DNA of 64,000 nucleotides, taken from contig JBBILD010000014.1 of assembly GCA_037445065.1 (NCBI GenBank), positions 1 to 64,000 on the forward strand, given 5' to 3'. Positions 1 to 64,000 of the stretch are shown piece after piece. A model generated the notes under the pieces. The model was not told the DNA's origin, ran no database searches, and saw nothing but the letters and a program-made list of their open reading frames with translations. The stretch is from Myxococcales bacterium. Lineage in GTDB: Bacteria; Desulfobacterota; Binatia; HRBIN30. Position numbers and translations under genes: made by a program. Numbering within the stretch: the first letter of the stretch is position 1; each line of letters begins with the position of its first letter.

Positions 1-1817
1 TGCAGAGTGGCGGGCCGCTCGCTTTCGTCGGCTGGAACTCGAAACAGGTAGCCGCCAGTAGCGCCTCGTTCCCGCAGCCAACCGGCGACGATCGTGGTGG
101 CATCAATGGCTTCGGGAGTCGCCTGCGGGAACAGGCGGCTTGCTTCTTCCAACCACGCATCGAAGTGTGCGGCGGACGCAAGGGAAGCCCGGCTGATGAG
201 TTGCCCCTGCCGGATCCAGTAGGCGAGGACCGTGCCCGAACTGTGACCAGGGAGAAGCAAGAGGAAGTTCTGATCCTTGGTCAGCCACCCCAGCCTCGAA
301 AACCGGGCCTGCAACCGTTCCAAGAACAGCGCTTCTTCGTGGAGCCGCTGCGCGCGCTCGTACTGACTTTCGCGGCTCGCTTCGTCTCGCTGTTGCTCCA
401 AAGCCGTGCGCAACGCTGGGCAGCCGCTCTGCAAGTCGGCCAGCGCTGCGTAAACTCGCTGCAGGTACGCTGGCTCGCTGATCGCACCTGTGCACGGCAT
501 GCTGCACAGGCGTACTTGCCCTTGGAAGCACGGTGAGGCCGCAGGGTTCGGTTCGAGCCGTCCCCTACAGGTTCGCAGACGGTAGACGCGCAAGAGGATT
601 TTTAAGAAGCGCTCCGCCTCGCCGCGGTCGCGGAACGGGCCGATCCAATGAACCGTCTTGCCCCGCGGCCGCCTTGCTACCGAGAGGCGGGGGAAGGGCT
701 TTTCGTTGCCAATTCGAAGATACGCGACTTGTGGTAAGTGCTTGCCTAACTTGTTGTACGGGGGCTTCTCGCGGCGAATCGCGATTGCTTCGGCAAGAGC
801 CGCCTCCAGTTCATTTGGGGTCGTTTCTGCTTCGACCCGATGCGCGTGGCGAATCAGGTCCAAGGTCTTGTCGGAATGCCCGCGTGCATTCGAAAGATAC
901 GAACGCACTCTTCGCCGTATGTTTTTCGCGCGGCCAATGTAGAGAAGGCGTTCTGCGCTGTCGTAAAAGCGGTAAATGCCTGGCTCCGCGGGCAGGCTCT
1001 CGACTTGCCATTTGGGCAGCGGAGAAAAAAACGGCCGGCCGTCGCGGCCTTGTTCCTGGAGGGAGAGGAGCTGTGCGACGCGAGTGAGGCCTTGCCGCTC
1101 CGCCCGTTCGACGAGGCGCAAGAAAATTTCCACCGTGAGCAGTGCGTCCCCGAGTGCTCGGTGCCTGCCGCTCGTTTCCAGCCCAAAGAACTCCGCCAAC
1201 GCATCGAGCCCACGTCGGCGAACTTCAGGCAGGAGGCGGCGAGCGAGCTTGAGGGTACACAAGTACACGTCGGTGAGGGGCGACCCGTCGAAACGCTGCG
1301 CGGCCAGGTTCAAGTAGCCGAGGTCGAAGGCAGCGTTATGCGCTACGACGACGCTCCCGGCGATAAAATCTCTGAAGCGGCGCCAGATCTCGTGGAGACG
1401 AGGTTGGCCGCAGAGCATTTCCGGCGTGATCCCGGTGAGCCGGACGATAAAGGGCGGAGGTGCTGTGGTTGGCTGCACCAACTGCTCGAAGTGAGCCACC
1501 ACACGGCAACCTTCAATCCGTACAGCCCCGATCTCGATAATGCCATCGGGGTCCGGGGTAAGCCCAGTTGTCTCCAGGTCGACAATCGTAAACGGCATCT
1601 GCCGCACCGGTTGTTGCAACACCTCAAAGCGGCAAAGGCGCCACCGTTGTTCTCCTTCATCCCACGCAAAGCGCGGGTCCGCGGCGAGCAGAGAGTGCAC
1701 CACGCGGTTTCCCAGTTCGGCGTCGCGGCCTGGCCGGGTGAAGAGCAAGTCGAGAATCTCGGCAACGGTGGCGCCTTCGGGTCGCAGGGACAGATACTCG
1801 TAGACCCGGTCCCTCAT
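1..1817 (-). CDS. DEDDh 3'-5' exonuclease (DnaQ-like) fused to a GIY-YIG/UvrC-N (Cho-like) endonuclease; 3' end runs off the window
   Basis: Absent from the ORF track because there is no stop in the window. Hand translation from ATG 1817 gives MRDRVYEYLSLRPEG...FTIVDLETTGL...VAHNAAFDLGYL...HRALGDA (DEDDh), then PGIYRFYDSAERLLYIGRAKNIRRRVRSY (GIY-YIG), the UvrC-type Cys cluster LRTC...PCFQGQVRLCSMPC and a UVR-like helix QYERAQRLHE. Confidence 0.9.
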   Translation of the reverse strand, partial: MRDRVYEYLSLRPEGATVAEILDLLFTRPGRDAELGNRVVHSLLAADPRFAWDEGEQRWRLCRFEVLQQPVRQMPFTIVDLETTGLTPDPDGIIEIGAVRIEGCRVVAHFEQLVQPTTAPPPFIVRLTGITPEMLCGQPRLHEIWRRFRDFIAGSVVVAHNAAFDLGYLNLAAQRFDGSPLTDVYLCTLKLARRLLPEVRRRGLDALAEFFGLETSGRHRALGDALLTVEIFLRLVERAERQGLTRVAQLLSLQEQGRDGRPFFSPLPKWQVESLPAEPGIYRFYDSAERLLYIGRAKNIRRRVRSYLSNARGHSDKTLDLIRHAHRVEAETTPNELEAALAEAIAIRREKPPYNKLGKHLPQVAYLRIGNEKPFPRLSVARRPRGKTVHWIGPFRDRGEAERFLKILLRVYRLRTCRGRLEPNPAASPCFQGQVRLCSMPCTGAISEPAYLQRVYAALADLQSGCPALRTALEQQRDEASRESQYERAQRLHEEALFLERLQARFSRLGWLTKDQNFLLLLPGHSSGTVLAYWIRQGQLISRASLASAAHFDAWLEEASRLFPQATPEAIDATTIVAGWLRERGATGGYLFRVPADESERPATL

Positions 1818-1827
1818 ACTTGCGCAG

Positions 1828-2989
1828 CTACGGTACTTGCTCTGCGCGGCTTCCCGCTTCTGCCGCGGGCGACCGCGCACTGGCCTGTTGTTTCAAGTAG
1901 GCTTCGATGAACGCGTCGAGGTCACCGTCCAGAACCGCGTCAGCATTGCCGATTTCCACTCCCGTGCGGTGGTCTTTGACCATTCGGTAGGGATGCAGGA
2001 CGTACGAGCGAATCTGGCTACCCCAAGCGATTTCCTTCTTCGCTTTGTCTAGTTCTGCCAGCCTCTCGCGCTGCTTTTGTTGCTCGAGTTCGTACAAGCG
2101 CGCGCGCAAAATTTTCATCGCCATGGCTTTGTTTTTGTGTTGCGAACGTTCGTTCTGGCAAGCGACCACGATGCCGGTGGGAAGATGCGTTATCCGCACT
2201 GCGGAGTCGGTTTTGTTGACGTGCTGCCCGCCGGCACCACTGGCTCGGTATGTGTCAATGCGCAGGTCGGCCTCGTTGATCTCCACTTCGATGTGCTCGT
2301 CAATTTCCGGGTACACGAACACTGAAGCAAAGGAAGTATGCCGGCGGGCATTCGCGTCGAAGGGCGAGATTCTCACCAACCGGTGGATCCCTGCTTCGGC
2401 TTTCAAGTAGCCGTAGGCGTAGGGACCCTGAACAAGCACCGTTGCACTCTTGATTCCGGCTCCTTCGCCTGGTTGCAGGTCGGCGATTTCCGCCTGGTAG
2501 CCGCGGCGTTCCGCCCAGCGCAGATACATACGCAGGAGCATTTCGGCCCAGTCTTGCGCTTCGAGTCCCCCTGCTCCGGGATGAAGCGTGAGGATGGCGT
2601 TCCCCGCGTCGTGCTCCCCGCCCAGCAGCCGTTCCAGTTCGACTCTCTCGACTTCTTGCCGGAGCCGCTCGAGGTGTTCCTGTGCTTCGCGGGCCGCTTC
2701 TAGGTCGCCTTCGCGCGCCAGTTCAACAAATACCTGAATGTCGTCTAAGGCCTTCCGAAGTCGCGCCCACCGCTCCAGGGTTTGCGAGACCTGAGCCCGT
2801 TCGCGAAGGATTTTTTGCGCCCGTTCGTTGTCCTGCCACAGGTCCGGACTGGCGGCTAGCTCGTCTAGCTCTCGCTTGCGTCGCTCGAGGTTGGCAACGT
2901 CAAAGGTACCTCCCGAGTTCACCCAGCCGTTGCTCGAGTTCCTCGAGGTCAGCGTCGTAAGAGGCAACCAGAGGCGGTTCGTATGCCAT
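1828..2989 (-). CDS. prfB: Peptide chain release factor 2, translated via programmed +1 frameshift
   Basis: SPF and GGQ motifs (RISPFDANARRHTSF, GAGGQHVNKTDSAVR). Likely start ATG 2989 gives MAYEPPLVASYDADLEELEQRLGELGRYL-stop, and the main frame resumes at DVANLE after CTT TGA C. Confidence 0.96.
2899..2914 (-). promoter_or_regulatory. prfB autoregulatory +1 frameshift site
   Basis: Minus strand reads GGGAGG TAC CTT TGA C: internal Shine-Dalgarno, 3-nt spacer, slippery CTT, weak stop TGA-C. Confidence 0.95.
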
Positions 2990-3049
2990 GGAGCGATCCT
3001 TCGCAACTTGTGCTCTGTAGCGCGCTGTTCGCCCAAACTGCAATGGCAC

Positions 3050-4045
3050 TCAAAATTCCACCACTGCGTCGGGAGACCCGTCGAGGCGGACTGTGTCGAC
3101 GAACTGAATCGTGTGTTCCCGCAGAGCCATGACTACAGAGCTGGTGCGAGAGCCATGCCCGAAGAAGCGCACGCCGCGGAGGAGAGAACCATCGGTGACT
3201 CCGGCCGCAGCGAAGAGAATGTTCGGTCCCGGGGCGAGGTCCCGTTCGGTATACACGCGGTTGGGGTCGGCGATCCCCATCGAGCGCAGCCGCTCCTCGA
3301 ACTTTTGCTTCTCTTCTGCGCCAGATTTCGCGGGAACCAAGCGACCCTCCATTCCGCCATTGAGACAGCGCAGCGCAGCCGCGGTGAGCACACCCTCCGG
3401 TGCTCCGCCGATGCCCATCACCGCATGCACGTTGGTGCGCCGAATGGCCACCGAAATGCCCGCAGAGAGGTCTCCGTCGCTGATCAAGCGGATGCGCGCG
3501 CCGGCACTACGAATCTCTTCGATGAGCTTTTCGTGACGAGGGCGGTCGAGCACGATCACCACCAGGTCCTTGATCGAGCGGTCCAAACGCTTGGCAATGG
3601 CCGAGAGATTTTCTTTCACCGTTGCATCTAGGTGAACTGCGCCACGGGCCGCCGGTCCGACAATGATCTTTTCCATGTAGCAGTCGGGTGCGTGGAGGAG
3701 CCCGCCGCGGTTGGCTGCAGCCAGCACTGCAATCGCGCCAGGAGCACCGGTGGCGCACAGGTTGGTTCCTTCGAGGGGATCGACCGCAATGTCCACTTCA
3801 GCATCGTCGGGGCCCTGGCGCCCCACCTTCTCACCGATGTACAGCATCGGCGCTTCGTCGCGTTCTCCCTCCCCGATGACCACCGTTCCGCGGATGGCCA
3901 AGCCGTCGAGGGCGCGGCGCATGGCTTCGACGGCGACGCGGTCGGAAAGCTTCCGATCCCCTTGTCCCATGGTACGCGCCGCGGCAATGGCTGCGTCTTC
4001 GACAACGCGCAAGAACTCCCGCGACAACAGGTTTTCAAACGACAT
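3050..4045 (-). CDS. glpX: Class II fructose-1,6-bisphosphatase
   Basis: [44 protein letters not shown] and [11 protein letters not shown] motifs. Confidence 0.95.
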
Positions 4046-4162
4046 TTCCCCTCCCTTTGCCGAGAAAACTGAGGTCCGCTACTGGCACAGAGTTTCCGAA
4101 AGGGCAATGCGCCCGGAACCTGTTCGCGACGACGGGCGGTGCCGGATTCAAAGGAACGCAGC

Positions 4163-5002
4163 ATGATCGCACGGGTTTTGACGATTGCGGGCTCGGACTC
4201 GAGTGGGGGTGCCGGTGTGCAAGCGGATCTCAAAACCTTCACCGTGCTCCGCGTTTACGGGATGACTGCGATCACGGCGCTCACAGCGCAGAACACCCAG
4301 GGAGTGTTTGCCGTGGAGGTCATGCCCGCTCGCTTCGTCGAAGCACAAATTGATGCGGTGGTTGGGGACGTCGGAGTGGACGCGGTCAAAACCGGTATGT
4401 TAGCAACGGCGGAGATTGTCGCGGCCGTGGCGGAACGGGTTCGAGCGCATCGGCTTGGGCCACTGGTGGTGGATCCGGTGATGCGCGCGCAGAGTGGTGC
4501 TGACCTCCTGGCTCCCGAAGCACGGGAGGCGCTGCGGCGTGAACTATTGCCGCTGGCCACTCTCGTGACCCCGAATCTGGCGGAAGCGGAGGCGCTTGCG
4601 GGTTTTCCGGTGGAGTCGCGAGAGGAAATGGAGCGGGCGGCGAAGGAAATCGTTGCCTACGGAGCGAAAGCTTGTTTGATCAAGGGTGGGCACGCGAGGG
4701 GTTCGCTCGCGGAAGATGTGCTGTTCGATGGTGTCCAAGTGCGCGTCTTTGCCGCCCCCCGCTTGGCCACCCGGCACACGCATGGCACCGGCTGCCAACT
4801 CTCGGCGGCGATCACGGCCGCGCTTGCCAGAGGCATGAGTTTGGAAGACGCGGTGAGCTTCGGCAAGACGTTTATTACGGAAGCGATCGCTTGTGGGCTG
4901 GGCCTGGGCAAAGGAGCCGGTCCGGCGAATCCGCTCGCGTGGTTGGAGGCGGAGCAGTTGCAGAGCTCGGCAATGCGGAAGCCTCAGCCGCCCTCCAGAT
5001 GA
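4163..5002 (+). CDS. thiD: Hydroxymethylpyrimidine/phosphomethylpyrimidine kinase
   Basis: [34 protein letters not shown] and THGTGC motifs; ATG 4163 follows AAGGA. Confidence 0.95.
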
Positions 5003-6807
5003 ACGGAGATCTGCTCGGCAGCCACGGGACGAACGTACGCTAGGCGACGAGCCGCGGGAAGACGCGATAGGTGAAAGCCGCATACGGCGAGTGAAAAACC
5101 GCTGGCCACGATTCCCAACACGGCCAAAACGCCGGGGTCGGTCTCGATGCTTTGCACCTGTGTGAACGCTCCGGCCAAAACCGCTCCAGCGGCGAGTACG
5201 GCGAAGGCGGCGTTGCGCCAGGCACTCCGCAGCGCGAAGGTGACATCCCCCGCCAGGTACTTGCGCAACTCGCGGTGCGAAAAGTGGTCGAGAAACCATT
5301 GGGTTTCCTCGTCGATTGGCCGAGCTTGTGGAGGCAAAAGCACACGCCCAGTGAGTGGATCGGCCGCTGCTTGCCCCTGCCGGTGCAACTCGATCGCTTG
5401 CAGGATCGCACGGTGCTTTTGTTCGTCAATCGGAAAGCGAAGAGCGATGAAAAACGCTAGCAAGGCAAAAGCCGCTGGGGCGAGCGCAAAGATTGCTTGG
5501 ATCGCAAACACGACCTGCGGGGTTTGCGGCTGGTTCGGCACGTAGCCGATCGAACCTAAGATCGCGATCGGGACCGCGGCGCTCGGAATGGCGACGAATT
5601 TGGGCAGCATGCTCCAGAAAGCCGAGTACTGTGCCTCGCGCCGCTTTCCGGTGTGCAACTCATCGTAGTCAATGACATCGGCTTGCATCGCCGGCCCGAG
5701 AAAGAGGCCAGCTCCGAAGCCCGAGCCTGCCCAGGCAATCCAAGCGATCGCCGGCCACAGATCTCCCGGCCCGAGAAAAAACAGAGCCGCGCCGCCGGTG
5801 ATGCCCATGAAGAAGCTAGCGAGCCAAGCATTGCGCTTGCCGAAGCGGCGAGCTGCGGCGACCCAGGCCGGCAAGCAGAGAAACGCTGCGGCAAAATAGA
5901 CCCCGAGAAACACCGAAAGCCAAAGCGCCTCGTTCGGTGGCTGCAGCACGTACGCATTGAAGTAGGGCATGAGCGTGCCAGGGATTGCCCCAGTAATGCT
6001 GGAGACCACATAGGTGAGCAACAGGATGCGGAATGGCCGATTGCGCAACGCGCGCCGTACGCCTGGGGCAAACGGATTTGCAGAGCGAGCGACAAAGTCT
6101 GGACGCTCGCGGACGCGCCAGACTAGCGCGGCGCAGGTTACGATCAGGAGCAACGAGAATGTCCAGCCGATGGAGGAAAATGCGGCCCGCTCGCCGAGTC
6201 CGAAGCGGCTCATGAGAATCCCCGGCGCGATCGAGGCGAAGATTGTACCTAAGATACTGAAGCCTTCGCGCACCCCGAACAAGCGGGATCGCTCGTGGTA
6301 GTCGAGAGTCAACTCCGCGCCGAGAGCCCAGTAGGGCAAAGCGTAAGCGGTGTGGAAGAGGGAGTAGAGGATGAACATGATCCCAAACCACCATGCTCCC
6401 AGCTCTGCGGAGGCGTGAAGTGGCGGATGAAAGAGAAGCCAAAACGCGAGGGCGCAGAGCGGTGACCAAAACAAAATGTACGGACGCCGCCTCCCGAAAC
6501 GAGTGCGGCGGTCAGAAAGCCATCCGAACAGAGGATCGCCGAGGGCATCGATCGCACGTGCAACGGCGATCGCGATAGCAAGGTAGCCAAGCGGTACCAG
6601 CACGACATCCGAGTAGAATTTGGGCATGTGTACCAGGATGGGTACCAGCATCGCCGCCCCCGCGAAGCTCGGCGCGCCGTACACAAGAAGGGTGCTGAGG
6701 GATAAACTCGCATCGCGGGCCGTACTCCGGTCGCTGGGCGCTTGCCGGTGCAGTGCCCCTTCTTGCCACTTCTCGGTGGGAATTGCCTCCGCGCTCTCTC
6801 CCCTCAT
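4984..6807 (-). CDS. MFS transporter, GPH/MelB-like family, with a C-terminal extension
   Basis: DALGDPLFGWLSDRRTRFGRRRPY, ALGAELTLDYHERSRL and MQADVIDYDELHTGKRREAQY; about 12 hydrophobic segments plus two extra near the C-terminus. Confidence 0.88.
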   Translation of the reverse strand: MRGESAEAIPTEKWQEGALHRQAPSDRSTARDASLSLSTLLVYGAPSFAGAAMLVPILVHMPKFYSDVVLVPLGYLAIAIAVARAIDALGDPLFGWLSDRRTRFGRRRPYILFWSPLCALAFWLLFHPPLHASAELGAWWFGIMFILYSLFHTAYALPYWALGAELTLDYHERSRLFGVREGFSILGTIFASIAPGILMSRFGLGERAAFSSIGWTFSLLLIVTCAALVWRVRERPDFVARSANPFAPGVRRALRNRPFRILLLTYVVSSITGAIPGTLMPYFNAYVLQPPNEALWLSVFLGVYFAAAFLCLPAWVAAARRFGKRNAWLASFFMGITGGAALFFLGPGDLWPAIAWIAWAGSGFGAGLFLGPAMQADVIDYDELHTGKRREAQYSAFWSMLPKFVAIPSAAVPIAILGSIGYVPNQPQTPQVVFAIQAIFALAPAAFALLAFFIALRFPIDEQKHRAILQAIELHRQGQAAADPLTGRVLLPPQARPIDEETQWFLDHFSHRELRKYLAGDVTFALRSAWRNAAFAVLAAGAVLAGAFTQVQSIETDPGVLAVLGIVASGFSLAVCGFHLSRLPAARRLAYVRPVAAEQISVHLEGG

Positions 6808-8531
6808 TCGAGCAGCCCGAGGATCTTGTCGTAACGCTCCAGCCGGCGTACATCGCCACTTTGAATCCGGCGGGCGCCCATTTCGATCGCGAGCGAGCGG
6901 CGATCGAGAAAACTCTTCAGCGTCAAGCGCTTGCCCTCGGACTGGGAAGCTTGGTGCAGCAGTTCGGTGGCTGCGAACAAGTCAATGACCATTTCCGCCA
7001 AACGTTTGGCATTGAGCAGTGCATAGCGCGGGTCCTCGAGCAAGGCCGGTAGCGACGTTTGTACCCACCGGTCGATCAATGTGCGCAGCACTTCGACCTG
7101 ATCCGGAAAATCCTTTTCGAACGCTCCGCTTTCTGTGCGAATTTGTTCCAGGGCAGTAAACAAGCTCCCCTTGCTCATCTCTCGGAGGGCAAAGCTTGCC
7201 TGGATTTCCGAGGTTCCCTCGTAAATCGTGGTGATGATCGAGTCGCAGTGCAGGTGGGCGGCCGCTGAATCCGCCATGTATCCGATGCCGCCGTGGACCT
7301 GGATGGCTTTGCGCGTGACGTCGTTGCTGATCTCTGTCGCGTAGTACTTGCACAGTGGCGTGAGTAGGCGCACGAGTTGCGTGGTGTGCTCGAGTTCACG
7401 TTGCCACCCCGCTCTGTCCGTGGCAGAGCCGCGCGCGGGGTCGTTCAGAACTCCGCGCAGAGTCTCGAGCCAGTCCACCAGCATGGCAGTTCGGTACAGG
7501 AGTGCGCGAGCCGCTTGGAGATTGATGGACATTTGCGTGAGCATGGACTTCACGAGCGGCTGCTCAACAATCGGAGCGTCGAACTGCACGCGCTGGCGTG
7601 CGTAGCCCAGAGCCTCTTGAAACGCCGCCTCCGCTACCCCTAGCGCTTGCGCGGCTACCCCGAGTCGAGCGCTGTTCATGAGATCGAGCATGGCACGGAA
7701 GCCCTGGCCCCGAACTCCGAGCACAAATCCCTCGGCGTGGTCGAACTCCACCACACAGGTAGGAGAGCCATGAAGCCCCATCTTGCGTTCAACACGCCGC
7801 ACATGCATGCGATTGCGCGAGCCATCGGGGAGCTCCGCCGGTACCAGGACGAGGGTGAGGCCATGGGTGGTTCCCCTGGATTGTTGGAAGGTTTCCGCAT
7901 CCCGCGCCAGCACAAGATGGATCTCGGAGCCGCCATTAGTGATAAAGATTTTTTCGCCGTCGACGAAGAATCGGCCTTGGTCCTCGCTTACCCGGGTCAC
8001 GATCCCACCGAGGTCGGAGCCTGCTTGGGGTTCGGTGAGGTCCATGCTCCCTTGCCACTCGCCACTGGTGAGCTTCGGCAAGTAACGTTGTTTGATGTCC
8101 TCACTGCCGTAACGCTCGATGTCGCCGGCTACTCCCGCTTGCAGGCCAACGATGGTCATTAGGCTCGAATTCGCCCGCGCCACCATTTCCAAGTAAAAGG
8201 TGTTGACCAGGAACGGCAGCCCGGAACCCCCGTACTGGGGGGCGATCGGTAAGCAAAGAAGCCCAGCTCGTTTGAGCTTTTCGTATCCGCGCGCAATGTG
8301 ATCCGGCACTCGGACACGGCCGTCATCCAGCCGTGCCTCCTCATGCCAGTTCGGATGCGTCTCGCGCTCGATCTCGGTGCAGATCTGAGCGATAGTGTCG
8401 AGGGCTGCCAGGTACGTCTCCACTTCCGCGCTGGGGTCTACTCCCGTACCGCGCTGCAACTCGAGGAGGCTCTTCCAGTCCACGCGCTGCGTCAGGAAAT
8501 AGCGCATGTCCGAATGCAGGAAGTTTGGCAT
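6804..8531 (-). CDS. Acyl-CoA dehydrogenase (long form)
   Basis: MDLTEPQAGSDLG, GEKIFITNG, KMGLHGSPT, YARQRVQF, IQVHGGIGY and IYEGTSEIQ. Confidence 0.92.
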   Translation of the reverse strand: MPNFLHSDMRYFLTQRVDWKSLLELQRGTGVDPSAEVETYLAALDTIAQICTEIERETHPNWHEEARLDDGRVRVPDHIARGYEKLKRAGLLCLPIAPQYGGSGLPFLVNTFYLEMVARANSSLMTIVGLQAGVAGDIERYGSEDIKQRYLPKLTSGEWQGSMDLTEPQAGSDLGGIVTRVSEDQGRFFVDGEKIFITNGGSEIHLVLARDAETFQQSRGTTHGLTLVLVPAELPDGSRNRMHVRRVERKMGLHGSPTCVVEFDHAEGFVLGVRGQGFRAMLDLMNSARLGVAAQALGVAEAAFQEALGYARQRVQFDAPIVEQPLVKSMLTQMSINLQAARALLYRTAMLVDWLETLRGVLNDPARGSATDRAGWQRELEHTTQLVRLLTPLCKYYATEISNDVTRKAIQVHGGIGYMADSAAAHLHCDSIITTIYEGTSEIQASFALREMSKGSLFTALEQIRTESGAFEKDFPDQVEVLRTLIDRWVQTSLPALLEDPRYALLNAKRLAEMVIDLFAATELLHQASQSEGKRLTLKSFLDRRSLAIEMGARRIQSGDVRRLERYDKILGLLE

Positions 8532-8534
8532 CGT

Positions 8535-9806
8535 TCACCTCCAGACCGGGTCGTTTGCAGGTAGGCTTCGGTCAGCGTCTTGCCGGCCAACCGACCGCTC
8601 GTGCGAAAGCAAGGCGTGAAATGCGCGGTGCGGGCTCGGCGCAGTCACCATGGCACAAGGCGGCGCCCCGGCGCAAGGAACGACGGTGTAGAACTTGATG
8701 AGCAGAGCGTCTCTGCGAACGCTCAGGACCGCGAAGCCATTTTGCGCCGCAGCAAAGAGCATGTCGTGCCGCCATTGTACTGGCGAACAGTAAGCGCCAC
8801 TCCCAGATACGAGCTGAAGAGGGGTCCCCGCGTCGTGTGCAGATAAGAGCTGCAAGTTGTGGTCATGCCCAGACAACACCAGGGGCACTGGGGCGCCGCT
8901 TTCCCAGATCGCCTCAAGCACTCTCTGCCGGTAGCGGCGGTAGCGGAACGCGTACGCGTCTTGATTCAGGTCAGCGAACGGCGGCAGGTTGAGGGCAGCG
9001 AGGAAGTGGGCCGGAAAGAGGAAAAAGCTTGCCGGGCGGCGCAGGCCTTGCGGCCACGCGCCGTCATGGGGACCCGCGGTGAGCAACGGGTGGTGCGCCG
9101 CCACCAGTTGCCAAGCGTAACGGTGCTTGCCACCCGCCAAGAGCGTCCGCAGTGTGGCGGCGGACGCTCGCAAAAACTCGTCCTCGAAAATCATTCTGTG
9201 AGAATCGAGGGTGACGACCTGAACCAGTTCTTCGAGTAGAATCTCGCGCGGCGGGCCCGCATAAAATTGCCATTGGGCGCCCCAACGGCGCGAGGGAGCG
9301 AGGAACTGGTCGATGTCCCGCTGGTTGGCCAAGCCTTCCGCCCCGCAGCCGTGGTCGTGATTGCCAGCGATTGCATGAACTTTGATTCCACGCTCGCGTA
9401 GCCAGTCGTAAGGCCCCAGCACCTCTTCGATCTGGCGTTCGATCTCCGCTCTACTTTCGGCGGAGTTTGACTCCCCGCAGGTCCCCGTACGGCCCACCAG
9501 GCCGCGTGGGTAGAAGTTGTCGCCTAAGAGCAAGACATCAGTCGGAATCGACTCTCCTTGCAGGAAGTACTGCTCGAGCGCACGGGATACAGCCTGGTTT
9601 CTTCCCTCGTGCGAGGTTCCAGGGTCTCCGACCAGTACGAGCCGGCGATCCCAGGGCTGCGCCGTTGGGGCCGCAGCATTGGGAAAAGCTCCCTCCTGTT
9701 CCGCACAGCTCCGCACAATCGGAAGTCCGGCCAGCGTGCACCCCATTTGCAGACCGAGGAGAACCGTTGCGAGAAGCGCCGCCAAGCAACGAGCGGTCAT
9801 GGCCAT
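8535..9806 (-). CDS. Calcineurin-like metallophosphoesterase, probable lipoprotein
   Basis: VGDPG, LGDNFY, AGNHDH, AHHP and SGHDHN metal motifs; signal MAMTARCLAALLATVLLGLQMGC. The ORF-track extension to 10361 is antisense to the SDR gene. Confidence 0.85.
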   Translation of the reverse strand: MAMTARCLAALLATVLLGLQMGCTLAGLPIVRSCAEQEGAFPNAAAPTAQPWDRRLVLVGDPGTSHEGRNQAVSRALEQYFLQGESIPTDVLLLGDNFYPRGLVGRTGTCGESNSAESRAEIERQIEEVLGPYDWLRERGIKVHAIAGNHDHGCGAEGLANQRDIDQFLAPSRRWGAQWQFYAGPPREILLEELVQVVTLDSHRMIFEDEFLRASAATLRTLLAGGKHRYAWQLVAAHHPLLTAGPHDGAWPQGLRRPASFFLFPAHFLAALNLPPFADLNQDAYAFRYRRYRQRVLEAIWESGAPVPLVLSGHDHNLQLLSAHDAGTPLQLVSGSGAYCSPVQWRHDMLFAAAQNGFAVLSVRRDALLIKFYTVVPCAGAPPCAMVTAPSPHRAFHALLSHERSVGRQDADRSLPANDPVWR

Positions 9807-9885
9807 GGGGAGCGAGACTAGGCTGAGCACCATGCCGTTGCCACTGGTTGCGGAGCGAAAGGTGTGCGCTCTATCGTGCAAGGCC

Positions 9886-10650
9886 ATGAATCGAGCAGAG
9901 CCTGCGGTGGCATTGGTCACGGGTGGGGCCGGCGGGATCGGACGGGCGATTGCTTCCCGATTGAGCGAGGCAGGGTTCGCGGTTGCTGTATTGGACCGCG
10001 CTGCCGAGGGAGCCGCGAGCGTGGCGGCGGCGTTGCGCGCCCAGGGGCGGCCGGCCTTGGCCTGTGTGGCGGACCTCACCGACCGGCCATCGTTGGACGA
10101 GGCGTTAGCCGACATCCATGCACACCTCGGCCCGGTGCGGGTTTTGGTGAGCAACGCGGGCTGGGACTGCGTCCAGCCGTTTATCGAAAACACGGCCGAG
10201 CTCTGGGAGCAACTGATTGCCATCAATTTGAAAGGGGCCATCGCGATCACCCGTTTGGTGCTGGACGACCTGATGGCAGCGCACCAGGGGCGCCTCATTT
10301 TTGTCAGTTCTGATGCGGCGCGGGTGGGCAGCAGCGGCGAGGCGGTGTACGCTGCGTGCAAGGCGGGGTTGATCGGCTTCGCAAAGACGCTGGCCCGGGA
10401 GATGGCTCCATACTCGATTACCGCGAATGTGGTTTGCCCGGGTCCGACGGAGACCCCTCTGCTCGATCAAGTCAGGCAGGGAGAGGCCGGGGCAAAGATC
10501 ATTGCCGCGATGCAACGCGCCATTCCCCTGCGCCGCTTGGGTCGCCCGCAGGACGTGGCGAGTGCGGTTGCATTTTTCGCTTCCCCGGAGGCGGAGTACA
10601 TTACCGGCCAGGTGCTGAGTGTGAGCGGCGGCCTCACGATGGTTGGTTAG
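9886..10650 (+). CDS. SDR-family oxidoreductase (BadH/FabG-like)
   Basis: TGGAGGIG, SNAGWD, SSDAARVGSSGEAVYAACKAG (YxxxK) and CPGPTETP. Confidence 0.9.
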   Translation: MNRAEPAVALVTGGAGGIGRAIASRLSEAGFAVAVLDRAAEGAASVAAALRAQGRPALACVADLTDRPSLDEALADIHAHLGPVRVLVSNAGWDCVQPFIENTAELWEQLIAINLKGAIAITRLVLDDLMAAHQGRLIFVSSDAARVGSSGEAVYAACKAGLIGFAKTLAREMAPYSITANVVCPGPTETPLLDQVRQGEAGAKIIAAMQRAIPLRRLGRPQDVASAVAFFASPEAEYITGQVLSVSGGLTMVG

Positions 10651-10762
10651 CGACGCTCGCCGGAGGGGTGGCATGGGCCAAGGGCAGCGGCTTCCGCCTG
10701 CGTCTGGCAGGCGGACCTTCGCTTGCTGGCGAGAAGATCGTGCGCTAAGCGGCGTCTCTGCG

Positions 10763-11194
10763 ATGCCAAAACCGGTCCGCCCTCTCTTGTTGTTGGGTGT
10801 TTGCCTGTGGGCGGCCTGTGGAAGCCTGCGGGAAAGCGCAGTGGAGGCGCGCCTACCGCCTTTGCACCTGCGGCAGTTGTTGAGTGTGCAGACTGGGGAA
10901 GGCGATCGTGCCCTGTTGTTTCGCCTTTCTCGCCCGGGAGCAGGGCTCCGGCACGGACTCAGCCGCGATGGAAACCGGATCGAAATCGAAGTGTTCGGCG
11001 CGGGCGGTGAGGATTTTCCTGAAAGGGAGGTAGAACAAAGCGACCCGCAGATCCGCTCCGTGCGCGTCGCGAAAAAAGGCCAAACCTTGCGCTTGACCGT
11101 GGAGTTACGCTCCCAATTGGTCGCCGGCTACGAAGTGCAAGAGATGGCGGACTGGATCCTGATTCGCTTCCCGAGCGGAAATTCGCGAGGGTAG
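10763..11194 (+). CDS. Lipoprotein with an AMIN-like beta domain
   Basis: Lipobox-like LWAAC after a hydrophobic stretch; DPQIRSVRV...LRLTVEL resembles an AMIN domain. Confidence 0.6.
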   Translation: MPKPVRPLLLLGVCLWAACGSLRESAVEARLPPLHLRQLLSVQTGEGDRALLFRLSRPGAGLRHGLSRDGNRIEIEVFGAGGEDFPEREVEQSDPQIRSVRVAKKGQTLRLTVELRSQLVAGYEVQEMADWILIRFPSGNSRG

Positions 11195-11195
11195 A

Positions 11196-11915
11196 ATGGG
11201 AGGAAACGCGTCCAAGACGCGATTGCGGAGGTGGGAAACAACGCGTGGGGCCTTTCTGTACTACCTCACACTGGCATTGCTGGTGGCCTTTTGGGGGTTC
11301 GCGTCGGCAAGCGCGCAGTTTACAAGCCGGAATCTGCCACAACGCAACAAAGCGCAAACGGGCTCGATCGACGAGTACGTGCGCAAGCTAAATCATGCCG
11401 ATCCGGAGCAGCGCTTGGAGGCCGTGCGTCAGTTGGCAGCTTCTCGTGACCGCAAAGCGGCCGAGTACTTGATCCAGTCTCTGGGGGATTCCGACTTGCG
11501 GGTGCGCGCGAAAGCAGTCGAAGCGCTCGGGGAGCTGCGCGCCACTGAAGCCACGCAAGTGTTGGTGCAGCAGTTGTTCTTGCGGGGTTCGGAGCCGGCC
11601 ATGAAACAGCGAATCCTGGCAGCATTGGGCAAGATCGGCGACCCCCGTGCCGTACACGCCATCTTGGAGTTCTTGCGGCTCGACCTCGATCCACCCACCC
11701 GTGGTACGGCCATTTACGCCCTCGGCGACATTGGTTCGGTGGAAAGCTTGGAGACGCTGCAGCAAATCGCGAGTCAGGATCAGGATCCCACGATTCGCCG
11801 GCTTGCCAGTGAAGCAGCGGCCAAGGTGCAACATTACCACGCCGCAAAAGAGCGGGAGGCAAAGGGGCCGACGGAGACGTTCTTGCCCAAAGTCCCGGCT
11901 GCTGAGAACCGATAA
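11196..11915 (+). CDS. Exported HEAT-repeat protein
   Basis: Repeats such as LGDSDLRVRAKAVEALGEL, ILAALGKIGD and TRGTAIYALGDIG; N-terminal hydrophobic signal; start uncertain. Confidence 0.85.
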   Translation: MGGNASKTRLRRWETTRGAFLYYLTLALLVAFWGFASASAQFTSRNLPQRNKAQTGSIDEYVRKLNHADPEQRLEAVRQLAASRDRKAAEYLIQSLGDSDLRVRAKAVEALGELRATEATQVLVQQLFLRGSEPAMKQRILAALGKIGDPRAVHAILEFLRLDLDPPTRGTAIYALGDIGSVESLETLQQIASQDQDPTIRRLASEAAAKVQHYHAAKEREAKGPTETFLPKVPAAENR

Positions 11916-11996
11916 ACCAATAGGGGAGATGCACCCCGAGCGCGCCCATTGCAAGGCAACCGCTCCGTGATCTAACTGTTGCTTTCCTCGATTCGC

Positions 11997-12079
11997 GCCC
12001 CAGTGGTGGAATGGCAGACACGGCAGACTCAAAATCTGCTCCGGGTCACCGGGTGGGGGTTCAAGTCCCTCCTGGGGCA
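11997..12079 (+). tRNA. tRNA-Leu(CAA)
   Basis: Acceptor stem GCCCCAG/CTGGGGC plus discriminator A, anticodon arm GCAGA-CTCAAAA-TCTGC (CAA at 12030-12032), long variable arm, T-arm GGGGG-TTCAAGT-CCCTC; CCA not encoded. Confidence 0.96.
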
Positions 12080-12250
12080 CTTCCCCGTTTTCTGCAGCGT
12101 TGCCCTAACGGTTGCGGTCCGCTGCTTTGGTTCCTGATCGTTGCCTCTGGGTACGCGATTGTACCGGCGGCCCTGGAAATTCACTGGCAAGCCGAACAGG
12201 GGTACGAAGCGGCGAGAACGCTGGTCCGGCATGGCCTGACCCTTTCGACC

Positions 12251-13960
12251 ATGCTGTCGCTGTTGCTCGCGGCAAGTCGGCTGCCAGCGTGCCGGCTCTG
12301 GGGTGCGATCGCTGCGTTCGCGTTCTCGGCCTACTTGCTCGTTTTGTGGGGACTGCTCGGCTACTGGTGGTGGACCGGCCACCAATTCGATTTCGCCTAC
12401 GCGCTAGACGTAGGGGGGGATGCTTGGGCGACTCTCCTGCGTACGTTCGGCTGGCGGGTTCCCCTGACGGTGGGCGTTGCCTGCCTGACAATGGTGCTGG
12501 GCAGTTGGATTTGGTTGCGCGGGCAAGCGTGGTTGCACAGGCAAAATTGGAGGTTCTTCCCTTCGGGAACGCTTTTGCTGCCCCTCTCGTTGCAGCTCGT
12601 TACGCTCTATCTCGCCCGCGGAGAGCGCCCGCTGGTGTGGTCGGAGGTGAGCGCAGTGTGGGAGCGAGCCCGCGGTCATGCGTTGGGTGCACCCATCTTT
12701 CCGGAGTGGGGAGAATTGCCTGCGCTGCGCAGTGAAAGCGTGTTTCTGCTGCAGCTTGAATCCGGGAATGCGCTCGCGACTTCGGGCAGTTTGGTTCTGG
12801 ACGGCCGTTCCTATGATGGGGACTACATCCCGCAGTTGCGCGCGATTCAGAAAGAGGGCGTATGGTTCCCGTTTGCTTGGGCGAACAGCATCCAGACCAA
12901 TCGGGCACTCGAGAACCTCTTGTGCGGAATCGATAACAACGCGGGCCAGGCTCTCTCGTACACGCCGCACAAGATCGTTACGCCCTGTCTCCCGGAACTG
13001 CTGCGGTCTTCTGGCTACCGCACTCTGATGTTTGTGGGATTCGACGATTTGAGCTTCATGAATTACCGCAACTTTGCCCGTACGCTTGGGTTCGACGAAG
13101 TGTGGGACTCCTCGCTGGCCGGCGACCGCAGCAGCAGCGATTGGGGCACCGACGACTGTGATTTCTATCGCGCAGTGTTCGATCGTTTGCGCGCCGAACC
13201 AAAGCTGCAGAGGTTGTTCGTCTACATTGGCGTCAGCGCTCACCATTATCCGTTTGCCGGGCGCGCGCGGTACGCAGCCATTCACCCGTTCGTGTTACCG
13301 CAGAACGTCGTGGAATGGTTCTTGAACTCTTGGGTGGAGCAAGATTTTTGTGTCGGGGAGTTTTACCGCTTGTTTCGCCAAATGGGACTTCGCGACGCCC
13401 ACCTGTGGATTACTGCGGACCATGCTTGGCCGATCGGTTTGCACGGGAACACTCTGAACGATGCTGGCTGGCACAACGAAAACTTTCTCGTCCCGCTGTT
13501 GTACGTCCCCCCCGAGCGACGGAAAGCAGAATTTCGGATCGGAGAGACGGTCTCCACTCGGCCAGGTTTGTCCGATGTGCCAGCGACTATTCTCGATTTG
13601 TTGAGTGATCAGCCGGTCGGTAACTCCTTTGCCCACTTGTTGCGCCAGCGCGCGGCGGGCGAACACTACGAAGACTGCCACTTGTTGGTGCAGCCGTACG
13701 GGAGGAAAACGCTCGCGATCGTGCGCGGGCACGAAAAAATCGTTTACCACATGCGCGACCGAGTGCTCGAAGTGTACGACCTCGACAAGGACCCAGGGGA
13801 ACGGGCAGCGGTCCAAGTGCGCTACGGCGTTGCCTATGAGGAAGTGAGGCAAACGTATTTCTGCAAGCGCCACCGCCCGCGCCGTCGTTACGGCTCGGAA
13901 GAATCCGCTGCTGGCACAGGAGGTGCGCAACACGGGCAGAGTTCGCGCAGGTATCGGTAA
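12251..13960 (+). CDS. LtaS/sulfatase-like (alkaline phosphatase superfamily) membrane enzyme
   Basis: N-terminal TM helices, then LQLESG, a putative catalytic Thr (SIQTNR), HHYPF, ITADH and YDLDKDPGE. Start uncertain: 12251 is the first ATG clear of the tRNA but the frame is open upstream. Confidence 0.8.
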   Translation: MLSLLLAASRLPACRLWGAIAAFAFSAYLLVLWGLLGYWWWTGHQFDFAYALDVGGDAWATLLRTFGWRVPLTVGVACLTMVLGSWIWLRGQAWLHRQNWRFFPSGTLLLPLSLQLVTLYLARGERPLVWSEVSAVWERARGHALGAPIFPEWGELPALRSESVFLLQLESGNALATSGSLVLDGRSYDGDYIPQLRAIQKEGVWFPFAWANSIQTNRALENLLCGIDNNAGQALSYTPHKIVTPCLPELLRSSGYRTLMFVGFDDLSFMNYRNFARTLGFDEVWDSSLAGDRSSSDWGTDDCDFYRAVFDRLRAEPKLQRLFVYIGVSAHHYPFAGRARYAAIHPFVLPQNVVEWFLNSWVEQDFCVGEFYRLFRQMGLRDAHLWITADHAWPIGLHGNTLNDAGWHNENFLVPLLYVPPERRKAEFRIGETVSTRPGLSDVPATILDLLSDQPVGNSFAHLLRQRAAGEHYEDCHLLVQPYGRKTLAIVRGHEKIVYHMRDRVLEVYDLDKDPGERAAVQVRYGVAYEEVRQTYFCKRHRPRRRYGSEESAAGTGGAQHGQSSRRYR

Positions 13961-14223
13961 GAGTAAATGCCGGTGGCGTGCCCATCGGCCCAACGAAAGC
14001 CGAGGGCGTAACGACCGATCGGAAAGATCTCTACCAGTTCTGCCTTGCCGACTGAACGGAAGCGCCGTTCCCCCCCATGGCCTTGGCACCCGGCACAAGG
14101 GCACCAGCCGCGCAAATACTCCCACGGGTACTCGCTTACGTGTCCATCGCTCCACTCGATCCGGACCTTGGGGCCGTCGGCCTGCCTGCGTACCTCGATC
14201 GGATGAGGAGAGGGGTCATTCAT
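13888..14223 (-). CDS. DUF971 / GBBH-like N-terminal domain protein
   Basis: IEWSDGHVSEYPWEYLRGWCPCAGCQG...IGRYAL.FRWADGHATGIYSYRYLR. Confidence 0.88.
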   Translation of the reverse strand: MNDPSPHPIEVRRQADGPKVRIEWSDGHVSEYPWEYLRGWCPCAGCQGHGGERRFRSVGKAELVEIFPIGRYALGFRWADGHATGIYSYRYLRELCPCCAPPVPAADSSEP

Positions 14224-14251
14224 CGCCTCGCGGGTCTCCGTGGGCAAGAGT

Positions 14252-14875
14252 TCAGGAAGGATTTTCCGCAGTGGGTTCGGGTTTTCGCCCGATAGCGATG
14301 ACGTAGGTCTGGTCTTCGGCCATGTCGAACCCGATCCAGTCCGGGTTTTCCGCCTTCTTCGCGCGGTAAAATTCTCGGTATCCGCGACCAGAGGAAGTAA
14401 TCTCCACGCCGGCGGCCTCCAGAGCCTGCTGGGCAATACCGACGTACGAGGGTGGGTCTTCATCCGCTGCGAAGATGTACACCCCCGGCTTCATGCGAAA
14501 CCGAACCGGCGCGTTGCCTTTGACGATCCAGCCCGCTTCCTCGAAGGCCGCTTGCAGTTGCTTCTGAAATTCCGCCGCTTCCGGGTCATTCGGAATGGTG
14601 GCAAACCAGACCGGATTGGCCAGGCTGGACTTGGGTCCCCCGAGGGCGCGAATCATCGCTTCCACTTGTTCCTGGCTAAGGCGGCGCGATGATCTAGCGG
14701 GTTGGCTCGCGGCGGCGCGGGGTGGCAGCGGTTGGCCCTGTGAGACTCGCGCGGCGGGCGCTGCGAGTCGTTGCTCGAGCTCGGCGATCCGAGAGTGCAG
14801 CTCGCGGACGTAGAGAGCGCCGCCCGCCAACGCAGTGAGCAGGGTGAGCGAAAGTGCCACGGGTACGGCTCGCAT
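14252..14875 (-). CDS. Hypothetical membrane-anchored protein
   Basis: N-terminal TM helix, short coiled coil and a globular C-terminus; AAGGAG RBS upstream. Confidence 0.75.
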   Translation of the reverse strand: MRAVPVALSLTLLTALAGGALYVRELHSRIAELEQRLAAPAARVSQGQPLPPRAAASQPARSSRRLSQEQVEAMIRALGGPKSSLANPVWFATIPNDPEAAEFQKQLQAAFEEAGWIVKGNAPVRFRMKPGVYIFAADEDPPSYVGIAQQALEAAGVEITSSGRGYREFYRAKKAENPDWIGFDMAEDQTYVIAIGRKPEPTAENPS

Positions 14876-15018
14876 AACTCTCCTTTCCGCAGAGAATTTC
14901 GTTTAGCGCAGTTCGACGCGTTGGCTCAATGCGGGCCCAGAATTTCGCAAGGGTCCCAGGGTTGATCGAAGAACGTGACTTGCGCAGGATGCGCTCGGTT
15001 TCACGGCGGGAGGTGGGA

Positions 15019-16206
15019 ATGGACCTGAGCTACACGCCAGAGCAAGAGGAGTTTCGGCAACGCCTGCGTGCGTGGCTCAAAAAGAACATACCGCGGCGCA
15101 GGTCGCCGGGCGCTGGACTCGCCGACGATGAACCCGAGAGAATTGCGCGAGCGAAAGCCTGGCAGCGGAAACTGTACGAGGCGGGTTACGTGGCGATGAG
15201 CTGGCCGCGCCAGTACGGGGGCCAAGAGGCAGATGTCATTACCCAGACCATCGTGAGCGAAGAGCTGGCGCGTGCCGGCGCGCCTCCGCTGATTGGGCAA
15301 ATGGGGATCCAGATGGTGGGGCCGACCCTGATCCAGTACGGAACCGAGGAACAAAAGCGGCGTTTTCTGCGGCCGATTCTCACCGCGGAGGAAATCTGGT
15401 GCCAGGGCTACTCGGAGCCCGGTGCGGGTTCGGACCTCGCCTCCTTACAAACCCGAGCGGAGTTGGTAGGGGACGAGTTTATCGTCAACGGGCAGAAAAT
15501 CTGGACCTCGAATGCGCACTTTGCCGACTGGATGTTTTGCTTGGTGCGCACGGACCCGAGTGCGCCGAAGCACCACGGAATTTCGTACTTGCTTATCGAC
15601 ATGAAGTCTCCCGGCATTACGGTGCGTCCGTTGGTGCAAATCACGGAGGAGCGAGGCTTCAATCAGGTCTTTTTCGAGGATGTACGCGTGCCCCGGCAAA
15701 ACTTGGTGGGGGAGTTGAACCACGGCTGGCAAGTGGCCAACGCAACACTGTTCCACGAGCGCAACATGCTCGGTGCGAGTTCGCGCACCCAAGAGCTGTT
15801 TCAAGGGCTGGTCAGGGTTGCCGAAGGGCGGGGGCGGGCTGTTCTCGAGGATCCCCGAGTGCGGCACCGTCTTGCAGACCTCGTCACTCGGGTTCAGGCC
15901 ATGCGCTACCACGCCTATCGGCAGCTCACGGACGCGGCTCGCGGTCGCCCGGGCGGGATTGCTGCATCGGTGACAAAGCTAGTCTCCACAGAACTCAATC
16001 ACGAGATCGCGGCATTCGCGCTCGAGCTGCTGGGGAGTTATGGCACGTTGAGCAAGCGGTCCCCATGGGCGGTCGAGCGGGGCTACTGGCTCACGGAGTA
16101 CCTGTTCACGCTGGGGATGATCATCGGGGGCGGTACGTCTGAAATCCAAAAGAACATCATTGCCGAGCGCGGCTTGGGCTTGCCTCGCGACACGCGGCCG
16201 ATGTGA
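15019..16206 (+). CDS. Acyl-CoA dehydrogenase, first subunit of a tandem pair
   Basis: MDLSYTPEQEEFR, WCQGYSEPGAGSDLASL, GQKIWTS and IGGGTSEIQKNIIAER; GGAGG RBS. Confidence 0.92.
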   Translation: MDLSYTPEQEEFRQRLRAWLKKNIPRRRSPGAGLADDEPERIARAKAWQRKLYEAGYVAMSWPRQYGGQEADVITQTIVSEELARAGAPPLIGQMGIQMVGPTLIQYGTEEQKRRFLRPILTAEEIWCQGYSEPGAGSDLASLQTRAELVGDEFIVNGQKIWTSNAHFADWMFCLVRTDPSAPKHHGISYLLIDMKSPGITVRPLVQITEERGFNQVFFEDVRVPRQNLVGELNHGWQVANATLFHERNMLGASSRTQELFQGLVRVAEGRGRAVLEDPRVRHRLADLVTRVQAMRYHAYRQLTDAARGRPGGIAASVTKLVSTELNHEIAAFALELLGSYGTLSKRSPWAVERGYWLTEYLFTLGMIIGGGTSEIQKNIIAERGLGLPRDTRPM

Positions 16207-16218
16207 GGGAGAAGGGAG

Positions 16219-17355
16219 ATGGATTTTGGCTTGTCGAGTGAGCAAGAACTCCTGCAGCAAAGCGCGCGCGAGTTTCTCCGCTGCCACTGCCCCACCTCGT
16301 TGGTGCGTGCGCACATGGACCCTCAAGCGGACGGTTACCCGCGCGAGCTGTACGGCCGTATGGCCGAACTGGGCTGGCTCGGGCTTTTGATTCCCGCCTC
16401 TCTAGGTGGAAGTGGCGGAGATTTGTTGGATGCGGCGCTGTTGTGCGAGGAGTTCGGCCGTGCCGCCTTACCCGGACCATTTTTTGCCTCCAGCGCGCTC
16501 GCTGCGCTGACTTTGCGCTATGCGGCGCGAGAGTCTTGCAAGCAGCAGTACCTGCCGCTCTTGGCCCGTGGTGAAAAAATCGCAACCCTTGCCTGGAGCG
16601 AAGGGAGAGCGGCTTGGGACGCAGCCTCGCTGGAAACCCGCTGCGAGCGGCAACGCCTATCGCTGCGCCTCGATGGGAAGAAACTGTTCGTGTTGGATGC
16701 GCACGTGGCGGACTGGCTGTTGGTAGTCTGCTCCTTTCGCGAAGGACGAAGAAACGATGTCGCCATAGTGCTCGTACCGCGCAACCAGCCAGGGGTGCGA
16801 GTTCGCCAGATGTTGGATGCGGACCGCACGCGACGCCCGTGCGTGGTCGAGTTGCGCGGGGTCACGGTTGCCCGCAAGCACCTTATTGCCAGCGGCGAGA
16901 AGGCGCGCGCTGCGTTACAGCGCGTGTTTGACGCAGCCAGGGTGCTCCTTGCTGCGGATAGCTTGGGTGGCGCTGAACAAGTGCTGGAGATGGCGGTCGA
17001 GTACGCGAAGGTGCGGCAGCAGTTTGGAAGGCCGATCGGCTCCTTCCAGGCCATCAAGCACGCATGCGCAGAAATGGTTGCAGCGATCGAACCTGCGCGT
17101 TCCTTACTGTGGTACGCAGCGTACGCCTTTGAGCGCGAGCCGAAGAACGCGCCGTGTGCAGCCTCCATGGCGAAGTCGCTCCTTTGCGACGTTTACGCTT
17201 GGGCGACGGAGCGCTCGCTCCGCATTCATGGCGGGATTGGGTTTACTTGGGAGCACGACCTCCACTTGTGGATCAAGCGCTCTCTCTGGAATCGGCACGC
17301 CTTCGGTGAGCCAATGTTCGAGCGAGAACGGATCGCCGAGCTGTGCGGGTGGTGA
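16219..17355 (+). CDS. Acyl-CoA dehydrogenase, second subunit of a tandem pair
   Basis: MDFGLSSEQELLQ, EYAKVRQQFGRPIGSFQAIKH and HGGIGFTWEHDLHL. Confidence 0.92.
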   Translation: MDFGLSSEQELLQQSAREFLRCHCPTSLVRAHMDPQADGYPRELYGRMAELGWLGLLIPASLGGSGGDLLDAALLCEEFGRAALPGPFFASSALAALTLRYAARESCKQQYLPLLARGEKIATLAWSEGRAAWDAASLETRCERQRLSLRLDGKKLFVLDAHVADWLLVVCSFREGRRNDVAIVLVPRNQPGVRVRQMLDADRTRRPCVVELRGVTVARKHLIASGEKARAALQRVFDAARVLLAADSLGGAEQVLEMAVEYAKVRQQFGRPIGSFQAIKHACAEMVAAIEPARSLLWYAAYAFEREPKNAPCAASMAKSLLCDVYAWATERSLRIHGGIGFTWEHDLHLWIKRSLWNRHAFGEPMFERERIAELCGW

Positions 17356-17410
17356 GGCCCTCGCACCGTGCTTGCGGTGCCTGGGTCCGCGATCGTAGGA
17401 TACGGACGCT

Positions 17411-18133
17411 ATGCACTCGGCCCCTCAGCACCGCGAGACGCGTGTCGAACCGGACGGGGTCCGGGTGATCGTTTTTCGCCGGGCGCGGACTCGGAAGCGC
17501 TGGACTTGGTTGTTGGCGTGCGGAGTTGCCATACTAGGCGCGTTTTTGTGGTATGAGCAGTTCCCGCCTGCCGCGGTGCATTTTCCATTCGGCTTGCAGG
17601 CAACGCCCGGCACAACGAGCGTCGGCAAGGAGCGGGGTAGCCCGCGCGGACAAGAACCGCAGCGCGCCCAAGTTGCTAAGCCGGTGCAGGTGAGGGTCCG
17701 GCCGCGGCCGGAGGGTGTCAGAGCGCCGCACCGCAAGGATGCAAGCAGTCGTGTGCTGCCCCCTGCCCAGAAACCAGTGAGCGGCCAGGGAGAAGAGCCT
17801 GCCGCAGAGGAGCTAAGTGGCATTGCTCTGTTTCCGCCGCCGGGTACGAATCCGCCCAAGAGCGGTCTGATCGTGCCGGAGGACTACGAGTTGCCCCCCG
17901 GCTATGTACGGCACTATCAAGTAACCGACGATGGGAAGCCCTTGCCACCGATTTTGATGTTCCACCCTGACGTTGAATTGCTCGACGCGCAGGGGCGCCC
18001 CATCCCACTGCCCCCGGACCTCGTTGTGCCACCTGAATTGGCGCCTCCAGGATTTCCGATGCGAAAACTCGAGGTGCCGGAGACAAACATCCCCTTTATC
18101 GAAGTCGCTCCGCCTGAACCGGATTCTCCGTGA
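17411..18133 (+). CDS. Hypothetical single-TM, proline-rich protein
   Basis: TM helix WLLACGVAILGAFLWY and a compact Pro-rich C-terminal domain; 4-nt overlap with lnt. Confidence 0.7.
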   Translation: MHSAPQHRETRVEPDGVRVIVFRRARTRKRWTWLLACGVAILGAFLWYEQFPPAAVHFPFGLQATPGTTSVGKERGSPRGQEPQRAQVAKPVQVRVRPRPEGVRAPHRKDASSRVLPPAQKPVSGQGEEPAAEELSGIALFPPPGTNPPKSGLIVPEDYELPPGYVRHYQVTDDGKPLPPILMFHPDVELLDAQGRPIPLPPDLVVPPELAPPGFPMRKLEVPETNIPFIEVAPPEPDSP

Positions 18134-19857
18134 GGCCGGCTGCTTCGCCGATGCGCGCAAGGGGCGGCGGTTGGATGGCGTGGATCGCCGGCATTTGTGG
18201 GTTAGGGGCGAGTGGTGTGTTGGTTGCGCTCTTCTCCCGCGTCGAGGAGCCATGGGGCGGCTTGGGCTGGATCGTGTTCGTACCGTGGTTTTGGGCCTTG
18301 CAGCGGTGTCCGGGGTTTCGGTCTGCCGCGTTGCTTTCCCTGGCATTTACCTGGCTGTTTACGTGGCTGGTCTTCGGATGGTTCCCCGAGGCCATGGCAG
18401 ACTACACCGGCGGATCGCTGTGGTGGTCCAGGACGCTGTTGATCCTGGCTGCACCTTTCCTCGAGCCGCAGTGTTGGGCCGTGGGACTTCTCGTCTGGGC
18501 GACGCGGCAACCGGCGAACCAACCGCCGCGACCATTGCTAGTGAGGGTTGCACTGGTGGCAGGAGGTTACGTCGCCGTAGAGAAGGCGTGGCCAAAACTG
18601 TTCGCAGACACGATCGGTCATGGCCTGCTCGCCACCCCGCTGCTGGTGCAGGCCGCTGACCTGGTGGGTGCGCAGGGCCTGAGCTTCGCGCTGGTAGCGG
18701 GCAATCTTTTGTTCGTGGAGGCAGTGGGTGGGTCTCGGAGCAGGGAACGCACCGCACGCGGGCGGCGAACTCGCGCGCTGGCTTCGCTGCTGGCAATTTG
18801 CGGCACCTTGGTCTTGTACGGAACGATCCAATGGGAGCGCTGGGCTCCGCAGCCGGACGATAAGCAGGTGCGGGTTGGCGTCGTGCAAGGCAACCTGAGC
18901 CATTACGACCGTTTGCGTGCCGAGCTTGGCTCGTTTGCAGCCGTGCGCACGATTCTGGATCGGTACTTTTTCCTCACCGACTCAGTGCCTGCGGCGGAAG
19001 TGGATTTCTGGGCCTGGCCAGAAACCGTATACCCGACAACCTTTGGCCGTCCGAAGAGCGCCGATGGCGCTGCCTTCGACCAAGAGATCGTGCGGTTCGC
19101 TAGTCGCTTGGGGCGGCCAGTTGTGTTTGGCGCGTATGACCGCGACGAGAGCGGTGAGTACAATGCCGCCTTCTTTCTGCTGCCAGGCCCCGGTGCCGCA
19201 AAGCTTGGCTCGGTGTACCGAAAGGTGAAACCGTTTCCATTGACGGAGTGGGTGCCCCCGTGGATGGAGTTTTTCGGAGCCCACCAGTGGATCCCATGGC
19301 TTGGGAATTGGAAAAAAGGGGAGCAAGCAGGGGTGGTGGAAGTGCGCGCGCGCGACGGCCGAATCGTACGCGTGCAGCCTCTGATCTGCTACGATGCAGT
19401 GTGGCCTGAAGTGGCTGCGCGGGGAGCAGAGAACGGAGCTGAGCTGCTCCTCACTCTTTCGAATGACTCTTGGTTCGGTGCGAGCCGGGGATTGTGGTTG
19501 CACCTCGTTTTGAACGCTTTTCGCAGCATCGAGACGCGCCGGCCGCAAGTGCGCGTAACGCCGACGGGACTTTCGGCCACGATTTCTGCTCGCGGGGAGA
19601 TCGACATTTTGCTCGAGCCGGCCACGGCGGGAGCGGCCATCGGCGTGGTGGCGGTACCCGAGGAGCCTCCCGTTCCCCTAGCTGCGCGAATCGCCGGCGG
19701 AGTTGGCTCATGGTTCCTGGGTGTTTGGTCTGTGGCCGTGGGTGCAGTTTGGTGGGTGGTGCACGGGCGAGGTCTTGGCGGTGTAAGGCACGGGTCCTTT
19801 GTTTCGGATGGGTCCGTGAATTTCGGCCAGCCAGCGTGGGGCGGTCAGCCTGAATGA
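18130..19857 (+). CDS. lnt: Apolipoprotein N-acyltransferase
   Basis: TM N-terminal domain, VVQGN, nitrilase triad in WPE, YRK..PFPLTE and PLICYD, then LSNDSWFG and FRSIETRRP. Confidence 0.88.
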   Translation: MRPAASPMRARGGGWMAWIAGICGLGASGVLVALFSRVEEPWGGLGWIVFVPWFWALQRCPGFRSAALLSLAFTWLFTWLVFGWFPEAMADYTGGSLWWSRTLLILAAPFLEPQCWAVGLLVWATRQPANQPPRPLLVRVALVAGGYVAVEKAWPKLFADTIGHGLLATPLLVQAADLVGAQGLSFALVAGNLLFVEAVGGSRSRERTARGRRTRALASLLAICGTLVLYGTIQWERWAPQPDDKQVRVGVVQGNLSHYDRLRAELGSFAAVRTILDRYFFLTDSVPAAEVDFWAWPETVYPTTFGRPKSADGAAFDQEIVRFASRLGRPVVFGAYDRDESGEYNAAFFLLPGPGAAKLGSVYRKVKPFPLTEWVPPWMEFFGAHQWIPWLGNWKKGEQAGVVEVRARDGRIVRVQPLICYDAVWPEVAARGAENGAELLLTLSNDSWFGASRGLWLHLVLNAFRSIETRRPQVRVTPTGLSATISARGEIDILLEPATAGAAIGVVAVPEEPPVPLAARIAGGVGSWFLGVWSVAVGAVWWVVHGRGLGGVRHGSFVSDGSVNFGQPAWGGQPE

Positions 19858-20047
19858 CTAGAGGTGAGTTGTGGCTACTGGCTTTGCGTGATAGCGTGCC
19901 GGTTGCGAGTAGATTGACAAGCGAGTGCGAGGTGCGAGACGCTCCCTTGGCGGGATGAGAGCGGTTTCCGGCCGCGGCTCCTCTCCGCGTTGACTGTAGA
20001 GGCAAAGCAGCGATCGGCTGAGCAAAGAAGCAAGAAAAGGAGAGAGC

Positions 20048-20365
20048 ATGAGCAGCGCGGGCCGCAAACTTTACGTCGGGAATCTTTCGTTCGAATTGAC
20101 TGAACCAGAACTCGCAGAGCTGTTCTCAGAAGCCGGCACGTGCGAGTCGGTGGCCATTATCACGGATCGCGCAACGGGCCGCTCTCGAGGCTTTGCTTTC
20201 GTCGAGATGCAGACTGCCGAAGAGGCGAGCCGGGCCATCGAGTTGTTCCATGGCCGGGAAGTCAAAGGCCGGCCCCTTTCTGTGAGCGTGGCGCGGGAGC
20301 AGAGCCATGGTCGGCCAGGGGCAGGAGGCCGCAGGCCGCCGCGCGGAGGCCCACGGCGAAGCTGA
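20048..20365 (+). CDS. RRM RNA-binding protein
   Basis: RNP2 LYVGNL, RNP1 RGFAFVEM and a Gly/Arg-rich tail; AAGGAG RBS. Confidence 0.95.
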   Translation: MSSAGRKLYVGNLSFELTEPELAELFSEAGTCESVAIITDRATGRSRGFAFVEMQTAEEASRAIELFHGREVKGRPLSVSVAREQSHGRPGAGGRRPPRGGPRRS

Positions 20366-20372
20366 GAGAGGC

Positions 20373-20930
20373 TCAGCGACGCAAAAACGAGCGCTCGAAT
20401 AACCTGGCGAGCGCTTGCTTCCCCGTCTCATCGAGGAAACGCGTGCCGGTGCCACAAAAGTGGGTGTGTCCGATCACCGGCTCGGCCTTCTTCCACTCGT
20501 CCTGCTGCCAGTGAAACCAACGGGCTTGTGGCTGGTCGAAGACGAAAAGCGGCTTGTTGCAAAGCTTGGCGAATTCGGCGCCCCACCCCGTGCCGCCCTT
20601 GACGGTACCATCAGGAAGAATCGTTCCCACTACGAAGATTTCCTGTGCGCTGTTCACCTGATACCAGATCGTTTGCAGTACCCGCTTGAAGTATTCCGTT
20701 TCTGGGTAACGGCGGTTCATGAGCTTGGAGACGTAGGCGAGGCTTACATCTCCCTTTTGCAGCTCTTCATGGGTGAGAACTCGCAGGCCACGCAAACGTT
20801 CGACGGGGTGGCCTTCGAAGGTGAACGTGACTTCTTCGATGCCGTATTGTTCCGCCAAAGCCCCGAAGTAAGCTTCGGTGCCCTTTAGGCCGCCGCTGAA
20901 AAGAACGCACTGCTTGGGATCCAGCTTCAT
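20373..20930 (-). CDS. Hypothetical protein, probably SLOG superfamily
   Basis: LFSGGLKGTEAYFG...VKGGTGWGAEFAKLCNKPLFVFD resembles the SGG and GGT..A...KP motifs of SLOG Rossmannoid proteins. Confidence 0.7.
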   Translation of the reverse strand: MKLDPKQCVLFSGGLKGTEAYFGALAEQYGIEEVTFTFEGHPVERLRGLRVLTHEELQKGDVSLAYVSKLMNRRYPETEYFKRVLQTIWYQVNSAQEIFVVGTILPDGTVKGGTGWGAEFAKLCNKPLFVFDQPQARWFHWQQDEWKKAEPVIGHTHFCGTGTRFLDETGKQALARLFERSFLRR

Positions 20931-21106
20931 CCTTTGTGCCTCCTGATTGCCCCGGCAGCGAGGTCCTCGCCGGGCGGCTTGAAAGCGAAACCTCGTTGCC
21001 ATTGCAAGCCAGTAGCGTCGGATGTTGTTAAAGCGGGGAAGCGAGAGGGATTTTTGTGCGCGACGAAGCGCGGCAGGAACCCAAGTGCAAAGGCTGGCGG
21101 AGTGCG

Positions 21107-22531
21107 GTGGATTCGCTGCTCGGCTCGCGCTGGGTCTGGGGATCGCCCTTGTTCGCGCTGGCAGTCGCCGCGCTGTCGTATGTGCGCGCTAGCGACCCGA
21201 CGACCAACGATTTCGAACGGTTCGCAGACCTCAGGCTCACATTTGCGTTTTTTGGCGTCTTCCTTCTGTGGGTCGGATGGTACGCGAGGCTCGTCTTTTA
21301 CGCTCCTTGCCGGGCCATCGGCACAGCGCGTGAGTTCTGGTGCGTGTTTGTGGGTACCGGGATTCCGCTACTGGTTTCGTTTCCTGTTGGTTCGCGGGAC
21401 GTCTTCGCGTACGCCTTTTACGGTCGGATGTGGGCCGAATACGGCCTCGAGCCGGCCGTAACCCCCCCTGTGGAACTGCAGCACGACGCCTGGTTCCCCC
21501 TGCTGCAGGCGTGGTGGAAAGAAGGAGCGGCCGGGTACGGCCCTTTGTTTCTGCTGCAAACGCGGGTCATTGGCTTGCTCAGCGACGATTCGTGGTGGCT
21601 TGCAGTGGTACTCTTCAAGCTGACGAACTTCCTTTTACTCTCTTTCGCGTTAGCGCTTGAGCTGAAGCGGGACGGAGGTCGCAGCCGGGGATACGAAGCT
21701 GAGTTCCACAAGGGCGGAGCACCCACGCGAATGGAAGCTGTCTTGCTCGCGTTGAATCCGCTGCTGCTGTTCGAAAGCTTGAGTTCGGCTCACAACGATT
21801 GCGCAATGGCCATTGTACTTCTGGCTGCGCTACGGCAATGGCAGCGGCATCGGCCGGCGTGCGCCGCGGTGCTGTGGGGGTGCTCGTTCTGGTACAAGTG
21901 GTACAGTTTAGCGGTTCTTCCTGTTTGGCTGTTTTGGTGGTGGCGTCGCCGTGGTGCGGCAAAGTTTTTCCTGGAACTAGGCAGGAGTGTTCTCGTTTTC
22001 TTGCTCCTTTCCGTTGTGTTGCTTCTCCCCTTCGGGTCTGCTGCGTGGGAGGTCCTGCGAAAGCCGATCGCAATCGAAGTCGGAATTCGCCTCATGCCAA
22101 CAGAGTTTCCGCCGACGTTGTGGATCCTCTTTGCGTTTTTCTTGGCGAGTGGTGTCTTGCCGGTACAACTTGGACGGGTTCTGTTCGATGTGACCCGCTA
22201 TGCGGTGCTCTTGGTGGGGCTGGCGGTGTTGCTTTGGCGGCGCCGTGCGACGCCAAAGCAGGCCGAGCTGTGCGAGCGAGACCTGTACATTAGTTTACTG
22301 CTCTTCTTTTCCTTCGTTGTTACGGTGCTATGGCCTTGGCACCTGCTCGCTCCCTTGCTGATGGCCCTGGTGATCAGGCAGCCTGGGGAGCGTGCGCTTG
22401 CTGTGGTTTTGACTGCTCTCGGGATGCTGAGTTACTTCCTCACGTTCTCTGTAGCGACGCTGGCGTTGGGGTTGACTGCCATGGTCTGGTGGCTGGGTGA
22501 GCGCCGTAGGAGTCAACGAGCGGCTGCCTGA
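21107..22531 (+). CDS. GT-C polyprenyl-phosphate-sugar glycosyltransferase (MptA/MptB-like)
   Basis: Multi-TM protein with SRDVFAYAFYGRM, YGPLF and NPLLLFE...AHND; start 21056 or 21107. Confidence 0.75.
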   Translation: MDSLLGSRWVWGSPLFALAVAALSYVRASDPTTNDFERFADLRLTFAFFGVFLLWVGWYARLVFYAPCRAIGTAREFWCVFVGTGIPLLVSFPVGSRDVFAYAFYGRMWAEYGLEPAVTPPVELQHDAWFPLLQAWWKEGAAGYGPLFLLQTRVIGLLSDDSWWLAVVLFKLTNFLLLSFALALELKRDGGRSRGYEAEFHKGGAPTRMEAVLLALNPLLLFESLSSAHNDCAMAIVLLAALRQWQRHRPACAAVLWGCSFWYKWYSLAVLPVWLFWWWRRRGAAKFFLELGRSVLVFLLLSVVLLLPFGSAAWEVLRKPIAIEVGIRLMPTEFPPTLWILFAFFLASGVLPVQLGRVLFDVTRYAVLLVGLAVLLWRRRATPKQAELCERDLYISLLLFFSFVVTVLWPWHLLAPLLMALVIRQPGERALAVVLTALGMLSYFLTFSVATLALGLTAMVWWLGERRRSQRAAA

Positions 22532-22578
22532 TGAGTAGAGTCGTTTCTTCACCAAGCAGGTCTTGTTAGGAAGGTGCC

Positions 22579-25170
22579 GTGACTTCGCAGGCTTGGCGTA
22601 AGGCAGCCCGCACTGTCTCCCTGGTCCTGTTGTCGCTCTCTGTTTCATTCGGTGCGTGCGGTGGGGATGGGGAGCAGCCGTTACCGGCGGAGCCTCCGCT
22701 GCCCCCCGGTGCGGTCGCGATCGGCGGTGAGCATCGTCTCGTCTTGAATCAGGAGTCGGGAACGATCGTGCTCGAGCGGCGAGGGGTGCCCCTGGTTTCC
22801 TTGCCGCTACAAGGCTGGCAACTGGGCTGCGTGTCCGTTGTGGAGGAACAATACAACTACGACCCTTTCCCGTTGTACCGCCCAAACGGTGTCTATCAGC
22901 CGCCAGCAGGGTTGCATTGGGTGACTCCGCGGGCATTTTCGATCCGTGATCGCACTGCAAATGCATTGTTGCTGGAGCTTGAATACCCACAAGGTGAGCG
23001 AGCTTCGCTGGTGATTCGTCTTGCCGCCATGGGGCGGTTCGAAGCGCATTGGCGGCCGGTGGGCGACTCAATCGCTTACTTTCGTTTGCGGATTCCGGTC
23101 AGCGAAGCAGAGGCATTTTACGGGCTGGGCGAGTACTACGACGACGTGAACCATCGCGGCAAGCTGCGTGCGATGCAGATCGAACTCGATCCGGAGATTG
23201 AGAGCCGGTACAACGAAGCCCACGTCCCGATCCCTCTACTGCTCAGCACTGCTGGTTGGGGTGTGTTTGTGGAGTCGGATTTTCCAGCGGTGTTCGATGT
23301 CGCCCATACAGACCCCGCGGTGGTGGAAACCACGTGGGGGACGGGGGTGGCGAGTCGCGAGGGCTTGCGCGTGCACTGGTTGTTGGCTGAGCATGCGCTG
23401 GATTTGACGCGCCACTATTATGAAATCACTGGGGCTTTCCGCTTGCCGCCGCCGTGGGTGTACGGGCCGCTGGTGTGGCGAAACGAGAACCGGGATCAAG
23501 AGCAACTTGAGGCTGACCTGCGCGCCATGCGGCGCTTGGATTTGGCTGCCTCTGGAGTGTGGATTGACCGGCCATATGCGACTGCCGTGAACTCTTTCGA
23601 CTTCGATCCTGAAAAATTCCCGGAACCGGAGCGGATGTTCCGGTTGGCAAAAGCTCTCGGGTACCGGATGGCATTGTGGCACAGTCCGTACCTTGACCGG
23701 TCGCATCCGGCCACTGCTGCTTTGCGCGCGGAGGCCCGCGCAGAGAACTTCTTTCCTCCGAGGTTTGGCCTTCTTTTGAACGATTGGGGTGAACCGATCG
23801 ACTTCACGAACCCGGAGGCAGTGCGCTGGTGGCAGCGCCTCTTGCAGTCCTACGTGCAACTGGGCGTGCATGGTTTCAAGCTCGATTACGGTGAGGACGT
23901 TGTCACCGGCGTCTCCGCGCGTCGGAATCGCTGGCAGTTTTTCGATGGCTCTGACGACCGGACCATGCACTCGCGCTACCAGTGGTTCTACCACAGTGCG
24001 TACGCCGGCGTGCTTCCGGCAGAGGGAGGTTTGTTGCTGGTGCGGCACGCAGTATTCGGAGACCAGCGACACGGCGTGGTTGTGTGGCCGGGAGATTTGG
24101 ACGCGAACTTCGCTCGTCACCGGGAACGGGTCGAGACCGATGGTTCAGCGTATGTCGCGGTCGGCGGCTTACCCGCTGCGCTCGTGGCAGGTCTAAATCT
24201 GGGCTCCTCAGGTTTCCCGCTGTATGGCTCCGATACGGGCGGTTACCGCCACGGTCCCCCGGACAAGGAGTTATTTACTCGCTGGTTTCAACAAACTGCT
24301 CTATCCACGGTCATGCAAATTGGCACCGGCACTAGTGAGGTGGCTTGGGAGCCGACTCCGGCGAACGGCTTCGATGCGGAAATGCTGGACTGGTACCGCG
24401 ATTATACGCGGCTCCATTTGCGCCTGTTTCCCTACATTTGGACTTACCTGCACGCACTCACTTCCAACGGTCGCCCGGTGTTGCGTCCGTTTGGCTTGGC
24501 CTATCCAGAGTTGGGGGCTCACCCGTGGGATCAGTACTTCGTAGGCGACGATTTGTTGGTGGCGCCGGTGGTCGAGCGAGGGGCACGGGAGCGCGACGTT
24601 CTTGTTCCACCCGGGCGCTGGCTCGACTGGTGGGACGGAACCGCATACGTGGGACCCGCAACGCAGCGTGTTCCTGCCCCGCTTCCCCGGTTGCCTTTGT
24701 TCGTGCGCGAAGGCGCTGTGATCCCTTTGTTACGGCCTACGATTGACACGTTGAGTCCGGCTGAGGACAGCGCTGCTGTTGACTCCCTCGCTGGTAACCC
24801 GGGAGTTCTTTACTCCCGCATCGTGCCAGGTACATCGAGCGGGTTTGCTTTGTTTGATGGGACGTATCTGGCACAATCTACCACGACGGGGACAAATGGC
24901 CAGTTAACGATCGAGCTGGAATATCGCCCCGGGGCCTGGTTCCGGTCGGGAGCCATGTTCGAGATCTTTGGATTTTCGCGGGACGCTCACATTGTGGCGG
25001 CGCATGGAAAGGCGCCCTTGCCCGCCTTTTCCTCAACCGCAGCGTTAGAGGCCGCGGCGCGCGGATTCACCAACTGCCAGGGCATGTGGATCAAGCTCGC
25101 GCCCAGCGACAGTAAGCTGAGAGTTGAAATCGAGCTTTCTGCCTCCTCAGGGGAAGGGGCTTCTCGGTAG
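22579..25170 (+). CDS. Glycoside hydrolase family 31 lipoprotein
   Basis: Lipobox SFGAC; FYGLGE, WIDRPY, GFKLDYGE (nucleophile), WPGDL (acid/base), GSDTGGY and QYFVGDDLLVAPV. Confidence 0.9.
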   Translation: MTSQAWRKAARTVSLVLLSLSVSFGACGGDGEQPLPAEPPLPPGAVAIGGEHRLVLNQESGTIVLERRGVPLVSLPLQGWQLGCVSVVEEQYNYDPFPLYRPNGVYQPPAGLHWVTPRAFSIRDRTANALLLELEYPQGERASLVIRLAAMGRFEAHWRPVGDSIAYFRLRIPVSEAEAFYGLGEYYDDVNHRGKLRAMQIELDPEIESRYNEAHVPIPLLLSTAGWGVFVESDFPAVFDVAHTDPAVVETTWGTGVASREGLRVHWLLAEHALDLTRHYYEITGAFRLPPPWVYGPLVWRNENRDQEQLEADLRAMRRLDLAASGVWIDRPYATAVNSFDFDPEKFPEPERMFRLAKALGYRMALWHSPYLDRSHPATAALRAEARAENFFPPRFGLLLNDWGEPIDFTNPEAVRWWQRLLQSYVQLGVHGFKLDYGEDVVTGVSARRNRWQFFDGSDDRTMHSRYQWFYHSAYAGVLPAEGGLLLVRHAVFGDQRHGVVVWPGDLDANFARHRERVETDGSAYVAVGGLPAALVAGLNLGSSGFPLYGSDTGGYRHGPPDKELFTRWFQQTALSTVMQIGTGTSEVAWEPTPANGFDAEMLDWYRDYTRLHLRLFPYIWTYLHALTSNGRPVLRPFGLAYPELGAHPWDQYFVGDDLLVAPVVERGARERDVLVPPGRWLDWWDGTAYVGPATQRVPAPLPRLPLFVREGAVIPLLRPTIDTLSPAEDSAAVDSLAGNPGVLYSRIVPGTSSGFALFDGTYLAQSTTTGTNGQLTIELEYRPGAWFRSGAMFEIFGFSRDAHIVAAHGKAPLPAFSSTAALEAAARGFTNCQGMWIKLAPSDSKLRVEIELSASSGEGASR

Positions 25171-25277
25171 CCAGGCCAATCGGAAGATGCCCACCCAGGG
25201 GATTCGCGGCAAGGCCGAGAGCGGGCAAGGGAAGCGGGGAGTGAGGGAGGGCTGCCAGGCGCAGCAACAATACCGCG

Positions 25278-25595
25278 CTACTTGTTAGACTGTGGAGGTG
25301 CGGGCGCGGCCGCCGCATCCCCGACCGTTACCTGTGTCCGTAAGGTGGCGAGTAGCTTGTCTCCGATGCCACTCACGTTTTTCAGTTCGTCGACTGTCCG
25401 GAACGGGCCATGCTTTTCCCGATGCTCGATGATCGCGCGCGCTTTCGCCTCGCCGATCCCCTTGATGGCCATCAGTTCAGCCATGCTGGCGGTGTTGACA
25501 TTGACCGGTGGTCGTTCTGCTGCCCAAACAGCGACCCCGGAAAGCAGCAAAGTACTTAGTAGGAAAACCCGAAGCCAACGTCCGTAGTGTTTCAT
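25278..25595 (-). CDS. comEA: ComEA-family helix-hairpin-helix DNA-binding protein
   Basis: Signal peptide followed by VNVNTASMAELMAIKGIGEAKARAIIEHREKHGPFRTVDELKNVSGIG. Confidence 0.92.
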   Translation of the reverse strand: MKHYGRWLRVFLLSTLLLSGVAVWAAERPPVNVNTASMAELMAIKGIGEAKARAIIEHREKHGPFRTVDELKNVSGIGDKLLATLRTQVTVGDAAAAPAPPQSNK

Positions 25596-25660
25596 ACTGT
25601 TGTGACCTCCTTGCTCGGAAAACTAGCCAGCTCGCACCTGGCAGCCCTACTCCTTGATAA

Positions 25661-25689
25661 AAAATAATGCGAAAGTTAGGCTTTGTCAA
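25661..25689 (-). promoter_or_regulatory. Sigma70-type promoter of comEA
   Basis: Minus strand TTGACA-N17-TATTTT in an AT-rich patch upstream of a GGAGG RBS. Confidence 0.6.
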
Positions 25690-25707
25690 TCTGTTGTAAA
25701 GCCTACA

Positions 25708-26679
25708 TTACCAGGCGTAGGCTTCGGGTGCAGGTCCTCCCGGACCGGGCCAGATTCGGTCGAGTTCATGGAGAGTTTCAGAATCCAGACGCAGAGCAAG
25801 TGCTTGCAGAGATTCCGTGAGTTGCTCCATTGTGCGCGGGCCAATGATCGGCGAGGTGACGCCCGGTTGGTGGAGAAGCCAGGCGAGTCCGACCACACTC
25901 GGGCTTTGGCCGAGTTCCCGACACAGTGCTTCGTACGCCTCGAGCTGCGTTCGATACTTCTCCACCGCGCTTCGGATTCGCTCCTGCGCCCGTCGTCCGG
26001 ACGCCTCTTTGCCCAGCACCCCTCCGAGCAGCCCGCCGGCCAGTGGACTCCAGGGCAGAACCGCAATGCCTAGAGCCTGGCAGGCTGGCAGCACTTCCAG
26101 CTCGATGGTCCGCTGCGTTAAATTGTAAAGACTTTGCTCGCTGACCAAGCCGAGTAAATTCCGCTGGTTTGCCACCGCGTTGCACTGGACAATGTGCCAG
26201 GCGGCAAAATTGCTGCTGCCTACGTATAAGATTTTCCCGGCGCGGAGAAGCGTCTCCATTGCCTCCCATACTTCCTCCCACGGGGCTTCGCGGTCCACGT
26301 GGTGCATCTGATACAAATCAATGTAGTCGGTTTGCAGCCGACGCAGGCTCCCCTCGCACGCGCGGACAATGTGGCGAGCCGACAAGCCACGATCGTTCGG
26401 CCCCTCCCCCATGCGTCCAAAAACCTTGGTGGCGAGAATCACCCGTTCCCGCCGCCCCCCTCCTTGTGCGAACCAGCGGCCGACGATTTGCTCTGTCACA
26501 CCTTCTCCGGTTTTCCACCCGTAGACATTGGCCGTATCGAAGAATTGGATGCCCGCGTCGAGAGCGCGATCCATCATTGCGAAGCTATCCGCTTCGCTGG
26601 TGAGCGGTCCAAAGTTCATTGTTCCCAGACAAAGACGGCTGACCTTGAGCGCGGTGCGCCCGAGTCGAACATACTCCAT
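25708..26679 (-). CDS. Aldo/keto reductase
   Basis: LCLGTMNFG, FDTANVYG, ILATKVFG, IDLYQMHH and PWSPLAGGLL; GGAGGAG RBS. Confidence 0.93.
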   Translation of the reverse strand: MEYVRLGRTALKVSRLCLGTMNFGPLTSEADSFAMMDRALDAGIQFFDTANVYGWKTGEGVTEQIVGRWFAQGGGRRERVILATKVFGRMGEGPNDRGLSARHIVRACEGSLRRLQTDYIDLYQMHHVDREAPWEEVWEAMETLLRAGKILYVGSSNFAAWHIVQCNAVANQRNLLGLVSEQSLYNLTQRTIELEVLPACQALGIAVLPWSPLAGGLLGGVLGKEASGRRAQERIRSAVEKYRTQLEAYEALCRELGQSPSVVGLAWLLHQPGVTSPIIGPRTMEQLTESLQALALRLDSETLHELDRIWPGPGGPAPEAYAW

Positions 26680-26842
26680 ACGTTTCTCCTCCTTGTTTGC
26701 GTGGAATGACATCGTCTCTTTTATCCCCACTTGCGACTTCGTGCGAACGATCGGGATACCGACGTCCGGAAGCCAGGAGGAGAACGAGTCCCTGGGTGGA
26801 TCTGCGAAAGCGTTTCAGAGCTGCGCGCCATGTCCGAATTGC

Positions 26843-26867
26843 GCAACTTTTCGCTCGATGCCACGTT
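26843..26867 (+). promoter_or_regulatory. Candidate ECF-sigma promoter
   Basis: GCAAC-N16-CGTT just upstream of ATG 26880, matching the generic AAC/CGT ECF pattern. Confidence 0.3.
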
Positions 26868-26879
26868 TTTACCGATGCC

Positions 26880-28961
26880 ATGAACGCCGGGAGAAGTCGT
26901 TTCACGCAGGTCGTCGCATTATCTGTTGCCATGTGCGCTTTGGCCTCACTGGTCGCTGCCAGCGACCCGCCCACATACACCCCGGTCAGAGTGCGAATGG
27001 CAGAAGGGCAAGTCTCGTTCTGGAGACCAGCGATTGGCGACTGGCAGGATGCGGTGGCGAATCTGCCCCTTGCTGCGGGAGACGTGCTTGCCACCGGATC
27101 TCATAGCCGTGCGGAACTGCAGCTTTCTGCTCGGAGTTTCCTGCGCCTAGGAGCGGATTCTGAACTGCTGGTCGAAGAGCAAGGCGAATCCATCCTGCGC
27201 TTGCGCTTGCACCATGGGACGATCGCGCTCGACATACGCGATACGCGCCTTGCGCGGACGGTGGAAATTACCTCCCAGTCCGTCGTAGGGGAAATCCGGC
27301 AAGGCGGATTCTACCGCATTGACGCGAAGGAGGACGGAACGCGGTGGATTGCCCGCCGGGGCGGCCGGATCGAGTTGGCAATCGGGGCGGAAACGCGTTC
27401 TCTGGGGCCCGACATGCAGCTTGTTGCGGCCAGCGACAGTCGTCTTCCTGTAGTGAGCGCGGCTCCGCCCCTTGGGGAATGGGATGGGTGGAATCTCGAA
27501 CGAACCGACGAGTTGCTGGCCTCCCGAGCGCGGGCGCCGGTGTGGAGTGACGACCTTTATGGGCTTGCGGAACTCGGCGCCTACGGCGAGTGGCGCACCG
27601 TACCGACCTACGGGTGGGTTTGGATTCCCCGCGTTCCTCGCGGCTGGGTCCCGTACAGCACCGGCCGTTGGGTTTGGGATCCGTTTTATGGTTGGACATG
27701 GGTAGACTTGGCCCCTTGGGGGTGGGCACCATTTCACTACGGCCGCTGGGTGGTCGTTTCCTCTACCTGGGCATGGGTGCCCGGGCCCGTACTTGTGCGC
27801 CCGCTTTACGCGCCTGCATTGGTGGTATTCTTCTCAGGTTCGGGGTTTCACTTCCGCTTAGGCTGGGGTGCCGCCGCGGTCACATGGGTGCCGCTGGGCT
27901 GGGGGGAGCCGTGCTACCCATGGTGGGGTCCCACCTGGTTCATTGGGAAGCCTTGGTGGGGAGGTTGGCACGGGCCAAGACGCCCCGGCCCGTGGTTCGA
28001 TCATCCCGGGAAGGACAGAGATCCGGGTTGGACCAACGCCTTCGAGCACGCTCGCAACCGTCGAGCGCTGGTGGCGGTGGCAAGAGAGCGTTTCGGTCGC
28101 GAACCGGTCGAGCGCGCGCGATTGCAAGAGGTGAGGCTCGAGCGGCCTTTTGGCGCCGGGGAGCTACCCCGACGTCCCGCTCCTCAAAGCGACTCGCGCG
28201 AGCGCCATCTGGCACCCCCAGGCGCGCCGGCCTTGCCTCGCCCCGCGCGCGAGAGAGACCCGAGGTTCACGAAGACCGACCAAGCGAGGCCACGACGTCC
28301 CTCTGTTGCGTTCCCTCGACAAGAGGGGCCGGATGCGACGCCCCCTGCGAGCAGTAGCGATGAGAACCGCGCAGAGCGCCGCTCAGCCGAGCGTTGGCTA
28401 CGTGATGGTGATGCGGTTCGCTTGCGGTCCGCACAAAACGTCGAGCTGCAAACGAGGAGCGGGCGCGACGCACCCCATAGGCCTGGCAGTTCGTGGGGGC
28501 CGTTTGCTCCCCGGGTGCGCGAGGCAAGTCCGGCGCCGACGCGTCCATTGGTTCGCCCTTTTGGGCGAGAAGAGTCATTAGTTGAGGACTCCTCGAGGGG
28601 AGGCGCTAGGGAACGTCCTCGCCCGCGGGGGAACCTCGGAGACGGGGGCCCGGTGTTCGAGCAGCCGCGAAACCTCATGGCTGCGCCCTCGCAGCCAGCT
28701 CCTTCTTTTCGGGTGCCGCGCCGTCCAGAAACGGCTCTGCCAGGGAGCTTCGGCAGCGCGCCGGTGTGGTCAGGCGGAAATCGCTTGCGCGACGATGTCG
28801 GGCGAGAATTTCCGCGGGATCGTGCGTGGGGAGGTACCGCGACCTTCGAGTCAAAACCGCGCAGGTTGGGTGGCTCGCGGTTCGGTGATTCCACCGAGGC
28901 TGGTGACAGCCGCGATCGGCGCACGCTCGGCGCTGGGCCGCGAAGGCCTTCTCATCGCTGA
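26880..28961 (+). CDS. Exported FecR-like plus DUF6600-type Trp/Pro-rich protein with a disordered tail
   Basis: Signal peptide; GDVLATGSHSRAELQ FecR-like region; LGAYGEWRTVPTYGWVWIP...GWVPYSTGRWVW...PWGWAPFHYGRW; Arg/Pro/Gly-rich tail. Confidence 0.82.
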   Translation: MNAGRSRFTQVVALSVAMCALASLVAASDPPTYTPVRVRMAEGQVSFWRPAIGDWQDAVANLPLAAGDVLATGSHSRAELQLSARSFLRLGADSELLVEEQGESILRLRLHHGTIALDIRDTRLARTVEITSQSVVGEIRQGGFYRIDAKEDGTRWIARRGGRIELAIGAETRSLGPDMQLVAASDSRLPVVSAAPPLGEWDGWNLERTDELLASRARAPVWSDDLYGLAELGAYGEWRTVPTYGWVWIPRVPRGWVPYSTGRWVWDPFYGWTWVDLAPWGWAPFHYGRWVVVSSTWAWVPGPVLVRPLYAPALVVFFSGSGFHFRLGWGAAAVTWVPLGWGEPCYPWWGPTWFIGKPWWGGWHGPRRPGPWFDHPGKDRDPGWTNAFEHARNRRALVAVARERFGREPVERARLQEVRLERPFGAGELPRRPAPQSDSRERHLAPPGAPALPRPARERDPRFTKTDQARPRRPSVAFPRQEGPDATPPASSSDENRAERRSAERWLRDGDAVRLRSAQNVELQTRSGRDAPHRPGSSWGPFAPRVREASPAPTRPLVRPFGREESLVEDSSRGGARERPRPRGNLGDGGPVFEQPRNLMAAPSQPAPSFRVPRRPETALPGSFGSAPVWSGGNRLRDDVGREFPRDRAWGGTATFESKPRRLGGSRFGDSTEAGDSRDRRTLGAGPRRPSHR

Positions 28962-28981
28962 TGGCGACGGATCGACGGGGG

Positions 28982-29713
28982 TCAAGGCTGTGTGAGTTCC
29001 TCAGCGAGCAGAGAGAGAAAACGCTGGATCCGCGCAGCATTGGCCCCAAGGTCGCCGCGTCCGTCCCGCGACTTCGAGCGCATATGGATCGCCGTTTGAC
29101 CCTGGGGAGTCGTGCGGATCTCCACAACGAAGTCGTCACGGAAGCGAAATACGCGCGTTGTGGCTACACCTTCGAAGGCAAGCCGGTCGCGGTCCACTCG
29201 CGTTACCTCCCAGGTAGGCATTGCACGTGCTAGCGCCTTCTCGAATGCGACAGTCGGTTGTGCGTTGGTCAAGAGCGGCCGAACCTGTGGGTAGGCGCGA
29301 GATTGTTCCTGTGCAAACGCCTCTCCGGGGTAAGACAGATCCCTCCCCCGATTCGCGGCCAACGTTCCGGCGTGAACAAACCGCGGAGGGTCGGCAAAAT
29401 CCGTAGTGATATCGTTGATTCGCGGGTAGCCCCGGCTTTGCACGAGAGCGAATGCGATCAATGCTGCGACTGGGGTCCCGATGAACAAGGCGGGCCAGTC
29501 GAAACGACCCCGCCGCAATGCCCCCACGAGCAAGGTGGCGGCAAATGCCAACAAGCACAGCAGTAGCCCCAGCCCGAAGAGTGCAAACCCCCGCAGCGGG
29601 GGCAGCCACTCGAGGTGCGCGAGCGTTGGCCCCGAGGCAAGCAGCCCGGTACCCGCGGCGAGAAGCATGCGGCAAGTGCGGCACGAGTTTGCGGAAACCA
29701 TCATTTCTGACAC
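28982..29713 (-). CDS. DUF1499 family membrane protein
   Basis: TM helices, then PRINDITTD..DPPRF and FRFRDDFVV...HMRSKSRDGRGDLGANAARI. Confidence 0.88.
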   Translation of the reverse strand: MSEMMVSANSCRTCRMLLAAGTGLLASGPTLAHLEWLPPLRGFALFGLGLLLCLLAFAATLLVGALRRGRFDWPALFIGTPVAALIAFALVQSRGYPRINDITTDFADPPRFVHAGTLAANRGRDLSYPGEAFAQEQSRAYPQVRPLLTNAQPTVAFEKALARAMPTWEVTRVDRDRLAFEGVATTRVFRFRDDFVVEIRTTPQGQTAIHMRSKSRDGRGDLGANAARIQRFLSLLAEELTQP

Positions 29714-30038
29714 GAATTAGGCTCATACGTACAAGACGGGCCAGGGTCAAACTCTGCCATCCGGAGTTTTGGGACGCTTGGTCGCGCTTCGCGCGGTAAA
29801 GCTGCGGGCGACGCTAGTTTTGTTCGCTTTGTCAGCACCGGCTTCCGGGGATGGAGCTTAGATCGTGAGCCGAGTGTCACCTGTTCTCGGACCGGCTCGG
29901 CCAGCAAAAAAGTTCCATTGCTTGGCTTGTTGCCCAGGGTTAAGGATGAAATCACTGCCACTGATCCCAGGTGCGGGGTGGTGGAATCCGGAGGCGGGAA
30001 AAGAAGGCACAGGAACCTTCGCTCGGTGGCCGGAACCG

Positions 30039-30518
30039 ATGAACCGACAACACAAGCACCAGGTGGAAAAAGCAGCGGTTGCAGCGCGCCTTCGGCGCAT
30101 GGGTTTTGATGTTCAAGAAGTGCCCCGCAACGGCAAGTACGATCTGCTGGTGGACGGGCATGTGCGAGTGGCGTTGCGTGTGGCCTTTCCTGGCAGATAC
30201 GCGCACACGGTGACGGTGAACGGACGGCGATACGCGTACGACTACAAAAGTTGGAACTTTAACTTCCACCGTCACGGGCGCTGGGACAAACGGTACTGCG
30301 ACATTTTCGTTTGCATTGCCAAGCATCGCCGTGCGGAGGACGAGGTGTTTATCATCCCCGCCGAGGAAATTTCTGGTCCTACCTTTAGTCTGCACGGGGC
30401 GAGCAAGCCGTATCGGGGCCGGTATGCGCAATACCGAAACCGGTGGAGCTTGTTTTCCTCCTTCCCGCGTCGCGGGGAAGACTCCGGATCGAACCCGCAG
30501 GTCGCCGAAGTCGCCTGA
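30039..30518 (+). CDS. Small PD-(D/E)XK-fold protein with a degenerate active site
   Basis: E..VAARLRRMGFDV...YDLLVDG.VRVALR...CDIFVCI...VFIIPAEEI...YAQYRNRW pattern. Confidence 0.6.
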   Translation: MNRQHKHQVEKAAVAARLRRMGFDVQEVPRNGKYDLLVDGHVRVALRVAFPGRYAHTVTVNGRRYAYDYKSWNFNFHRHGRWDKRYCDIFVCIAKHRRAEDEVFIIPAEEISGPTFSLHGASKPYRGRYAQYRNRWSLFSSFPRRGEDSGSNPQVAEVA

Positions 30519-31041
30519 CGCCGAACTTCACCATGACCATGCTTCGCGTCGTGCCTGAGCGAACTAGCGGGTGAGCGTTCCGCCCACGTTTCCCGATTCT
30601 GCGAGTGGGCATTTCCCGATCGGGGGCCGGATGTGTTCCCGCCCAGCGGGCGGAATCGCCGCCGCCCAGGGTGACGCATAAGCACCTGGCTCCATTCGAA
30701 TCTTCCGTTCGCCACGATCGTTCCGTTTCCGCGAGTCTGGTTGCGAGCAGAGCGCGGGGTGGTGCCGGAGCGCGGTGGGGGAGAAGTTCGTGTTCCGCAT
30801 GCGGATGATTGGGTGGCCCGTTGAACCGCGACGGGCCACGCTGGGGGCGTCGGCCGCCCGGGCGTCGAGCGGCGAGCTCCTCGGGCATGACGTTCTCTGC
30901 CGACAACAGCAAAAAGTTTTCCTTGCAACCTGCCTTGTCATATGGCTTAATGAGTGGCCGTGGGGTGGGGCGCGGGACGCAAAAGGAACGCTGTGTCGGA
31001 CGCGTTGGAGTTTTGAAAACAGCGAAACGGAGGGACGACGG

Positions 31042-33390
31042 ATGAAACGCTGCTTGATACGTACCGCTGGATTCCGATCGCCTTTTTGCGGGGTGGTCGT
31101 TTCCGTGTTGATTGGTACCCTCGTCATTCCACTCCTTGCTTTAGGAGATGATGGCGGGCTCCCATGGCCCTCTCGTTGGAATTCTGTCGGTGCTTGCGCC
31201 GAAGAGGAGGAAGAGGAGCCGGTAGGGGACAAGTCACCGAGGCGGGTAGATTTGGTCGGCGGCGCGGGGCAAGCAGCCGCGTTTTGGGCCGTAGAGCAGG
31301 GCTACGTCTTCTTCCGAGAGCGTGTCGTGCAGGAACCGTCCGGGCCTGGGGGTTTTGCGCAGTTTGTTTGGGCGGTGCTCCTGCAAACTCCGGAGGGTGA
31401 TCCTCAGCAGTACCAGTGGTTGATTTCTCTCAATGGCAAGCGAGACAAGGTCGAGCTGTGGCAAAATACACGGGGAACACCTATCAGCTTCGATCCAATC
31501 TTCCGGGACCCCGCTGAGGTCCGGGTGGCCTCGCTACCCGCCACGCAATACGCGCGCCTCGTTCCGGCGGGCACTGCGTTCGGTGGCCAGGACAACTTTT
31601 TCGTGGATTGGGCTTTTCCGATTCTATGCCGAGGGGAGAGCTCGGGAGATAGTTCGGGTTCCGGTGCATGCTTGGAGTCGCTCGGTGTCGATCCGCACAC
31701 TGCCGCGTTTTGGTTTGTCACCAGTGCCAATGCCAACAATTTCAATAAGGATTGGTTGAATTGCCCGTTCTCCCCCGGCACTGAACTGGCCATTACGAAG
31801 TCCGTGGCACCGTCGGTGATTCCGGCAGGAACGGGGAGTGCCGTCGAGTACACGGTTACGGTTCGAAACGGGGGTGTGCGGCGGGCGAACGGCATTCAAG
31901 TTTGGGATTCGGACCTTCCGGGTTGGATTACTCCGAACAGTGTCTCTTCTTCGGCAGGAAGTGCCAACTTGGCGGCGGGTGGGTTCGAGGCGTCCCTGGC
32001 CTCTTTAGAGCCAGGGGCATCTCTGACGATTCGCTTGCTGGCGACCGCTTCCCCTCTGGCCGCGTCGAGCTTCGTCAACCGTGCTTCGGCGTTTGCCGTC
32101 AATGCAGCCCAGGTGGACGCGACGGCGCAACTCGAGGCGATCGCCGAAACGTTGACCCCTTCTCCGATTGCGACGCCGACCCCTACCGGACAGAGTGGAT
32201 CGGTATCCCCGACCGCGGTAACAACCGCGATCCAACTTCCGACCCGGACGCCCACGGCAACCGCGACGATACCATCCTCGCCCTCCGCTACACCCACTGC
32301 ATCCTCTACGAACACGCAGACCTCCACTGCTACCCAAACGAGTACGCCCACGCCGACGGCTACGCGCACCTCGACTCCGCTGCCGAGCGCCACCCCAACT
32401 CCGACAACCTTGTGCGGCAACGGAGACTTGGATCCGGGTGAGAGCTGTGACGATGGGAACAACGTTGACGGAGACTGTTGTACAGGTGACTGCCGGGCCG
32501 AACCGCCCGGTGCCACGTGTGACGACGGCTTGGCTTGCACCGTCGGAGACGTATGCGACGGCTTTGGTGTGTGCCGTTCCGAACCATCCACCGGGCAGTA
32601 CGCCATCTTACGGTGGTCGAGCGCCGAACCGCTGGGCAGCTTCACGACCGTCTTAGGCCAACGATCTCTGGTTTTGGGTCACGTTTGCACAGATATCGTG
32701 CGGGCAAACGGCAGCGCGCGCGTGCTCGGAGACTTGGTGGGACTGATGACAAGCGGCAACGCGATCGTTTTCGGGAAGCGAACACAAGTAACAGGGGCGG
32801 TGGTCACCGGAGGCGGGTTTGTAGCCGGACTCGATAAGGCTCTGGTGGGGGAATTCAAAGGCGCAGACTCCCAAGGCGAAACTCCTGAAATGGTGCAGTG
32901 TGCAGACGCTCGCCAGCAAACCGCTGCGCTGCGTGGTGAACTTCTGAGTGCTGCCTCGGATCCCCAAAACAGGTTCGGAGCCGTTGTGATCAAGGCGCGT
33001 AAGATGCTTCGCTTGCCGGTCTCGGGAACGTTCGGTGCCGGTTCTGTGGTGCTGGATTTCGATGACCTCAAGATTTCTTCGAGTGGGAAACTCATCTTGG
33101 CTGCGGGACCAGAAACAGAGGAAATCGTTCTGCGCATTGCGAACCGCTTCCGGGCGGCTCGCCGGGCGAAGATCGAGCTGGAAGGGCTGCAAGCGAATCA
33201 GGTGGTCCTTTTGGTTCAGGGCCCGGTCACGATCGGTGGGAGTGCCATCGTGCGCGGCACGTTGATCGGCTCCGACCGCATTGTCATGCGCCGCCGCGCA
33301 CTTTTGGAAGGAGCGTTGTTTGGCCGCACGCTCTTGCTGAGTGGGAGTGCCCGAGTGCAGCGGGCGCCGTGGGTCGGCTGGTGTCGGTGA
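31042..33390 (+). CDS. Secreted multidomain protein: DUF11-like Ig domain, Thr/Pro linker, Cys-rich repeat, C-terminal DUF3494-like beta-solenoid
   Basis: Signal peptide; LAITKSV...VEYTVTVRNGG; TP linker; CGNGDLDPGESCDDGNNVDGDCC; GLQANQVVLLVQGPVTIGGSAIVRGTLIG; GGAGG RBS. Confidence 0.8.
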   Translation: MKRCLIRTAGFRSPFCGVVVSVLIGTLVIPLLALGDDGGLPWPSRWNSVGACAEEEEEEPVGDKSPRRVDLVGGAGQAAAFWAVEQGYVFFRERVVQEPSGPGGFAQFVWAVLLQTPEGDPQQYQWLISLNGKRDKVELWQNTRGTPISFDPIFRDPAEVRVASLPATQYARLVPAGTAFGGQDNFFVDWAFPILCRGESSGDSSGSGACLESLGVDPHTAAFWFVTSANANNFNKDWLNCPFSPGTELAITKSVAPSVIPAGTGSAVEYTVTVRNGGVRRANGIQVWDSDLPGWITPNSVSSSAGSANLAAGGFEASLASLEPGASLTIRLLATASPLAASSFVNRASAFAVNAAQVDATAQLEAIAETLTPSPIATPTPTGQSGSVSPTAVTTAIQLPTRTPTATATIPSSPSATPTASSTNTQTSTATQTSTPTPTATRTSTPLPSATPTPTTLCGNGDLDPGESCDDGNNVDGDCCTGDCRAEPPGATCDDGLACTVGDVCDGFGVCRSEPSTGQYAILRWSSAEPLGSFTTVLGQRSLVLGHVCTDIVRANGSARVLGDLVGLMTSGNAIVFGKRTQVTGAVVTGGGFVAGLDKALVGEFKGADSQGETPEMVQCADARQQTAALRGELLSAASDPQNRFGAVVIKARKMLRLPVSGTFGAGSVVLDFDDLKISSSGKLILAAGPETEEIVLRIANRFRAARRAKIELEGLQANQVVLLVQGPVTIGGSAIVRGTLIGSDRIVMRRRALLEGALFGRTLLLSGSARVQRAPWVGWCR

Positions 33391-33634
33391 TCTGATCCTG
33401 GCCAGGGCGCACTGGCGCCGGCTGCATCGTGGCGAGGTGGAAGCTACAGACCCTCGGAGGGGTGGGTTTCGATTCGTCCAGACCTGGCTGTGCTCGACGA
33501 ACCTTCCGAGGGGCCTAGTAGAGAAACCTGCGTCGTCGCTCCTTGACTTTGGCGTCGGGAAGGCGGACGAGGCGGGCCTTGTTCCACGCTCGTGCCCGGA
33601 GGCATCGAGTGAGCCGGATCAGTGGGAGCAGTAC

Positions 33635-36600
33635 TTAACGCCGTGAATGCAGGCGGTAATACACGAGCGGTACGACCCCGAGCGTAAAGAGTGTGGAGGC
33701 GCTGATCCCAAAGATGAAGCTCCAGGCCAGTCCGGAAAAGATGGGATCGAGAGTGATGACAATCGAGCCGAACATCGCTGCTCCCGCCGTGAGAAAAATC
33801 GGCCGCAGGCGTGTAGCCCCTGCTTCGATGATGGTTTCGGCCAGAGGCTTTTCCGGTGCTTGCGCCTGGATGTGCTGGATAAAGTCGATCAAAATGATCG
33901 AGTTACGCACCACGATACCAGCGAGCGCAATCATGCCGATCATCCCCGTAGCGGTGAAAAAAATCGGGTTGGGGTAATCGCCCACCGGGCTAGTGAACAG
34001 CAGGTTCAGGAGCCAAAAGCCGGGCATGATCCCGATGAGGGTCAGAGGGATGGCGATCATAATGACCAGAGGGAGGACCAGTGACTGGGTTTGCGCCACA
34101 AGCAGGACGTAAATCATGATCAGTGCGGCGCCAAAGGCGAGCCCTAAGTCACGGAAAACGTCCACCGTGATTTTCCACTCGCCTTCGCCGGCGAGTTCTA
34201 CATGATACCCTGGAGGTAGCGGCGAGCCGGCAAGCCATTTGTGGAGATCGAGCACGGCTTCAACGGGACTTCTGCCAGCCATTTCGCCGATCACGTACTG
34301 CAGTCTTCGTAAGTTCTTGTGAAAGATCGTTGCCTCCCCGTGGCTCTCCTGGACTTCGACCAACTCGCCCAACGGAATCAGTGCCCCCGTCTGAGTCCGC
34401 ACAGGGAGGGATCGCAACTCTACAAGCGACGTTCGCTGCGGCCGAGGTACGCGGAGTTCAACGAGGAGGGGGACGCGTTCGTTCTCTTCTTGGACTCGCC
34501 CGACGGGTACCCCGCGCACCGCGCCCTCGAGCGTGCGAGCAATCTGCTCGACGCTTACTCCGGTGAGCGCGGCTTTTTCTCGCAGCACGTGCAGCACGAT
34601 CTTTTCGTGATGCGCTTCCGCGAAATCGTCCACGTCAACCACACCGGTTGTGCGCTCCATGACGGCACGGACCTGCTTTGCCACAGCTGTCAGCTCCGCG
34701 TTACTCGCGTCGAGAGGGCCGTACACCTCGGCAACCAGCGTCGCGATTACCGGGGGGCCCGGCGGCACTTCGACGATCTTGACGTTCGCGCCATACTGCC
34801 GCGCGATACGCTCCACCTGGGGGCGAATGCGCAGCGCGATCTCGTGTGATTGTTGCTGGCGTTCCTCCTTCGGAAGAAGAGAAATGCGTATGTCTGCGAG
34901 GTGACTCCCCAGCCTGAGATAATAGTGCCGCACCATGCCGTTGAAGTCCATTGGCGAGGGAACCCCAACGTAGGTGGTATACTCAGTCACTTCGGGAACG
35001 GTTGCCAAATAGGCGCCCAGAGCACGGGCGACCGCATCTGTGGTCTCGAGGGTAGAACCGCGCGGCATGTCAATCACCAGCGCAAGTTCGTTTTTGTTGT
35101 CGAAAGGCAGCATCTTCAGTGGCACGAGCCGCGTTGTCGCCAGCAACGCCGACGCTAGGAAGGCAACCGCAACGGCGCTTAGAAACCAGGTGCCTTTTCG
35201 GGGCTCGGTGAGGAGTGGGAGCAGCAGCCTGCGATACCACCGGTACGTGCGCGTTGTGGTGATCTCGAAGGGGGCCTCGTGGCCTTTGCCATATTCAGTT
35301 TTCAAAAGATGGTAACTGGCCCACGGCGTTACGGTGAAAGCGACCACCAAGGAGATCAGCATCGCGACGGGTACGTTAAACGCCATCGGCGCCATGTACG
35401 GCCCCATCATGCCGGTGATGAAAAACATCGGGAGAAAGGACACGATGACGGTGAACGTGGCGAGGATCACCGGCGGACGGACCTCATCCACCGCAGTCAG
35501 CGTCGCCTGGAAGGGTGGTTCGCGGCGGAGTTGAAAGTGGCGGTATATGTTCTCGACGTCAACGATCGGGTCGTCGACGAGCAGTCCCAGCGAGAGGATC
35601 AGGGCAAAAAGGGTGACGCGGTTGATCGTGTATCCGAAAATCCAGTCGAGCACGAGAGTGAGCGCGAGCGTCATGGGCACGGCGAGCGCCACGATCAGCG
35701 ACTCTTTCGGCCCCAGTGCGATGGCCAGTAGGACCAGGATCGTTGCCACCGCGATGAAGAGGTGTTTGACCAACTCGTTGACTTTGTGATCGGCAGTCTC
35801 GCCGTAGTTGCGCGTTACGGTGACAACAACGTCGTCGGGCAATAAGATCCCACGCTGAGATTTGACCGCTTCGATAAGCTGCTCCGCAACTCGGACCGCG
35901 TTGGTTCCCTTGCGCTTTGCGACCGCGATGGTCACCGCATCGCACTCAAAGCCCCCCTCTCCTTGGCACCAAGACTCCCTTGGTTGCTCCATCAGATGGC
36001 TGGGAAGCCACAGGTGGTGGGCGTTCTCAAAAGCCGGCCCAAAGCCGATGCGAGTGTACGACTCGATTTCGGCGGGCCCATCGACCACCCGCGCAACGTT
36101 GCGCAACAGGATCGGCCGTCCGTCCGTGGCGCTCAGCACGGTGTTCTCCACCTCCGCGCGGGAGCGGAAGAACGGTCCCACCTCCAAGAGCACGTCGCGA
36201 TTGCCGCGCTCGAAGCGACCGGCGTGCACGTTCATGTTTGCAGCTTGAAGGCCCCTCACCACCTCGAGCAGGGTCAGCCCATGTGCCGCCAGCCGCGCTG
36301 GCTCGACGAAAACCGACAACCGCCGCGGCTCGCCTCCGACGACGGCACTGCGCCCCGTGTCCGGCACCCGAGTGAGTTTGTCGAGCAGTTCGTCGGCTAG
36401 GCGGCGAAGTTGTGCACTGTCGTAGCGGTTGCCCGGCGACCACAAGGTGAAGAGCACAATCGGCACGTCGTCGATTTCGACCGGCTTGACGATCCAGCTC
36501 GTCACACCTGGAGGCATCGCGTCCTGGTTGGACATGAGCTTGTTCCACACCTTCACCAAGCTGCGTTCGCGGTCCTCGCCGACGTAAAAGCGAACTGTGG

Positions 36601-36904
36601 CGATTGCCTCTCCCGGACGAGACATCGAGTACACGTACTCGACCCCATCGATCTCCCACAGCTTCGATTCCAAGGGGGTCGAGACGAGCTTCTCTACCTC
36701 TTCCGCCGTGGCCCCACGGAAGCGGACGAAGACATCCGCAAAAGGAACCACGATTTGTGGTTCCTCTTCGCGAGGGGTTACCAGAAGCGCCATGCCTCCG
36801 GCCAGCAAGGATGCGAGAAAGAACAGCGGAGAGAGATGGCCGCTAAGGAATTTCTCGACAATCCGAGCGGTCAGCTTCCTGCGCGCAGACCCATCAGCCT
36901 TCAT
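33635..36904 (-). CDS. RND efflux permease (AcrB/CzcA family)
   Basis: TPREEEPQI, LGLLVDDPIVDVENI, GIVVRNSIILIDF and RLRPIFLTA. Confidence 0.93.
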   Translation of the reverse strand: MKADGSARRKLTARIVEKFLSGHLSPLFFLASLLAGGMALLVTPREEEPQIVVPFADVFVRFRGATAEEVEKLVSTPLESKLWEIDGVEYVYSMSRPGEAIATVRFYVGEDRERSLVKVWNKLMSNQDAMPPGVTSWIVKPVEIDDVPIVLFTLWSPGNRYDSAQLRRLADELLDKLTRVPDTGRSAVVGGEPRRLSVFVEPARLAAHGLTLLEVVRGLQAANMNVHAGRFERGNRDVLLEVGPFFRSRAEVENTVLSATDGRPILLRNVARVVDGPAEIESYTRIGFGPAFENAHHLWLPSHLMEQPRESWCQGEGGFECDAVTIAVAKRKGTNAVRVAEQLIEAVKSQRGILLPDDVVVTVTRNYGETADHKVNELVKHLFIAVATILVLLAIALGPKESLIVALAVPMTLALTLVLDWIFGYTINRVTLFALILSLGLLVDDPIVDVENIYRHFQLRREPPFQATLTAVDEVRPPVILATFTVIVSFLPMFFITGMMGPYMAPMAFNVPVAMLISLVVAFTVTPWASYHLLKTEYGKGHEAPFEITTTRTYRWYRRLLLPLLTEPRKGTWFLSAVAVAFLASALLATTRLVPLKMLPFDNKNELALVIDMPRGSTLETTDAVARALGAYLATVPEVTEYTTYVGVPSPMDFNGMVRHYYLRLGSHLADIRISLLPKEERQQQSHEIALRIRPQVERIARQYGANVKIVEVPPGPPVIATLVAEVYGPLDASNAELTAVAKQVRAVMERTTGVVDVDDFAEAHHEKIVLHVLREKAALTGVSVEQIARTLEGAVRGVPVGRVQEENERVPLLVELRVPRPQRTSLVELRSLPVRTQTGALIPLGELVEVQESHGEATIFHKNLRRLQYVIGEMAGRSPVEAVLDLHKWLAGSPLPPGYHVELAGEGEWKITVDVFRDLGLAFGAALIMIYVLLVAQTQSLVLPLVIMIAIPLTLIGIMPGFWLLNLLFTSPVGDYPNPIFFTATGMIGMIALAGIVVRNSIILIDFIQHIQAQAPEKPLAETIIEAGATRLRPIFLTAGAAMFGSIVITLDPIFSGLAWSFIFGISASTLFTLGVVPLVYYRLHSRR

Positions 36905-37997
36905 GCTGTTCACCGTTTCGTCGGAGAGGAAGGTACACTTCGGTCCCGGGCTCGAGGCCGGAGAGTACCTCGAGCCAATCACCGTACTGCTTCCCTGTCC
37001 GCACCAGACGCAGTACCGCTCTTGAATTTTCCCGTACGTAGACCATCTCGAGCTGACCGCGGCGAACGACAGCGCCGGCCGGAACGAGGGTTGCGATGCG
37101 CGTACCTACTGGCACCTCGAGCGTGCCGTACGCACCTGGAAGCAGCTTGGCCTCCTGGGGAAGCGACAGCTTGATCAGAATCGTTCGCGTGCTCGGCTCT
37201 GCCCGCGGGGCAATTTCTTCGATCTGCCCGTCTAACTGGAGCGGTGGGTTGTGAATGCGAATGGTGAGCTTGTCGGCCACCCGTAACCTTGCCCCAGCGC
37301 CCTCGGCAACGTGTGCTTCGAAGCGAAGAGCGCTGGGGTCGTGCACAATGACAAGCGGTCGGCCTGGTGTGGCGAGGTCCCCGGGGTCCACGAATCGGGC
37401 GGCAACGACTCCCGAAAACGGTGCGAGCACCTGCGTGTCGGCAAGCACGGATTCAGCCTCGGCAAGGGCTTGCCGGGCACGGCCTCTGGCTGCCTCCGCG
37501 GCACGCGCGCGTGCCTCGGCAGCATCGCGCTCCTGCTTGGTTGCCGCTTCGCGCTCGAATAACGCGCGAATGCGCCGGAGCTCTATGTGTGCGTGCTGTG
37601 CTTCGGCCTCGGCCGCGGCGAGGGCTGCCCGCGCCTGGTCCGCCCTGGCGCGGATCTCGCGGTCGTCGAGGCGAACGAGGACTTGTCCGCGCTCGACTGG
37701 GTCCCCCAACTGTACGCCAACGTCTTCGACTCTCGCGATCACCTTGGCGGCTACGTGGCCAACGAGGCGCGAACTCACCGCACCAGGCCAAGAGACGGTT
37801 TCTACGACTGGCCGCTGTTCGACTTTGCTGACTGTACCCTCGATAACCCAGGCCGGTGCAGGCACAGAGCCAGGTTTGACTTTGTGGAAGTCCAGCGTCC
37901 CCGAGAGGTACAACAGGATTCCTATGAGGCTCGCGACCGCCGCCAATGTGGCCAGCGAGCGAGGAGACCAAAGCGAGATTGCGGTTCGTTCGCTCAT
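36894..37997 (-). CDS. RND periplasmic adaptor subunit
   Basis: N-terminal anchor, GDPVERGQVLVRLD, an Ala-rich hairpin and VLAPFSGVV. Confidence 0.92.
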   Translation of the reverse strand: MSERTAISLWSPRSLATLAAVASLIGILLYLSGTLDFHKVKPGSVPAPAWVIEGTVSKVEQRPVVETVSWPGAVSSRLVGHVAAKVIARVEDVGVQLGDPVERGQVLVRLDDREIRARADQARAALAAAEAEAQHAHIELRRIRALFEREAATKQERDAAEARARAAEAARGRARQALAEAESVLADTQVLAPFSGVVAARFVDPGDLATPGRPLVIVHDPSALRFEAHVAEGAGARLRVADKLTIRIHNPPLQLDGQIEEIAPRAEPSTRTILIKLSLPQEAKLLPGAYGTLEVPVGTRIATLVPAGAVVRRGQLEMVYVRENSRAVLRLVRTGKQYGDWLEVLSGLEPGTEVYLPLRRNGEQHEG

Positions 37998-39352
37998 GGG
38001 TGCTTACCCTCCTCTGCCCACTCTCCCATCGCTTTGCGCAGCGCCACCTCAGCGCGGCGGGCGTCGAAGCGGGCAGTCACGAACCGGGCACGGGCCTCCG
38101 TGCGGGCGGCTTCAGCTTCGAGGTATCTTGTGACCGTAACCACACCTTCCCGGTATTGCTCGTTGACGAGTCGCAACGCTTCCTCGGCGGCATCCAAGGC
38201 TACCCGTGAGACTTGCTCGCGTTCTTGCGTTTCTCGCCAGTCCAGATACGAGCGGTGGAGTTCGAGCTCGATAGCGAGTCGTGCCTTCTCGAGGTTCTCG
38301 CGAGCCTCTGCGAGCTTTTCTTGTGCGGCCCGAACTCGAGCAGTGGTTCGGAAGCCATTGAATAGGTCCCACTCCGCAGTTGCGCCGAAGAACCAGTTGT
38401 AGCGGCTTCGCGAAAGGTCGAGGTTGGTTGCATTTTGGCCGTAGGATCCCACTAAATCCACCCTGGGTAGAAGTGCAGCCTGCTCGGCGCGGAGCTCCGC
38501 TTCCCGGGCTGCAACCATCTCGCGGGCTGTACGCAACTCCGGGCGCATGGTTGCAGCGCGCGCCAGCGCCTCATCGAAGGTCACATCCAGAGATTGTGTT
38601 GCGGGCGCGGGGGGGATTACCTCCAGTGGTGCGCCGGCCGGAAAGGCCAGGATCGTGCGCAAGCTTGCCCGTGCCAGCTCCGTTGCATTGAGGGCTCGCA
38701 GTTTTGCCTCCTGAGCCGCGGCCAGGCGCGCTTCCAATGACAACACATCGGAGCGGAGTGCAACGCCTTCCGCACTGCGGCTTCGTGTCAGCCTTAAGGT
38801 GCTCTCGATGGCGGTCGCCGAGGCGTTGGCCGTTTCCACATGTTCAGGGGCGGACAGCAACGCCAAATAGGCCGCGGCTGCCATGTCTACCAAGGCATTC
38901 CGGGTCGCGGCAGCTTCTCCTTGCGACGCATACAGTAGGTGCCGAGCAGCACGAGCGCGGAAGTAATCTTGCCCCCCGCGAAAGAGGGGTAGCGTTGCGT
39001 TGATTTCGGGGCGGACGTCGTCGGTGGGACCAGGCCGGTTGATGTTTTGCCCAAACGCGAACCGCCGCTGAGCGACAATCATGGCGAATGCCTGCGCGGG
39101 GTTGTCCGTGCGGCTGTACTGCAGGCGAAGGCCAAGGTGCGGGTAAAAGGCGGCAAATGCCTCCTCGAGCCGCGCTTGCGCCTCGTCGATCCTGTGGGTC
39201 GCCGCGCGAAGGTCTGGGTTGCGCTGCAGGGCGAGGGCAATCACGGTCGCAAGATCGTAGGGCTCCTCCCCCCGTGCAAAAGTCGGCAAAGCGAGCGCCA
39301 GGCAGCAAACCAGCCACCGCAGAAGACGAGCAAATTGCATGGAGCGGCTCAT
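37994..39352 (-). CDS. TolC-family outer membrane protein
   Basis: Signal peptide, ALQRNPDL, LPLFRGG and WDLFNGF duplicated OEP halves. Confidence 0.9.
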   Translation of the reverse strand: MSRSMQFARLLRWLVCCLALALPTFARGEEPYDLATVIALALQRNPDLRAATHRIDEAQARLEEAFAAFYPHLGLRLQYSRTDNPAQAFAMIVAQRRFAFGQNINRPGPTDDVRPEINATLPLFRGGQDYFRARAARHLLYASQGEAAATRNALVDMAAAAYLALLSAPEHVETANASATAIESTLRLTRSRSAEGVALRSDVLSLEARLAAAQEAKLRALNATELARASLRTILAFPAGAPLEVIPPAPATQSLDVTFDEALARAATMRPELRTAREMVAAREAELRAEQAALLPRVDLVGSYGQNATNLDLSRSRYNWFFGATAEWDLFNGFRTTARVRAAQEKLAEARENLEKARLAIELELHRSYLDWRETQEREQVSRVALDAAEEALRLVNEQYREGVVTVTRYLEAEAARTEARARFVTARFDARRAEVALRKAMGEWAEEGKHP

Positions 39353-39534
39353 TTGGTTCCGAGTTTGCGCAGGACCTTCTCAGCCGGGCAAAACCCCGTG
39401 AAGGCGGACTGAATGAGGTTGAGCGAAACAAAAGCGGCGAGCAGAAACCAAGCTGGGTGCACGAAGTAGCCCAACGCCAGACTGACTCCTACGAGAGTAC
39501 CGGCGAGTAGTCGCACGCCTCGTTCCGTTGTCAT
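39349..39534 (-). CDS. DUF2892 (YgaP-like) small membrane protein
   Basis: ERGVRLLAG...FVSLNLIQSAFTGFCP; GGAGG RBS; first gene of the overlapping RND operon. Confidence 0.88.
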   Translation of the reverse strand: MTTERGVRLLAGTLVGVSLALGYFVHPAWFLLAAFVSLNLIQSAFTGFCPAEKVLRKLGTK

Positions 39535-39836
39535 GTCATCCTCCTTTGCTTTTTGCTCCGTCTCGTTAGAGCCGGTGAGCGGAAAAAAGGTTTCACTCCA
39601 GTTCCCCCATTCTTCTCCCAAAGGCAGTTCGCTTTTGCGCGGACCGGCGCTGGGAAGCAAGGAACGGTACGTCCCGCTTTCGGTCAGAGCAGGGCCAAAA
39701 CCAATCCGCACAGGGAGGCATCGTGGGCGGGCGTGCGCCTTAGGTCGCGAGGCGGGCCGGCCACGGCTCCCCCGAAAAACAGCGATTGCGCCTGCCGGTT
39801 CATTGGCGTAGAACAGCGGGCGCGGGCAATGCAGTG

Positions 39837-40769
39837 ATGGGAAGACCCGTTTGCAAAGTGTTGGGTTGGTTGGTGGGAAGTTGGGCGTTGGCCTTTTGGG
39901 CCGGGCTTGCCCTTGCCGCCTCAGGTCCGCCCGTTCAGCGCGTTCCTGCAGCCTTGCTGATGTTCCCGTACATTGAATCCGGTGGAGGGCGGGAGACTCG
40001 GATTGAACTAACCAACCTCAGCGGCTTCCCGATTCAGTTGGACTGTTTTTACGTGAGCGCCGAGAGCACGACCTGCACGGAGATTGGTTTTGTTTTGGCA
40101 CTCACCCCGTATCAGCCGTTCACTTGGCTTGCCAGCGAAGGCATGAGTAACGTGGTGAACGGGACGGCAGCGCCGCCCTTCGGAGGTACCGGGGAACTCA
40201 AGTGCGCGGTGGTGCCGCCGGAACCTGACCAGGCCTTGTACAACGTGGTTCAGGGTCGCGCGACGGTGTACGCGGACAATGGCGAGACGGTTTCGTACAC
40301 TGCGTACGGTTTTCAGCGTTTTACGGGCGGGGAGTACGATGGGGTCCTGCGGCTCGATGGCCAGCAGTACGCACAGTGCCCGGACCGCCTCCAGTTCTTG
40401 GTACTCACCGACACTCCAGCCGGGCGCAGCGAGCTGATCTTACTACCCTGTTCGCAGGACTTGTTGCTGCAGTCCTTCGCGTCGGTTACGGCCCAACTGC
40501 TGATTACCAATGAGTACGGGCAGACTCTGTCCAGTTCTTACAGCGTGGGTTGCTTTTCCAGGCGCTTTTTAGGGGACATTGCGGATTTCCTGAACCGCGC
40601 CACAGCGGGTACCGACACCGCTCGCATCACCGTGCGCGGGGTGCGTGAACCTCTGATTGGGTTGGTCATTGACGCAGTTCCTTCTGGAGCGTCCTTCGGT
40701 TTGGCGGGCAACGAGCCGTTTTTCCAAGGAGGTCGGTCGGCCACCATTACCGTGCCGCGTACCCAGTAA
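39837..40769 (+). CDS. Secreted Cys-containing hypothetical protein (paralog A)
   Basis: Signal ending ALA; colinear similarity with the C-terminal part of the next gene. Confidence 0.8.
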   Translation: MGRPVCKVLGWLVGSWALAFWAGLALAASGPPVQRVPAALLMFPYIESGGGRETRIELTNLSGFPIQLDCFYVSAESTTCTEIGFVLALTPYQPFTWLASEGMSNVVNGTAAPPFGGTGELKCAVVPPEPDQALYNVVQGRATVYADNGETVSYTAYGFQRFTGGEYDGVLRLDGQQYAQCPDRLQFLVLTDTPAGRSELILLPCSQDLLLQSFASVTAQLLITNEYGQTLSSSYSVGCFSRRFLGDIADFLNRATAGTDTARITVRGVREPLIGLVIDAVPSGASFGLAGNEPFFQGGRSATITVPRTQ

Positions 40770-40772
40770 ATC

Positions 40773-42302
40773 ATGACCGATTTTTTGCGCACGCTCGGGG
40801 CTTTTCTGTTCGCCTGGTTCAACCTGCTGATCCAGGGAAACCCCTCGTTGCCGACGCCACGGCCAACGGGAACGCCGACCATCATCGTTCGCTCGACGCC
40901 GACGCTTTCGCCTTCACGCGAACCGACACGCTCGCCGACGCTCTTCGTTCCCTCACCGAGTCCCACCCGACCTGATGCGACCCGGTTCCCATCGCCCACC
41001 GCGACCGCGAGTTTATCGCCGAGGCCTCGTCCTTCCTTCGCGCCGACTGCCACGAGCCGCCCGCTGACGGCGACTCCCTCGCCGCGGCCGACTTTCACTG
41101 CCACTCCGACGCGAACAGAAAGTGCAACCAGAAGCGCGACTCCCACAAGGAGCCTCACGGCGACCCGAACACCCTCTCGCACCTCGAGCCCTACTTCTTC
41201 GGCCACGGAAACTCGTACCACCACGCCAACACGAACAGCCTCGCAGACCCGCACCCCGTCGGGGACTGCGACTTCGAGTGCGACCGCTACGAGGACGCCA
41301 ACCGCCTCTCCAACGCGGACGATCACCGCCACGCGGACACCGACCTCGACTCGACTCCCGACTGCGACGCCCCAGCCGAGTGCCACATTTACAGCTTCGC
41401 CCTCCCCGCGGCCGACGCTTCCGAGAGGGGAGCAAGACCCCCTCGGCGTGGTTGCCGCGGGCAATCCGCCTGCCCAAAAGCTTCCGGCGGCGGTGTTGAT
41501 TTTCCCGTTGGTGCGCGCCACCGCAACGAGCGATACGCGCATCGAGATTGCGAATGCGTCCGGTAACGCCACGGTCGCGCGTTGTTTTTACGTGACCGCG
41601 GATACCTGCAATGAGATCGGTTTTTACGCTTCGTTGCGTGCCTCTGGTGTGGCGATGCAAAGTGGTGGACCGCTTTCTTGGTTGGTCAGTTCCGGACTTT
41701 CTGGTAACGGCGAGCGCATCGCGCCGCCGTTTTCGGGCGACGGTGAACTCAAGTGCTTCGTGAGCGACAATCAGTTGGTCGGTCGAGCGCTGGTGATGGA
41801 CGCCACCGGGGAACGCATTGGATACTCCGCCATTGCTTTCCGCAGGTTGGGGGCAGCGAGCATGACCCAGATTTCGCTGGACGGGGTGCAGTACGAAGCG
41901 TGCCCGGACCGTTTGCATTTCAATGTCCTCTCCCAAACCATAACTTCGAACAGCGAGTTGATTCTGGTGCCGTGCACGCAGAATCTGGAGGTTCAGACGT
42001 CTGTCACAACCGTGGTTCAGTACGCCGTGGTGAATGAATTCGAGCAAGTGTTCTCAGGGTCGAGTAACTTGCGCTGCATGGACCGCAGGAGATTCTCTAC
42101 GATTGCCGCGCTCCGCAAATCCAGTATCGGGACAGACACTGCGCACTTGGTGGTCCGCGGGGTGGATGTTCCCGTCATTGGTTTGGTGATCGATCGTTTT
42201 GTTGTTCCCGGTTCCGGGGCAACTTCAGTGTCTAGTAACGAGCCGTACCTGGAGGGATCGCGCGCCGCGACGATCCAATTGCCCGAGCCAGATTTCCCGT
42301 GA
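40773..42302 (+). CDS. Secreted or anchored hypothetical protein with a long Thr/Pro/Ser/Arg stalk (paralog B)
   Basis: N-terminal hydrophobic helix, about 190 aa of TP/SPT/RT low complexity, then the domain shared with paralog A. Confidence 0.8.
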   Translation: MTDFLRTLGAFLFAWFNLLIQGNPSLPTPRPTGTPTIIVRSTPTLSPSREPTRSPTLFVPSPSPTRPDATRFPSPTATASLSPRPRPSFAPTATSRPLTATPSPRPTFTATPTRTESATRSATPTRSLTATRTPSRTSSPTSSATETRTTTPTRTASQTRTPSGTATSSATATRTPTASPTRTITATRTPTSTRLPTATPQPSATFTASPSPRPTLPRGEQDPLGVVAAGNPPAQKLPAAVLIFPLVRATATSDTRIEIANASGNATVARCFYVTADTCNEIGFYASLRASGVAMQSGGPLSWLVSSGLSGNGERIAPPFSGDGELKCFVSDNQLVGRALVMDATGERIGYSAIAFRRLGAASMTQISLDGVQYEACPDRLHFNVLSQTITSNSELILVPCTQNLEVQTSVTTVVQYAVVNEFEQVFSGSSNLRCMDRRRFSTIAALRKSSIGTDTAHLVVRGVDVPVIGLVIDRFVVPGSGATSVSSNEPYLEGSRAATIQLPEPDFP

Positions 42303-42317
42303 ACGGGCGCCTGTTCC

Positions 42318-43100
42318 ATGGGGCTTGAGGAATTCGATCGCTTTGCCTTCGAATTCGGAGGCACCTCGCGCCTTGTGTACCGGGCTGGGCACGGTCCGGC
42401 GGTGGTCGTCATGCACGAGATCCCGGGTATCACTCCACAGGTCCTGCGCTTTGTGTGCGCCGTCCGTGACGCCGGTTTCACCGTGTACGTGCCGCACCTG
42501 TTCGGTGTGGCGGGGAAGCCGTTTTCTCTACCGTACGCAGCGTTTGAGCTCGCTCGGGTCTGTGTAAGCCGGGAGTTTTGGGTGCTGGCTCGCAATCGAG
42601 CCAGTCCAATCACCACTTGGTTGCGCGCGTTGTGTCGCCAGGCTCATCGCGAGTGCGGTGGCCCCGGCGTTGGTGCCCTGGGTATGTGTTTGACAGGCAA
42701 CTTCGCCTTGGCGCTGATGGTTGATCCAGCGGTGCAGGCACCAGTCCTGAGCCAGCCCTCGCTTCCGTTCCCGATCAGCAAGAGCCACCGTGCCGCCTTG
42801 CATCTCGCGCCGCAGCAATTGGAGGTGGTGAAGGAGCGGGCAAAGTTAGGATGCCCCGTGTTGGGCTTGCGCTTTACCCATGATCCCCTCTGCCCGGGCG
42901 AAAGATTTGCGCGCCTTCGTCAAGAGTTGGGAGAGGCCTTCGAAGCCATCGAGATTGATTCTTCGCCCGGCAATCCCCATGGAATCCCACGTCGTGCCCA
43001 TTCGGTTCTGACCTTGGACTTCGTAGATGAGGCCGGACACCCGACCCGGACTGCCCTGGAGAGAGTGCTATCGTTTTTTACAGAACGGCTGCGAAGCTGA
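42318..43100 (+). CDS. Dienelactone hydrolase family protein
   Basis: VMHEIPG, GMCLTG nucleophile elbow, DPLCP and AHSVLT. Confidence 0.88.
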   Translation: MGLEEFDRFAFEFGGTSRLVYRAGHGPAVVVMHEIPGITPQVLRFVCAVRDAGFTVYVPHLFGVAGKPFSLPYAAFELARVCVSREFWVLARNRASPITTWLRALCRQAHRECGGPGVGALGMCLTGNFALALMVDPAVQAPVLSQPSLPFPISKSHRAALHLAPQQLEVVKERAKLGCPVLGLRFTHDPLCPGERFARLRQELGEAFEAIEIDSSPGNPHGIPRRAHSVLTLDFVDEAGHPTRTALERVLSFFTERLRS

Positions 43101-43156
43101 GAAGCCTCGGTCGTTGGACGACTGGCACGATTCCGTACGCGCATGCAGGAGTAGTG

Positions 43157-43843
43157 TCACCACTTTTCATACTGCACGGCTCGACGATCGTATCCGGCCT
43201 GCCGCAAAAGATCGCGAATCCGGTAAACATCCGGGCCGACCCCACACACAAAAAAGCGGGCGCTAGGGTCTCGCTCGCCTTCCACATAGCGTCCCTCGAT
43301 GTAACGCACGGCATCCACGGAGAACAACGCCTCGTATTCGAAGTTGCGTTGCGTGCGCACGGCGCGCACGAATTCGTCGCGATAGAGCTGATGCGCGAGC
43401 TCGGGCACAAAGTGGTGCAAGCGCAACAAATGGCCTTGGGTCGTGCTCCAGGCTCGGTGTAGCATGGGTCGAATGGCGGCAATGCCCGTTCCCAAGGCAA
43501 CAAAAATGCAAGCAGCCTTGAGTGCGTGGCGCAAGACAAAGCTGCCCCACGGGCCAGTGAAACGGAGCCGCGCTCCAGGCCTCAACGAAAACAGGTAGTG
43601 AGAACCAACTCCTCCGGGAACCAAGTCCAGGACAATCTCCAACGGGCCTGGTTGTTCAGGTGGCGAGGCGATTGTGTACGGGCGCACGATTTCGCCGTTC
43701 ACAGGAAGAAGAAAGGAGAGGAACTGTCCGGGGGCGTAATCGAACGAGGAGGGGCGCTCGAAGGAAAGGAGCCGGGTGTTTGGAGCCACATCGGAGGCAC
43801 CTAGTAGCTCGACTTCGTAAACCGTCCTGGGGTCTGCGCTCAT
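43157..43843 (-). CDS. FAD/NAD(P)-binding ferredoxin-reductase-like oxidoreductase
   Basis: PGQF, RPYTIAS, GGVGS, GPWG, GTGIA, FVCG and terminal EKW. Confidence 0.88.
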   Translation of the reverse strand: MSADPRTVYEVELLGASDVAPNTRLLSFERPSSFDYAPGQFLSFLLPVNGEIVRPYTIASPPEQPGPLEIVLDLVPGGVGSHYLFSLRPGARLRFTGPWGSFVLRHALKAACIFVALGTGIAAIRPMLHRAWSTTQGHLLRLHHFVPELAHQLYRDEFVRAVRTQRNFEYEALFSVDAVRYIEGRYVEGERDPSARFFVCGVGPDVYRIRDLLRQAGYDRRAVQYEKW

Positions 43844-44121
43844 CTCGGTGTTGCGATTCAGCAAAGCCGTGCGGCGGACCCCGGTCAAGGATACCCGTGG
43901 GATGCCACCGTGCGGTCTGGGCGCGTTTCCGAGGGTGCAAAGCGTTGCCACCGGGCTGAGCCAGGGGCCATTGCATAGCTTGCTTGCGGCAGCCGCGTGC
44001 CCGGTTAGGCTCTGCCGGTTGCCGAGGGCCGTGTGAGGTGGCTGCTGCGAGGTCGCTGCGGTGCTTGCTCCAATGGGCAGCCGTGAGTAAAGCCTCGTGG
44101 TACGTTGAGCGGAGATCGGCC

Positions 44122-44316
44122 ATGGCGGAAACGGTTCGGCTTGGGAAAAACGGGGAGGTCGTCCTGCCGCGCCGGATCCGTGCTGCCTTGAGCCTGCAAC
44201 CAGGGGACGAATTGGAAATCGCTCTGGAAGGGGAAGTCGTCTTGCTGCGCCGCAAGGCCGGCAGCTTTCGCTCGTACCTGGAGCGCCTTACTCGTACTCG
44301 CCCGCCCACACGCTGA
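44122..44316 (+). CDS. AbrB/MazE/SpoVT-family DNA-binding protein
   Basis: LGKNGEVVLPRRIRAALSLQPGDELEI; GGAG RBS. Confidence 0.88.
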   Translation: MAETVRLGKNGEVVLPRRIRAALSLQPGDELEIALEGEVVLLRRKAGSFRSYLERLTRTRPPTR

Positions 44317-44363
44317 GCAGCGCTTGCTCGCAGCCCCACCGCAAAGCTGCTAGCGACCTTTTG

Positions 44364-44717
44364 ATGCCGAAACTCAGGGTGATTTACGAGCGCGGTGACC
44401 CCGATCTCGAGATCGAGTTCGATCGCTCGCGCGCGCCGTTCCAGCACGATGGCAAGCCTGGCTCCATCCTCGACGTGATCTTGGGTCATGGAGGCCAGCT
44501 AGAGCACGCGTGCGGAGGAAACTGCGCCTGTACGACGTGTCACGTGATCGTGAAGCAGGGGTACGATCAGCTCTCCGAGCCTTCGGAGGAAGAGCTGGAC
44601 CTTTTGGACAAGGCTCCCGGACTCACTCCGACCTCACGCCTCGGTTGCCAAGCCGTGATCGGAAGCGAGTGCGAGATTGTCGTCATTGTCCCGAAATACA
44701 CCGTAAATGTGGCTTGA
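44364..44717 (+). CDS. 2Fe-2S ferredoxin (adrenodoxin/ISC type)
   Basis: HACGGNCACTTCHV...EELDLLD...SRLGCQ. Confidence 0.92.
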   Translation: MPKLRVIYERGDPDLEIEFDRSRAPFQHDGKPGSILDVILGHGGQLEHACGGNCACTTCHVIVKQGYDQLSEPSEEELDLLDKAPGLTPTSRLGCQAVIGSECEIVVIVPKYTVNVA

Positions 44718-44847
44718 GCTGCCCGCGATTCCCAAGCCTGGGAGCCGCTTCGTGTGCCACGCTCGCGACGCCGGTAGGGACCGTTGGAGGAACGGGCACC
44801 GGGGCATGCCTTTGTGAGAGGCACGCTTTTGGAATACGCATTGGGCA

Positions 44848-45987
44848 ATGTTGCCGGCAGATTTTCGCAGCGGCCTTGCGGGAACGGGAGGGATCGATTT
44901 CCGACGAACCCCGTTTACGGTGATTTGGGAGGTCACCCGCGCTTGCGACTTGCGTTGCGTGCACTGCCGAGCCGACGCACAGAGACAACGCGACCCGCGT
45001 GAACTCAGCACGGCAGAGGGGCAGTCCCTCCTCGAGCAAGTCCGCGATCTCGGGTCTCCCGTGTTTGTGTTCACGGGCGGTGATCCACTGCGGCGGCCGG
45101 ACCTACTCGACCTCATTCGGTTCGCCAGTCAGATTGGTGTGCGGGCGGCCGTAACACCGAGTGGCACGCCGTTGTTGACTCCCGAGGTTGTGCGCCAGTT
45201 CGCGCGAGCCGGTGTGCAGCGGATGGCGTTGAGCGTGGACGGACCGGACGCTGTGTCTCACGATGGATTCCGCCAGCAACCCGGCTCTTTTGAAATTACC
45301 GTGCGTGCCTTGCGGGCGGCTCGCGAGTGTGGCCTTCCCGCGCAGATCAATACCACGGTCACTCGCCACAACTGGAGGCGACTCGCAGAGATTGCCGACC
45401 TCGTGGGCGAACTGGGAGCGGTCACCTGGAGTGCATTCTTCCTGGTCACCACAGGTCGAGCCCGAATGCGGGATCAACTGGAAGCCGAGGAGTTCGAGTG
45501 GGTATTCTCCCAGTTGTACGAGATCGCGCAGCGGGTCCCATTTGTGGTTCGTACCACGGCCGCTCCGCATTACCGGCGGTATCTCGTCCAGCGGCGAACG
45601 GAGGCGAAGCGCGCTGGTTCCTCGCCTGCGGCAAGCGAAGCTTTTGATCCGTTGCGTGCTCCGCAGGGGGTGACCGACGGCAATGGCCTCGTTTTTATCT
45701 CTCACACGGGGGACGTATTTCCGAGCGGTTTTCTTCCGCTTCGCGCTGGGAATCTCCGCCAACAGTCGTTGGCCGAGATCTACCGGGAGGCGCCGCTTTT
45801 CCGGGCTTTACGCGATACGAGCCAGTTTCGTGGGAAATGTGGGCAGTGCGAGTTCGTCCACCTCTGTGGAGGCTCGCGTGCGCGGGCGTACGCCGAAACC
45901 GGTGACTATTTGGCTGCCGAGCCACGGTGCAGTTACGTGCCTCGGTCATGGGCACGAACGGCGCCGACCGAAGCACCCGCTGGGTAA
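44848..45987 (+). CDS. Radical SAM/SPASM protein, Ahb/NirJ-like group
   Basis: WEVTRACDLRCVHCRA (CxxxCxxC), TGGDPL and SPASM KCGQCEFVHLCGGSRARAY...C. Confidence 0.85.
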   Translation: MLPADFRSGLAGTGGIDFRRTPFTVIWEVTRACDLRCVHCRADAQRQRDPRELSTAEGQSLLEQVRDLGSPVFVFTGGDPLRRPDLLDLIRFASQIGVRAAVTPSGTPLLTPEVVRQFARAGVQRMALSVDGPDAVSHDGFRQQPGSFEITVRALRAARECGLPAQINTTVTRHNWRRLAEIADLVGELGAVTWSAFFLVTTGRARMRDQLEAEEFEWVFSQLYEIAQRVPFVVRTTAAPHYRRYLVQRRTEAKRAGSSPAASEAFDPLRAPQGVTDGNGLVFISHTGDVFPSGFLPLRAGNLRQQSLAEIYREAPLFRALRDTSQFRGKCGQCEFVHLCGGSRARAYAETGDYLAAEPRCSYVPRSWARTAPTEAPAG

Positions 45988-45988
45988 G

Positions 45989-48532
45989 TCAGGTTCGCGC
46001 TGGATCCGGCTTGTCCGCATCGATGCCCCATTCCCGCTGAGCCTCTTCGAGCACATCCGGGCTGAGTTCTCCTCGGCGTGCCAGAACGTAAAGGGCAGCG
46101 AGCGCGATGCATTCGGCGTCAACCTCGAAGAAGCGGCGCAAGGGCTTTCGTTCGTCGCTTCTGCCAAAGCCGTCCGTGCCGAGGGCGAACAGCCCCGCTG
46201 GCACAAAGGGAGCAAGAGCGTCTCCGAGAACTTTCATATAGTCACTGGCGGTGATCACAGGGTAAGGTTCCTCTTCGAGCAACTGCTCCAGGTAACTCTT
46301 ACGGGGAGCGGCGCTCGGGTGGAGGAAATTCCAGCGCCGGACTGCGAGGGCGTCGCGCCGCAGCTCGGTCCAGCTCGTCACGCTCCAGACGTGGGCAGCT
46401 ACCTGATGCTCCGCGAGGAGCTCTTGGGCGTGCAGCGCCTCGCGGACGATGGCTCCACTCGCAAATAGGTGCACCTGGGGCCAGTTGCCGAGCGGGTCGG
46501 CAGGTTGCAACTTATAACAACCGCGCACAATTCCCTCGCGCACGTCGCCGGGCATCGGTGGTTGGACGTACAGTTCGTTGGTGACCGTCAGGTAATAGAA
46601 GCAGTCCTCTCGTTCTTCGAACATGCGCCGCAGCCCGTCTTCGATGATCACTGCGATCTCGTACGCAAATGCCGGATCGTAAGCGCGGACCGTGGGAACC
46701 GTACTAGCAAGCACGTGGCTGTGCCCGTCTTGGTGTTGGAGCCCCTCGCCGGCGAGGGTTGTGCGGCCTGAGGTGGCACCGATCAGAAAGCCCTTGCCGC
46801 GTGCATCTGCGTTCTGCCAAATCAGGTCGCCCACACGCTGAAAACCAAACATGGAATAGAAGAAGAAAAAGGGAATCGTAGGTACTTGGTGGGTCGAGTA
46901 CGCCGTTCCCGCCGCCATAAAGGAGGCCATGGCCCCAGCTTCCGTGATGCCTTCCTCGAGCAGTTGCCCATCGCTGGCTTCGCGATAATAGGCGACCACG
47001 TTGGAATCGACTGGCTCGTAGAGTTGACCCTTCGGAGAGTAAATTCCGAACTTGCGGAATAGAGCGTCCATTCCAAACGTTCGCGCTTCATCGGCGACAA
47101 TGGGAACGATCCATTTGCCAAGCTCGGGGTCGCTCATGAGCTGGCGGAGCATGCGCACGAGCACCATTGTCGTCGCCACTTCCCGATTCCCAGACCCCTG
47201 ATAGTACTCCTCGAATAAGCTCCGTGGCGGAGCGGGCACGGAAACGATGTGCGGGCGACGCTGAGGGAGGAAACCTCCGAGGGCGCGCCGCCGTTCCAGC
47301 AGGTACTCGATTTCCTCGCTATCCTCCAGGGGTTTGTAGAAAGGAGTTTCGCTGAGTTCGGCGTCGCTGATGGGAATCCCGAGCCGATCGCGGAAGGAGC
47401 GCAGTTCGCGCTCATTGAGTTTTTTCTGCTGGTGGGTCACGTTGCGCCCTTCACCTGCTTCTCCCAAGCCGTAACCCTTGATGGTTTTGGCCAGGATCAC
47501 CGTCGGCTGCCCCCGGTGTTCGATGGCAGCCTTGTAGGCCGCGTAGATTTTTTCGGGATCGTGTCCGCCACGACGGAGTTTGCGCAAGCGCGCATCGGTG
47601 AGGTCGGCCACCAGTGCCAGTAACTCCGGGTGGACGCCAAAGAAGTGCTGCCGGATATAAGCGCCCGATTCGACCGTGTACTTTTGGTATTGGCCATCCA
47701 CAACTTCGTTCATGCGCTGGACGAGGAGGCCCTTTTTGTCGCGCGCGAGGAGCGGGTCCCAATCGCTTCCCCAAATGACCTTGATGACATTCCATCCGGC
47801 CCCGCGAAACAGAGCTTCGAGTTCTTGGATGATCTTGCCGTTGCCGCGGACTGGCCCATCCAGGCGCTGGAGATTGCAGTTCACCACCCAAATGAGGTTG
47901 TCCAGCTCTTCACGTGCGGCGAGCGTGAGTGCTCCCACTGCTTCCGGCTCGTCCATTTCCCCGTCACCAAGGAAGGCCCAGACCCGGCCACCGTCATGTT
48001 CAATCAGCCCCCGTGCCCGCAGGTAGCGGTTGAAGCGAGCCTGATAAATCGAGGCAATCGGGGAGAGGCCCATCGAGACCGTCGGGAACTGCCAAAAATC
48101 CGGCATCAGCCATGGGTGCGGATAAGAGGATAAACCACCGCCAGGGGCCAGCTCGCGGCGGAAATTGAGTAGTTGTTGCTCTGAGATCCGCCCCTCCAGA
48201 TAGCCACGTGCATAAATGCCCGGAGAAGCATGCCCTTGAAAGAACACTTGGTCGCCGGGGTAGTGCTCGGTAGGGGCACGCAAGAAGTGATGGAACGCGA
48301 CCTCGAACAGCGTGGCGGCCGATGCGTACGTTGAAATGTGGCCTCCGATCCCTGGGTAGTGCTTGTTCGCATGCACCACCATGGCCATCGCGTTCCAGCG
48401 GATGATGTTCCGGATTCGCCGTTCGATCTCGAGGTCACCCGGATACGGTGGTTGTGCTTCCGCCGGGATGGTGTTCACGTATGGGGTGTTCCACGGCGAA
48501 GGCAGGCGTACTGCCGGTCGCGAGACGTCCAT
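45989..48532 (-). CDS. aceE: Pyruvate dehydrogenase E1, homodimeric type
   Basis: GGHISTYAS, QGHASPG, YPHPWLMP, GDGEMDEPE...NCNLQRLDGPV and GEGLQHQDGHS; start 48532 or 48541. Confidence 0.95.
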   Translation of the reverse strand: MDVSRPAVRLPSPWNTPYVNTIPAEAQPPYPGDLEIERRIRNIIRWNAMAMVVHANKHYPGIGGHISTYASAATLFEVAFHHFLRAPTEHYPGDQVFFQGHASPGIYARGYLEGRISEQQLLNFRRELAPGGGLSSYPHPWLMPDFWQFPTVSMGLSPIASIYQARFNRYLRARGLIEHDGGRVWAFLGDGEMDEPEAVGALTLAAREELDNLIWVVNCNLQRLDGPVRGNGKIIQELEALFRGAGWNVIKVIWGSDWDPLLARDKKGLLVQRMNEVVDGQYQKYTVESGAYIRQHFFGVHPELLALVADLTDARLRKLRRGGHDPEKIYAAYKAAIEHRGQPTVILAKTIKGYGLGEAGEGRNVTHQQKKLNERELRSFRDRLGIPISDAELSETPFYKPLEDSEEIEYLLERRRALGGFLPQRRPHIVSVPAPPRSLFEEYYQGSGNREVATTMVLVRMLRQLMSDPELGKWIVPIVADEARTFGMDALFRKFGIYSPKGQLYEPVDSNVVAYYREASDGQLLEEGITEAGAMASFMAAGTAYSTHQVPTIPFFFFYSMFGFQRVGDLIWQNADARGKGFLIGATSGRTTLAGEGLQHQDGHSHVLASTVPTVRAYDPAFAYEIAVIIEDGLRRMFEEREDCFYYLTVTNELYVQPPMPGDVREGIVRGCYKLQPADPLGNWPQVHLFASGAIVREALHAQELLAEHQVAAHVWSVTSWTELRRDALAVRRWNFLHPSAAPRKSYLEQLLEEEPYPVITASDYMKVLGDALAPFVPAGLFALGTDGFGRSDERKPLRRFFEVDAECIALAALYVLARRGELSPDVLEEAQREWGIDADKPDPART

Positions 48533-48595
48533 GGCCTTCATTGTATCCGCGCGGTCGGGTGCCTGCTACCGGAATGTGGCCGGCCTTCGGTGTGC

Positions 48596-51244
48596 TCAGG
48601 CAGCGGCCCCCGCACGGGCGTTCCGGATTGCTTGGCACATAGTGGCGAACAGAGATGGGGCCTGGATGGGTTTGACAACGTACCCATCCACTCCAGCCGC
48701 AAGGCAGCGTTCTCGGTCTTCCTGCCAGGCTTGGGCTGTCACGACAACGATCGGCAGGTAACGGCCGGTCCTACACAGGCGCTGTCCCTTGGCCTCAGCC
48801 TCGCGGACTTGTCTTGCCACCTCGAGCCCGTCCACGCCCTCGAGCTTCAAGTCCAGGACGAGAATGTCAGCGGCTTGCTGCTTGAGCTCCCTGATCACGC
48901 GGTTCCCGTCGGAGACTACCTGGACAGAACAGTGCAACCGTTCGAGGAGCCGCCGGAAGAGAAGTTGGTTGACCGGGTGATCTTCCGCGACGAGCACATT
49001 GCATCCGACCAGAACCTGAGTGGTCTCTCCGGATGCTTGCGGCAATGTCGTGGCCTCGATGAGTTCTTCCTTGGGCGCTTCTAGGGGGACCACCACGTGG
49101 AAGGTCGTGCCTCGGCCGGGCTCGCTTTCCGCCCAAATATGACCTCGAAGTAGACGGACGAGAGCGTTGCAGATGGCGAGACCAAGCCCGGTGCCGGGAG
49201 CTGCATGGTGCCCAGAACTGCTTTGTTCGAATGGTAAGAAAATCCGCTGCAAGTCTGCAGCTTCGATTCCCGGCCCTGTGTCTCGCACTGCAAAGTGGAC
49301 GACGGCTGTACCACCGTGGTTCGACGCATTCGAGACTGCTCTCGCTTGCAGCTCCACCTCCCCTTGCTGGGTGAACTTGACGGCATTGCCCACCAGGTTG
49401 ACCAAGATCTGCCGGAGTCGAGTGGGGTCGGACTTGACCGTTTTCGGTAGGCTCGGGTCAATGGAGAGGGATAAGCGCAGGTGTTTCCTTTGCGCTTGCA
49501 GCAGGAAGAGCTGATAGACCTGCTGGAGCAGCGGGCGGAGCCGGAATTCGCATTCGTGCAATTCGAGCTTGCCAGCTTCGATACGCGACAAATCGAGGAT
49601 GTCCGTCAGGAGCGCGAGTAACGCTTCTCCGGAACTCAACGCTAGCTCAACGTACTCCCGCTGGCGTGCATCCAAGCGAGTGTCTCGGAGAAGCTCGATC
49701 ATCCCGAGCACGCCAGTGAGAGGCGTGCGGATCTCATGGCTCATGTTGGCGAGGAAGGCGCTTTTCGCAGCGGTGGCTTTCTCTGCCGCTTCTTTGGCTT
49801 GGCGTAGTTCGCTTTCCAAGCGACGCCGTTCCGTGACGTCTTCGATGAGCGAGACGAAATGCACCGGAGCGCCACTCGAATCCCGGACCAGTCCGACCAG
49901 CAGCCTCGCAAACACGATGGATCCGTCGGGGCGTAGATAGCGCTTGTCCATCTCGTAGGTGTCCCGCTCGCCCTGAAGACACTGGGACACAAGCTCGAGG
50001 CCCCTCTCGAGATCTTCAGGATGGGTAATCGACTGGAAATCGGTTGCCAGCAATTCGTCGGTGCTGTAGCCGAGCATGTTGCACAAAGCTGGATTCACGC
50101 GCAGAAAGCGGCCACTTGGTGCGACGAGGGCGATGCCGATCGGCGCTCGTTCGAACGCGCTGCGAAAGCGTTCCTCGCTGAGGCGAAGGGCTTCTTGTTG
50201 TTGCCGTTGCTCGGTGATGTCACGCGCCACAGCTTGAAAACCGACCCGCCGGTTGCCCTCCACCAGCAACTGCACATTTTGCGCAAGCCACCGAACTTCT
50301 CCTGAGGAGCTTACCACCGGTACCTCACGGTAGGTGACCGGGATTCGCTCGCGGAATTGCTGCAAGTAGAAGCTAGCAACTTCCTCACGGGCCTCTGGGC
50401 ACACAAAATCAAGGTAAGGGCGCCCGTAGTACTGTCGCGCTTGTTCGCTGAAAATCCTGGCGGCGGCTTTGTTTGCGTAAACGATCCGGCCATGTTCGTC
50501 TGCCCGGTACATCAGGTCGACCGAGTTCTCCACCAAGTTCGCGTAACGCTTTTCGCTCCCTTGCCACTGGCGTTCCCGCTCGATGGCGTCTCGATGCGCC
50601 CTAGCCACATCGGCGGCAACGTATAGCGACGGCAGGAGTGCGGCGAATGAGAAAAAGGCGGCAGCAAGCGTGTCTCGGTTTGCTTCATGCGGGGCGTGAA
50701 GAGCATTCCAAACGAGCCACGGTAACATTGTCAGGATGGTGATGAGCTGCGCGCGCCAGCCCCAGGGGAGTAAGGCTGCCAGCGCCATGGCGAACGTGGG
50801 GTAAAACAGGAGCGCTGTTAACGATTCCCCGTAAAGAGCGCTTTGCCAGGCCACGCTCGCATACAAGACGGCTCCGAATGCAAGACCCACAGCAGTGGAA
50901 TGACCCCGGAAGAACTGATGGCGGAGTACCCGGAATTCGATCATCAGGACGCCGACCTGGAGAGCCTTGATCATCAGGTGCAAGCCGAGCTGTGCTGGGC
51001 GTATCCACGCGTCGAGTAGGGTAAGAGAGAGAAAAAACAGGCAGGCGATCGGTACGCCCGCGCGAATTCGCGCCGCAACGCGTTCGGCCAAGATGCGCCT
51101 GGTCTCTCTCAGATATGGCTCCTTTGCGTGACTTTGCACCGTCAACACGCGAGCGAAGCAAGTTCCGGGCCGACACCTTGCCGTTGTGATCGTCACGGAT
51201 GGGTTGCACACAGGCCGAGCGGGAGAGTGACGATTCAAAGGCAC
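48596..51244 (-). CDS. Hybrid sensor histidine kinase (TM domain, two PAS, HisKA, HATPase, receiver)
   Basis: FLANMSHEIRTPL, NLVGNAVKFT, DTGPGI, GTGLGL and a receiver with AEDH...LDL...KP; true start may be GTG 51139. Confidence 0.93.
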   Translation of the reverse strand: MPLNRHSPARPVCNPSVTITTARCRPGTCFARVLTVQSHAKEPYLRETRRILAERVAARIRAGVPIACLFFLSLTLLDAWIRPAQLGLHLMIKALQVGVLMIEFRVLRHQFFRGHSTAVGLAFGAVLYASVAWQSALYGESLTALLFYPTFAMALAALLPWGWRAQLITILTMLPWLVWNALHAPHEANRDTLAAAFFSFAALLPSLYVAADVARAHRDAIERERQWQGSEKRYANLVENSVDLMYRADEHGRIVYANKAAARIFSEQARQYYGRPYLDFVCPEAREEVASFYLQQFRERIPVTYREVPVVSSSGEVRWLAQNVQLLVEGNRRVGFQAVARDITEQRQQQEALRLSEERFRSAFERAPIGIALVAPSGRFLRVNPALCNMLGYSTDELLATDFQSITHPEDLERGLELVSQCLQGERDTYEMDKRYLRPDGSIVFARLLVGLVRDSSGAPVHFVSLIEDVTERRRLESELRQAKEAAEKATAAKSAFLANMSHEIRTPLTGVLGMIELLRDTRLDARQREYVELALSSGEALLALLTDILDLSRIEAGKLELHECEFRLRPLLQQVYQLFLLQAQRKHLRLSLSIDPSLPKTVKSDPTRLRQILVNLVGNAVKFTQQGEVELQARAVSNASNHGGTAVVHFAVRDTGPGIEAADLQRIFLPFEQSSSGHHAAPGTGLGLAICNALVRLLRGHIWAESEPGRGTTFHVVVPLEAPKEELIEATTLPQASGETTQVLVGCNVLVAEDHPVNQLLFRRLLERLHCSVQVVSDGNRVIRELKQQAADILVLDLKLEGVDGLEVARQVREAEAKGQRLCRTGRYLPIVVVTAQAWQEDRERCLAAGVDGYVVKPIQAPSLFATMCQAIRNARAGAAA

Positions 51245-51345
51245 TCCGGTTCATACGGGTGATGCAATCAACAACGGTAGCAGTGTGGGAGGCGAAGACA
51301 GGGTCAGGCCTTGCTGTTTGATACCTCGGCCCTTTTCGCCAACGA

Positions 51346-52107
51346 CTACGCTAGGCCGTAGCCGCCGTCTACGTGCAGACAAGTGCCGGTGATGTAGCTG
51401 CTCGCGTCGGAGGCGAGGAAAATGGCGGCCCCCTCCAGCTCGGTGAGTTCCCCCAGGCGTTGCATGGGTAGCTCGCGGATAAAACGTTGGCCCCGCTCGG
51501 TAGAGAAAAATTCGCGGTTCATGTCGGTAAGGAAGTAGCCGGGGCAAATGGCGTTGACCTGCACGTTGAAGCGGACCCATTCGAGGGCCAGGACACGCGT
51601 GAATTGCACCAAAGCCGCCTTGCTCGCGCTGTATAGGGACATATACCGGGCCGGACGGGTGGCAAGAACAGAGGCTACATTGAGGACCTTGCCCTTGCGG
51701 CGCTCGATCATGTGCGGCCCAAGGTGCTTGCAGCACAGCATCGGGCCGAGGACATTGACGCTCATCACTTGCTGCCACTCTTGCGGATTGAGTTCCAGGA
51801 GCGGTCGGCTTGTTCCGACTCCAGCGTTGTTGACCAGGATGTCCACGTGTCCCATAGCCGCGAGCGTCTCCTGGACCAAACGGCGAACCTCGTCCTCGCG
51901 AGTGACGTCTGCGGTAATCGCGGCAGCGCGGCGGCCCAGGGCTTGGATTCCTTGCGCCACGGCGTTCAACTCACTGGAGGAACGGCTGCAGACGGCGACA
52001 TCTGCTCCCGCGCGTGCCAGCGCAAGGGCGATGGTTTTGCCGATCCCGCGGCTTGCACCGGTGACCAAGGCGACTCGCCCGCTCAAGTCGAAGCAGTTCA
52101 TGGTCAT
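51346..52107 (-). CDS. SDR-family oxidoreductase
   Basis: TGASRGIG, NNAG, YSASK, CPGYF and VDGG. Confidence 0.92.
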   Translation of the reverse strand: MTMNCFDLSGRVALVTGASRGIGKTIALALARAGADVAVCSRSSSELNAVAQGIQALGRRAAAITADVTREDEVRRLVQETLAAMGHVDILVNNAGVGTSRPLLELNPQEWQQVMSVNVLGPMLCCKHLGPHMIERRKGKVLNVASVLATRPARYMSLYSASKAALVQFTRVLALEWVRFNVQVNAICPGYFLTDMNREFFSTERGQRFIRELPMQRLGELTELEGAAIFLASDASSYITGTCLHVDGGYGLA

Positions 52108-52202
52108 ACAGGGCCGCTCTATACGGGCGAGCCACCCCGCCCGCAACCACGCACTTCGCTAGGACTTCGTTTCACCACGTTTCGCCAGCAGCGCGTTTCG
52201 CC

Positions 52203-52342
52203 AGGACACCCATCGCATGAAAGTACTTTGAAAGGACACCCATCGCTTTGCTCTCTTTGAAAGGACACCCATCGCAAGCACTAGGCCCGCTCCATGTGGG
52301 GAGACCCATCGCAAGGGAGGCCCATGTGAGGACACCCATCGA
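52203..52342 (+). repeat. Left tandem cluster of AGGACACCCATCG(C), 5 copies
   Basis: Copies at 52203, 52233, 52262, 52299 (variant GGGAGACCCATCGC) and 52329; start-to-start spacing 30, 29, 37, 30 nt. Confidence 0.92.
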
Positions 52343-53156
52343 AAGGGGAAGTCTTAGGGAGTACAACCAGCACTAGCAGCTTCAGAAACGACTACTTAGT
52401 TGTCCGGGACGCCCCAAAGGGAGAGCTCGCCGCATCCATCCATGCCGGGAGGGGGCAGTTCAATTGGGCCCAGTCCAACCTACTGGGCGCCGGGACGGAG
52501 TTTAGGAACACCCCGTGAAAATCTTGCGGGAGGTGTCGTGCCTCGAGATGCAGCAAGACCAGTAGAGCGCACTCAGTTCACGCTGCACAAGCCGATACGT
52601 GCTCGCTCATTGGGCGTGCGCCAAGCGGCGACGTCATGGGCACCCGACGGGTCGATCCGCGTCTGCCCGCTTGGTGCCTGTTGGCGACGTGCGATGTATC
52701 GCCGGACACGATGGCGCGCGAGATGTGCGGGAAATTGCGTGCAGACAGATTTTCAGGTTTTGTGTGCGATTGAGCCCGCCCCTGTCAGCAATAGTGACAC
52801 GGGCGTCTCGCACCTGCGGGGATCCGGTTTTCGCAGGCCGCACGAGGCAGGGTTTCGCGGCTGAACCCAGCTAAAGAGTGCCGCCTTTGCCCGGGCTTCC
52901 TTATGAAACGGGCTAGTCTGACGGAAGCGCGGCGTGGGAGGAGTTCGTACGGAGGACGTTGAGGGCGCTGGGGATGGCAACCGTCTTGATCCGCCGGCGG
53001 GTTCGAGCGCGAAGTGCGGCGTTGCGAGGTGGGTCCGTCGGGCTCCGCGCAGCCAATATTTTTGCTAGTTTTTTTATTTGGTCGGCCTTGCCAGCCAGGT
53101 CGAACCTCTGCAACCGAGCCGCTTCTAGCGCACCACGTGCCGCTCTGGAGTCCGGC

Positions 53157-53396
53157 TCACTCCTGGCCTTCTTCGCCTCCGTTGACCGCTGCGTGCATCT
53201 GGAACATGAATTCCCGCAGCGTGTAGAGTGCGCGGGAAGGCCACTCGCCTCCCTCCAGGAGTGCCGCCAGCGACATCAGCATAGCAACGCGGATCAAGGG
53301 CTCGGCACGGTCGTCTTGCCAGACATCGAACGGCAAGGTTGTCAACACATCTACCTGGAAGAAATGGTCCCTGTCGCGAATGCACATGCGTTGCAT
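53157..53396 (-). CDS. Small hypothetical protein (79 aa)
   Basis: Strong RBS GAAGGGAGGAGGGCG directly before ATG; MQRMCIRDRDHFFQVDVLTTLPFDVWQDDRAEPLIRVAMLMSLAALLEGG...; no family recognised. Confidence 0.55.
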   Translation of the reverse strand: MQRMCIRDRDHFFQVDVLTTLPFDVWQDDRAEPLIRVAMLMSLAALLEGGEWPSRALYTLREFMFQMHAAVNGGEEGQE

Positions 53397-53748
53397 CGCC
53401 CTCCTCCCTTCAAGGAAGAATGCCCGCGGACTCATCAACTTTGATGCCACCACCTAGTTGGCAGCCTGCTCGTGGCCTCCCCCTGCGGTTCTACCCAGGG
53501 ACAGCTCTTATTGAGCGCTGCTCTGACTCACAGTGAATCAAGGCGTGGCCGCGAGTCGTGCTGACTTTGTGGCTTCTGTTTGTACGCGTAACGCCCGCCT
53601 TATGGCCGGGGCAACTGCGGATGGCGAAACCCACTCAACCAATCGCACGCGAGTCGCTTGGGTCCCCGCACCGCCAGTGATCGAGCCCGGGGCGGCTTGT
53701 TTCATGCTGAGACCCAATAGTGTTGCTCACAAGACCTGCGGAGGTAGC

Positions 53749-53757
53749 TGGGTGTCC
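53749..53757 (-). repeat. Single inverted copy of the island motif (TGGGTGTCC)
   Basis: Exact reverse complement of GGACACCCA. Confidence 0.55.
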
Positions 53758-54322
53758 GCGAACGAGTCTCCAACGCCCCTACGTCGTGTCTCCGCAAGCT
53801 TCAGCTCGTGGCGGAGTGCCGAGCGGGTAAACTGGTCGCCACCGCTGGCAGCACGTGCAGCTACTCAACTTGATCTGCGCAGCAGCCCGTGCACTGCTGC
53901 TGCGACTTGGGGCATTCTGCGTCTGGGCGGTCCGTTCAGAGCATTCGCAGAACGCAATTTCGGTCCGAGGGTGCCCAGCGTGGGCCCGGGGGCGACGCTG
54001 GGGCAATCACTGCCCTTTGTCGGGCTGGAACCGGCAAGGTGTCGCGTCAGCCGAAACAATCAGAGCTGGGGTGGGAGTGGTGCATCGAGCACGAGCGCTG
54101 TCTAAAAGGTCCGCTCGAAGCCTAACGCGACACCATGGGCTTCGCCGTGCAAGCGGCAGTGCCAGGAACGCGCGTTCGGGATGACGACTGGGCAGGGGAC
54201 AAGGTTCACGACGCCGCTAGCGGGGCGGATTAGCGTCAGAGCATCAGGTGGTACCCCCCGTTTGTCCGCTACCACGTTCCGATTCTCGTGGTTCCCCCGA
54301 TCGTTTACCGCCCGGTGTTACC

Positions 54323-54390
54323 AGCATCTTACGAGGACACCCATGATCTCAAAAGGTCATCTGAGAAGCATCCGAGAAGGACACCCATCG
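54323..54390 (+). repeat. Middle pair AGCATC-N5-AGGACACCCAT
   Basis: Motif copies at 54334 and 54378, 44 nt apart, each preceded by AGCATC. Confidence 0.85.
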
Positions 54391-54954
54391 GGAGGAGATG
54401 CTTTTGAACCCCCCTGCAGGCCCTCCTTCCTCCCACAGTCCGCCCGCGGCATAATAAAAAGCTGGGCGTCTCAACCAGGGATACGCATTGGGAGCGGCAC
54501 TTTCTTAAAAGGACAACCACCGCGGGGGGCGCCTTTAAAGTCCTCGCTGGTTCCCACTTCCTGCACCCGTGCGGCTTCGCCATAATGGCAAGCTAGGCAC
54601 TCGTGGGAACTGAAGGGGCTCGGCCCTCTTGCAAGCCGCTGGCTCCGCTTTCGGCCCCTGCCGCCCGGCCTTCCTTCACCCCTCCTTTTCTTCCCTGAAC
54701 GCTGGAACAGCGTACCGACATGGGCTCTCTTCAGCTCCACGGTGACAAATGGCGCGGCAGGGCAGGTTTCCCCCCGTCTTTGGAACGCGAGACCGGTAAC
54801 CATAGTCAAAGGACATCGTTGGCCGGCGGGAGAAGGCCACGACGAGCAAAGGTTTCGATCGAGGCCCTGTTGCCTCAGTGTTTGCTGCCTCGGCTGGGAT
54901 CATTAGGGCTTTCGCGGGGGCATCCCTTGTACAGGGATTAGGGATTCGCACCGA

Positions 54955-55797
54955 CTACGGGAGGGGAGGTGACCCTAGGATGGGGGCTCGTTGTCGCCAG
55001 ATCCAAACACTTCGAGATCGCGCGACGATTCGTCCGTCCTTTCCAAGAACGCACTGAATCAGGCCCTTGGCACCAGCGTTACCGTCCGCAAGAGACTCAG
55101 CGGGGTCCGGCCAGGTGAGAATCTCCAAAGTTTCCCCCACGCTTGCCTCGGAGACGTATTCGATGTCCAACACCTGAGGCCGAAGAGCTCGACCTTGTTC
55201 CAGCATTTTCCTCACGCTCCAACCGTATCTGTCCTCGAACCACTGGAGGGCCGCGTCTTCCAGAAAGTTCGCGTATTCGGCGTTGTTCACGTGACCGACA
55301 TGGTCGAGGTGGCTTGGAAGGACATCTCGTTCCATCCGGTGGGGATCGCCGTCGCCGTGGGTAGGTGGCGACGGAATCCGCGCAAAGCAGGCAGGCTCAG
55401 CGTTCCCTGCAAGCGCATGTGCCAGATCGGACGGTATGCGGGCTGGGCGCCACGAGGATAGGTCGCAATACACCCAGTCTGTGACCCCCTCCGCGACGAG
55501 CAATCCCCGCGACTCGACACGGTACTCTCGTAGGGAACGAGCACGGCGAACATCAGCAACGCGTGTGGTCACTTGTAGTTCAGTTGTTCCGCCGGCAGGG
55601 CGGAAGCGAGCAACTAAGGTGCGGCGTACGAGCCATACTTTTCCTTCGTGGGCGTAGCGCTCGGCATCGTAACCCGCTGCAGCCGAGGCCTCCACGGCGG
55701 CCCTTTCGAGCATTCCCAAGAAAGCGGACAGTTTCTGCTCTCCGACGAAGTCAACTTCTGCATGCGAAACGTGATGGGTCAACTGGTATGTGAACAT
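54955..55797 (-). CDS. Acyl-ACP/acyl-CoA thioesterase (double hotdog)
   Basis: VSHAEVDFVG in the first half and SHLDHVGHVNNAEYANFLE in the second. Confidence 0.88.
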   Translation of the reverse strand: MFTYQLTHHVSHAEVDFVGEQKLSAFLGMLERAAVEASAAAGYDAERYAHEGKVWLVRRTLVARFRPAGGTTELQVTTRVADVRRARSLREYRVESRGLLVAEGVTDWVYCDLSSWRPARIPSDLAHALAGNAEPACFARIPSPPTHGDGDPHRMERDVLPSHLDHVGHVNNAEYANFLEDAALQWFEDRYGWSVRKMLEQGRALRPQVLDIEYVSEASVGETLEILTWPDPAESLADGNAGAKGLIQCVLGKDGRIVARSRSVWIWRQRAPILGSPPLP

Positions 55798-56117
55798 CGT
55801 GCTTGCCGTTCGTGCATTTTGCCCAAATGTTCGCGGCCGACTCTCTTAGCAGGAGGGGTGGACATATCGACGGGTGCTTCTTTTTGGTTTGGGAGAGAGG
55901 GCGGGTGCGATGGCTTTTGGTTGACGGGTCCCCTGGGGTGGAGCAACGTTCTTTCTGCACGACCCAGAGGCGCAACGCCGTGATTAAACGGACCCGCATC
56001 AGTGCCGTCGGCTTCACATTTGCAAGAGGGAAGTGGGCCTACGAGGGAGCGTGGCCCGCGGGCCGGCAGTGCGACTGGGAACTCTCACCGGTCGCTCCGA
56101 TTTTCACGGGGATTTTT

Positions 56118-56164
56118 TGGGTGGCCTGTCTGGTCTCCTGTCTGGTCCTGGTCCCGTCAGGTCC
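56118..56164 (+). repeat. Inverted motif variant TGGGTGGCCT followed by stuttered CTGTCTGGTC units
   Basis: TGGGTGG-CCTGTCTGGTCT-CCTGTCTGGTC-CTGGTC-CCGTCAGGTCC. Confidence 0.6.
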
Positions 56165-56585
56165 GTTTGTTGCGTGCCCCATCTTTGCGCCGACATCACG
56201 AACCATCACCTTCGATGAAGATGAAACGTACAGGTGCCCGATTTTCGCTCGTCCTTCTTTAAGCGAGAGAGAGGCTGAGGGAGCGGCGTCATCTCGTTGC
56301 TGCGCTAGCAGTGTGTCGGAGTATGCGCAGCCAAACCCTCGTACAAGCAGTGATCCCCAGGCAAATCGCTTTCGGGCGAGGAGATTTCCTTGTCATGCGT
56401 TTATACGAACTTAAAAACCCTGGCTAGGTTTTTCTCCGACAGACTCGTAGGATCGTTCTCCAGAAAGTGGAGGCCGCAATCGCGAGAGTCTTCACGTGCG
56501 AGTGTGGGAAGCAATTTTTCACCGCGAGCGCTGATTCGCGGGTCGGCACTCTGTAGGCGCCAAACCGGTTAAGTGTGCGAAGCCG

Positions 56586-57611
56586 TCAGGCGGCGCTTCG
56601 ATAGAGCACACGAGCTGCCTCGCGGCCTCGGATCTTGCGCAACCCACGAGCCCGGCCAATGGCCAGAATTGCCTGCTCGTGACCGGCCATCGTCAAGAAC
56701 GATCGGGAAAAGGTCCGTATCGCAGTCAGGAAACCTGCTTCGGTGAGGCCGAACCTCTGTAGAGCCTGGGATGCCCTGCCGGTACACCAGTTGACATCGC
56801 TGACCGGGAATCGCATCGCTTCTGCTGCGCCGTGGAGTAAGGCGATGTAATCGCCTCTTTCGATTGGCAGCCGTGGAAATCCGGTTACGGAAGGGCCTGA
56901 CTCGTCTGCGAATGGCATCAGCCATCCTGTGTGAGACGCACCCGCAACGTCTGCATCATGGCTGGTTTGCGCACTACCGGCCTTCTCTCTCCCATAATCG
57001 GTCGAACGCAGACGGTGATAGATCGAAGTGAAACGATCGCCTTCTAGTTCCGACGTCACACCAGCCCGAATGGGATTCAAATCCACGTAACTCATGCATG
57101 TGAGAAGAGCGCCCTCATCAACAAGCGCTTGGGCGCGGAAACGACCCTCCCAGAAGCGGGCGGTGCAACCGTCTCCCCGGTTCGCCCGTCGGGCAATCGC
57201 TTCATTGAGGCAGCGCATGAACCAACTTAGGTCGCTGAGGCGGCGCCGCCAGATTTCGATTTGCGCTTCTCGGTCTAGCCCAGTCACCCGCTGGAGTCGC
57301 TTGCGGCTTCTAGGGAATAGTTCGCTCCAGCGATCCAGCACTTCCTCGGCGTCCCATGAAGCGCTCCGCGCTTGGTCGATGAAAACGACCAAGTGAAAGT
57401 GATTGCTCATCACGGCGGAGCCGCAAACCTGGATGGCAAAAATCTCCGATAGAGTTCGGATGCGTTCAGTGAGCCAGCTCTTGCGATGGTCGCAATTTTG
57501 GCCGGTTGCGCGGTCCTTCCCTCAGAGGAAAGCACGTCGCACGCATCGACTGATTACGTGATAGTAGGGAGTCACGCTAGTATCAACAATCAGTTTACGT
57601 GGCATGGTCAT
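56586..57611 (-). pseudogene. REP-associated-type HUH/Y1 tyrosine transposase (RAYT-like, IS200/IS605 superfamily) with an in-frame TGA at codon 30
   Basis: [39 protein letters not shown]...AVMSNHFHLVV (HUH)...RFWEGRF...YVDLNPIRAG (catalytic Tyr). TGA is at 57522-57524; the ORF track reports only the part from 57413. Confidence 0.85.
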
Positions 57612-57617
57612 AGCCTA

Positions 57618-57646
57618 GGAATATACTTATTATTGAATCAGGTCAA
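57618..57646 (-). promoter_or_regulatory. Candidate transposase promoter
   Basis: Minus strand TTGACC-N15-TATATT (or N17-TATTCC), with TATATT 8 nt before ATG 57611, in an AT-rich patch; no obvious RBS. Confidence 0.4.
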
Positions 57647-57791
57647 CGATGTCCGATTGAACCTGCAACAGTGCATGGGTCGGTACGGACCGCGAACCAC
57701 CCCACTTCGGCTGGAGACGGCGCTCCGTGTCCGCATCCAGGGCATTCTTTGCTCCCGAACGGGGCTGAGTTCCTCCCTGGGCGTTTTTTTT
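57639..57791 (+). ncRNA. Candidate structured small RNA or ssDNA hairpin element divergent from the transposase
   Basis: TGGTCA-N17-TATTAT upstream, four consecutive hairpins and a terminal T8 tract; no credible plus-strand CDS. Confidence 0.35.
57737..57791 (+). terminator. Intrinsic terminator-like hairpin plus T8
   Basis: CCAGGG (57737-57742)/CCCTGG (57775-57780) with inner stem GCTCCC-GAAC-GGGGC, then GCG and TTTTTTTT (57784-57791). Confidence 0.4.
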
Positions 57792-57885
57792 AGATGGGAG
57801 GTCGCTCGTGGTTCGTAAGCGCAGAGGACAACTGCGAACACTGGTTCGCAACCCAGCCTCGCTTCAGGCCTGGGACGCGTACCGG

Positions 57886-58872
57886 CTACTCGGGCCGGTT
57901 CGCAGTTTGCGCCAGTTCGCCGATCTCATCAGGCTGCAGCACACGGTTCAAGATGCGAATATCAGCCATCTCGGCCGCTGCTGGGACACCTGAGGGAAGT
58001 TTGGAGCCAATGTAAACTTTCGGCTCCTCCCCAAAATTAGGGGCAAATTCGTGGGCTGCTTGCGAAACAAGCTTCCCGTTCACGTACAAGCGAAGCTGGC
58101 CTTGGGACCATACGCCGGTGACTTGGTGCCACTCACCCGGCTTCCAGTCGTCCAATGGCGCGCCTGCCCCTCGTTCGATTCCTTGGTCGTCGATAAACTC
58201 GAAGCGTAGAAAATTCACGTTTTTCGTGACACGGACGCCCCGCTCTCCTAACTGAACAAAGACGGCGTCGTTTTGGTCATCTGCTTGCCAGTCCGGCTTG
58301 ACCCAAAGTGCGACCGTACCGGCCTCACCGCTAATCCTACCCACGTCGGTTAGTTCTACCTGAGTCTCAGTGAAAAACCTCCGGTCTTTACCTCCCTCGA
58401 ATACGACCTCGGGCGGTACCTCGCCCTGGGCCGAGATCTCACTGCTCACCTCCAGGGCTTGACGCTGAACATTGGGATCCGGTTTGAGCTGTGCAACTTT
58501 CTGATCCTTTGCTTCGCTTGGGGATCCAACCTCGAACTCGCTTTCTTCTCCAAGGTGTCCGCCGACACCCTCCCGCACCCTTGGCCGGAGCGCCTCACCC
58601 GTGGATCGAACCTCTGCACCCATGCCCCTCACACTTGCGGCGCTTCCTTCCGCGCTGCTCTCTCCGGGACGAGGACCACTTGGGTGCCGGTCCCTAGGTT
58701 GAGCCAAGAGCGGCCCTTTCTCCTGGTCCCGCGCTTCCCGACTTGCCCCCTTGGTGTCTGCGCCCAACTGACGCGACTCGTCTTGGGTTGTCGAACCCCC
58801 AAAGAGGCGCAAGAGGCCAATGCCGACGACAATTCCGAGAAGCCCAAGCGCAACGATGACAGCCTTCCGCAT
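57886..58872 (-). CDS. Membrane-anchored LamG-like jellyroll protein
   Basis: N-terminal TM, disordered linker, GTVALWVKPDW, GEWHQVTGVW..GQLRLYVNG and ADIRILNRVL.PDEI. Confidence 0.85.
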   Translation of the reverse strand: MRKAVIVALGLLGIVVGIGLLRLFGGSTTQDESRQLGADTKGASREARDQEKGPLLAQPRDRHPSGPRPGESSAEGSAASVRGMGAEVRSTGEALRPRVREGVGGHLGEESEFEVGSPSEAKDQKVAQLKPDPNVQRQALEVSSEISAQGEVPPEVVFEGGKDRRFFTETQVELTDVGRISGEAGTVALWVKPDWQADDQNDAVFVQLGERGVRVTKNVNFLRFEFIDDQGIERGAGAPLDDWKPGEWHQVTGVWSQGQLRLYVNGKLVSQAAHEFAPNFGEEPKVYIGSKLPSGVPAAAEMADIRILNRVLQPDEIGELAQTANRPE

Positions 58873-58969
58873 ACTTTGGGCATGCTGAACGTCCCTAGCG
58901 ACACTGTCAACACCATCGCTGTGGTGGTTGATCTATTGCGCTTGCGGCCCAGCCTTTCTTTCAGGGGCA

Positions 58970-59017
58970 GACAGCAGGACACCCACGATAAGCAGCCGGA
59001 GAATACCAGGACACCCA
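58970..59017 (+). repeat. Pair of AGGACACCCA copies
   Basis: Copies at 58976 and 59008; 58970-58986 is a perfect 17-bp inverted repeat of 59691-59707. Confidence 0.85.
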
Positions 59018-59633
59018 GTGAGAACGGGGGGAACAACAGCACACACAACGAACGGTGACCAGAAGCAGTGAACAAGGCCGAGTAAGGACTGAACCCCCAT
59101 CTTCCCATGCGAACGACGGTTGAGACCAAGGTGTGGGCGCACAAAAACACGACGAAACCAAGGGTCGGTTAGAGGTGCGCGCGGGGGACAACCGTTTGGC
59201 TGGGAGCAAGCGGTGCTGCGGTCTTCGCCCCTGACATCTCGGCTCGCCTCCTGAACAAATGTGGCGCACCTTGGGCGTGTCGAGACCAGTTGGAACAGGC
59301 GCAAACCCAGTTGCCCGGCAGGCGATGCGCGCGGCCGGACCGGTTCGGTGGCAGGTGCGCAGCGCCTTCGCCGCTGGACGATATGCCAAGCCTGAGCACG
59401 GGACCGGAGCAAAGTGGACCACTCGCACGGCAGAAACAGGAGAACTCCCGAGAGAAGACACGCAGGCCCAACCTCTGCTTGCACCGGCGAGGCCTGCCGG
59501 TCGTGTGCTTGGTTCCGCCCCAGTACTTGAGACTGGGAGCCTAGAGTAACGGGTCAGGCCCTCCGTAAGCATATCCACTGAAGCCGCTGCTCTCCGGTTC
59601 AAGGTTTCCGGTCCTCTCAGGAAAGTCGACGGG

Positions 59634-59830
59634 CAAAGTGGGTGTTCTGCTGTCAGAATCAGAGTGTGCGTCCTTCTATGCAAGCTCAAAGTGGGTGTCC
59701 TGCTGTCATGCCTGTCCGCACCTTTGTCACGTCCTTGTCGTCCTCCCTCAGGGTGCACGGGCCGGGTCGGGAGCTTTGTATCGGTTCCGTCAAAGTGGGT
59801 GTCCTTCTATCGGTTGAAGTGGGTGTCCTT
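59634..59830 (-). repeat. Right cluster of inverted copies (AAGTGGGTGTCCT), 5 copies
   Basis: Cores at 59639 (TGGGTGTTCT), 59665 (TGTGCGTCCT), 59692, 59796 and 59820; four are followed alternately by GCTGTCA or TCTAT. Confidence 0.9.
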
Positions 59831-59956
59831 GTGTGTTTTGGGCGGTGCGGGGTTGAGCACTGCAGTGCAGGAGGGGCATGGAGGCTGTCGAGCCGTTCGG
59901 CGAGTTCGAAGTTGGAGCCGCCCCCTGCCGTGCGCCCAGGCGCTCAAGGTGGCCTC

Positions 59957-60442
59957 TCAGTCGCGGAAGTTCATGAATTGTAGCGGTAGCCCAAAGTCGC
60001 GCTCGCGCAGCATTTGGATTACCGCCTGCAACTCGTCCTTTTTCTTGCCGCTGACTCGGACCTGGTCGCCTTGAATTTGCGCCTGGACTTTGAGCTTCGT
60101 GTCCTTGATGGCTTTCACGATCTCCTTGGCGCGCTCGGGGTCAATACCCTGTTGCACCCGGATCTGCTGCTTGGCGCGCCCGCCACTGGCGGGCTCAATG
60201 CGCCCGTACGACAACGCCTTGAGTGATACTCCGCGCCGTACCAGCTTGGACTGAAGGATGTCCACGACAGCTTTCACTTTATTTTCCGTATCGGAAATGA
60301 TCGTGATCGCATCCTTGTCATCGAGAATTTCGGTCTGGGTCCCTTTGAAATCAAAGCGCTGAGCCACTTCCTTCCGAGTTTGGTTCAGCGCGTTGTCTAC
60401 TTCTTGCCAGTTGACTTGGGAAACGATGTCAAACGACGGCAT
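59957..60442 (-). CDS. yajQ: YajQ-family nucleotide/c-di-GMP-binding protein
   Basis: MPSFDIVS...RFDFKG...[20 protein letters not shown]...LQFMNFRD. Confidence 0.96.
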
Positions 60443-60451
60443 GACTCGCTT

Positions 60452-61162
60452 TTACTCCTGTGCGCCAGGTGCGTCGAGCACATCAACGCCGGGCGGAGGG
60501 TCGAAACGAAAGGTTTCCGCGGACACGCCGACATTGCGCCGCGCGTTCGCCAACCTCAGCCGGCTGAGGTTGCCAAGGGCATCTTCGACTTCAGCACCCA
60601 CGATATCGAAGGTTTGTGCATCCACGAGGAGGCGCAGCGTTCCCACCTCTGCCGCCCCCTTGTTCTTCGGAACGAGCACCAAAACAAGTGTGTCTCCCTG
60701 CGGATTCCCGAGCTGTGCCTCAAAATCGTCTTTGATCCGCCCGACCCCGGTAAGAAACGAGATCGGCGTGCTCGACCGAAAGGCGTGAGCGAACGGCATG
60801 CGAATCACCTGCTGGTCTTCGGGCCGATAGATCCACAGCGTGGTTCCGTCTGCGACGATGACCTCTTCGGTGGAGTTGCGCATCTCCCACCGCATCTTGC
60901 CCGGCTTTTGAAACAGGACCGTGCCGCGCGCACGCACCGTCCTGCCTAGCTTTGCCATGGTGGTCTCTTGCTCCACCTCGGCTACCAAATCGCGGGTGGC
61001 GTCGTAACGCCGCTGTACCTGTTCCACCACTTCGGCGACCCGACCCGTCGGGCCTTGGGCTACGACCTGCCACACAAACGCATAAACGCTGGCAAGTGCG
61101 ATCATCCAGGTTCGGCACGGATTGGGCCGCACCTGCATCCGGAACCTCAAGACGTGGGCCAT
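60452..61162 (-). CDS. lolA: Outer membrane lipoprotein carrier
   Basis: KPGKMRWE...IVADGTTLWIY...FRFDPPPGVDV; immediately downstream of ftsK; start uncertain (61162 or 61138). Confidence 0.88.
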   Translation of the reverse strand: MAHVLRFRMQVRPNPCRTWMIALASVYAFVWQVVAQGPTGRVAEVVEQVQRRYDATRDLVAEVEQETTMAKLGRTVRARGTVLFQKPGKMRWEMRNSTEEVIVADGTTLWIYRPEDQQVIRMPFAHAFRSSTPISFLTGVGRIKDDFEAQLGNPQGDTLVLVLVPKNKGAAEVGTLRLLVDAQTFDIVGAEVEDALGNLSRLRLANARRNVGVSAETFRFDPPPGVDVLDAPGAQE

Positions 61163-61175
61163 ACTGGCAGAGCAA

Positions 61176-63428
61176 TCAATCGCTCGGCGGAGGCGGCACG
61201 AGGACTTCGCGGGGGCGGCCATTCTCACTTCGGCTCACAACCCCTTCTCGTTCCATGCGCTCGACCAAACGCGCCGCCCGGTTGTAACCGATGCGCAAGC
61301 AACGCTGCACATACGAGATAGAGGCCACCCGTTTTTCCGTAACAAGGCGCACGGCGCGATCGTAAAGTTCGTCGTCCTCACCCTCCAGCTCGAAGTCGTG
61401 TTCTAGATCCTCGTCTCTGCTGCCTTGGAGCAGAGCCAAATCGTACGTGGGAGGCCCCTGCTGTTTGATGAATTGCGTGAATCTGCCGATCTCGGCCTCG
61501 CTCACGTAGGCGCCATGAACCCGAATCGGTTTCGATAGTCCCGGGGCCCAATACAACATGTCTCCGTCGCCGAGCAGGTCCTCCGCGCCAGACTGATCCA
61601 GAATGGTCTGCGAGTCGGCTCGCGCTGCTGTTTTCAAAGCCAGGCGTGCCGGGAAGTTTGCCTTGATTCGACCCGTGATCACATCCACCGACGGCCGCTG
61701 CGTTGCCAGCACTAGGTGGATACCACACGCCCTCGCTTTTTGCGCCAGCCGTACCGTGGGCTCCTCGACCTGCCGGTTTGCAGAGAGGATCAGGTCCCCG
61801 AATTCGTCAATGACGACGACGATCTTGGGCAGCGGATAGTGGTGGGACTCAGCCCCGCCGTCCTCGGCGTCTGCCTCAGCGTTCGGCGTGGGTGCCAGCA
61901 ACTCGAGTACCGGCTGGTCCCCGTCCTCAACGATCCGCACCTGCGACAAGCCGCGACCTTCTTCCGCAAGCAGCCGGTTGTATTGCTCGATGCTTCGCAC
62001 GCCCTTCTCGCGCATCAGCTGGTAGCGGCGATCCATTTCGCGGCACAAGTTGTTCAGAACGGCGATCGCCTGCTTCACATCGGTGATCACCGGTACGAGC
62101 TGATGCGGGAGGTCCTCGTACAGCGAAAGCTCGAGCATCTTCGGGTCGATCATCACGAAGCGGACCTCCGCTGGCGTGGCGCGGCTCAAAATACTCATGA
62201 TGATCGCGTTCAAGCACACCGATTTCCCGGAGCCCGTTGTTCCCGCAATGAGCAAGTGGGGCATTTGAGCGATGTCCGCGACTACGGGCGAGCCGGCAGT
62301 ATCCTTCCCTAACGCAATCGTCAGTGTCGAACGCGACTCCTGGAACTCGTCGGCCTCCAAAATCTCGCGCAAGAAAATGCATTGTTTAGTATGGTTCGGG
62401 ACCTCGATCCCGATCGCTTCCGTGCCCGGGAGCGGGTTTACGATGCGCAGCGCGGAGCCGCGAAGTGCAAGAGAGAGATCATTGCGAAGCTCCACGATCC
62501 GCTTGACGCGGACGTGAGGTGCCGGCTGGATCTCGAACGTCGTGACCACGGGTCCTGGGTGCACTCCGATCACTTTGGCCTCTACACCGCACAAACTCAG
62601 CTTCGACTCCAAGATCTGCGCACGGCGCAGCAGCTGAGCCTCGCTCACCATTCGGGGGGCTTGGGTGGGGCGGTCGAGCAAGCTCAGGGGCGGCACCGTG
62701 TACTCACCGCCTTGGCGCAAAGGCAAGGGCACTTGTTCCCCGACGCGTGTTGCGGGACCTCGTAAGCCCGGCCGCTTGCTCGGAGGATTGGGTGGCGTTT
62801 CCTGCTGGGTGCCAGTGGGAACGGAACGCACACTCAGAGTCGTGTGCCGCGCTTGCCAATTCGAGCGCAAACTCTGCAAGGTAGTGCCCGCCGCACGCCC
62901 CGTGCGCTGGCGAGCGGCCCTCAAGAACGCGCGGACCGACGCACCTGAAATGGCAGAAAGAGCCAATAACGTCCCCGTTACACAAACGACAACCCCGCCG
63001 AGTAGACCGCACCATTCCAACAGCAGATGACCGAGAAACCCGCCGAGCCACCCGCCGCGAAGCGAAGAACCAACTGGATCGAACAACCCAAAAAACGCCG
63101 CACTCGACGTGAGAAGCAACCCACCTCCGAGTAGGCCGGCAGTGGGTATGCGCTCCAGCCCCGAACGCCAAATCGCCACCCCGGCGACTGCGAGCAGGAG
63201 CGGAAACACATATGCCGAAAAGCCGAACGCGCCAACCAGAATTTGGGCGAGCGTTTTGCCCATCAATCCTCCCACCTGGTACGCGGTCCCACTCTGATGC
63301 GCGATGAAAGTCGCCATCAAGAAGAGCGCGAACATCAGGAGGATCAAGCCGACCACCTCGTCGAGGCGCGAGTGGTTTTGGTCCTCGCGGTCAATCCGCT
63401 GCGTTAGAACAATCACCTGCTGCGCCAT
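61176..63428 (-). CDS. ftsK: DNA translocase FtsK
   Basis: N-terminal TM domain, [33 protein letters not shown] and gamma domain [16 protein letters not shown]. Confidence 0.96.
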
Positions 63429-63436
63429 GGCCTCAC

Positions 63437-64000
63437 CTACATCTCCAAGACGTACGGTACGATGACCGGCCGCCGCTCCAGAGTGCGAGCAAAGAAGCGG
63501 CGGAGGGTCTTGCGAACTTCTTCTTGCACTTCGAGCGCGTCCCGCCGCGACTCTTCTGGCATTCCCTCGAGAACCTCCACCACCAGCCGCCGCGCTTGAT
63601 CCAGGTATTCCTCTGTCCCTTGCTCAGGGATGAAACCGCGTGAGATCAAATCTGGCCCGGCGACCAAAGCGCCGTTCTGTTGGTCAATGGCAAGCACGGC
63701 GAGCACGAGTCCGTCGGAGGACAAATGCCGACGGTCGCGCAGCACGACATCCACCACGTCGCCCACGCCTCGTCCATCCACGAACACGCGGCCCACTTTT
63801 ACCGGAGGGCCCAGCCGCGCCCCATCACGGTCGATCTCCAGCGTGTTGCCGTTCTCGAGCAAAAAAGCGTGCTCCTCAGGCACGCCTACTTCAACCGCCA
63901 AACGCCGGTGCGCTGCGAGATGCCGATATTCGCCGTGGATGGGGACGAAATAGCGCGGGCGAACTAGCCGTAGGAGCAATTTCAGCTCCTCTTGGCTGGC
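63437..64000 (-). CDS. rnj: Ribonuclease J, 3' part only
   Basis: [47 protein letters not shown] and RRPVIVP. Confidence 0.93.

Follow-up and report, generated by a model that had tools for sequence, protein, structure and literature searches.

Why should one short word be crowded around a single HUH/Y1 nuclease gene, and does it delimit DNA that the enzyme moves? The question is raised by a 64-kb stretch of DNA (the window, here the whole stretch analysed) in which the 10-mer AGGACACCCA occurs as 11 exact copies, counting both strands, every one of them inside an island at 52203-59829 and none elsewhere in the window. These copies start at 52203, 52233, 52262, 52329, 54334, 54378, 58976 and 59008 on the plus strand and at 59692, 59796 and 59820 on the minus strand, a recount by program which bears out the number and positions given in the original prediction, with a chance expectation of 0.12 (shuffle mean; shuffle maximum 1, with 11 reached in 0 of 100 shuffles). 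Allowing up to one mismatch gave 17 matches in the 64-kb window where 3.24 were expected; 15 of the 17 were inside the island and the remaining two, at 4290 and 5300, were at chance level. Chance is excluded as the origin of the window's motif copies. Among the one-mismatch island copies are 54510 (plus strand), 59639 (minus strand) and two lone copies on the minus strand, with ~0.4 one-mismatch matches expected per 7.6 kb by arithmetic from the same scan. The lone copy CGGACACCCA (53749-53758), with its 9-base core GGACACCCA intact, is probably genuine; the other, AGGCCACCCA (56118-56127), has a broken core and could be a chance match.

The copies form polar clusters, and the alternating orientation that had been described along the island matches the scan of exact and one-mismatch copies. 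With polarity expressed in the orientation of the HUH gene, which is on the minus strand, the left array (52203-52342, plus strand) is reverse throughout and consists of four exact copies and a degenerate, two-mismatch copy at 52299, in units of CTTTGAAAGGACACCCATCGC spaced 29-37 bp apart. Also reverse are a three-copy cluster (54334-54519, plus strand), made up of exact copies at 54334 and 54378 and the one-mismatch AGGACAACCA at 54510, and a pair of exact copies (58976-59017, plus strand). The copy at 53749 is forward, as are all copies of the right array (59639-59829, minus strand; exact at 59692, 59796 and 59820, one-mismatch at 59639, degenerate near 59659-59679), which is 2.0-2.2 kb upstream of the HUH start. 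The flanks of the copies are of two types, AAAGGACACCCATCGC to the left and CAGCAGGACACCCACTTTG to the right, and the pair at 58976 and 59008 has the flank GACAGCAGGACACCCAC in common with the right array. The word is non-palindromic and, in keeping with its description as unstructured, single-stranded folding of neither the left array (z +1.33) nor the right array (z -0.17) was better than that of shuffles.

Calling this interval gene-poor was apt: plausible genes within 52.2-59.9 kb number only four, and five other long ORFs gave no Pfam match. The four are the HUH gene; a double hot-dog acyl thioesterase (54955-55797, minus strand; Pfam 4HBT_2 6.8e-14, with Acyl-ACP_TE N- and C-terminal domains); a protein whose N-terminus is hydrophobic and whose C-terminal domain is LamG/ConA-like (57886-58872, minus strand; Laminin_G_3 3.6e-22), whose gene is located between the HUH gene and its upstream arrays; and a 79-aa ORF (53157-53396, minus strand) with a GGAGG ribosome-binding site, between copy 53749 and the left array, which gave no NCBIfam match and, in its longer 98-aa reading (53157-53453), no Pfam match.

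The HUH/Y1 nuclease gene itself (56586-57611, minus strand) has 341 codons and is of the TnpA-Y1 subclass 2.3 type. Its protein carries NHFH (70-73), WE (154-155) and YVDLNP (175-180), and these motifs, the length of 341 aa and the HuH-to-Y spacing of 104 aa agree with what Table 1 of Quentin 2018 gives for subclass 2.3. The label RAYT-like in the original prediction was roughly right, but the protein scores below the NCBIfam RayT cut-off (39.3 bits, cut-off 80) and matches this separate subclass. The AF2 model of the family (pLDDT 91.3) includes a large, confidently folded helical C-terminal domain; among PDB folds it comes closest to 4er8_A, E. coli TnpA-REP, and then to the ISDra2 and IS608 transposases, and the Rep domains of AAV and wheat dwarf virus are weak matches (probability 0.07-0.15). 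Across 89 aligned sequences little or no variation is seen at the HUH histidines and the tyrosine, which argues for retained catalysis in the family. The window copy looks decayed because it has an in-frame TGA at codon 30 (57522-57524), where at least 90% of homologues have Cys, and because it departs at two invariant residues (E146G and G151A). Three more departures fall at columns at least 94% conserved, and relative to a 92%-identical relative it is changed at 4 of 60 conserved and 13 of 125 variable columns, which are similar rates. Judged by its sequence, this gene is most likely an inactive copy.

Scanning public genomes for paired exact 10-mers gave at least 128 loci in at least 121 distinct regions, with arrays in many phyla among the matches listed; this set is biased to the exact 10-mer, and its taxonomic spread and copy numbers are not representative. 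Some matches, for instance in Streptomyces, Corynebacterium and Kineococcus, probably reflect unrelated repeats within coding sequence. Among the matches listed, tblastn placed HUH homologues beside arrays at 25 loci, corresponding to 20 of 121 distinct regions and including 5 of the 45 loci with only ~300-bp flanks; their best alignments to the window protein were 34-59% identical. Clustering of the ORFs beside the listed arrays put the HUH family in 14 locus groups and the next real family, histidine kinase, in 7, with no other protein family enriched. Polarity was consistent among these matches: where an exact copy fell in the 300 bp preceding the HUH gene it was forward (14 of 14 such regions), and reverse copies were present past the HUH stop in 9 of the 10 gene-bearing loci with downstream sequence inspected. 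Besides the window's lineage, whose closest named relatives are Candidatus Binatia, the HUH family was found in Acidobacteriota, Bacteroidota and Betaproteobacteria.

A second set, of 13 plasmid or chromid records representing ~6-7 independent lineages, was chosen by tblastn similarity of the protein alone. At 12 of these 13 loci forward copies precede the HUH gene and reverse copies follow it; at the remaining one the flanking word is absent. In 8 of 13 loci the forward ACACCCA nearest the gene was at -69 to -79, and in 6 of 13 reverse TGGGTGT was at +1167 to +1373, with no wrong-orientation copy in those upstream and downstream windows at any of the 13; two loci carried the variant word GGACAGRC in the same polarity, and their proteins form a clade (support 100/98). 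Pseudoalteromonas units occupy differing gene neighbourhoods. For three pairs among L132, L138 and L139 the upstream copy is where DNA homology begins, at -77 to -90; the homologous stretch of L131 and L137 spans -77 to +1185, forward copy to reverse copy, between unrelated flanks. Additional copies in L138, L137 and L131 are duplicated end segments, and two strains of one species have 2 and 4 upstream copies. Canonical units outside the window are ~1.3-1.5 kb long and hold no gene other than the HUH gene. The fixed gene-flanking polarity and the homology limits at motif copies indicate, as far as sequence comparison goes, that the motif marks the unit ends of this HUH gene family across many bacterial phyla. 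With arrays beside homologues in 20 of 121 listed regions as well, the proposal that the motif represents the ends or targets of the enzyme was upheld, and most likely, given this co-location, it is the word that the HUH enzyme recognises.

We consider it likely that this island represents a REPtron/TIRtron-like system in decay, based on a Y1 HUH single-strand DNA nuclease of TnpA-Y1 subclass 2.3. In intact members a ~1-kb HUH gene would lie between inverted copies of a short word that is not a palindrome, with the core ACACCCA extended to AGGACACCCA in the window's lineage, the forward copy ~75 bp ahead of the start codon and reverse copies ~100-600 bp beyond the stop. The enzyme may recognise the word directly, without a hairpin, and nick and rejoin DNA at or beside it; tandem duplication of end segments would add further copies, and repeated or abortive end-processing may have created and spread the polar arrays beside the gene and in other intergenic gaps. 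In the window the layout is non-canonical: position -75 lacks a clear copy, the first copies downstream of the HUH gene are ~2.2 kb beyond its stop, and the LamG gene and the reverse pair at 58976 and 59008, the sole non-canonically oriented copies upstream, separate the HUH gene from the array upstream of it. The arrays would have kept canonical polarity on both sides of the gene while becoming separated from it. Causality could also run the other way, with the HUH unit inserting into pre-existing convergent arrays of other origin.

The original prediction went further and took the clusters as the limits of modules moved or accreted by the enzyme. On such a cassette reading each inward pair would bound a module (620 bp of non-coding DNA, the thioesterase or the 79-aa ORF) that is excised and inserted in trans, and the island would have grown by accretion. 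Since unit ends coincide with the motif, any DNA bounded by forward and reverse copies is a possible substrate in principle, and the three inward brackets are oriented as described, forward upstream and reverse downstream as in a canonical HUH unit, and measure 0.85-1.8 kb, near the canonical length. The thioesterase bracket, however, hangs on the doubtful copy at 56118, and the HUH gene is the only gene in the window outside a bracket, whereas in other genomes it is the gene held inside the inward bracket in 6 of the 9 intervals that contain it. The 81 adjacent-array intervals without an HUH gene were 13 inward, 20 outward and 48 same-direction; inward pairs are therefore not in excess around other DNA. 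No homologue of the thioesterase, LamG protein or 79-aa ORF occurs beside arrays in the other loci compared, and in array-dense islands of three gammaproteobacterial genomes self-contained forward-then-reverse units stand between housekeeping genes (MetRS, Rnf subunits, Mrp, Dcd, CysG, MsrB). These data left the cassette proposal improbable, and its stated alternative, that repeats accumulated between resident genes, fits better: the thioesterase is probably a resident gene and the LamG gene probably also lies outside the HUH system, and all three non-HUH genes are more likely resident or incidental genes between arrays than mobilised cassettes.

Alternatively, the entire 7.6 kb might be one composite element inserted between SDR and DUF520 genes, its ends being the two outer inverted arrays in the manner of the multi-site ends of Tn7 or Mu. 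The outermost clusters are indeed inverted, have about five copies each and each abut a conserved-looking gene, and G+C dips slightly (0.57-0.59 at 56-59 kb against ~0.61 elsewhere). Such an element would leave the internal arrays unexplained; its outer arrays have only the 10-mer in common and not their flanks, the island ORFs tested contained no DDE transposase or recombinase domain, no second HUH relic turned up, and units elsewhere hold the HUH gene only. We regard it as somewhat less probable still than the cassettes.

The protein might instead be a domesticated DNA-binding factor and the arrays its operators or structural sites, serving auto-regulation at -75 and nucleoid or termination roles with no breakage or movement of DNA. 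RAYTs have been reported to be vertically inherited (Bertels 2017), and such inheritance would fit three related MAG species whose HUH genes share one Rnf/MetRS neighbourhood. In Pseudoalteromonas the proximal ACACCCA is at a fixed distance from the gene and is followed, after a short variable gap, by a conserved AT-rich promoter-like stretch with TTTGCAC/TTTCAC, and the helical C-terminal domain is also in favour. The near-invariant catalytic residues, the differing neighbourhoods of units in related strains with homology stopping at the motif, and the end-segment duplications, which point to DNA processing, make this improbable as a full account, about as much so as the cassettes, but it can hold alongside the main reading. 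Far less credible is that the arrays have nothing to do with the HUH gene and represent a host or RNA-level feature, for example a small RNA whose repeated GGA motifs act as a protein sponge, or that they are an artefact of chance or of assembly. The AGGA within the motif presumably resembles a ribosome-binding or CsrA-type site, and in ~100 of the 121 array regions listed no HUH gene is visible within the flanks covered; yet, with E values up to 1 allowed, 50-62 kb contained no Rfam match, the strand polarity with respect to the HUH gene, the fixed distance and the coincidence with boundaries are properties of DNA, no second family is enriched beside the listed arrays, and 11 exact copies against 0.12 expected exclude chance in the window.

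Among known systems, geminivirus and circovirus origins with their iterons and the AAV Rep-binding element pair an HUH nuclease with tandem direct repeats of a short word near its site of action, and there the Reps initiate replication, carry helicase domains and work at an origin with a hairpin. The family described here is alike in one respect, the HUH nuclease with tandem short-word repeats, and differs in showing no sign of replication. With IS200/IS605 it has in common the Y1 HUH fold (ISDra2, IS608 and IS200 transposases at fold-search ranks 2-34) and discrete units with defined ends, but it lacks subterminal hairpins and tnpB, its tyrosine motif is Y---NP and not Y---Q, and the protein has double the length. 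A further difference is that copies sharing a genome are reported to have low identity to one another (Quentin 2018, PMC6006769).

TnpA-Y1 subclass 2.3, as set out in the article text of Quentin 2018 (BMC Genomics 19:475, PMC6006769), has HuH NH[Y/F]H, WE and YVDLNP, a median of 325 aa against 341 here, a HuH-W insertion, a long HuH-to-Y distance and a subclass-specific C-terminal domain. That text places it mainly in Chromatiales and Alteromonadales and reports no REP-like sequences for subclasses 2.1 and 2.3 by automatic or manual search, though its supplementary files might list repeats. In the present comparison the family is accompanied by polar arrays of a short cognate motif, a link to subclass 2.3 not reported in the literature searched, and extends to Acidobacteriota, Bacteroidota, Betaproteobacteria and a Binatia-related lineage. 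The TIRtron/TIRYT elements in the text of Di Nocera 2013 (BMC Genomics 14:522, PMC3733652) likewise hold a RAYT-like gene between terminal inverted repeats that are not REP hairpins; several TIRs have the short motif GGGGWSAS in common at a similar distance from the gene, and some form dispersed families, dimers or clusters. The text of PMC6006769 places 20 of the 26 TIRYT examples in subclass 2.1 and the remaining six in 2.2 and 2.5, which leaves none for 2.3. Their motif differs from AGGACACCCA, although GGGGACAC, one sequence that GGGGWSAS allows, would have GGACAC in common with it, and the text of neither article describes tandem end-segment arrays or phylum-wide conservation. REPtrons (RAYT/TnpA-REP with REP/BIME or REPIN; 4ER8; Bertels 2017; Quentin 2018) are described as having a usually low-copy Y1 HUH gene between inverted cognate repeats, with further copies scattered in intergenic DNA, at times as convergent pairs, and the best structural match of the HUH family is of this kind. 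Here, by contrast, the protein falls short of the RayT cut-off, and the repeats are non-palindromic and non-folding, carry no GTAG tag, are arranged in tandem polar arrays and keep their core across phyla though the proteins are just 34-59% identical to the window protein.

The word AGGACACCCA was present in 11 exact copies in the window, all within the island at 52203-59829, compared to a mean of 0.12 and a maximum of 1 in dinucleotide-preserving shuffles; with one mismatch permitted there were 17 matches against 3.24 expected in the window, and 15 of the 17 were in the island. The clustering of the motif in the island, as put forward in the original prediction, is thus real within the window, and the strand pattern of the copies agrees with its description. 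One flank type, AAAGGACACCCATCGC, characterises the left array (52203-52342) and a second, CAGCAGGACACCCAC(TTTG), is common to the right array (59639-59829) and the pair at 58976 and 59008. The copy at 53749 has an intact 9-base core; that at 56118, judged by its broken core, may be a chance match. As single strands the arrays did not fold beyond shuffled controls (z +1.33 and -0.17), with no hairpin of the REP kind, no GTAG tag was associated with the window arrays, and no Rfam family was matched across 50-62 kb at E up to 1. A CsrA-type sponge RNA was considered and dropped, the polarity relative to the HUH gene, the fixed distance and the coincidence with unit boundaries being properties of DNA. 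The only tRNA detected by a scan of the window was tRNA-Leu at 11997, so the island lacks a tRNA attachment site.

The island is bordered on its left by an SDR dehydrogenase gene (51346-52146, minus strand) and on its right by genes for DUF520/YajQ (59957-60442), LolA and FtsK. On the minus strand it carries a 79-aa ORF with a good GGAGG ribosome-binding site (53157-53396), a double hot-dog thioesterase (54955-55797), the HUH gene of 341 codons (56586-57611) and a gene whose protein has a hydrophobic N-terminus and a LamG domain (57886-58872), and five further long island ORFs gave no Pfam match. The 79-aa ORF is the sole recognisable gene of the ~2.6 kb between 52343 and 54954, which is unusual for a bacterial genome, and four ORFs tested there (91-190 aa) had no match in Pfam. 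No second HUH relic was found, brackets included, when the family HMM was run against the six-frame window, the sole match being the one gene. The SDR, DUF520/YajQ and HUH proteins have their closest named relatives in Candidatus Binatia MAGs (43-78% identity), and their best protein relatives on other contigs are 94%, 93% and 92% identical, respectively. At the DNA level, one locus fetched from another genome, L010, matched the window HUH gene (68-72%), the only such match among the fetched loci.

The HUH protein of the window has the conserved catalytic motifs NHFH (70-73), WE (154-155) and YVDLNP (175-180), and the set NH[F/Y]H, WE and YVDLNP is carried by all aligned homologues, several of which likewise have F in place of Y in the HuH motif. 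An NHYH-type HuH, WE and YVDLNP form the signature of Y1 subclass 2.3 in Table 1 of Quentin 2018 (PMC6006769), and the text of that paper describes proteins of ~325 aa in which HuH and W are separated by an insertion, the median HuH-to-Y spacing is 110 and the C-terminal domain is specific to the subclass. In the window protein the H71-to-Y175 spacing is 104 residues, the HuH motif is followed by an insertion, and the C-terminal domain is long. By its sequence it therefore carries the subclass 2.3 signature, a putative membership assigned by signature motifs. Its match to the NCBIfam RayT model NF047646 (E 5.6e-10, 39.3 bits) fell below the cut-off of 80, and Pfam Y1_Tnp matched at an E of 0.033 only. 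An AlphaFold model of an intact homologue (57% identical), built with 89 aligned sequences, had a pLDDT of 91.3, with the helical insertion and a helical C-terminal domain of ~140 aa modelled at high confidence. The top PDB fold match was E. coli TnpA-REP with its REP hairpin (4er8_A; probability 1.0, TM 0.57 on target), followed by the ISDra2, IS608 and IS200 transposases. For the C-terminal domain, a PDB sequence profile search gave chance-level matches only, and the sole result of an Atlas search was one unnamed cluster at 0.75, with no functional lead.

The family is large, with at least 6,704 clusters at E up to 1e-10 among 8,000 candidates scored. Profile searches returned 2,530 representatives at E up to 1e-30, 8,955 at 1e-10 and 21,500 at 1e-3, the weaker matches probably including other Y1 subclasses. 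Members are named 'REP element-mobilizing transposase RayT' or 'transposase' in their sources, phage records gave no homologue, and in the tree the window protein grouped with a Terriglobales homologue (50% identity) with 100/97 support.

To survey other genomes by motif first, one genome per species (596 Gb) was scanned for pairs of the 10-mer spaced 10-40 bases, yielding at least 128 loci in at least 121 distinct regions, with a few tens of chance matches expected by our own arithmetic. Many of these loci carried arrays of 3 to 19 copies. Among the loci listed, these came mostly from Gammaproteobacteria, with others from Acidobacteriota, Planctomycetota, Bacteroidota, Myxococcota, Bdellovibrionota, Nitrospirota and Chloroflexota, and between loci only the 10-mer was conserved, the flanks being almost without information. 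By tblastn with the window protein (X at the stop), HUH homologues were found in 25 loci, or 20 regions, among the matches listed (best alignments 34-59% identical), a count that includes 5 of the 45 loci with only ~300-base flanks. When 2,330 ORFs from the longer loci were clustered without bias, the HUH family was associated with the word in 14 locus groups; the second cluster was its antisense shadow and the next real family, a multi-domain histidine kinase, occurred in 7 groups. A crude count placed 121 of 374 copies inside long ORFs, although 80% of the loci is covered by such ORFs.

Matches from Actinomycetota, namely Streptomyces (L005, L052, L068), Corynebacterium (L045), Kineococcus (L125) and Solirubrobacterales (L017), had evenly spaced copies, within long ORFs in L005, L017, L052 and L068, and are probably coding tandem repeats without relation to the HUH system. 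Two further survey loci, L035 (6001-6112) and L066 (9853-9949), have 10-mer arrays within the methionyl-tRNA synthetase gene; the arrays are in frame and encode ENEDTH/ENEDTQ-like repeats in the linker that joins the anticodon-binding domain to the C-terminal tRNA-binding domain. Loci L086 and L113, from a contig labelled as a Klebsiella pneumoniae MAG, have 10-mer arrays with the prefix GGGGATCT, including six exact copies in L086.

The word held a constant orientation relative to the HUH gene. In 14 survey regions an exact copy lay no more than 300 bases upstream of the HUH start, and in all 14 it was in forward orientation (two related genomes having one additional reverse copy at -89), and loci without an exact upstream copy had the near-copies TGGACACCCA, GGTCACCCA, AAGGCACCCA or AACACCCA in that place. 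Reverse copies were found past the stop codon in 9 of the 10 loci whose downstream sequence was inspected, so that the canonical unit consists of forward copies, the gene and reverse copies. A homology-first set of 13 PLSDB records was then collected by tblastn with a central family member, mostly large secondary replicons of Pseudoalteromonas, with Shewanella, Aeromonas, Vibrio, Photobacterium, Catenovulum and Saccharobesus also present, and representing only about 6-7 independent lineages. Forward ACACCCA was found in 8 of the 13 with its proximal copy at a fixed distance (-69 to -79), reverse TGGGTGT in 6 of the 13 at +1167 to +1373, and copies of the wrong orientation in these upstream and downstream windows in none of the 13. 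Inverted flanking, forward upstream and reverse downstream, was seen in 12 of the 13 loci, and one record had no recognisable word. The original prediction's coupling of motif and transposase was supported; the exact 10-mer was absent from all 13 records.

In two of these records, a Vibrio tritonius plasmid (L133) and a Photobacterium sp. GJ3 replicon (L134), each with the HUH gene at 3001, GGACAGRC replaces GGACACCC with unchanged polarity, lying forward upstream in both and in six reverse copies downstream in L134. Their proteins form a clade (100/98 support), which hints that word and protein may co-vary.

With the exception of the pair at 58976 and 59008, exact copies on either side of the window gene have the canonical polarity, but no window copy lies at the canonical distances, the copies being 1.4-2.2 kb from the gene. 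Upstream, the forward copies of the right array are 2.0-2.2 kb away, with the reverse pair 58976/59008 and the LamG gene in between; downstream, the order from the HUH gene is the thioesterase, three reverse copies, the forward copy at 53749, the 79-aa ORF and five reverse copies.

The word also coincided with the boundaries of the unit. Three Pseudoalteromonas strains have related HUH genes in different annotated neighbourhoods, and DNA homology among them runs from the proximal copy (-77 to -90) to the stop codon. In a 92%-identical pair, L131 and L137, homology extends from -77 to +1185 between unrelated flanks, that is, from within a forward copy to just beyond a reverse copy. Turnover of the arrays was seen in two strains of Pseudoalteromonas shioyasakiensis (L140 and L141), which share the same neighbourhood with 2 vs 4 upstream copies. 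Additional copies arise as duplications of an end segment together with the word, as seen in L138 at its left end and in L137 and L131 at the right, and the tandem duplications at unit ends span 40-205 bp, word included. In mixed arrays forward-then-reverse junctions numbered 40 vs 8 reverse-then-forward, many from few related genomes, and the preferred start-to-start distance was 21 bases, corresponding to a 10-bp stem and an 11-base loop. The causal order may be the reverse, with the unit inserting into convergent arrays that already existed, and the proximal copy may have a regulatory role; under either account the word would remain the protein's cognate site.

In three related gammaproteobacterial genomes, array-dense islands adjoining the HUH gene contained self-contained convergent arrays in the spaces separating housekeeping genes, namely those for MetRS, Rnf subunits, Mrp/ApbC, dCTP deaminase, sirohaem synthase, MsrB and a lytic transglycosylase. 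In the array-dense island of a gammaproteobacterial MAG (L079), an IS110-family transposase gene (8767-9840) lies between two hairpin-type motif units. The proposal that inward-facing brackets delimit modules moved by the enzyme was tested on 90 intervals of 150-4000 bases separating adjacent arrays. The 81 intervals without a HUH gene comprised 13 inward, 20 outward and 48 same-direction pairs, and 6 of the 9 with a HUH gene were inward-facing. As the inward excess exists only around the HUH gene, inward brackets are a property of that gene and not of other genes, and the cassette proposal was not supported. Homologues of the thioesterase and the 79-aa ORF, and likewise of the LamG protein, adjoined arrays in no other locus.

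The window gene itself appears to be decaying. An in-frame TGA (57522-57524, minus strand) occupies codon 30, a position at which Cys (RRAFLCG) is present in at least 90% of the 89 aligned homologues. The otherwise invariant E146 and G151 are altered, as are three further columns at least 94% conserved. The 92%-identical protein relative, P0001, is called from the identical internal Met and so is probably disrupted upstream too. Between the two, 4 of 60 conserved and 13 of 125 variable columns differ; as conserved columns changed about as often as variable ones, we read selection on the window gene as probably relaxed. A TGA at a Cys position can signal selenocysteine, but this is unlikely here, as the RNA downstream shows no notable fold (z -1.24) and the substitutions at invariant residues argue for decay. 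Most likely, then, the window HUH gene is a pseudogene, and the island is an instance of this system in decay.

These data suggest a mechanism in which the enzyme would recognise the word directly, with no need of a hairpin, and would nick and rejoin DNA at or beside it; repeated or abortive end processing would then duplicate end segments and seed the arrays. HUH Rep proteins act beside tandem iterons, a functional parallel to the arrays. A wider reading, which we consider improbable as a whole, would have subclass 2.3 enzymes be hairpin-free, with a bare word of 7-10 nt sufficing as the signal at the ends of a new kind of small mobile unit, in which the gene lies between the word and its inverted copy, and with the arrays as 'stutter' scars of end processing. 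Any DNA bounded by forward and reverse words could then be moved in trans, including the 620-bp, thioesterase and 79-aa ORF segments of the window, so that the island would be a graveyard of non-autonomous units that carried cargo, and the extreme conservation of the word across phyla would follow from direct single-strand recognition by a conserved enzyme core.

About one bacterial species in four has RAYT-related Y1 HUH nucleases (Quentin 2018, PMC6006769; Bertels 2017), and in the text of the former two large Y1 subclasses had no known DNA partner. Subclass 2.3 and the REPtron and TIRtron concepts were already described in the texts of Quentin 2018 (PMC6006769) and Di Nocera 2013 (PMC3733652). 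In searches of open-access full text, we found no link of subclass 2.3 to this word or to any repeat, and no report of the word as a unit end, of tandem polar arrays or of the spread across phyla; the open-access RAYT/TnpA-REP literature since 2018 likewise tied no repeat to subclass 2.3. This subclass thereby gains a testable candidate partner, a short unstructured word at unit ends and in polar arrays. It opens to test the recognition of DNA by Y1 enzymes without a hairpin guide, the origin of REP-like repeat populations (here apparently through duplication of end segments) and the use of the enzymes as sequence-specific single-strand DNA tagging reagents. Annotation benefits too, as it accounts for intergenic tandem repeats that are otherwise hard to explain in many marine and soil bacteria; in at least two genomes such repeats are translated within a housekeeping gene. 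The window copy is of lesser importance, being apparently a decaying example.

Among known systems, integron cassettes depend on a tyrosine-recombinase integrase and attC sites, whereas no recombinase domain was found among 14 ORFs tested and the short direct words are unlike attC-like imperfect palindromes. Elements of the Tn7 or Mu kind have a DDE transposase that binds several sites at each end; such multi-site ends were considered and dropped, as none of the island ORFs tested had a DDE or RNase H-like transposase domain. IS200/IS605 elements have subterminal hairpins, a Y---Q motif, often tnpB, and near-identical copies, whereas here there are no hairpins, the motif is YVDLNP and no TnpB-like ORF was found in the island. 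The TIRtron, as described in the text of Di Nocera 2013 (PMC3733652), is a RAYT-like gene with terminal inverted repeats instead of REPs, an arrangement that holds in 12 of the 13 homology-first loci; the TIR motif shared there is GGGGWSAS, whereas the word here is (AGG)ACACCCA, although TGGGTGTC on the reverse strand agrees with 6 of the 8 positions of that consensus. RAYT genes and REPtrons differ in that the window protein misses the curated RayT cut-off (80 bits), and in that REPtron repeats are imperfect palindromes, classically GTAG-tagged, whereas the window word is non-palindromic and without GTAG. Like a REPtron, however, the HUH family has its gene between inverted cognate repeats with further copies dispersed, and this polarity is kept in the window.
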